The position numbers were made by a program, and so were the translations under genes. Of a DNA stretch of 32,000 nucleotides, positions 1 to 32,000 are shown one piece after another; within the stretch, counting starts at the first letter, position 1, and each line of letters starts with the position of its first letter. Source of the stretch: Paracoccus suum (GTDB lineage Bacteria > Pseudomonadota > Alphaproteobacteria > Rhodobacterales > Rhodobacteraceae); contig NZ_CP030918.1 in the NCBI RefSeq assembly GCF_003324675.1, forward strand, positions 330,001 through 362,000, read 5' to 3'. The notes beneath the pieces were generated by a model. The model was not told the origin of the DNA. It was given only the letters and a program-made list of their open reading frames with translations, and ran no database searches.

Positions 1-987
1 GCGGGGCTGGCCATGTTCATCTGGCTGTTCATCGTGATGATCTGGGGCGCGGGCGGCGTTCTGCACCACGCCGAGGCGGTGGCCGAGCGCCTGGGCGAGC
101 CGCTGGGCACCCTGGTGCTGACCCTCGCCGTTGTCGGCATCGAGGTGGCGCTGATCGCCTCGGTCATGCTGACGGGCGAGAGCAAGCCGACCCTCGCGCG
201 CGATACAATGTTCGCCGTCGTGATGATCGTCCTGAACCTGCTGACCGGCATCTCGCTGCTGCTGGGCGCGCTGAAATTCGGCGAGCAGAACTACAACCTT
301 GCCGGCGCGCGCGCCTTTTTGTCGCTGATGCTGCCGCTGGCGATCTTTTCGATGATCCTGCCTGCCTACACCACTTCGCACCGGACACCGACCTTCTCCA
401 GCTTTCAGGCGCTGTTCTTTTCGATCGTGACGATCGTCCTCTATGGCCTGTTCCTGCTGATGCAGACCGTGCGTCACCGCGGCTATTTCACCGAACCGGA
501 GGAGCCCAAGGTCGAGGAGCACGGCCACGCCCAATACGCCACCTGGGTGCACGCGCTGCTGATGCTCGCGACTCTCGTGCCGATCGTGCTGCTGTCCAAG
601 ACGCTGGCCAAGTTCGTTGACCTCGGCCTCGATTCTCTCGGCCTGCCGGCGGCCTTGGGCGGCGTTCTGATCGCCATGATCGTGCTGATCCCCGAGGGCT
701 CGAGCGCGGTCAAGGCGGCGCTGCGCAACCGGCTGCAGCGCGCGATCAACCTCTGCCTCGGGGCGGCACTGTCGACAATCGGCCTGACCGTGCCGGTGGC
801 GCTGGGGATCGGCGCCTGGCTGGGGCAGGACGTCGTTCTGGGCCTGTCGCCGGTCAACCAGATCCTGCTCGCGACCTCGCTGATGACGGCAATCCTGACC
901 TTTGGCACCGCGCGCACGAATGTGCTGCACGGCGCGGTCCATATCGTCATGTTCCTGGCCTATCTGGCGCTGATCTTCGCCCCTTGA
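1..987 (+). CDS. ChaA/CaCA-type calcium(cation):proton antiporter, 5'-truncated by the window edge
   Basis: Polytopic membrane protein. The HHAEAVAERLGEPLGTLVLTLAVVGIEVALI segment is typical of the alpha-1 repeat of ChaA-like exchangers. The reading frame is open from nt 1 upstream of the first ATG at 13, and in ChaA this motif lies about 40 aa into the protein, so the gene probably starts outside the window. Confidence 0.7.
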   Translation, partial: AGLAMFIWLFIVMIWGAGGVLHHAEAVAERLGEPLGTLVLTLAVVGIEVALIASVMLTGESKPTLARDTMFAVVMIVLNLLTGISLLLGALKFGEQNYNLAGARAFLSLMLPLAIFSMILPAYTTSHRTPTFSSFQALFFSIVTIVLYGLFLLMQTVRHRGYFTEPEEPKVEEHGHAQYATWVHALLMLATLVPIVLLSKTLAKFVDLGLDSLGLPAALGGVLIAMIVLIPEGSSAVKAALRNRLQRAINLCLGAALSTIGLTVPVALGIGAWLGQDVVLGLSPVNQILLATSLMTAILTFGTARTNVLHGAVHIVMFLAYLALIFAP

Positions 988-1047
988 TGCCCTTTCCGCC
1001 GGGGCGCCCGGCGTGTAAACCCGGCCCCGCATGACAGCGAGGCCGCG

Positions 1048-2130
1048 ATGACCGATACCGACACCCTGCGCACCGATTGGCTGGCCCGCGTCGCCGAGGC
1101 CGCCGACGCGCCTGCGCTGGAGGCCGTGCGCCTCGCCGCCCTCGGCAAGAAGGGCGAGATCAGCGGCCTGATGAAGGAACTGGGGCGAATGACCCCCGAG
1201 GAACGGCAGTCCCGCGGCGCCGCCCTGAACCAGCTGCGTGACGAGGTCGACGCCGCCCTGCGCGCCCGCAAGCTGGGGCTGGAGGACGCCGCCCTCGACG
1301 CACGCCTGTCGGGCGAGTGGCTGGACGTGACCCTGCCCGGCCGTCCCCGCCCGCGCGGCACCATCCACCCTGTCAGCCAGGTGACCGAGGAGGTCATCGC
1401 GATCTTCGCTGACATGGGCTTCGCCGTCGCCGAGGGTCCGCAGGTCGAAAGTGACTGGTACAACTTCGACGCGCTGAACATCCCGCCCGAGCATCCCGCC
1501 CGGCAGGAGCATGACACCTTCTTCATGGCCCGCGCGGAAGGCGACAACCGCCCGCCCCACGTCCTGCGCACCCACACCAGCCCCGTCCAGATCCGCGCTT
1601 TGCAGGAGCGCGGAACGCCCGTACGCGTGATCGCCCCCGGCCGCGTCTACCGCATGGACATGGACCAGACCCACACACCGATGTTCCACCAGGTCGAGGG
1701 CATGGCCATCGATCGCGACATCTCGATGGCGCAGCTGAAATGGACGCTGGAGGAATTCTGCCGCGCCTTCTTCGAGGTGCCATCGGTCGAACTGCGCTTC
1801 CGCGCCTCGCATTTCCCCTTTACCGAGCCCTCCGCCGAGGTCGATATCCGCTGCTCATGGGAGGGCGGCCAGCTGAAACTGGGCGAGGGCGACAGCTGGC
1901 TGGAAATCCTCGGCAGCGGGATGATGCACCCGAAGGTGCTGGAGGCGGCCGGGGTTGATCCGACGCAGTGGCAGGGGTTTGCCTTCGGGATGGGCATCGA
2001 CCGGATTGCGATGCTGAAATATGGAATCCCGGATTTGCGGGCGTTTTTCGAGAGCGACCTGCGGTGGCTGCGGCATTACGGGTTTGCGGCGGGGGATGTG
2101 CCGGCGGTGAGTGGCGGGTTGAGTAGCTGA
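1048..2130 (+). CDS. pheS: Phenylalanine--tRNA ligase alpha subunit
   Basis: 360 aa. Class II aaRS motifs are present ([30 protein letters not shown]) and the C-terminus [10 protein letters not shown] is typical of alphaproteobacterial PheS. ATG verified at 1048. Confidence 0.97.
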
Positions 2131-2239
2131 TCGGCGTGCAATAGTCCGCCGTCGACGTGCGGAACGCGCACGGGTGTTTACATCTTGTTAACGGATGGGC
2201 TTTATGATTAGGAGTCGTGCTTTTGACGAGGGTGAACCG

Positions 2240-2485
2240 ATGACGCAACTTTCCAGTGCTATCCGAACGGTGGTTTTCCAGACGGAGTGTGGGACCTACG
2301 TCGCGCAATGCCTCGACCACGATATCTGTGTGCAAGCTCCTACGGAGCAGCTTCTCAAAGATCGCCTTCTTACCGTTTTACTGGCGGAAGGTGACAACTT
2401 AGCACATATTGGGGCAGCGCCAGAAGAGTTCCACAAAATGTGGGAATCACCTGAGCTTCGTCTTGAATCTTTAGCCGCTGCTTGA
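2240..2485 (+). CDS. Small protein with a HicB-N-terminal/UPF0150-like motif pattern (putative antitoxin, no DNA-binding domain)
   Basis: The ORF track gives 2195..2485. The internal ATG at 2240 is preferred because GAGGGTG lies 5 nt upstream. IRTVVFQTECGTYVAQCLDHDICVQAPTEQLLKDRLLTVLL follows the beta-beta-beta-alpha pattern of the HicB N-domain (compare YPVxLxPxxEGGYxVxFxDxPxxxTQGxT). GC is low relative to the flanks. No HTH or RHH tail is present. Confidence 0.45.
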   Translation: MTQLSSAIRTVVFQTECGTYVAQCLDHDICVQAPTEQLLKDRLLTVLLAEGDNLAHIGAAPEEFHKMWESPELRLESLAAA

Positions 2486-2491
2486 GGTCTT

Positions 2492-2737
2492 ATGTCTGCT
2501 CCCTTCGCTCCGTCGCCCAAGTTAGAGGCGTACATCGAATGGGCATTGGGACAAGGATGTCGGGTCGAGGACGGTGTGGTGGGCGTGGACCATGTGCGTC
2601 GGATCACCGCTTCGACCGGATCGAGCGTGACTCTGCCAGACTATGGACCTGAGCCCCTATGTCACCAGACGGTGGCGTACATCGACAGGCGGTTGGGATT
2701 AAACAGCCCCTTTCCGAAGACCCCAGACGAGTACTGA
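2492..2737 (+). CDS. Small protein with a HicA/YcfA-like motif order (putative mRNA-interferase toxin)
   Basis: 81 aa. The ATG at 2492 lies 6 nt after the upstream stop, with GAGG 4 nt upstream. The N-terminal helix EAYIEWALGQGCRV matches the HicA W-x-x-x-Q-G-x-x-V pattern. This is followed by a central His strand (VDHVRRI), a strand SSVTLPDY, and a C-terminal helix ending RRLGL, as in HicA ..LKQLGL. The assignment rests on motif resemblance only. Confidence 0.45.
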   Translation: MSAPFAPSPKLEAYIEWALGQGCRVEDGVVGVDHVRRITASTGSSVTLPDYGPEPLCHQTVAYIDRRLGLNSPFPKTPDEY

Positions 2738-2748
2738 GTTTATTCTGA

Positions 2749-5136
2749 ATGAAATTCACCGTCTCCTGGCTCCGTGATCATCTAGACTCCACCGCTGCGC
2801 TCTCTGAAATCACCGACGCCCTCACCGACCTCGGCCTCGAGGTCGAGGGCGTCACCGATCCCGCCGCCAAGCTCACCCCCTTCACCGTCGCGCGGATCGA
2901 GCATGCCGAGCAACATCCTGACGCCGACCGCCTCCGTGTCTGCCGCGTCATGACCGACGAGGGCGAAAAGCAGATCGTTTGCGGGGCGCCGAATGCGCGC
3001 GCCGGGATCACGGTCGTTCTAGCCAAGCCCGGCGACTATGTCCCCGGCATCGATACCACCCTCGGCATCGGCAAGATCCGCGGCGTCGAGAGCCACGGCA
3101 TGATGGCCTCTGAGCGCGAGCTGGAGCTGTCGGAGGAGCATGAGGGCATCATCGAGCTGCCCTCGGGCGAGGTCGGGCAGAAATTCGTGGACTGGCTGGC
3201 GCAGAACGCGCCCGAAAAGATCGACCCGGTGATCGAGATCAAGGTCACGCCTAACCGGCCCGACGCGCTCGGCATCCGCGGCATTGCCCGCGACCTCGCG
3301 GCGCGGGGCCTCGGCACGCTGCGGCCGGAAAAGACGTCGGCAATCGAGGGCACCTTCGACAGCCCGATAAAGGTCATCATCGATCCGGCCGTGGCCACCC
3401 AGAACCCGGTCTTTGCCGGGCGCGTCATCCGCGGCGTCACGAACGGCCCCTCGCCCGAATGGCTGCAGCGGCGGCTGAAGGCGATCGGGCTGCGGCCGAT
3501 CAGCACGCTGGTGGACATCACCAACCTCTTCACCTTCGATCTGAACCGGCCGCTGCACGTCTTTGATGCCGACAAGGTCGCGGGCGACCTGCATGTGCGC
3601 CCGGCGCGGGCGGGGGAAAGCATCCTCGCGCTCGACGACAAGACCTATGCTCTGCCCGAGGGCATGATAATCATCGCGGATGACAGCGGCCCCGAGAGCA
3701 TCGCCGGGATCATGGGCGGCGCAGCCTCGGGCGTGTCAGCCGACACGGTGAACGTGTTCCTGGAAAGCGCCTATTGGGACCCTATCACCATTGCCGCCAA
3801 CGGTCGCCGGCTGAAGATCAACAGCGATGCCCGCTATCGGTTCGAGCGCGGGGTTGATCCGGCCTTCACCATTCCGGGACTCGATCTGGCGACGCAGATG
3901 ATCCTCGATCTGTGCGGCGGCACGGCCTCGCATGCCGTGACCGCTGGCGCGCTGCCGGACACCGCGCGTGCCTACCGGCTCGACCCGGCACGGACCCAGC
4001 GACTGGTGGGGATGGACATCCCGGAGGCCGATCAGCGCCGCACGCTGGAGGCGCTGGGCTTTCGCATGGACGGCGACATGGCGCAGGTGCCGAGCTGGCG
4101 CCCCGACGTTCAGGGCGAGGCTGACCTGGTCGAGGAAATCGCGCGCATCGCGAGCTTGACCCGCCTCAAGGGCGTGCCGTTGCCGCGTCCGGCGCCCGGC
4201 GTTCCGGCCCCGGTCCTGACCGCGCAGCAGCAGCGCGAGGGCGCGGCCCGGCGCATGGCGGCAGCGCTCGGCTATAACGAATGCGTCAGCTATAGCTTCA
4301 TCGACGGCGCCGCGGCCGCCCTGTTCGGTGGCGGCAGCGAGGCCGTGCGGCTGGAAAACCCGATCAGCAGCGAGATGACGCATCTGCGGCCCGACCTGCT
4401 GCCCGGCCTCCTCGCGGCGGCGGCGCGCAACCAGGCGCGCGGGTTCATGGACCTCGCCCTGTTCGAGCTTGGCCCGGTCTTTGCCGGCGGCGAGCCGGGC
4501 GAGCAGGCCGTGCATCTGACCGGGCTGCTGGTTGGCGCGGCGGCGCCGCGCGATCCCTACAACTCGCAGCGGCCGGTGGATGTCTATGACGCCAAGGCCG
4601 ATGTCGAGGCGATCCTGTCGACCATCGGCGCGCCCGCGCGCACCCAGATCGACCGCCGCCTCGACGGCTGGTGGCATCCGGGCCGCGCCGGCAACATGGG
4701 TCTGGGCAAGACCCGCCTCGCCAGCTTTGGCGAGGTTCATCCGCGCGTTGTGAAGGCGATGGGGATCAAGGGTCCCGCGGTCGCCTTTACCATCCACATC
4801 GCCAATGTGCCGCTGCCCAAGACCAAAACCCCGACCCGGCCGCCGCTGGCGAGTTCGGACCTTCAGGCGGTCGAGCGGGACTTCGCCTTCGTGGTCGACC
4901 CGCAAGTCGAGGCACTGGCGATCGTCAATGCCGCCCAGGGCGCGGACAAGGCGCTGATCGAAAGCGTGCGGGTGTTCGACCAGTTCACCGGCCTCGCGGA
5001 CGGGCGCAAGTCGGTCGCGATCACCGCGCGCCTTCAGCCGCGCGACAAGACACTGACCGAGGCCGAGATCGAGGCGGTGGCCGCGAAGATCGTCGAAAAG
5101 GTCGCCAAGGCCACGGGTGGCGCGCTGCGGTCATAG
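2749..5136 (+). CDS. pheT: Phenylalanine--tRNA ligase beta subunit
   Basis: 795 aa. It has the N-terminal MKFTxSWLRDHLD and tRNA-binding domain, B3/4 and B5 domains, and the C-terminal FDQFTG...SVAITARLQP anticodon-binding-like FDX-ACB domain. The ATG at 2749 lies 11 nt after the upstream ORF stop. Confidence 0.97.
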   Translation: MKFTVSWLRDHLDSTAALSEITDALTDLGLEVEGVTDPAAKLTPFTVARIEHAEQHPDADRLRVCRVMTDEGEKQIVCGAPNARAGITVVLAKPGDYVPGIDTTLGIGKIRGVESHGMMASERELELSEEHEGIIELPSGEVGQKFVDWLAQNAPEKIDPVIEIKVTPNRPDALGIRGIARDLAARGLGTLRPEKTSAIEGTFDSPIKVIIDPAVATQNPVFAGRVIRGVTNGPSPEWLQRRLKAIGLRPISTLVDITNLFTFDLNRPLHVFDADKVAGDLHVRPARAGESILALDDKTYALPEGMIIIADDSGPESIAGIMGGAASGVSADTVNVFLESAYWDPITIAANGRRLKINSDARYRFERGVDPAFTIPGLDLATQMILDLCGGTASHAVTAGALPDTARAYRLDPARTQRLVGMDIPEADQRRTLEALGFRMDGDMAQVPSWRPDVQGEADLVEEIARIASLTRLKGVPLPRPAPGVPAPVLTAQQQREGAARRMAAALGYNECVSYSFIDGAAAALFGGGSEAVRLENPISSEMTHLRPDLLPGLLAAAARNQARGFMDLALFELGPVFAGGEPGEQAVHLTGLLVGAAAPRDPYNSQRPVDVYDAKADVEAILSTIGAPARTQIDRRLDGWWHPGRAGNMGLGKTRLASFGEVHPRVVKAMGIKGPAVAFTIHIANVPLPKTKTPTRPPLASSDLQAVERDFAFVVDPQVEALAIVNAAQGADKALIESVRVFDQFTGLADGRKSVAITARLQPRDKTLTEAEIEAVAAKIVEKVAKATGGALRS

Positions 5137-5164
5137 CCGCGCGCCACCCGCCAAGGTCTGACTG

Positions 5165-5863
5165 TCAGGCAGCGCCTACGGTCAGGCCCTTTTGCACCGC
5201 CGGCCGGGCCTCCCAGGCCGTGACCCAGCGGCCGACATTGGCGAAGTTATCGAGGCCGGTCTCGGCTGCGGCGTTGTAATTGCCGCGCAGGTTCCGAACC
5301 CAAGGGGCGGTCGCGATATCCGCGATCGAATATTCGCCCGTGATCCAGTCGCGTCCCTCGAGTTGCCGGTCGAGGACGCCCAGCAGGCGGTTCGCCTCGG
5401 CAAAGTAGCGCTCTCGCGGGCGCGGGTCCTCGATCTCCTTGCCCTTGTAGCGGTGGAAATAGCCGACCTGGCCGAACATCGGCCCGACGCCGCCCATCTG
5501 GAACATCAGCCATTGCAGGGTGTGGTAGCGTTCTGCACCGTCCTTCGGCAGGAAGCGGCCGGTCTTGTCGCCAAGATAGATCAGGATCGCGCCTGATTCG
5601 AACAAGCCCAATGGCTTCCCGCCCGGTCCGTCTGGATCGAGGATCGCGGGGATCTTGTTGTTGGGGCTGAGGCTCAGGAACTCGGGCGTCATCTGGTCGG
5701 CGGCCTCGCCGATGTCGATGTGGTGCGTCTCATAGGGCAGGCCCAGCTCTTCGAGCATGACCGAAACCTTGACGCCGTTGGGCGTCGGCAGCCCGTAATA
5801 CTGCAGCCGTTCAGGGTGGCGGGGCGGCCAACGCCGCGTGATCGGAAAATCGGTGATCTGCAT
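5165..5863 (-). CDS. Glutathione S-transferase family protein (Nu-class, YfcG/YghU-like)
   Basis: The start was re-assigned to the ATG at 5863 ([11 protein letters not shown]...), because the track's N-terminal extension overlaps msc[48 protein letters not shown] and [11 protein letters not shown] closely match Nu-class GSTs. Confidence 0.9.
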
Positions 5864-5948
5864 CTTGCGTTCCACTGTGGCGATTGCTCGAAATGAGGTA
5901 TGCTCGCGCCCGGGCGGGAACAACCCGCGCCGAAACACCGAGGGACAC

Positions 5949-6416
5949 ATGATCCAGGAATTCAAGGAATTCATCGCCCGGGGCAATGTCATGGACATGG
6001 CCGTGGGCATCATCATCGGCGCCGCCTTCACGGCCATCGTCACCTCGCTGGTCGGTGACCTGATCAACCCCCTGATCGGCCTGATCACCGGCGGCACCGA
6101 TTTCAGCGGCTATTACGCCGTCCTCAAGGGCACCGTCCCCGAGGGCGCGACCCTGCAGCAGGCGCGCGATGCCGGCGCCTCGGTCTTTGCCTACGGCGCG
6201 TTCCTGTCGGCCATCATCAACTTCCTGATCATCGCCTTTGTCGTCTTCCTGCTGGTCAAGGCCGTGAACCGGATCAAGGAAACCGCCATCCGCAAGAAGG
6301 AGGTGGCCGAGGTCGCCGCGGGTCCGACCCAGGAGGAACTGCTGGCCCAGATCCGCGACCTGCTGGCCGAACGTCGCGCCACGGTCGGAACGCCGATCCC
6401 CGACCGCCTCGCCTGA
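5949..6416 (+). CDS. mscL: Large-conductance mechanosensitive channel
   Basis: The start was re-assigned to the ATG at 5949. [44 protein letters not shown] is the canonical MscL N-terminus and TM1. Confidence 0.95.
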
Positions 6417-6453
6417 GGGATGTGCGCGGGGTCCAGACCCCGGGCCTACTTTG

Positions 6454-7572
6454 TCAGAGGCCCAGCGCGGCCTCGGGGGTCAGACTTTCCAGCCCCAGCG
6501 CCTCGCCCACCGGCGGCGAGGTCAGACGCCCCTGATCGATCGCCAGCCCGGCCCGCAGGTGCGGGTTGGCGAGCAGCGCCTCGCGCCAGCCCTTGTCGGC
6601 CAGTTGCAGCACGAACGGCAGCGTCGCGTTCCCGAGCGCCTGTGTCGAGGTCCGCGCCACGGCGCCCGGCATGTTGCCCACGCAGTAATGCATCACCCCG
6701 TCGACCTCGTAGATCGGATCCTGGTGAGTGGTCGCATGCGAGGTCTCGAAGCAGCCGCCCTGATCGATGGCGACGTCCACGAGGGCCGAGCCGGGCATCA
6801 TCGTCGACAGCTGCGCGCGGGTCACCAGCTTGGGTGCGGCTGCACCCGGGATCAGCACCGCGCCGATGACCAGATCGGCGGTCGGCAGCAGTTCGGCAAT
6901 CGCGGCTTCGCTGGAATACTGGGTGGTCAGCGTGCCCATGAAGACATCATCAAGATAGCTGAGCCGCGGGATAGAGCGGTCGAGGACGGTAACGTTCGCG
7001 CCCATGCCGACCGCAACCCGCGCCGCCGCGGTGCCGACGACCCCGCCGCCGACGATCACGACCCGTGCCGGGCGCACGCCCGGAACGCCGCCGAGCAGGA
7101 CCCCGCGTCCGCCATTGGCCTTTTGCAGCGTCCAGGCCCCGACCTGCGGGGCCAGGCGTCCCGCGACCTCGGACATTGGGGCCAGCAGCGGCAGGCCGCC
7201 CATGCGGTCGGTGACCGTCTCGTAGGCGATGGCGGTCGCGCCCGAGGCGAGCAGGTCGCGTGTCTGATCGGGATCGGGGGCGAGATGCAGATAGGTGAAC
7301 AGCACCTGCCCCGGGCGCAGAAGGTGACGCTCGGTCGCCTGCGGCTCCTTCACCTTCACGACCAGGTCGGCGGCGGCAAAAACGCTGGCCGCGTCGGGCA
7401 GGATCGCGGCGCCTGCCGCGATATAGTCGTCGTCACTAAAGCCTGAACCAAGGCCCGCGCCGGCCTGGATCACGACGTCATGGCCGTGACTGACGGCCTC
7501 GCGCGCCGCGGCCGGCGTCAGGCCGACGCGGAACTCCTGTGGTTTGATCTCCGTCGGGCATCCGATCTTCAT
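6454..7572 (-). CDS. ald: Alanine dehydrogenase
   Basis: The start was re-assigned to the ATG at 7572 (MKIGCPTEIKPQEFRVGLTP...). 372 aa with the Rossmann motif VVIVGGGVVGTAAA and overall AlaDH/PNT family layout. Confidence 0.95.
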   Translation of the reverse strand: MKIGCPTEIKPQEFRVGLTPAAAREAVSHGHDVVIQAGAGLGSGFSDDDYIAAGAAILPDAASVFAAADLVVKVKEPQATERHLLRPGQVLFTYLHLAPDPDQTRDLLASGATAIAYETVTDRMGGLPLLAPMSEVAGRLAPQVGAWTLQKANGGRGVLLGGVPGVRPARVVIVGGGVVGTAAARVAVGMGANVTVLDRSIPRLSYLDDVFMGTLTTQYSSEAAIAELLPTADLVIGAVLIPGAAAPKLVTRAQLSTMMPGSALVDVAIDQGGCFETSHATTHQDPIYEVDGVMHYCVGNMPGAVARTSTQALGNATLPFVLQLADKGWREALLANPHLRAGLAIDQGRLTSPPVGEALGLESLTPEAALGL

Positions 7573-8096
7573 GTTGATTCCCCGTTGATTTGTCTGTGTG
7601 GGCAGCTTGGCGCAAGGCGGCCGCGATGTCTCGCCCGGCGCTGTCGTTGGATCGCCTGGCCGCGGAAAATGCTTCCTCGAAGTTGCGTTTGTCACGCGAG
7701 GGAAAGGGTCATCTGACCGACTGCAAAGCTACCAATGTCCATGGCTCCATTTCGGCCTTGCGCGATGACGCCACAGCTTTTGATGATGCTAAGTGACGGC
7801 CTTCTTTGCGGTTCGCGAGGCAGCGTGCGCGCTCGCCCTAGAGCAGACGGCCGGTATCCTACGTCCTCAGACAGACGGGGATCAGGTTGCTCTCAATAGC
7901 GCGCCGCCGCGCGACCCTGGTTGAGTCACGCTCGGTCGTTAATCTTCTCGCGGAACCTGCAGAATGGGGGCCGCCGTTGAGCTTGGTTGTAGACCGCCGT
8001 GATCCGTTAACCATGGGGGGCCCCATTGGAAACTACCCCCTTGAGTTATTGAACTAATCCTCTAGGGAGAGTCTGGATCTGCATGAGGGGGTAGGG

Positions 8097-15732: not shown

Positions 15733-16517
15733 CACCGCACCTGCACGGTTGCGCTGAGCATCTGGTCGGCGGCGGTAATAACCTTGGCGTTCAGCTCGTA
15801 TCCACGCTGGGCCTTGATCAGTTCGGTCACCTCGCGCACCGGATCGACCGAGCTTTCCTCCAGATAGCCTTGGCGCAGCGTGCCCAAACCTTCGGCCCCG
15901 GGGGGCCCCACGGTCGGGGCGCCCGAGGCGCCCGTCTCGAGGAACAGGTTCGATCCGATCGCCTCGAGGCCCTTTTCATTCACAAAGCCGGCCAGCGTGA
16001 ATTGGCCGAGCATCTCGGGCTCGGCGCGGCCGTTGAAATAGGCATACACCTCGCCCGCCGGATTGATCGAGATGCTGCGCGCCTCCTCGGGGATGGTCAC
16101 GCCCGGGGCGACCGGAAAGCCGTCCGAGGTGACGATCTGCCCCTCGGCCGAGCGTTTCAGACCGCCGTCACGGGTGTAGGCCGCCCCGCCAGAGGGCAGC
16201 GTCACCTCGAGGTAACCGTTTCCATCGATGGCGATGTCGAGGTCACCCTGGCTGTGCACCAGCGTGCCCTGCTGCGGTTGGATCGAGACCGCCGTCGGAC
16301 GCACCCCGAGGCCGAGTTGCACGCCGGCCGGGACCATCGTGCCGTCGCTGGCGGCGATGCTGCCGGGACGCACGGCCTGCTGGTAAAACAGGTCCGCGAA
16401 CTCTGCCCGGCGGGCATTGTAGCCGGTGGTCGACATGTTCGCGAGATTGTTCGAGATGACATCCACGCGGGTCTGCTGGGCGCTCATGCCGGTCGCGGCA
16501 ATCTGAAGGGCGTTCAT
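15732..16517 (-). CDS. flgG: Flagellar basal-body distal rod protein FlgG
   Basis: MNALQIAATGMSAQQTRVDVISNNLANMSTTGY N-terminus and a C-terminal LEESSVDPVREVTELIKAQRGYELNAKVI. The track start at 16520 is TTG, so the ATG at 16517 is used. Confidence 0.95.
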   Translation of the reverse strand: MNALQIAATGMSAQQTRVDVISNNLANMSTTGYNARRAEFADLFYQQAVRPGSIAASDGTMVPAGVQLGLGVRPTAVSIQPQQGTLVHSQGDLDIAIDGNGYLEVTLPSGGAAYTRDGGLKRSAEGQIVTSDGFPVAPGVTIPEEARSISINPAGEVYAYFNGRAEPEMLGQFTLAGFVNEKGLEAIGSNLFLETGASGAPTVGPPGAEGLGTLRQGYLEESSVDPVREVTELIKAQRGYELNAKVITAADQMLSATVQVR

Positions 16518-16575
16518 CAATCAGCCTTGCGGTTCGGGGCGGGGTTGTTGCCGCCGATCACGGGATTGGTCTGGT

Positions 16576-17298
16576 TCATCGGGTCAGCGTGGTGATGGCG
16601 GCGCGGATGCGCTCGTCCTCGCGGTCCAGCAGGGACTGGCCCAGCTCGTAGTTCCGCTGCACCTCGACCATGCGCGAGACCTCGAACACCGGATCGACAT
16701 TCGATGCCTCGAGAAAGCCTTGGCGGAGGCGCGTGCCCTCGGCCGGCACCGGCGCGGTGCTCGCCTCGAAAAGCGTGCCGCGCCGGTGCTGAAGCGCGGC
16801 AGGATCCTCGACGGCAAAGACGCCGATCCGCGCGACGGGCTCGCCATCGGCCGACACGGTGCCGTCCGGGCCGATCGCGACCGAGCGGACGCCCGGCGGG
16901 AGGGTGATCGGCGCCAGGCCATCGTCCAGCAGGCGGTTGCCGTCGCCGTTCACCAGCTGGCCGTCGGCATTGGGCTGGAAGGCCCCGGCACGGGTCAGGC
17001 GGTTACCGTCGGGGGTCGCGACCATGAAAAACCCGTCCCCCTCCAGTCCCAGGTCGTATTGCCCTCCGGTCTTGGCCAAGGCAGCCTGGCGCAGGTCGGC
17101 GATGCGGCCGCGGGCATGGCCCATCGACAGGGTGCCGCCCTCCGGGCCGGGGCCGAGCGCGCTCATATGTTCGGCAAAGATCACGCCCTCGCGGCGAAAG
17201 CCGGTCGTGTCGGCGTTGGCAACGTTGTTGGCCACCACGCGCATCTCGCGCAGCAGGCCAGCCTGACGCGACAGCGTGGCGTATATGGCGTTGTCCAT
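16576..17298 (-). CDS. flgF: Flagellar basal-body rod protein FlgF
   Basis: 240 aa. MDNAIYATLSRQAGLLREMRVVANNVANADTTGF and a C-terminal LEASNVDPVFEVSRMVEVQRNYE. Size and position upstream of flgG fit FlgF. Confidence 0.9.
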   Translation of the reverse strand: MDNAIYATLSRQAGLLREMRVVANNVANADTTGFRREGVIFAEHMSALGPGPEGGTLSMGHARGRIADLRQAALAKTGGQYDLGLEGDGFFMVATPDGNRLTRAGAFQPNADGQLVNGDGNRLLDDGLAPITLPPGVRSVAIGPDGTVSADGEPVARIGVFAVEDPAALQHRRGTLFEASTAPVPAEGTRLRQGFLEASNVDPVFEVSRMVEVQRNYELGQSLLDREDERIRAAITTLTR

Positions 17299-17301
17299 AC
17301 C

Positions 17302-17568
17302 TCAGCCCCCCGCAACCAAGGGCAGAATGCGGTCGCTGAAGAGCGACGCCAGCGTCGTGGTCATGAAGCTCATGGTGACCCAGAATACGCCCAACATCAG
17401 CGCGACCTTGGGCACGAAGGTCAGCGTCATTTCCTGGACCGAGGTCAGCGCCTGGAAGAGGCCGATGACGACGCCAGTGATCAACGCGACGGCCAGCAGC
17501 GGAGCAGACATGCGCACCGCGACCCAGAGGGACTGGCGGACCATGTCGAACAGCATGTTTTCGTCCAT
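17302..17568 (-). CDS. fliQ: Flagellar type III export apparatus protein FliQ
   Basis: 88 aa with two TM segments. APLLAVALITGVVIGLFQALTSVQEMTLTFVPK is the FliQ/HrcS signature region. Confidence 0.93.
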   Translation of the reverse strand: MDENMLFDMVRQSLWVAVRMSAPLLAVALITGVVIGLFQALTSVQEMTLTFVPKVALMLGVFWVTMSFMTTTLASLFSDRILPLVAGG

Positions 17569-17579
17569 AGCCCGCCTCC

Positions 17580-17891
17580 TCAGACCGGCATCCGCAGGAT
17601 TTCCTGATAGGCCTCGACAACCTTGTCGCGGATCGCGACCACGGTCTCGAGCGCCAGTTCCGCCTCGGCGACGGTCTGGACCAGCTGCGGCACGGCAACG
17701 CTGCCTTTCAGCGCGCCGGTGGCGGTACTGTCGACCGCCTCGAGCGCCTGCATGAACCGATCGCCCGAAGTGAGCGGTCCGGTTGCGGGAGTCACCGCGG
17801 CGGCGCTGTGTCCCGGCTGCGGCGCGATGGTCACGCGCGCCCGGTCATAGGCCGATGCGGCGGCCGAAGTGATGGGTGTGAACATTTCCAT
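17580..17891 (-). CDS. fliE: Flagellar hook-basal body complex protein FliE
   Basis: The start was re-assigned to the ATG at 17891, 7 nt after the flgC stop. The C-terminus AEAELALETVVAIRDKVVEAYQEILRMPV is typical of FliE. Confidence 0.85.
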   Translation of the reverse strand: MEMFTPITSAAASAYDRARVTIAPQPGHSAAAVTPATGPLTSGDRFMQALEAVDSTATGALKGSVAVPQLVQTVAEAELALETVVAIRDKVVEAYQEILRMPV

Positions 17892-17898
17892 TCCCTCT

Positions 17899-18288
17899 CT
17901 AGCGGCGCAGTAGGTCGAGCAGCGCGCCATTCATCGCGCGCGATTGCTCGAACACCTTTAGGTTGGCCTCGTAGCTGCGGCTCGCCTCGCGGGAGTCGGC
18001 GAGTTCGACCACAAGATCGACGCCCGACCCGTCGTAGAACCCCTGTGCATCGGCCATGGGATGGGACGGATCGAAGACCCGCGGCAGCGGGGTGCGATCC
18101 AATTGCACCCGGCCGGCGACGACGCCGCCCGTCTCGTGGCCGAAATCGCGACCCGGCTCGAACGCGACCATCTTGCGGCGGTAGCCGGGGGTGTCGGCAT
18201 TGGCGATGTTCTCGGCCACGTGGCGCAGCCGAATGGCCTGAGCCTTGAGGCCCGAGGCGGCGATATCGCCGGGCGACAGATCGGCCAT
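17899..18288 (-). CDS. flgC: Flagellar basal-body rod protein FlgC
   Basis: 129 aa. ASGLKAQAIRLRHVAENIANADTPGYRRK and a C-terminal EASRSYEANLKVFEQSRAM. Confidence 0.93.
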   Translation of the reverse strand: MADLSPGDIAASGLKAQAIRLRHVAENIANADTPGYRRKMVAFEPGRDFGHETGGVVAGRVQLDRTPLPRVFDPSHPMADAQGFYDGSGVDLVVELADSREASRSYEANLKVFEQSRAMNGALLDLLRR

Positions 18289-18293
18289 GGCCG

Positions 18294-18677
18294 TCAGCCG
18301 CGCTTGTTGATGGCGCTGCGCATCAGGCGCAGGCCGGACTGGTAGACCGTGACGGCCAATTCGTGCTCGCGCCGCGCCTCGGCGGCCCGCACCATCTCAT
18401 CCTCCAGCGAGACGCTGTTGCCGTTGGGCGACGGCTCGCCGCCCGCATCCCTGGTCCGCGGCAGATGCGCCTGGCCGATCTCGCCGAGGTGTTGGGGTCG
18501 GGTCTGGCGCAGCGCCAGTTGGCCCGCGCCCGTATCGGGGTCAAACGGCACGACGTCGCGGCTGCGATAGCCGGGCGTGTCCGCATTCGCGACGTTGCGC
18601 GCGATTTCGAGTTGCCGCCCGGCCGCATGGGCCATGGCCGAGCGCGCCATCTGCATCATTCCGCTGCGGTCGAGCAT
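18294..18677 (-). CDS. flgB: Flagellar basal-body rod protein FlgB
   Basis: AAGRQLEIARNVANADTPGYRSRDV rod-protein N-motif, small size, first gene of the operon. The track start at 18698 is GTG. The ATG at 18677 (MLDRSG...) is preferred but uncertain. Confidence 0.85.
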   Translation of the reverse strand: MLDRSGMMQMARSAMAHAAGRQLEIARNVANADTPGYRSRDVVPFDPDTGAGQLALRQTRPQHLGEIGQAHLPRTRDAGGEPSPNGNSVSLEDEMVRAAEARREHELAVTVYQSGLRLMRSAINKRG

Positions 18678-18705
18678 TCTGCATTTTCCGTCAAACACCC
18701 TGCGA

Positions 18706-18720
18706 TAAACCCGGTCTTAA
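18706..18720. promoter_or_regulatory. Near-consensus CtrA-type box (TAAA-N7-TTAA) in the flgB/fliI divergent intergenic region
   Basis: TAAACCCGGTCTTAA at 18706-18720 has one mismatch to TTAA-N7-TTAA. It lies about 30 nt upstream of the proposed flgB start and about 60 nt upstream of fliI. This is a single-site match and could be chance. Confidence 0.25.
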
Positions 18721-18778
18721 CCGGCAATGGTTTAGAAATCGTTTCGCGGCGCCGACTCTTTGGCCGCGGAGGTGGCGG

Positions 18779-20101
18779 ATGAACCAGATGCAATCCATCG
18801 TCCGGCGGATCGCCGCGATCGATCCCGTTCAGCGGCTTGGCCGGATCGTGTCGATCGGCGCGGGCGTCGTGACGGTCGGTGGAATCGGCACGCGCGCGGC
18901 CATCGGCGACCGGCTGCAGTTCGCCACCGGTGTCGCGGGCGAGGTCGTGCGCCTTGGCCCGGAGGGTGCGAGCGCCTTGATCGAGGGCAGCCTCGACGGC
19001 CTAGCCATCGGCGCCCTGGCCGAACTGGGGGCTCGCGCGCAGATTGCGCCGCACGACGGGTGGCTCGGGCGGGTAGTGGACTGCTTTGGCAATCCCTTGG
19101 ACGGCCGCCCCCTGAACGCAGGCGCCGTTCCGCGGGCGTTTCGCGCCCCCCCGCCCCAGGCGGCTGAGCGGGGCCGCCTGGGCGCGCGGATTCGCACCGG
19201 GCTCGCCGCGTTCGACACGCTGCTGCCGATCGTGCGCGGCCAACGAATCGGACTCTTCGCAGGCTCGGGCGTGGGAAAGTCGACCCTGCTCGGCAATCTC
19301 TCGCGCGGGATGGAATGCGATGTCGCGGTCATCGCCCTGATCGGCGAGCGTGGGCGCGAGCTCCGCGAATTCGTCGAGGAGGTTCTGGGGCCCGAGGGGA
19401 TGGCCCGCGCGGTGATCGTCGCGGCGACATCGGATCAATCGCCCCTGCTGCGCCGACGCTGCGCCTGGGCAGCCATGACGGTGGCCGAACATTTCCGCGA
19501 TGCAGGCAAGCATGTCCTGTTCATGGCCGACTCGATCACCCGATTCGCCGAGGCGCACCGCGAAATCGCCCTCGCCGCGGGCGAGGCGCCCAGCTATCGC
19601 GGCTTTCCCGCCTCGACGGCGCATCTGATCATGTCGCTCGCCGAACGCGCCGGCCCCGGCGTCGAAGGCAGCGGCGACATCACCGGCATCTTCAGCGTGC
19701 TGGTCGCGGGCTCTGACATGGACGAGCCGGTCGCCGACATCCTGCGCGGCGTTCTGGACGGGCATGTCGTGCTGGATCGCGCGATTGCCGAGCGGGGTCG
19801 CTTTCCAGCCGTCGACGTCCTGCGCTCGGTCTCGCGCTCGCTGCCGGCGGCCGCGAGCGCAGCGGAAAACGCCCTTCTCATGCGCGCGCGGGCCATGCTC
19901 GGCGCCTATGCCGAATCGGAACTGATGATCCGCGCCGGCCTCTATGCCCCTGGGTCGGACCCGCAACTGGACGAGGCCGTGCGACTGAACCCGGCCATCG
20001 ACAGATTTGTCGGGCTGTCGTCCGCCAGTGTCAGCGATAGCTTTGCGTGCCTTGCAACTGCTCTCGGCGTCGCGCCGCCCACGGGCCATGGCGGGACGTA
20101 A
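18779..20101 (+). CDS. fliI: Flagellum-specific ATP synthase FliI
   Basis: 440 aa. Walker A GSGVGKST and Walker B VLFMADSITRFA, with F1/T3SS ATPase layout. ATG at 18779 with GGAGGTGG upstream. Confidence 0.95.
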   Translation: MNQMQSIVRRIAAIDPVQRLGRIVSIGAGVVTVGGIGTRAAIGDRLQFATGVAGEVVRLGPEGASALIEGSLDGLAIGALAELGARAQIAPHDGWLGRVVDCFGNPLDGRPLNAGAVPRAFRAPPPQAAERGRLGARIRTGLAAFDTLLPIVRGQRIGLFAGSGVGKSTLLGNLSRGMECDVAVIALIGERGRELREFVEEVLGPEGMARAVIVAATSDQSPLLRRRCAWAAMTVAEHFRDAGKHVLFMADSITRFAEAHREIALAAGEAPSYRGFPASTAHLIMSLAERAGPGVEGSGDITGIFSVLVAGSDMDEPVADILRGVLDGHVVLDRAIAERGRFPAVDVLRSVSRSLPAAASAAENALLMRARAMLGAYAESELMIRAGLYAPGSDPQLDEAVRLNPAIDRFVGLSSASVSDSFACLATALGVAPPTGHGGT

Positions 20102-20192
20102 GTACGCCGTCACAGGGAACCTTCACGCCGCATTTCCGTTTTCCCGCAGTCCGGCACCACAACGTGAGGTCGGGCCAGGCAACGGGGAGTAT

Positions 20193-20669
20193 GTGGTGCA
20201 GAAAGACCTTGATGCGACCGACGACCCGCGCCGCAGCGTCGCTGATGAAGCAACGTTGGCGGAGAACGTGTCCCTGACGGACGATGACGTGGTGACGCTG
20301 GTCGAGGAACGGGCCCTGGTCACCAAGCGGCGCTATGAATCCGGTGTGGTTCGCGTGCGGACCGTCACCGAATCGGTGGATCATATCGAGCGCGCGGCGC
20401 TCGAGTTCGAGACAGCCGAAGTGACGCACCACCCGATCAACCAGTTCGTCGATCAGATGCCGGCTCAGCGCGAGGACGGCGACGTCACGATTGTACCGGT
20501 GGTTGAAGAACGGCTGGTGGTAGAAAAGCGCCTGTTCGTCACCGAAGAAATTCACATTCGCCGCAAGCGCCACACCGAAGATGTGGAACTTCCGGTGACT
20601 CTGCGTCGCCAGCATGCCGTGGTCGAGCGGCTGGACCCTTCGGGCGCAAGCCGCGACGAGCCTTTGTAG
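20193..20669 (+). CDS. DUF2382 (YsnF/AvaK) domain protein
   Basis: Two half-repeats are typical of DUF2382: VTLVEERALVTKRRYESGVVRVRTVTES and IVPVVEERLVVEKRLFVTEEIHIRRKRHTEDVELPVTLRRQHAVVERL. The track ORF starts inside fliI at 20007. GTG at 20193 or 20196 after GGGGAG is preferred, and the ATG at 20088 is the alternative. Confidence 0.7.
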   Translation: MVQKDLDATDDPRRSVADEATLAENVSLTDDDVVTLVEERALVTKRRYESGVVRVRTVTESVDHIERAALEFETAEVTHHPINQFVDQMPAQREDGDVTIVPVVEERLVVEKRLFVTEEIHIRRKRHTEDVELPVTLRRQHAVVERLDPSGASRDEPL

Positions 20670-20716
20670 GCTGCGGCGCAGACGACCGTGTTTAACCAGT
20701 AAACGAGGAATATCTC

Positions 20717-21664
20717 ATGTCCATGACCACCGACTATGGTTCGACTCGTAGCCTTTCGGCGATGTTCGACACCCGCGCCGAAGCCGATCGCGCGGTCGCC
20801 GCGCTGATGGAGGCCGGGATCGCCGACGCCGTCCTGACCGGCGGGGAAAACCAGGGCTACGGCTCGGTCGCCACCGACCCGACGCTGGCCGAGAACCGCG
20901 ACCGCGGTTTTTTCGAGCAGCTGGGCGACTTCTTCTTCCCCGATGAGGACCGCTACACCTATGCCGAAGGCCTGAACCGGGGCGCTTTCCTGGTCACCGT
21001 CGACAACATCCCGCCGGATCAGTACGAGCGTGCGCTGGACATCCTCGACGACGAAGGCGCCGTCGATCTGGACGCCCGTGAGGCCGAGTGGCGTTCGGAA
21101 GGCTGGACCAACGATCCGATGGTCGGCTCGATGGCTGCAGCGACCACTACCCGTGACGAAGGTCTGCCGGGCACCGTCGCCAGCCGCACGGTTGACCGCG
21201 CTGCCGACGCCCTGACCGGTGACCGCACCTATGCCGCGGATCGCACCTATGCCGAGGACGACCTGAATCGCGACGGCAAGATCGACATTGTCGAAGAGCG
21301 CCTTTCGATTGCCAAGCGCGAGCAGGAACTGGGCCGCGTCCGCGTCCGCTCCTACGTCAAGGAAACCCCGGTCGAAGAGACCGTGAACCTCCGCGAGGAG
21401 CATGTCTCGATCGAGCGTCGTCCAGTGGACCGCGCGGCGACCGACGCCGACTTCCGCGATCAGTCGGTCGAGGCCCGGGAATACGCCGAGGAAGCCGTCG
21501 TCAACAAGGAAGCCCGCGTGGTCGAAGAGATCGCGCTGAAGAAAGAGCAGAGTTCCCGCGACCAGGTCGTCCGGGATTCGGTGCGCAAGACCGAGGTCGA
21601 AGTCGTTGACGAGCGTAACGACAGCCTCCGCGGTGGTGTTCTGCGCGACGAAGACAAGATCTGA
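20717..21664 (+). CDS. Stress-response-type protein with a C-terminal DUF2382 (YsnF/AvaK) domain
   Basis: 315 aa. The N-terminal SAMFDTRAEADRAVAALMEAGI region is followed by the C-terminal domain IDIVEERLSIAKREQELGRVRVRSYVKETPVEETVNLREEHVSIERRPV...VVEEIALKKE. ATG at 20717 with GAGGAA upstream. Confidence 0.8.
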   Translation: MSMTTDYGSTRSLSAMFDTRAEADRAVAALMEAGIADAVLTGGENQGYGSVATDPTLAENRDRGFFEQLGDFFFPDEDRYTYAEGLNRGAFLVTVDNIPPDQYERALDILDDEGAVDLDAREAEWRSEGWTNDPMVGSMAAATTTRDEGLPGTVASRTVDRAADALTGDRTYAADRTYAEDDLNRDGKIDIVEERLSIAKREQELGRVRVRSYVKETPVEETVNLREEHVSIERRPVDRAATDADFRDQSVEAREYAEEAVVNKEARVVEEIALKKEQSSRDQVVRDSVRKTEVEVVDERNDSLRGGVLRDEDKI

Positions 21665-21685
21665 TTCGCTTCTGATCGGATGACG

Positions 21686-21714
21686 AAAAGGGCGGCTGCA
21701 AGGCCGCCCTTTTT
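21686..21714. terminator. Bidirectional rho-independent terminator between convergent genes
   Basis: AAAA-GGGCGGC(21690-96)-tgcaag-GCCGCCC(21703-09)-TTTTT. The T-run follows the stem on the plus strand and the A-run gives a T-run on the minus strand. It sits between the 21664 stop and the 21714 stop. Confidence 0.75.
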
Positions 21715-22583
21715 CATTCGCAGACCCGGTATCCTCCACGCCGTTTCTTGACGTCGAGGTGTAGATGGTTGGCATGGGCGGCGTTGCTGCCCGGCCCAAG
21801 GACCGTGGCAAAATCCATGCAGGCCACCCAGCGCACGGCCGCCAAAAAGGCTTGCGATGCGCTGCCCTCGTCCGTCGCCGCGACCGGCAGCACGGCCTTG
21901 TCGTCAAAGGTAAAGCTGGCGATGTCGATGGCGTTGCCGAGCGCATGTTCTGACAGACCGCTGGTCGTGGCCCCGACCGTTCCTCGGCATTCATAAGTCG
22001 AGCCGAGGGCCATGGAGGTCACCTGCGGCGCCCCCGGCAGGCGGCGCGCGGCCGGCTGGACGAAATCGCGCATCCACCACGCCAACGCCCGGGCCGTATC
22101 GCAGCGCATCAGAGGTCCGCCCTCCAGCGTGACGCCGGGAAGGATTTCGGTCACCTGCAATGGCCGGTCGATGCCGCAGTCACGCTGCTCGCCGGTGACC
22201 GGTGGCGCTTCGGTATAAACGGTTCCCAGACCAGCGAGCGCCAGTTGGCACGCGGAATAGGCGAAATCATCCTCGCGCAACAGGCTGTGAGCCGGCGGTC
22301 CAGCGGGTTCGGCGGGCGGTATCAGACGACCGACCGAGCCAGGGCGACTGGTGGCGGGCTGGCCGGCCTCGGCGTCCGCACCTGGGGTCTTCTTCGCGGC
22401 AGGCACGGGTTTCTCCGGCGGGGCGGCCGCATTTTCGGTTGCGGTCAGATCGGCAGCGTCGGGACTCTCTGGCTTAGCGGGGGGCGGCTGCACGGCGGTG
22501 ACAGGGGTCGCTGGAGGACGATCCTGGGCAACGGCGGACGCCGCGCCGAGGATCAGCGCCGCCGCCGCGCAAACGGCCCTCAC
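21714..22583 (-). CDS. Exported extensin-like C-terminal domain protein (putative LAS/M15-like metallopeptidase fold)
   Basis: Signal peptide (V)RAVCAAAALILGAASAVAQ, a Pro/Ala-rich linker, then a conserved C-domain ending HANHLHLDVKKRRGGYRVCE. It contains SEHALGNAID (21924-21953) and HLHLD (21753-21767). The GTG start at 22583 overlaps the upstream stop as GTGA. Confidence 0.8.
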   Translation of the reverse strand: MRAVCAAAALILGAASAVAQDRPPATPVTAVQPPPAKPESPDAADLTATENAAAPPEKPVPAAKKTPGADAEAGQPATSRPGSVGRLIPPAEPAGPPAHSLLREDDFAYSACQLALAGLGTVYTEAPPVTGEQRDCGIDRPLQVTEILPGVTLEGGPLMRCDTARALAWWMRDFVQPAARRLPGAPQVTSMALGSTYECRGTVGATTSGLSEHALGNAIDIASFTFDDKAVLPVAATDEGSASQAFLAAVRWVACMDFATVLGPGSNAAHANHLHLDVKKRRGGYRVCE

Positions 22584-24055
22584 CGGGCGGGATCCGTCGT
22601 CGAGGGCGTTGGCTGCACCGGCTGGACCGGCGCATCGCCTCCGCTGGCCGCATCGATTGCCGCCGCGAGCGGGTCGGCGGACAGGGCACCCGGCGTCGCC
22701 GGCGCCGGTGGCGCCAGGGTCCCAGCCGGCGCCGTCGGCGTGGAGGGCGCCGGCGCCGCCGTCGCCGGGGCTGTCGCGGCCGGCGCAGTCGTGGCCGGCT
22801 CGGTCGTGGCCGGCTCGGTCACCGCAGCCGCATTTGCCGCGGCGGCGGCGGGCGGCGGCGGCACAACCTTGTCCGTCACGTCAGCGATGGTCTGCCCCGG
22901 CTCGAGGAACTCGACCATGGTCGTTCCGGCCTTGACCATGTGCGACAGCTCCTCGGCGTCCCAGTTGGTCAGGCGCACGCATCCATGGCTCTCGTTCCGG
23001 AACAGGCGCGAGGGGGTCGAGGTGCCGTGGATGCCGTAGGTCGGCTTGTCGAGATCGATCCAAACCGACCCCACCGGCCCGTTCGGCCCCGGCGGAATGG
23101 TCAGCACCTTGTCGTTCTTGCCCTGCTTGAAATTGACGTTGGGGTTATAGGTGTAGTTGGGATTCGTCGCCACGCCCTCGACAAAGTGCTTGCCCGAGGG
23201 CGAGGGCGTGTCGGTCGAGCCGACTGTCGCCGGAAAATCGACCACCAGCTTGCCGCCAGCATCATAGGCGGCAACCCGGCCGCTTGCCTTGTCGACGATG
23301 ATCCGCGTCACCTTGGCCTTGATCGGCTTGGCCGGCGTGACGACCGTGATCGTGGCGCCCGGCTTCAAATCGACGCCGGGGTTCAGGAAGGCGATGAACT
23401 TGTCGTCCATGTGAAAGCGCTCGCCCAGCTTTTCCGCGACGCTGGTGTATCCCAGCCGCTCCATCTTGGCCTTTTCGGCGTAGTCGGTGGGAATGCTTTC
23501 GACCAGGTCCGCAGCGTCAGCATCCGTGATCGTGTAGGTCTGAGTCAGCGGGCCGACGGACATGAACTGCTGCAATTGCGCCCAGACCTCGGGGTCCATG
23601 ACGCCATCGGTCGGCAGGCCCAGCTTGCGCTCGAACGCCTTGATAGCGCTGGTGCTCATGCCGCCTTTGAAGCCGTCCACCACCCCCGGCGAGATCCCGG
23701 CGCGGTCCAGCAGCACCTGCACCTTGGCGGTAATGGGCGAGCGCCCGTCGGGCAGATCGCCCCCGGTATAGGGCGCGGCCTCGATGTCGCTGCCGAGGAA
23801 GGGGGTGTTTGGCTGAACGACTCGCGCCGGTGCGGCCGGGGTTGCGGCGCTGTCGCCGGCTGCCGCGACGCTCGCGGCCAGCGCCGCCGCCGCCGGGCGC
23901 GGGATCGGCGCCCGGTGCACCGGGGCCGCCGTGCCAGCTGTTGCCGGCCTGCCCGAAGCGGGCGCCTGCGCCGCGGCCGGGGTTACGGCGCCGAAGGAGA
24001 GTGCTGCGCTGGCCATCAGCAGGGCAAGGCGGGATAGCGGTTGGCAGGCAGGCAT
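22580..24055 (-). CDS. L,D-transpeptidase (YkuD domain) with a peptidoglycan-binding domain
   Basis: Signal peptide, then a PG_binding_1-like segment (VQVLLDRAGISPGVVDGFKGGMSTSAIKAFERKLGLPTDGV). The YkuD catalytic motif is IHGTSTPSRLFRNESHGCVRLTNWD. The C-terminal tail is Ala/Pro/Thr-rich. Confidence 0.9.
   Translation of the reverse strand: MPACQPLSRLALLMASAALSFGAVTPAAAQAPASGRPATAGTAAPVHRAPIPRPAAAALAASVAAAGDSAATPAAPARVVQPNTPFLGSDIEAAPYTGGDLPDGRSPITAKVQVLLDRAGISPGVVDGFKGGMSTSAIKAFERKLGLPTDGVMDPEVWAQLQQFMSVGPLTQTYTITDADAADLVESIPTDYAEKAKMERLGYTSVAEKLGERFHMDDKFIAFLNPGVDLKPGATITVVTPAKPIKAKVTRIIVDKASGRVAAYDAGGKLVVDFPATVGSTDTPSPSGKHFVEGVATNPNYTYNPNVNFKQGKNDKVLTIPPGPNGPVGSVWIDLDKPTYGIHGTSTPSRLFRNESHGCVRLTNWDAEELSHMVKAGTTMVEFLEPGQTIADVTDKVVPPPPAAAAANAAAVTEPATTEPATTAPAATAPATAAPAPSTPTAPAGTLAPPAPATPGALSADPLAAAIDAASGGDAPVQPVQPTPSTTDPAR
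22788..22820. repeat. 15-bp tandem duplication (x2.2) inside the L,D-transpeptidase low-complexity tail
   Basis: gtcgtggccggctcg occurs at 22788-22802 and again at 22803-22817, followed by gtc. It encodes TEPAT-TEPAT on the minus strand. Confidence 0.85.
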
Positions 24056-24215
24056 GGTGTCTCCATTCGGAATTCTGGCAGGCGTCGGTCAGCGAAATGC
24101 TGCCGCTAACGTGCCGAACGTCGCACCCCGCCGCAACGTCCGATCACACCACCCCACGGGGTTGTGCAAGGTTGCGCGGAGCGCCAACAGGACACGTGAC
24201 AGGAAGGGCCGGCAG

Positions 24216-25010
24216 ATGAGCGATGCGACCTGCGAGATACGCGACGAGGGTGACCGGTTGGTCGTGACCAACATCAACCCGGCGCGCCGCAACGCCCTGA
24301 GCCAAGGCTTTTACGACGGCCTGACCGAGGCGCTGCGGACCGCGGCCAGCAGCCCCCGCATCGGCGCAGTGGTCATCACTGGGGCCGAGGGGTTTTTCTG
24401 CGCCGGCGGCGATCTGGGCTTTCTGGTCCAGGCCCAGGACATGGTGCTGGCTGAGCGGCGGGCCCGCATCGACGCGCTGCATCACGTGATTCGCGCCATC
24501 CACGCCTGCCCCCGCCCGGTCATCGCGGCGGTCGAGGGCGGCGCGGCCGGGGCGGGCCTCTCGCTGGCATTGGCCTGTGACCTGGTGGTCGCGGCCCGCG
24601 ATGCCCGCTTTACCGCAGCCTATGTGAACGCCGGCCTGGTCCCCGATGGCGGCCTAACCGCCGCGCTGTCGGCCGCGCTGCCGCCCCAACTCGTGGCCGA
24701 GATCTGCCTGATGGGCCGTCCCGTCTCCGCAGAGCGCCTCTTTGCCGCGGGCGCGATCAACCTGCTGACCGAACCCGGCAGCGCCTTGGCCGAGGCCGAG
24801 TTGATGGCAAGTCAGCTAGCCACCGGGCCCGCCGCGGCACAGGCAGCGATCAAGGGCCTGATCGGCTCGGCGCAAGCCAGCCTGCGCGCCACGCAGTTCG
24901 AGGCCGAGGCCGATGCGATGGGCGCCGCCCTCGGCCAACCCGAGGCCGCGGAGGGGATCGCCGCCTTCCTCGGAAAACGCAGCCCCGATTTCGCGCGCCT
25001 GCGCCGCTGA
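24216..25010 (+). CDS. Enoyl-CoA hydratase/isomerase (crotonase) family protein
   Basis: The start was re-assigned to the ATG at 24216 (MSDATCEIRDEGDRLVVTNINPARRNAL). The crotonase motifs VVITGAEGFFCAGGDL and AAVEGGAAGAGLSLALACD are present. Confidence 0.9.
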   Translation: MSDATCEIRDEGDRLVVTNINPARRNALSQGFYDGLTEALRTAASSPRIGAVVITGAEGFFCAGGDLGFLVQAQDMVLAERRARIDALHHVIRAIHACPRPVIAAVEGGAAGAGLSLALACDLVVAARDARFTAAYVNAGLVPDGGLTAALSAALPPQLVAEICLMGRPVSAERLFAAGAINLLTEPGSALAEAELMASQLATGPAAAQAAIKGLIGSAQASLRATQFEAEADAMGAALGQPEAAEGIAAFLGKRSPDFARLRR

Positions 25011-25147
25011 CCGATCCTTCGGCGCGCCGCCGTCGGGGCGGTGGCGCGCGTCCCTGAACGCTGTTGCAACCCACCCATGCGCGTGGCGCGCTTGACTTCT
25101 GGCTGCACGGTCGGCTTGCGTCGCCGGAATATTCGCGCGAGGTCCAG

Positions 25148-26344
25148 ATGTCCGTTACTGCCGCCCCTCAAGCCCGCGGTGCTGCAACCGCATGGTTCGT
25201 TCTGGTGGCGATCAGCATCTGCCACATGCTCAACGACATCATGCAGTCGATGCTGCAGGCGATCTATCCGCTGCTGAGCGCCGAGTTCAGCCTGACCTAT
25301 GCGCAGATCGGATTGCTGACCTTTGCGTTTCAGGTCACCGCGTCGCTGCTGCAGCCAGTGATCGGCGGCTATACCGACCGCAACCCGATGCCGCGCTCGC
25401 TGCCCTGGGGCATGGCGAGCAGCCTGGTCGGGGTGCTGATGCTGGCCTTTGCGCCCAGCTATCATGTGCTGTTTGCCGGCGCGATGCTGATCGGCATCGG
25501 CTCCGCCGTGTTCCACCCGGAATCGAGCCGCGTCGCGCGCCTCGCCTCGGGCGGGCGCTATGGCACCGCGCAATCGCTGTTCCAGCTCGGCGGCAACTTC
25601 GGCCAGTCCATGGGACCGCTGCTCGCGGCTTTCATCGTGGTGCCGCTCGGGCGGCCTTGGGTTTCGGTGTTCGCCATTGGCGCCGCGATTGGCATGACGC
25701 TGCTGTGGCGCGTCGGTTCGTGGGCGGAAACGCGGCGCCGGGCGGCGGCCGCGCGGACCGTTCAGGCACCGCCCCTGCCCCGCGGCAAGGTCATGACCGC
25801 ACTGATCGTCCTGGCGCTGCTGACCTTTACCAAGAACATCTACACCGCATCGCTTTCCAGCTATTACACGTTCTTCCTGATCGACAAATTCCAGCTGACC
25901 GCACAGCAGTCGCAGTTGATGCTGTTCCTGTTCCTGGGGGCGATGGCGGCGGGCGTGATGCTGGGCGGCATGCTGGGCGACCGGGTCGGCCCGCGCACGG
26001 TGATCTGGATCTCGATCCTCGGGGTGCTGCCCTTCACGCTGGCGCTGCCGCATGTGGGGCTGCAGGCGACGGCCCTGCTGACCATCGCCATCGGCGTGAT
26101 CCTCGCCTCGGCCTTCCCTGCCATCGTAGTTTTCGCGCAAGAGCTGGTGCCAGGCCGCACCGGCCTGATCGCCGGCATCTTCTTCGGATTTGCCTTTGGC
26201 ATGGGCGGGATCGCGGCGGCGCTGCTGGGTGTCCTGGCGGACGCGCGCGGGATCCAGTTCGTCTATCTAGTCTGTTCGTTCCTGCCGCTCATGGGTCTGC
26301 TGACGATCTTTCTGCCGCGCCAGCGGGACCTCGTGCCCGCCTGA
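25148..26344 (+). CDS. fsr: MFS transporter, Fsr (fosmidomycin resistance) family
   Basis: The start was re-assigned to the ATG at 25148. There are long stretches closely matching E. coli Fsr as recalled: HMLNDIMQSMLQAIYPLL, SLLQPVIGGYTDR, VFHPESSRVARLASGGR, ILASAFPAIVVFAQELVPGR, FFGFAFGMGG and FLPLMGLLTIFLP. Confidence 0.9.
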   Translation: MSVTAAPQARGAATAWFVLVAISICHMLNDIMQSMLQAIYPLLSAEFSLTYAQIGLLTFAFQVTASLLQPVIGGYTDRNPMPRSLPWGMASSLVGVLMLAFAPSYHVLFAGAMLIGIGSAVFHPESSRVARLASGGRYGTAQSLFQLGGNFGQSMGPLLAAFIVVPLGRPWVSVFAIGAAIGMTLLWRVGSWAETRRRAAAARTVQAPPLPRGKVMTALIVLALLTFTKNIYTASLSSYYTFFLIDKFQLTAQQSQLMLFLFLGAMAAGVMLGGMLGDRVGPRTVIWISILGVLPFTLALPHVGLQATALLTIAIGVILASAFPAIVVFAQELVPGRTGLIAGIFFGFAFGMGGIAAALLGVLADARGIQFVYLVCSFLPLMGLLTIFLPRQRDLVPA

Positions 26345-26359
26345 GGGGGATTGCCCGCG

Positions 26360-27682
26360 TCAGCCGTTGGCGCGCAGCACCCGCCCGGCGAGGTATAGCG
26401 AGCCGCAGATCAGCAGCCGCGCACCGGGATGGGCCTGCGCGAGGCTGCTGACCGCCTCGGCCACATCGGCGGCGATTCGGGCGGACAACCCAACTTCGGC
26501 AGCGGCAGCAGCGGTCGCCTCGGCCGGCAGGGTGTTGGGCTCGCCGGGGATGGCAACGGCGGTCAGGCTTTTCGCGACGGCGGCGAGCGGGCGCATGTAG
26601 CCGGTCACGTCCTTGGTGTTCAGCATCCCGCAGATCAGATGCGTGGGCCGCGCCGGCATCGCCGCCAGCGTCGCCGCAATCGCCGCGCCGCCCGCCGGAT
26701 TGTGGCCGCCGTCCAGCCACAATTCGCATGTGCCCGCAGCTTCGACCAGCGGGCCGTGGGTCAGGCGTTGCATCCGTGCCGGCCATTCGGCCCCGGTCAC
26801 CGCCGCGCGCGCCTCGGCCGCGCCAAACCCGAGGGCCCGCAGGCTGGCGATGGCAGTGCCGGCATTGTCGATCTGGTGCGGGCCGGGCAGGCTCGGCCGC
26901 GGCAGATCCATCAGCCCGCGCTCGTCCTGATAGATCAGCGCATCGCCCTCGCGCGCGGCAGCCCAATGCTGGCCTGCAATGCTGAGCGGGGCCATCAGCC
27001 GCGCCGCCCGCGCCTCGATCACCTCGAGCGCGGCATCCGCCTGCCGGGCGACGACGCAAGGGACCCGGCGCTTGAGGATGCCGGCCTTTTCGCCCGCGAT
27101 CTCGGGCAGGGTCTCGCCCAGATATTGTGTGTGGTCGATGCTGACCGGGGTGATGACCGTCAGGCGCGGCGTGTCGATGACATTGGTGGCATCCAGCCGC
27201 CCGCCAAGCCCAACCTCAAGCAGCGTGAAATCCGCGGGGTTGCGGGAAAATGCCAGGAAGGCGGTGGCGGTCGTGATCTCGAAAAAGGTCATCGGATCGC
27301 CGGCATTCGCTGCCTCGACCTCCTCCAGAAGGGCAGCGAGGTCCGGCTCGGGGATCAGGTGGCCCGCGATGCGGATACGTTCATGGAACCGGGCAAGATG
27401 AGGCGAGGTATAGGCGTGCACGCGCAGGCCCGCAGCCTCCAGCCCGGCGCGAATCATGGCCTGGGTGCTGCCCTTGCCGTTCGTGCCCGCGATGTGGATC
27501 ACCGGCGGGATCGCCCGCTCCGGGTGGCCCAGCTTTTCAAGCAAAAGCTGCATCCTGCCAAGGCTGAGGTCGATCACCTTGGGGTGCAGCGACATTAGCC
27601 GAGCGAGGATGACGTCGCTTGCGCTGTCATCAGGGGCGGGACCGGCCCCGACCTTCCCCGGCAGCAGCGGTGCGTCGCTCAA
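26360..27682 (-). CDS. folC: Bifunctional folylpolyglutamate synthase / dihydrofolate synthase
   Basis: HIAGTNGKGS P-loop and Mur-ligase layout, with the conserved N-terminal SDVILARLMSLHPKVIDLSLGRM. The only in-frame start upstream of that block is the TTG at 27682, 11 nt after the accD stop, so the start is uncertain. Confidence 0.9.
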   Translation of the reverse strand: MSDAPLLPGKVGAGPAPDDSASDVILARLMSLHPKVIDLSLGRMQLLLEKLGHPERAIPPVIHIAGTNGKGSTQAMIRAGLEAAGLRVHAYTSPHLARFHERIRIAGHLIPEPDLAALLEEVEAANAGDPMTFFEITTATAFLAFSRNPADFTLLEVGLGGRLDATNVIDTPRLTVITPVSIDHTQYLGETLPEIAGEKAGILKRRVPCVVARQADAALEVIEARAARLMAPLSIAGQHWAAAREGDALIYQDERGLMDLPRPSLPGPHQIDNAGTAIASLRALGFGAAEARAAVTGAEWPARMQRLTHGPLVEAAGTCELWLDGGHNPAGGAAIAATLAAMPARPTHLICGMLNTKDVTGYMRPLAAVAKSLTAVAIPGEPNTLPAEATAAAAAEVGLSARIAADVAEAVSSLAQAHPGARLLICGSLYLAGRVLRANG

Positions 27683-27693
27683 GGCCGCGCCCT

Positions 27694-28653
27694 TCAGGCC
27701 GGCTGCGCGGTGCGCGGTGCCTCGGCGGCCGCCTCGGCCTGCGGCTCGGGGTGCACCGGGCTGACCGGCGTTCCCGGTGCGGGCAGGTCGGCCACGACCG
27801 GCGCAGGCTGGCGCATCAGCATCCGCAGGATCGAGATCAACTCGCCCCGCAGATCACCGCGCTTGGTCACCCGGTCGAGCATCCCATGCTCAAGCAGGTA
27901 TTCGGCGCGCTGAAAGCCCTCGGGCAGCTTTTCACGGATGGTCTGTTCGATCACGCGCGGACCGGCAAAGCAGATCAGCGCGTTCGGCTCGGCGATCTGG
28001 ACATCGCCCAGCATGGCATAGCTCGCTGTCACGCCGCCCGTGGTCGGATGGGTCAGCACGACGATATAGGGCAGCCCGGCTTCCTTGAGCATCTGCACCG
28101 CGACCGTGGCGCGCGGCATCTGCATCAGGCTGAGAATGCCTTCCTGCATGCGTGCCCCGCCTGCGGCGCTGAACAGAACCATCGGCCGCTTCAGCCGGAC
28201 CGCAGTCTGGGCAGCGGCGATGATGGCATTGCCCACCGCCATCCCCATCGAGCCGGCCATGAAGCTGAAATCCTGGGCTGCGGCAACGATCGGGGTGCGC
28301 CCGACATTGCCCTCGACCACCAGCATCGCCTCGCGCTCGCCCGTGGCCTTTTGGGCGGCCTTCAGGCGGTCGGGATATTTTTTCTGGTCGCGAAAGCCCA
28401 GCGGATCGGTGACCGGCTCGGGCACGCGGATCTCGTTGAAGGCGCCGCCGTCGAACAGGGCGGTAAAGCGCGCGCGGGGCGAGATGGGCAGGTGGTGACC
28501 ACAATTGGTGCAGACCTGCAGGTTCTCGGCCAATTCACGGTGGAACAGCATGGTCCCGCATTCGGGGCACTTGGTCCACAGGTTCTCGGGCACCTCGCGC
28601 CGTGAGAACAGCGAGTTGATCCGGGGGCGAACGTAATTGGTAATCCAGTTCAT
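27694..28653 (-). CDS. accD: Acetyl-CoA carboxylase carboxyltransferase beta subunit
   Basis: The start was re-assigned to the ATG at 28653 ([10 protein letters not shown]...). Zinc ribbon [26 protein letters not shown] and carboxyltransferase core [13 protein letters not shown]. The accD-folC order is conserved. Confidence 0.95.
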
Positions 28654-28742
28654 CGGGCGCCTTGGGCCAGCCGCAGGGTCGCGCCTGAAATAGGCCGGCC
28701 GCACCGCGATTGCAATTGCGCCCCGCGCGCCGGCCCGGTTTG

Positions 28743-30179
28743 ATGGCCGGCATGTGGGGTCTGACCGTTGCCGTTTTCCATCTGGGCGCCGCGCTGCTGA
28801 TCTCGGCCCGCGTGCTGCTGCGCCCGCGCATTTCGCCCTCGGCCCGGCTGGCCTGGATCCTGGTGATCGAGGCGGTGCCCCTGATCGGCATCGTCGCCTA
28901 TCTGCTGTTCGGCGAGGTGCGCATGCGCCGCGCCGACAAGCAGCGCATGGCCGATGTGCGGGCCGCGCTGACCGGCGTCTGGAAACCCTCGCCTGATGTG
29001 GTGACCGCGCCGCCCGATTACGCCCAGCAGGTCATCGCAGCCTGCCGCGCCACCGGGGGAATGCTGCCGGTGTCCGGCAACCGCCTGACCCTGCTGGAGG
29101 AGAGCGACGCGGCCATCGACCATCTGGTAGGGGCGATCGATGCCGCGCACAGCAGCGTGCATCTGCTGTTCTACATCTGGTTGCCAGATACCAGCGGCGC
29201 CAAGGTGGCCGAAGCCGTGATCCGCGCCCGCGCCCGCGGCCTGACGGTCAGGGTGGTGATCGACGCCCTCGGCTCGCGCCTTCTTGCCCGGTCCGAACTC
29301 TGGGAGCGGATGCGCGCGTCCGGGGCCGAATGCGTGCGTGCCTTTCCTTGGGGCAATCCGGTGCTGCGCGCACTGGTCCAGCGACTGGATCTGCGCAATC
29401 ACCGCAAGATCGTGGTGATCGACAACCGCATCGCCTTTACCGGCAGCCGTAACTGCTCGGACACGGCCTTTGCGATCAAACCCCGCTACGCGCCCTGGAT
29501 CGACATCCTGATCAGGATCGAAGGTCCGGCCGTGCGCGAACTGCAAGGGGTCTTTCTGCAAGACTGGATGAGCTATACCGGCGAGGACCTGGGCGCGATG
29601 CTGGAAATGGTTCCGGCGGTGGCGGACCCCGGTCAGATCGCGCAGGTCATGGCCACGGGGCCCGATCAGAACGGCGCATCGCTGCCCGATTGCATGGCGA
29701 CGCTGATCTATGCGGCGCGCCGGCGCCTGACCATAACGACGCCCTATTATGTCCCCGATGAGGCGGTCGATGCCGCGATCCGCTCGGCCGCGCGGCGCGG
29801 GGTGCACGTCACCCTGGTCTTGCCCGAGCGCAACGACAGCCTGACCGTGGCGGCGGCGAGCGAGGGATATTTTCGCGCCTTACTGCGTGCCGGCGTGCGG
29901 ATCACCCTGTTTCGCGGCGGCCTGCTGCATGCCAAGATCATCACCGTCGACGGGCAGATGGCGCTGATCGGCTCGGCCAACCTGGATCGCCGCAGCTTTG
30001 ACCTGAATTACGAGGTCAACCTGCTGGTGGTTGATGATGATTTCACCGCCGAACTGGACGAGCGGCAGGCCAGCTACGTCGCCCGCGCCCGCCGCCTGAC
30101 CCTGCGCGAGGTCGAGGCTTGGAGCCGCCTGCGCCGCATCCGCAATAACCTGGCCGCCGTCGCAGCGCCCCTGCTTTGA
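28743..30179 (+). CDS. cls: Cardiolipin synthase (PLD superfamily, two HKD motifs)
   Basis: [18 protein letters not shown] and [23 protein letters not shown]. Two N-terminal TM segments include [22 protein letters not shown]. The track start at 28710 is TTG, so the ATG at 28743 is preferred (28752 is also possible). Confidence 0.9.
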
Positions 30180-30410
30180 GGTGGGAGCGGGGTCAACTTG
30201 CCGACCGGAAGGGCCAAACAGGTTGGGCAGAAAAATCGACATGCGTCGGGCGAACTGGCTGACTTGTCAATCACTTCGCTGGGTGCGACGCCCCTGTTTC
30301 AGTCAGCACGCCACCCTGCAGCGCAGGATTTGCAGGGTCCGATCAGGGTTGCATTGCTGGTTCGGAATGTGTCCATGGAGTTGTGTGAACATCGATGGAG
30401 GAGAATCCCG

Positions 30411-31049
30411 ATGAACCTATCGCCGCAAACGACCAAGCAGCGATTCGCGATGACACCGCTCGGCCTTGCCGCCGTCCTCATGACTTTTGCCGCAAGCCCG
30501 CTGGCCGCGCAGACCGCAGCCCCGGCACCTGCAACCCCGCCTGCGGCCGAGGCCCCCGCGCCCGCCCCGGCAACGACGCCTGCCGCACCGGCCGACGCCC
30601 CTGCCCCTGCGACCACCCCCGCTGCCCCTGCCGCGGCCGCCGCGCCGACCACCGAGACCGGCGCCCCGACCGCGGCCTACGAGGCGCAGAAGGTCGTCTA
30701 TCACGTCAACGGCAAAGGCGGCGAAGAGGGCAAGGCCTATCGCGCCATCCTCGGCAATATCCGCAATCACATCGACGCCGTCGGCGCTGACAAGCTGGAC
30801 CTGCGCGTCGTGATGCATGGCGACGGGATCGGCATGGTCCAGGACGCGGTTGACGATCAGGCCCTGCAGGGCACGATCATCGATCTGCGCAACAAGGGCG
30901 TGCGCTTCCTCGTGTGCAACAACACCCTCGTCGCGCGCAAGATCGACCCGGCCTCCCTGTTTGAGGTCAGCGAGGAGGACGTCGTCCCCTCGGGCGTCGC
31001 CGAACTCGGCAAGCTGCAGATGGAAGGCTTTGCCTACATCAAGCCCTGA
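30411..31049 (+). CDS. Exported DsrE/DsrF-like family protein with an Ala/Pro-rich linker
   Basis: The start was re-assigned to the ATG at 30411 (GGAGGAG lies 7 nt upstream). It has a signal-peptide-like AAVLMTFAASPLAAQ and an approximately 55-aa A/P/T linker. The C-terminal approximately 120 aa (KVVYHVNG...VVMHGDGIGM...VRFLVCNNTL...VPSGVAELGKLQMEGFAYIKP) fits the DsrE-like (COG1416) pattern. Confidence 0.72.
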   Translation: MNLSPQTTKQRFAMTPLGLAAVLMTFAASPLAAQTAAPAPATPPAAEAPAPAPATTPAAPADAPAPATTPAAPAAAAAPTTETGAPTAAYEAQKVVYHVNGKGGEEGKAYRAILGNIRNHIDAVGADKLDLRVVMHGDGIGMVQDAVDDQALQGTIIDLRNKGVRFLVCNNTLVARKIDPASLFEVSEEDVVPSGVAELGKLQMEGFAYIKP

Positions 31050-31233
31050 TCCGCTTGCGGAAAAGGAGATAAGGGCCGGGCCCTCGGCACGCACTGTCGC
31101 CGACGCCCGCATCCGCTGATCCGGTATCCCCCGGTTCAGTGGGGCCTGACCGCACAAGTCGGGGAACCGCGGCGGCTGGTGCCGGATTGCCTGTAGGCCC
31201 GGACATGGCAAGCAGCGCCAAGGAGGCCGCCAG

Positions 31234-31581
31234 ATGACCGACGACGACACCTGCGATCTCGCCAACAAGCACTGTGCCCCCTGCGAGGGCGGCACGCCCG
31301 CCCTGTCCCGGCCAGATGCCGAGGCTATGCTGATCAAATTGGACGGCTGGACCCTCTCTGAGGATGGGACGACCATCACCCGGCGCCTGACCTTCAAGGG
31401 TTTTGCCAAGGCCCAGCAGACCGCGAATGTCGCCGCATGGGCAGGCGACCGCGAGGGGCACCACCCGGACATCCGCTTTGGGTGGGGCTACTGCGAGGTC
31501 AGCTACAGTACCCACGCGATAGGCGGGCTCAGCGAGAACGACTTTATTTGCGCCGCCCGTCTGGACCGGATTCTGGCCTGA
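31234..31581 (+). CDS. phhB: 4a-hydroxytetrahydrobiopterin (pterin-4-alpha-carbinolamine) dehydratase
   Basis: 115 aa. CAPCEGG...L, LDGWTL, FKGFAKAQQTANVAAWAGDREGHHPDI and SYSTHAIGGLSENDF are PCD family motifs. AAGGAGG lies upstream of the ATG at 31234. Confidence 0.9.
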   Translation: MTDDDTCDLANKHCAPCEGGTPALSRPDAEAMLIKLDGWTLSEDGTTITRRLTFKGFAKAQQTANVAAWAGDREGHHPDIRFGWGYCEVSYSTHAIGGLSENDFICAARLDRILA

Positions 31582-31649
31582 CAACGGCTCTGGCGCTTGC
31601 CCCCCTTGGGCGCGGCCAGTATCCACTGGCCAAGCCAAGAGGGTCAGCC

Positions 31650-32000: not shown

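What the first reader, a model, noticed from the sequence alone, without database searches (positions are those of the whole stretch)
2131..2748. HicB/HicA-like two-gene cassette inserted inside the essential pheS-pheT operon
**Position.**
- pheS and pheT are normally adjacent. Here they are separated by 618 nt carrying two small co-oriented ORFs (2240..2485 and 2492..2737).
- Spacing is tight: 6 nt between the two ORFs and 11 nt to the pheT ATG. pheT must therefore be transcribed through the cassette.

**Composition.**
- My hand count of lines 2161-2760 gives about 54% G+C, against clearly higher GC in pheS and pheT. This points to horizontal acquisition.

**ORF 1.**
- It shows the beta-beta-beta-alpha pattern of the HicB N-terminal domain (VVFQTECGTYVAQCLDHDICVQAPTEQLL...).
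- It lacks any HTH or RHH DNA-binding tail.

**ORF 2.**
- It mirrors the HicA motif order: W-x-x-x-QG-x-x-V helix, a His-containing strand VDH, an ..LP.. strand, and a C-terminal ..LGL.

**Gene order and nearby structure.**
- Gene order is antitoxin-like then toxin-like, the reverse of the classical hicA-hicB order.
- A 6-bp GC hairpin (cgtgcg/cgcacg, 2156-2172) lies just after the pheS stop. It could modulate read-through.

**Why it matters.**
- A TA-like module riding in an aminoacyl-tRNA synthetase operon would be unusual.
- It could couple PheRS subunit stoichiometry to toxin/antitoxin expression.
Basis: partly seen in the sequence, partly recalled or inferred. Interest (0 to 1): 0.65.

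Follow-up and report, generated by a model that had tools for sequence, protein, structure and literature searches.

The report
Divergent HicB/HicA-like cassette between pheS and pheT
Two small foreign genes between pheS and pheT form a mobile, unnamed gene pair distantly related to the compact "hicBA" toxin-antitoxin type, and their position is ordinary because this gap holds different foreign genes in most related bacteria.

Summary
The sequence facts are correct. pheS ends at 2130 and pheT starts at 2749. Between them lie two co-oriented 81-aa ORFs (2240-2485 and 2492-2737) with good ribosome-binding sites, in the lowest-GC stretch of the window (0.549 against 0.668).

Both ORFs are real genes. 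They belong to unnamed families (158+ and 215+ members) that are adjacent in every context examined, are fused into one protein in one lineage, and carry their own conserved upstream DNA element.

ORF1 has the HicB N-terminal fold and no DNA-binding domain. [quoted passage not shown] It fails Pfam HicA_toxin, and its family lacks the catalytic histidine.

The gene order and the small HicB without a DNA-binding domain match the published, untested "Class 2 hicBA" layout.

The location is not special. In 80 related genomes pheS and pheT are close together in only 4. The gap elsewhere holds unrelated, often low-GC genes, and none of the 80 has this cassette. Nothing links the cassette to PheRS function.

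Verdict: a horizontally acquired, divergent hicBA-like module in a variable gene slot. Interest is modest.

The parts
1048..2130 (+). pheS (PheRS alpha subunit), left flank of the slot
   Evidence: 360-aa ORF. It is 74-87% identical to PheS of Paracoccus and other Paracoccaceae. G-ending codons dominate its last ~270 nt.
2131..2184 (+). Non-coding left junction, including the 6-bp hairpin at 2156-2172
   Evidence: It has no nucleotide similarity to relatives' spacers or to cassette loci. The hairpin is at chance level (one per 237 nt) and is not terminator-like. No Rfam family matches.
2185..2208 (+). Conserved cassette-borne upstream element, TTGTTA-N12-TATGAT (promoter- or operator-like)
   Evidence: TTGnnA-N12-TATGnT lies 49-56 nt upstream of the ORF1-like ATG in 9 of 11 independent loci, against a background of 0.01 per 120 nt. 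The 12-nt spacer is not canonical for sigma-70, and the consensus scan found nothing. Its function is inferred.
2228..2234 (+). Shine-Dalgarno site of ORF1 (GAGGGTG)
   Evidence: Read directly from the sequence.
2240..2485 (+). ORF1: 81-aa HicB-like protein (partial RNase-H fold) with no DNA-binding domain; putative antitoxin or partner
   Evidence: The family has 158 members. The profile hits 2yzt at E=1.4e-4, and the 2yzt fragment hits Pfam HicB_lk_antitox at E=0.0044. The AF2 model has pLDDT 79 and E-E-E-H-H-E topology. The top Foldseek PDB hits are HicB N-domains 6g1c, 6g26, 6g1n and 3k6q, and 2yzt scores probability 0.95.
2484..2487 (+). Shine-Dalgarno site of ORF2 (GAGG), overlapping the ORF1 stop codon
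   Evidence: Read directly from the sequence. The 6-nt gap suggests translational coupling, which is inferred.
2492..2737 (+). ORF2: 81-aa alpha-beta-beta-beta-alpha protein; a distant HicA-fold relative without a conserved catalytic His; putative toxin or effector
   Evidence: The family has 215 representative clusters. The AF2 model has pLDDT 85 and H-E-E-E-H topology. The best TM match in BFVD is a 'HICA protein' (TM 0.63/0.69, rmsd 2.6 A). hhalign against a diverse HicA profile gives 75.7% over 57 columns, and 0 of 100 shuffles reach its score. There is no Pfam HicA hit and no conserved His.
2749..5136 (+). pheT (PheRS beta subunit), right flank; starts 11 nt after the ORF2 stop
   Evidence: 795-aa ORF. 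No terminator or consensus promoter lies between pheS and pheT, so read-through from pheS and/or the cassette's own element is inferred.

Best explanation
The 618-nt spacer holds a self-contained mobile module that was acquired horizontally into a variable gene slot between pheS and pheT. The module consists of its own upstream promoter- or operator-like element (2185-2208), ORF1 and ORF2.

ORF1 is a small HicB-fold protein with no DNA-binding domain. [quoted passage not shown] The layout matches the compact 'Class 2 hicBA' toxin-antitoxin architecture.

Inferred mechanism: ORF2 is the effector, most likely an RNA-binding or RNA-targeting growth inhibitor. ORF1 binds it, helix against beta-sheet as in HicAB complexes, and neutralises it. 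Because the family lacks the canonical catalytic histidine, ORF2 must act without HicA's His-dependent RNase chemistry or through other residues. The conserved candidates are E54, D65-R66-R67 and the invariant Pro-rich tails.

In this genome the pair is transcribed in the same direction as pheS and pheT, and pheT is most likely expressed by read-through. The position reflects where foreign genes are tolerated in this clade, not a functional link to PheRS.

Shown: the genes are real, the pairing is obligate, the fusion exists, ORF1 has the HicB fold, the composition is foreign, and the slot is variable.
Inferred: the toxin/antitoxin roles, complex formation, the promoter function of the upstream element, and co-transcription with pheT.
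For: - The ORFs, spacing, ribosome-binding sites and low GC are confirmed.
- An ORF1-like and an ORF2-like gene lie adjacent, 13-18 nt apart, in every neighbourhood examined (L001-L011, L254-L257).
- A natural ORF1-ORF2 fusion protein, P0286, matches both families (hhalign 99.4% and 99.1%) and occurs in two independent metagenomes.
- ORF1 has the HicB fold.
- ORF2 has the HicA-like fold and a remote profile similarity that beats all controls.
- A conserved upstream element travels with the cassette.
- Mobility: IS1595-family transposases adjoin the cassette in five or more neighbourhoods. PIN_10 and restriction-modification genes are also neighbours, and the cassette is lower in GC than its host in all seven loci measured.
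- In L252/L253 the ORF2-like gene is split by IS66 while the ORF1-like gene is intact. This is the expected pattern if ORF2 is the harmful partner, but it is a single case.
- The architecture matches the Class 2 hicBA layout described in PMC10865869.
- None of 80 related genomes has the cassette, and their pheS-pheT gaps hold unrelated genes.
Against: - Neither ORF hits Pfam, NCBIfam, PADLOC or PHROGs above noise.
- 0 of 127 ORF2 relatives hit HicA_toxin.
- Foldseek against the PDB gave no HicA among the 50 matches listed (best E=0.5), and the ORF2 profile finds no HicA chain in the PDB.
- The hhalign probability is only 69-76%.
- The His required for HicA toxicity and RNase activity (PMC11594946) is not conserved.
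- The Foldseek E-values for ORF1 (0.16-1.2) and for the phage HicA match (0.15) are not significant on their own.
- No toxicity, binding or expression data exist, and Class 1 and 2 hicBA modules are themselves untested.
- The cassette is absent from 72,556 plasmids, 50,697 phage genomes and the IMG/VR viral contigs.
Confidence: 0.55

Rival explanations
1. ORF1 and ORF2 are a real mobile HicB-fold/HicA-fold pair but not a toxin-antitoxin system. Having lost the catalytic histidine, ORF2 would be a non-toxic RNA- or protein-binding adaptor, and the pair would serve another role such as regulation, anti-defence or an IS-associated accessory function.
For: The canonical His is not conserved. There are no hits to TA or defence models. 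The ORF2 tails (MSAPFAPSPK and SPFPKTP) are strongly conserved and predicted to be unstructured, which suggests a binding function. The cassette recurs next to IS1595 transposases and DUF6471 genes. ORF1 has no DNA-binding domain, so the usual TA autoregulation is missing.
Against: Obligate pairing, tight spacing, small size, low GC, scattered distribution, TA and restriction-modification neighbours, and IS disruption of ORF2 only are all typical of TA modules. Class 1 and 2 hicBA modules also lack a DNA-binding domain.
Confidence: 0.25
2. ORF1 is a HicB-like antitoxin, but ORF2 is an unrelated new toxin family that shares only the common alpha-beta-beta-beta-alpha topology with HicA. This would be a case of partner swapping among antitoxin domains.
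For: No HicA hit from Pfam, from the PDB profile search, or among the listed Foldseek PDB matches. The only sequence signal is a 69-76% hhalign probability. Small alpha/beta folds can arise by convergence.
Against: The hhalign alignment is collinear over 57 columns, from helix alpha1 to the C-terminal LGL motif, and beats 100 of 100 shuffles and two unrelated-profile controls. The best TM-score match in the viral library is a HicA-annotated protein. The partner has the HicB fold.
Confidence: 0.12
3. The cassette is functionally tied to PheRS. It would tune the pheS:pheT expression ratio or respond to Phe-tRNA charging.
For: The cassette lies between pheS and pheT with only 11 nt before the pheT ATG and no terminator, so its transcription and translation must affect pheT expression in this strain.
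Against: None of the other cassette loci examined is near pheS or pheT. None of 80 related genomes has it at pheS-pheT. Those gaps hold unrelated cargo, including DUF2513, cupin, GNAT, YrhK, ASCH and LamB proteins, transporters and ORFans. The hairpin is at chance level.
Confidence: 0.04
4. The ORFs are chance open frames in a non-coding spacer.
For: There are no database family hits. The window's own ORF2 was not listed among the protein-database hits, so it may be unannotated in the source genome.
Against: Both ORFs belong to families of more than 150 members with conserved motifs. Both have ribosome-binding sites, confident AF2 folds, conserved synteny and a natural fusion.
Confidence: 0.01

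Closest known systems
Class 2 hicBA modules (Gerdes, mBio 2024, PMC10865869)
   Same: hicB comes first. HicB is small (63-103 codons) with a partial RNase-H fold and no DNA-binding domain. [quoted passage not shown] The genes are tightly linked, and fused versions exist (Classes 11-13). The window has 81 aa plus 81 aa, a 6-nt gap, and a fused relative, P0286.
   Different: ORF2 and 127 relatives do not hit Pfam HicA_toxin, and the catalytic His is not conserved. ORF2 has invariant Pro-rich N- and C-terminal tails that are not a HicA feature. Class 2 itself has not been tested experimentally.
Canonical HicAB type II toxin-antitoxin systems (E. coli 6HPB, B. pseudomallei 6G26, Y. pestis HicAB3)
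   Same: ORF1's top structural matches are the HicB N-terminal domains of 6g1c, 6g26 and 6g1n. ORF2 aligns collinearly with HicA: helix alpha1 with a conserved Trp, the Gly at the end of beta1, E-x-L, and the C-terminal LGL.
   Different: The gene order is reversed. There is no HTH or RHH domain on the antitoxin. There is no conserved catalytic His, and no sequence-level family membership for ORF2.
Stand-alone UPF0150/DUF1902-type HicB-like proteins (T. thermophilus TTHA1756, PDB 2yzt)
   Same: This is the best sequence-profile match for ORF1 (E=1.4e-4) and superposes at rmsd 1.1 A over 47 residues. Both are small single-domain proteins.
   Different: ORF1 has an extra C-terminal helix and strand with the conserved AP-x-x-FH-x-MW motif, and a conserved AQC-x-x-x-DIC-x-QA motif not seen in 2yzt.
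Core-gene-flanked hotspots for horizontally acquired genes (for example P. aeruginosa cDHS1, next to pheS/pheT/rplT/ihfA; PMC10250203)
   Same: Conserved essential genes flank a low-GC, highly variable set of accessory genes.
   Different: cDHS1 lies downstream of the whole pheST-ihfA-merR-tRNA-Pro cluster, spans 1-224 kb and is rich in defence systems. Here the variable slot is between pheS and pheT, usually holds one or two small genes, and none of the ten occupants tested matched a PADLOC defence model.

Membership tests
HicB antitoxin superfamily (partial RNase-H fold; Pfam HicB_lk_antitox / UPF0150 / DUF1902) | N-terminal beta-beta-beta-alpha-beta partial RNase-H fold | tested here: met
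   The AF2 model gives E8-14, E20-24, E30-33, H36-56, (H62-67), E74-78. The top Foldseek PDB hits are HicB N-domains and 2yzt, with probabilities of 0.41-0.95 but E-values of 0.16-1.2.
HicB antitoxin superfamily (partial RNase-H fold; Pfam HicB_lk_antitox / UPF0150 / DUF1902) | Significant sequence or profile match to a family member or model | tested here: inconclusive
   The 116-sequence profile hits 2yzt at E=1.4e-4. A 2yzt fragment hits HicB_lk_antitox only at E=0.0044, below the curated cut-off. ORF1 itself has no Pfam hit, and 7 of 116 relatives hit DUF1902 weakly.
HicB antitoxin superfamily (partial RNase-H fold; Pfam HicB_lk_antitox / UPF0150 / DUF1902) | Encoded next to a HicA-type partner and neutralises it | not testable with these tools
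   Adjacency to the ORF2 family holds in every locus examined, and a fusion exists. Binding and neutralisation need experiments or multimer modelling.
HicA toxin family (Pfam PF07927, COG1724) | Match to the HicA_toxin profile | tested here: not met
   ORF2 has no hit. 0 of 127 family members hit at E<=1. E. coli HicA, as positive control, hits at 3e-7.
HicA toxin family (Pfam PF07927, COG1724) | [quoted passage not shown] | tested here: inconclusive
   The topology is met (H11-20, E24-30, E33-39, E45-49, H58-68). The best TM match in BFVD is a 'HICA protein' (TM 0.63/0.69, E=0.15). No HicA appears among the 50 Foldseek PDB matches listed.
HicA toxin family (Pfam PF07927, COG1724) | Conserved catalytic His (with the preceding Gly) in the beta1-beta2 region, required for toxicity and RNase activity (PMC11594946) | tested here: not met
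   The Gly is conserved (G28 in 96 of 127). Only 32 of 127 have any His in the segment and 13 of 127 have G-x-x-H. The window's H34 is unique among 21 close homologues. In the hhalign alignments the HicA His falls in a gap.
HicA toxin family (Pfam PF07927, COG1724) | Remote homology by profile-profile comparison | tested here: inconclusive
   hhalign gives 69-76% probability and P=2.4e-5 over 57 collinear columns. 0 of 300 column shuffles reach the real score, and unrelated-profile controls score 14-17 against 28.6. The HicA profile was shallow (Neff 2.7).
Class 2 hicBA architecture (PMC10865869) | hicB first, small and without a DNA-binding domain; small hicA immediately downstream | tested here: met
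   81 aa plus 81 aa with a 6-nt gap. The ORF1 model has no HTH or RHH element.
Type II toxin-antitoxin system (general) | Toxicity of one partner, neutralised by direct binding of the other | not testable with these tools
   Only indirect hints are available: IS66 disrupts ORF2-like but not ORF1-like in L252/L253, the distribution is that of a mobile element, and the GC is low.

The most novel reading that the evidence does not exclude
The ORF2 family is a HicA-derived protein that has given up the histidine-dependent RNase mechanism. It would act instead through its invariant Pro-rich N- and C-terminal tails and the DRRLG motif, for example by non-catalytic binding of RNA, the ribosome or a host factor. 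That would define a new functional class of hicBA-like modules.

Separately, the pheS-pheT spacer of Paracoccaceae may be an operon-embedded hypervariable slot. Foreign genes, often overlapping the pheS stop codon in an ATGA junction, would gain guaranteed expression by sitting between two essential genes.
Probability: 0.2. Interest if true: 0.6.

Novelty: new variant of a known kind. Interest (0 to 1): 0.33.

Why it matters
If confirmed, this pair would add an unannotated branch, restricted mainly to Rhodobacterales, to the HicAB superfamily. It has roughly 150-200 sequence clusters per partner.

Its toxin-like partner lacks the histidine thought to be essential for HicA. It would therefore be a natural test of whether the HicA fold can inhibit growth without RNase catalysis. 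It also bears on how compact hicBA modules with no DNA-binding domain are regulated, and the conserved TTGnnA-N12-TATGnT element is a concrete candidate for that regulation.

The more general point is that pheS and pheT, usually assumed to be an inseparable operon, are separated by variable foreign cargo in most Paracoccaceae. That matters for operon prediction and for where accessory genes are expected. Neither point is a major surprise, since TA modules and core-gene-flanked hotspots are both common.

Tried and rejected
- **Direct family scans.** Pfam, NCBIfam, PADLOC and PHROGs gave nothing for either ORF.
- **Word-indexed search with ORF1 alone.** It found only the window's own protein. 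The family appeared only after seeding with the genes upstream of ORF2 homologues.
- **Source contig look-up.** The exact look-up of ORF1 found nothing on record, so the organism is known only as a Paracoccus-like member of the Paracoccaceae (PheS at most 87% identical).
- **ORF2 against solved structures.** Foldseek against the PDB gave only noise. The ORF2 profiles against PDB sequences gave only sub-threshold hits to a metallo-beta-lactamase N-terminus and to ribosomal protein bS6, which I rejected as chance.
- **Broadening the HicA profile.** A second alignment-driven viral scan returned the same narrow set. I used verified PDB seeds instead.
- **Viral scans for the cassette.** The scan with alignment A4 failed for lack of a conserved stretch. 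The scan with A2 found no relatives.
- **Plasmid and phage collections.** tblastn found no match.
- **Insertion scars.** No convincing flanking direct or inverted repeats were found.
- **Imported pheS and pheT ends.** Third-position G/C usage flips at both edges of the slot, but segment identity to relatives shows no foreign tract, so this is inconclusive.
- **RNA elements.** No Rfam family matches. The hairpin is at chance level. The leader fold has z=-1.8, which is not significant.
- **Defence-hotspot idea.** Ten slot occupants gave no PADLOC hits.
Full report
**1. Observation**

The coordinates are accurate. pheS is 1048-2130, ORF1 2240-2485 (81 aa), ORF2 2492-2737 (81 aa) and pheT 2749-5136, all on the + strand. 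The gaps are 109, 6 and 11 nt.

pheS has 0.679, pheT 0.686 and the window 0.668. The spacer is the lowest-GC 618-nt stretch in the 32 kb, about 3 SD below the mean. Third-position GC is about 0.49 for ORF1 and 0.68 for ORF2, against 0.87 for pheT.

Both ORFs have Shine-Dalgarno sites: GAGGGTG at 2228-2234, and GAGG at 2484-2487 overlapping the ORF1 stop. No consensus sigma-70 promoter or intrinsic terminator was found between 1900 and 2900, and no Rfam family matches there.

The hairpin at 2156-2172 exists. However, perfect 6-bp hairpins occur about once per 237 nt in this GC-rich window, it has no U-tract, and the leader folds no better than 8 of 200 shuffles. It is not evidence of anything.

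**2. Are the ORFs real genes?**

Yes. ORF2 has about 20 close homologues (44-59% identity) and 215 representative clusters in an exhaustive profile search, nearly all 76-103 aa.

ORF1 alone found only itself in the word-indexed search. However, the gene immediately upstream of every ORF2 homologue examined is 35-44% identical to ORF1. Searching with that alignment recovered 158 family members.

The ORF1 motifs are AQC-x-x-x-DIC-x-QA and AP-x-x-FH-x-MW. The ORF2 motifs are MSAPFAPSPK at the N-terminus, W17, G-C, E54-x-L and DRRLG-x-x-SPF(PKTP) at the C-terminus. All public names are 'hypothetical protein', apart from one JGI record that calls an ORF1 relative an 'RNase H-like HicB family nuclease'.

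**3. The pair is an obligate, mobile unit**

In every neighbourhood examined, the ORF1-like gene is followed 13-18 nt later by the ORF2-like gene. This includes L256, where the gene caller missed ORF2.

The neighbours differ from locus to locus:
- type ISP restriction-modification, AAA, transposase and HNH genes (L001);
- ftsK (L002);
- DUF1489 (L003);
- PIN_10, DUF433 and an IS1595 transposase (L004-L007);
- an IS1595 transposase and DUF6471 (L008-L011, L256, L257);
- ordinary chromosomal genes (L254, L255).

None of these loci is near pheS or pheT. The cassette is lower in GC than its host in all seven loci measured.

A 202-aa protein, P0286, is a natural fusion. Residues 3-79 match the ORF1 family (hhalign 99.4%) and residues 108-191 match the ORF2 family (99.1%). 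It occurs in two independent metagenomes.

In L252/L253 the ORF2-like gene is split at about codon 15 by IS66 insertions, while the ORF1-like gene is intact.

The motif TTGnnA-N12-TATGnT lies 49-56 nt upstream of the ORF1-like ATG in 9 of 11 independent loci. The window's copy is TTGTTA at 2185-2190 and TATGAT at 2203-2208. The background rate is 0.01 per 120 nt. So the module carries its own regulatory or promoter-like element. This also excludes the alternative ORF1 start at 2195.

The cassette was not found on 72,556 plasmids, in 50,697 phage genomes or in the IMG/VR viral contigs.

**4. What the proteins are**

*ORF1.* The AF2 model (pLDDT 79) is beta-beta-beta-alpha-(alpha)-beta. The 116-sequence profile hits PDB 2yzt (TTHA1756) at E=1.4e-4. 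A 2yzt fragment weakly hits Pfam HicB_lk_antitox and DUF1902. The top Foldseek PDB matches are HicB N-terminal domains (6g1c, 6g26, 6g1n, 3k6q), and 2yzt scores probability 0.95 with rmsd 1.1 A, although the E-values are only 0.16-1.2. I accept ORF1 as a HicB-fold protein with no DNA-binding domain.

*ORF2.* The AF2 model (pLDDT 85) is alpha-beta-beta-beta-alpha, which is the HicA/dsRBD element order.

Evidence against membership in the HicA family:
- There is no Pfam HicA_toxin hit for ORF2 or for any of 127 relatives. E. coli HicA, as control, hits at 3e-7.
- The profile searches against the PDB find no HicA.
- Foldseek against the PDB lists only noise.
- The catalytic His that is essential in characterised HicAs (PMC11594946) is not conserved. 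Only 32 of 127 members have any His in the beta1-beta2 segment, and the window's 'GVDH' is unique among 21 close homologues.

Evidence for a distant relationship:
- The best geometric match in the viral structure library is a protein annotated 'HICA protein' (TM 0.63/0.69, rmsd 2.6 A over 68 columns, probability 0.99, E=0.15).
- hhalign against E. coli HicA gives 69-71% over helix alpha1 and strand beta1.
- hhalign against a more diverse HicA profile, built from verified PDB seeds (6hpb, 1whz, 6g26, 9svk), gives 75.7%, P=2.4e-5 and 57 collinear columns from alpha1 to the C-terminal LGL.
- No column shuffle reaches the real score: 0 of 200 against the narrow profile and 0 of 100 against the diverse profile, where shuffles reached at most 16.1 against 28.6.
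- Unrelated-profile controls scored 14-17.

I conclude that ORF2 is probably (about 70%) a very divergent HicA-superfamily protein that lacks the canonical active-site His. It is not a member of the family as currently defined.

**5. Comparison with what is known**

Gerdes (mBio 2024, PMC10865869) defines Class 2 hicBA modules. hicB comes first, is small (63-103 codons) and has no DNA-binding domain. hicA is small, and the two genes are tightly linked. These modules are common but experimentally untested, and fused HicA/HicB classes exist.

The window's cassette has exactly this layout.

**6. The location**

The closest PheS relatives are Paracoccus species (at most 87% identical). Among 80 Paracoccaceae/Rhodobacterales genomes:
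- pheT was found within 3.5 kb downstream of pheS in 46, and only 4 of those have a gap of 106 nt or less. The rest range from 301 to 3,358 nt.
- 27 more have a full 3.5 kb of downstream sequence without reaching pheT.
- None has the ORF1/ORF2 cassette.

The gaps are usually lower in GC than their flanks. They hold unrelated genes, many starting at an ATGA overlap with the pheS stop and ending at the pheT start. These include ORFans with transmembrane helices, DUF2513, cupin, GNAT, GATase, YrhK, ASCH, DUF4760, a LamB porin and transporters. None of ten occupants tested matched a PADLOC defence model.

So this spacer is a general variable slot in the clade, and the window's cassette is one occupant among many. 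The P. aeruginosa hotspot cDHS1 is next to the pheST cluster but lies downstream of it, so it is a different site (PMC10250203).

**7. Mechanism**

*Best explanation (confidence 0.55).* This is a horizontally acquired, self-contained hicBA-like module. ORF2 is the effector and ORF1 is its binding partner and neutraliser. The module sits in a tolerated slot and is transcribed co-directionally, so that pheT is read through it. The toxin and antitoxin roles, complex formation and promoter function are all inferred.

*Rivals.*
- A non-toxic HicB/HicA-fold pair (0.25).
- A HicB-like antitoxin paired with an unrelated new toxin (0.12).
- A functional link to PheRS (0.04).
- Chance ORFs (0.01).

**8. 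Verdict**

The novelty rating is 'new variant of a known kind': an unnamed hicBA-like family whose HicA-like partner lacks the conserved histidine. The positional oddity that motivated the finding disappears once relatives are compared. Interest is 0.33.

Noticed in passing
window 2131-2748; loci L012-L091 (region after the pheS match): In Paracoccaceae the pheS-pheT spacer is a hypervariable gene slot. Only 4 of 46 resolved relatives have a gap of 106 nt or less, the others range from 301 to 3,358 nt, and 27 more exceed 3.5 kb. The occupants are unrelated, often low in GC, and often start at an ATGA overlap with the pheS stop and end at the pheT start (for example L012 169 aa, L054 229 aa, L049 135 aa, and the DUF2513 proteins in L044 and L069).
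   Followed up: partly
L048 1441-1754, L058 4583-4968, L068, L055, L051, L056, L077, L024, L032, L021 (pheS-pheT spacers): The spacers of Tabrizicola, Cypionkella, Rhodobacter and related genomes share a small conserved minus-strand ORF (M-D-P-M-F/L-x-I-P-K... followed by a transmembrane helix). They also share a conserved palindrome, CGTTTCC...GGAAACC, followed by GCTTCCCCTT...TGCGCTA just upstream of pheT. This may be a regulatory region belonging to pheT itself. The palindrome is absent from the window.
   Followed up: partly
L004-L011, L256, L257, L252 (flanks of the cassette homologues): An IS1595-family transposase gene, often with a DUF6471 gene, lies next to the cassette in at least five different neighbourhoods. 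The cassette may travel as a passenger of, or alongside, IS1595-type elements. No transposase flanks the window's copy.
   Followed up: partly
L252 4285-4329 and 5920-6141; L253 4285-4329 and 7529-7750: The ORF2-like gene is split at about codon 15 by one (L252) or two (L253) IS66 insertions, while the upstream ORF1-like gene stays intact. This is the expected pattern if ORF2 is the harmful partner, but it comes from a single sample (ERZ18545485).
   Followed up: yes
L259 3001-3609; L260 2687-3295 (protein P0286): A natural single-polypeptide fusion of an ORF1-like domain (residues 3-79) and an ORF2-like domain (residues 108-191). It occurs in two independent metagenomes in the same gene context.
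   Followed up: yes
window 1860-2130 and 2749-3100: Third-position base usage flips at the edges of the slot. G-ending codons dominate the last ~270 nt of pheS (G3 0.5-0.63, C3 0.17-0.3), and C-ending codons dominate the first ~350 nt of pheT (C3 0.6-0.8, G3 0.1-0.2). This could mark recombination tracts imported with the cassette, but segment identity to relatives shows no clear foreign tract.
   Followed up: partly
window 2492-2737: The window's own ORF2 protein was not listed among the protein-database hits, whereas ORF1 (P0001) was. ORF2 may therefore be unannotated in the source genome's gene calls.
   Followed up: no
alignment A4 (ORF2 family), column of window residue 8: The most His-rich column in the ORF2 family (49% His, in P-F-G-x-H-P) lies in the conserved N-terminal tail, not at the HicA catalytic position. 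The window and its close relatives have Ser there.
   Followed up: no
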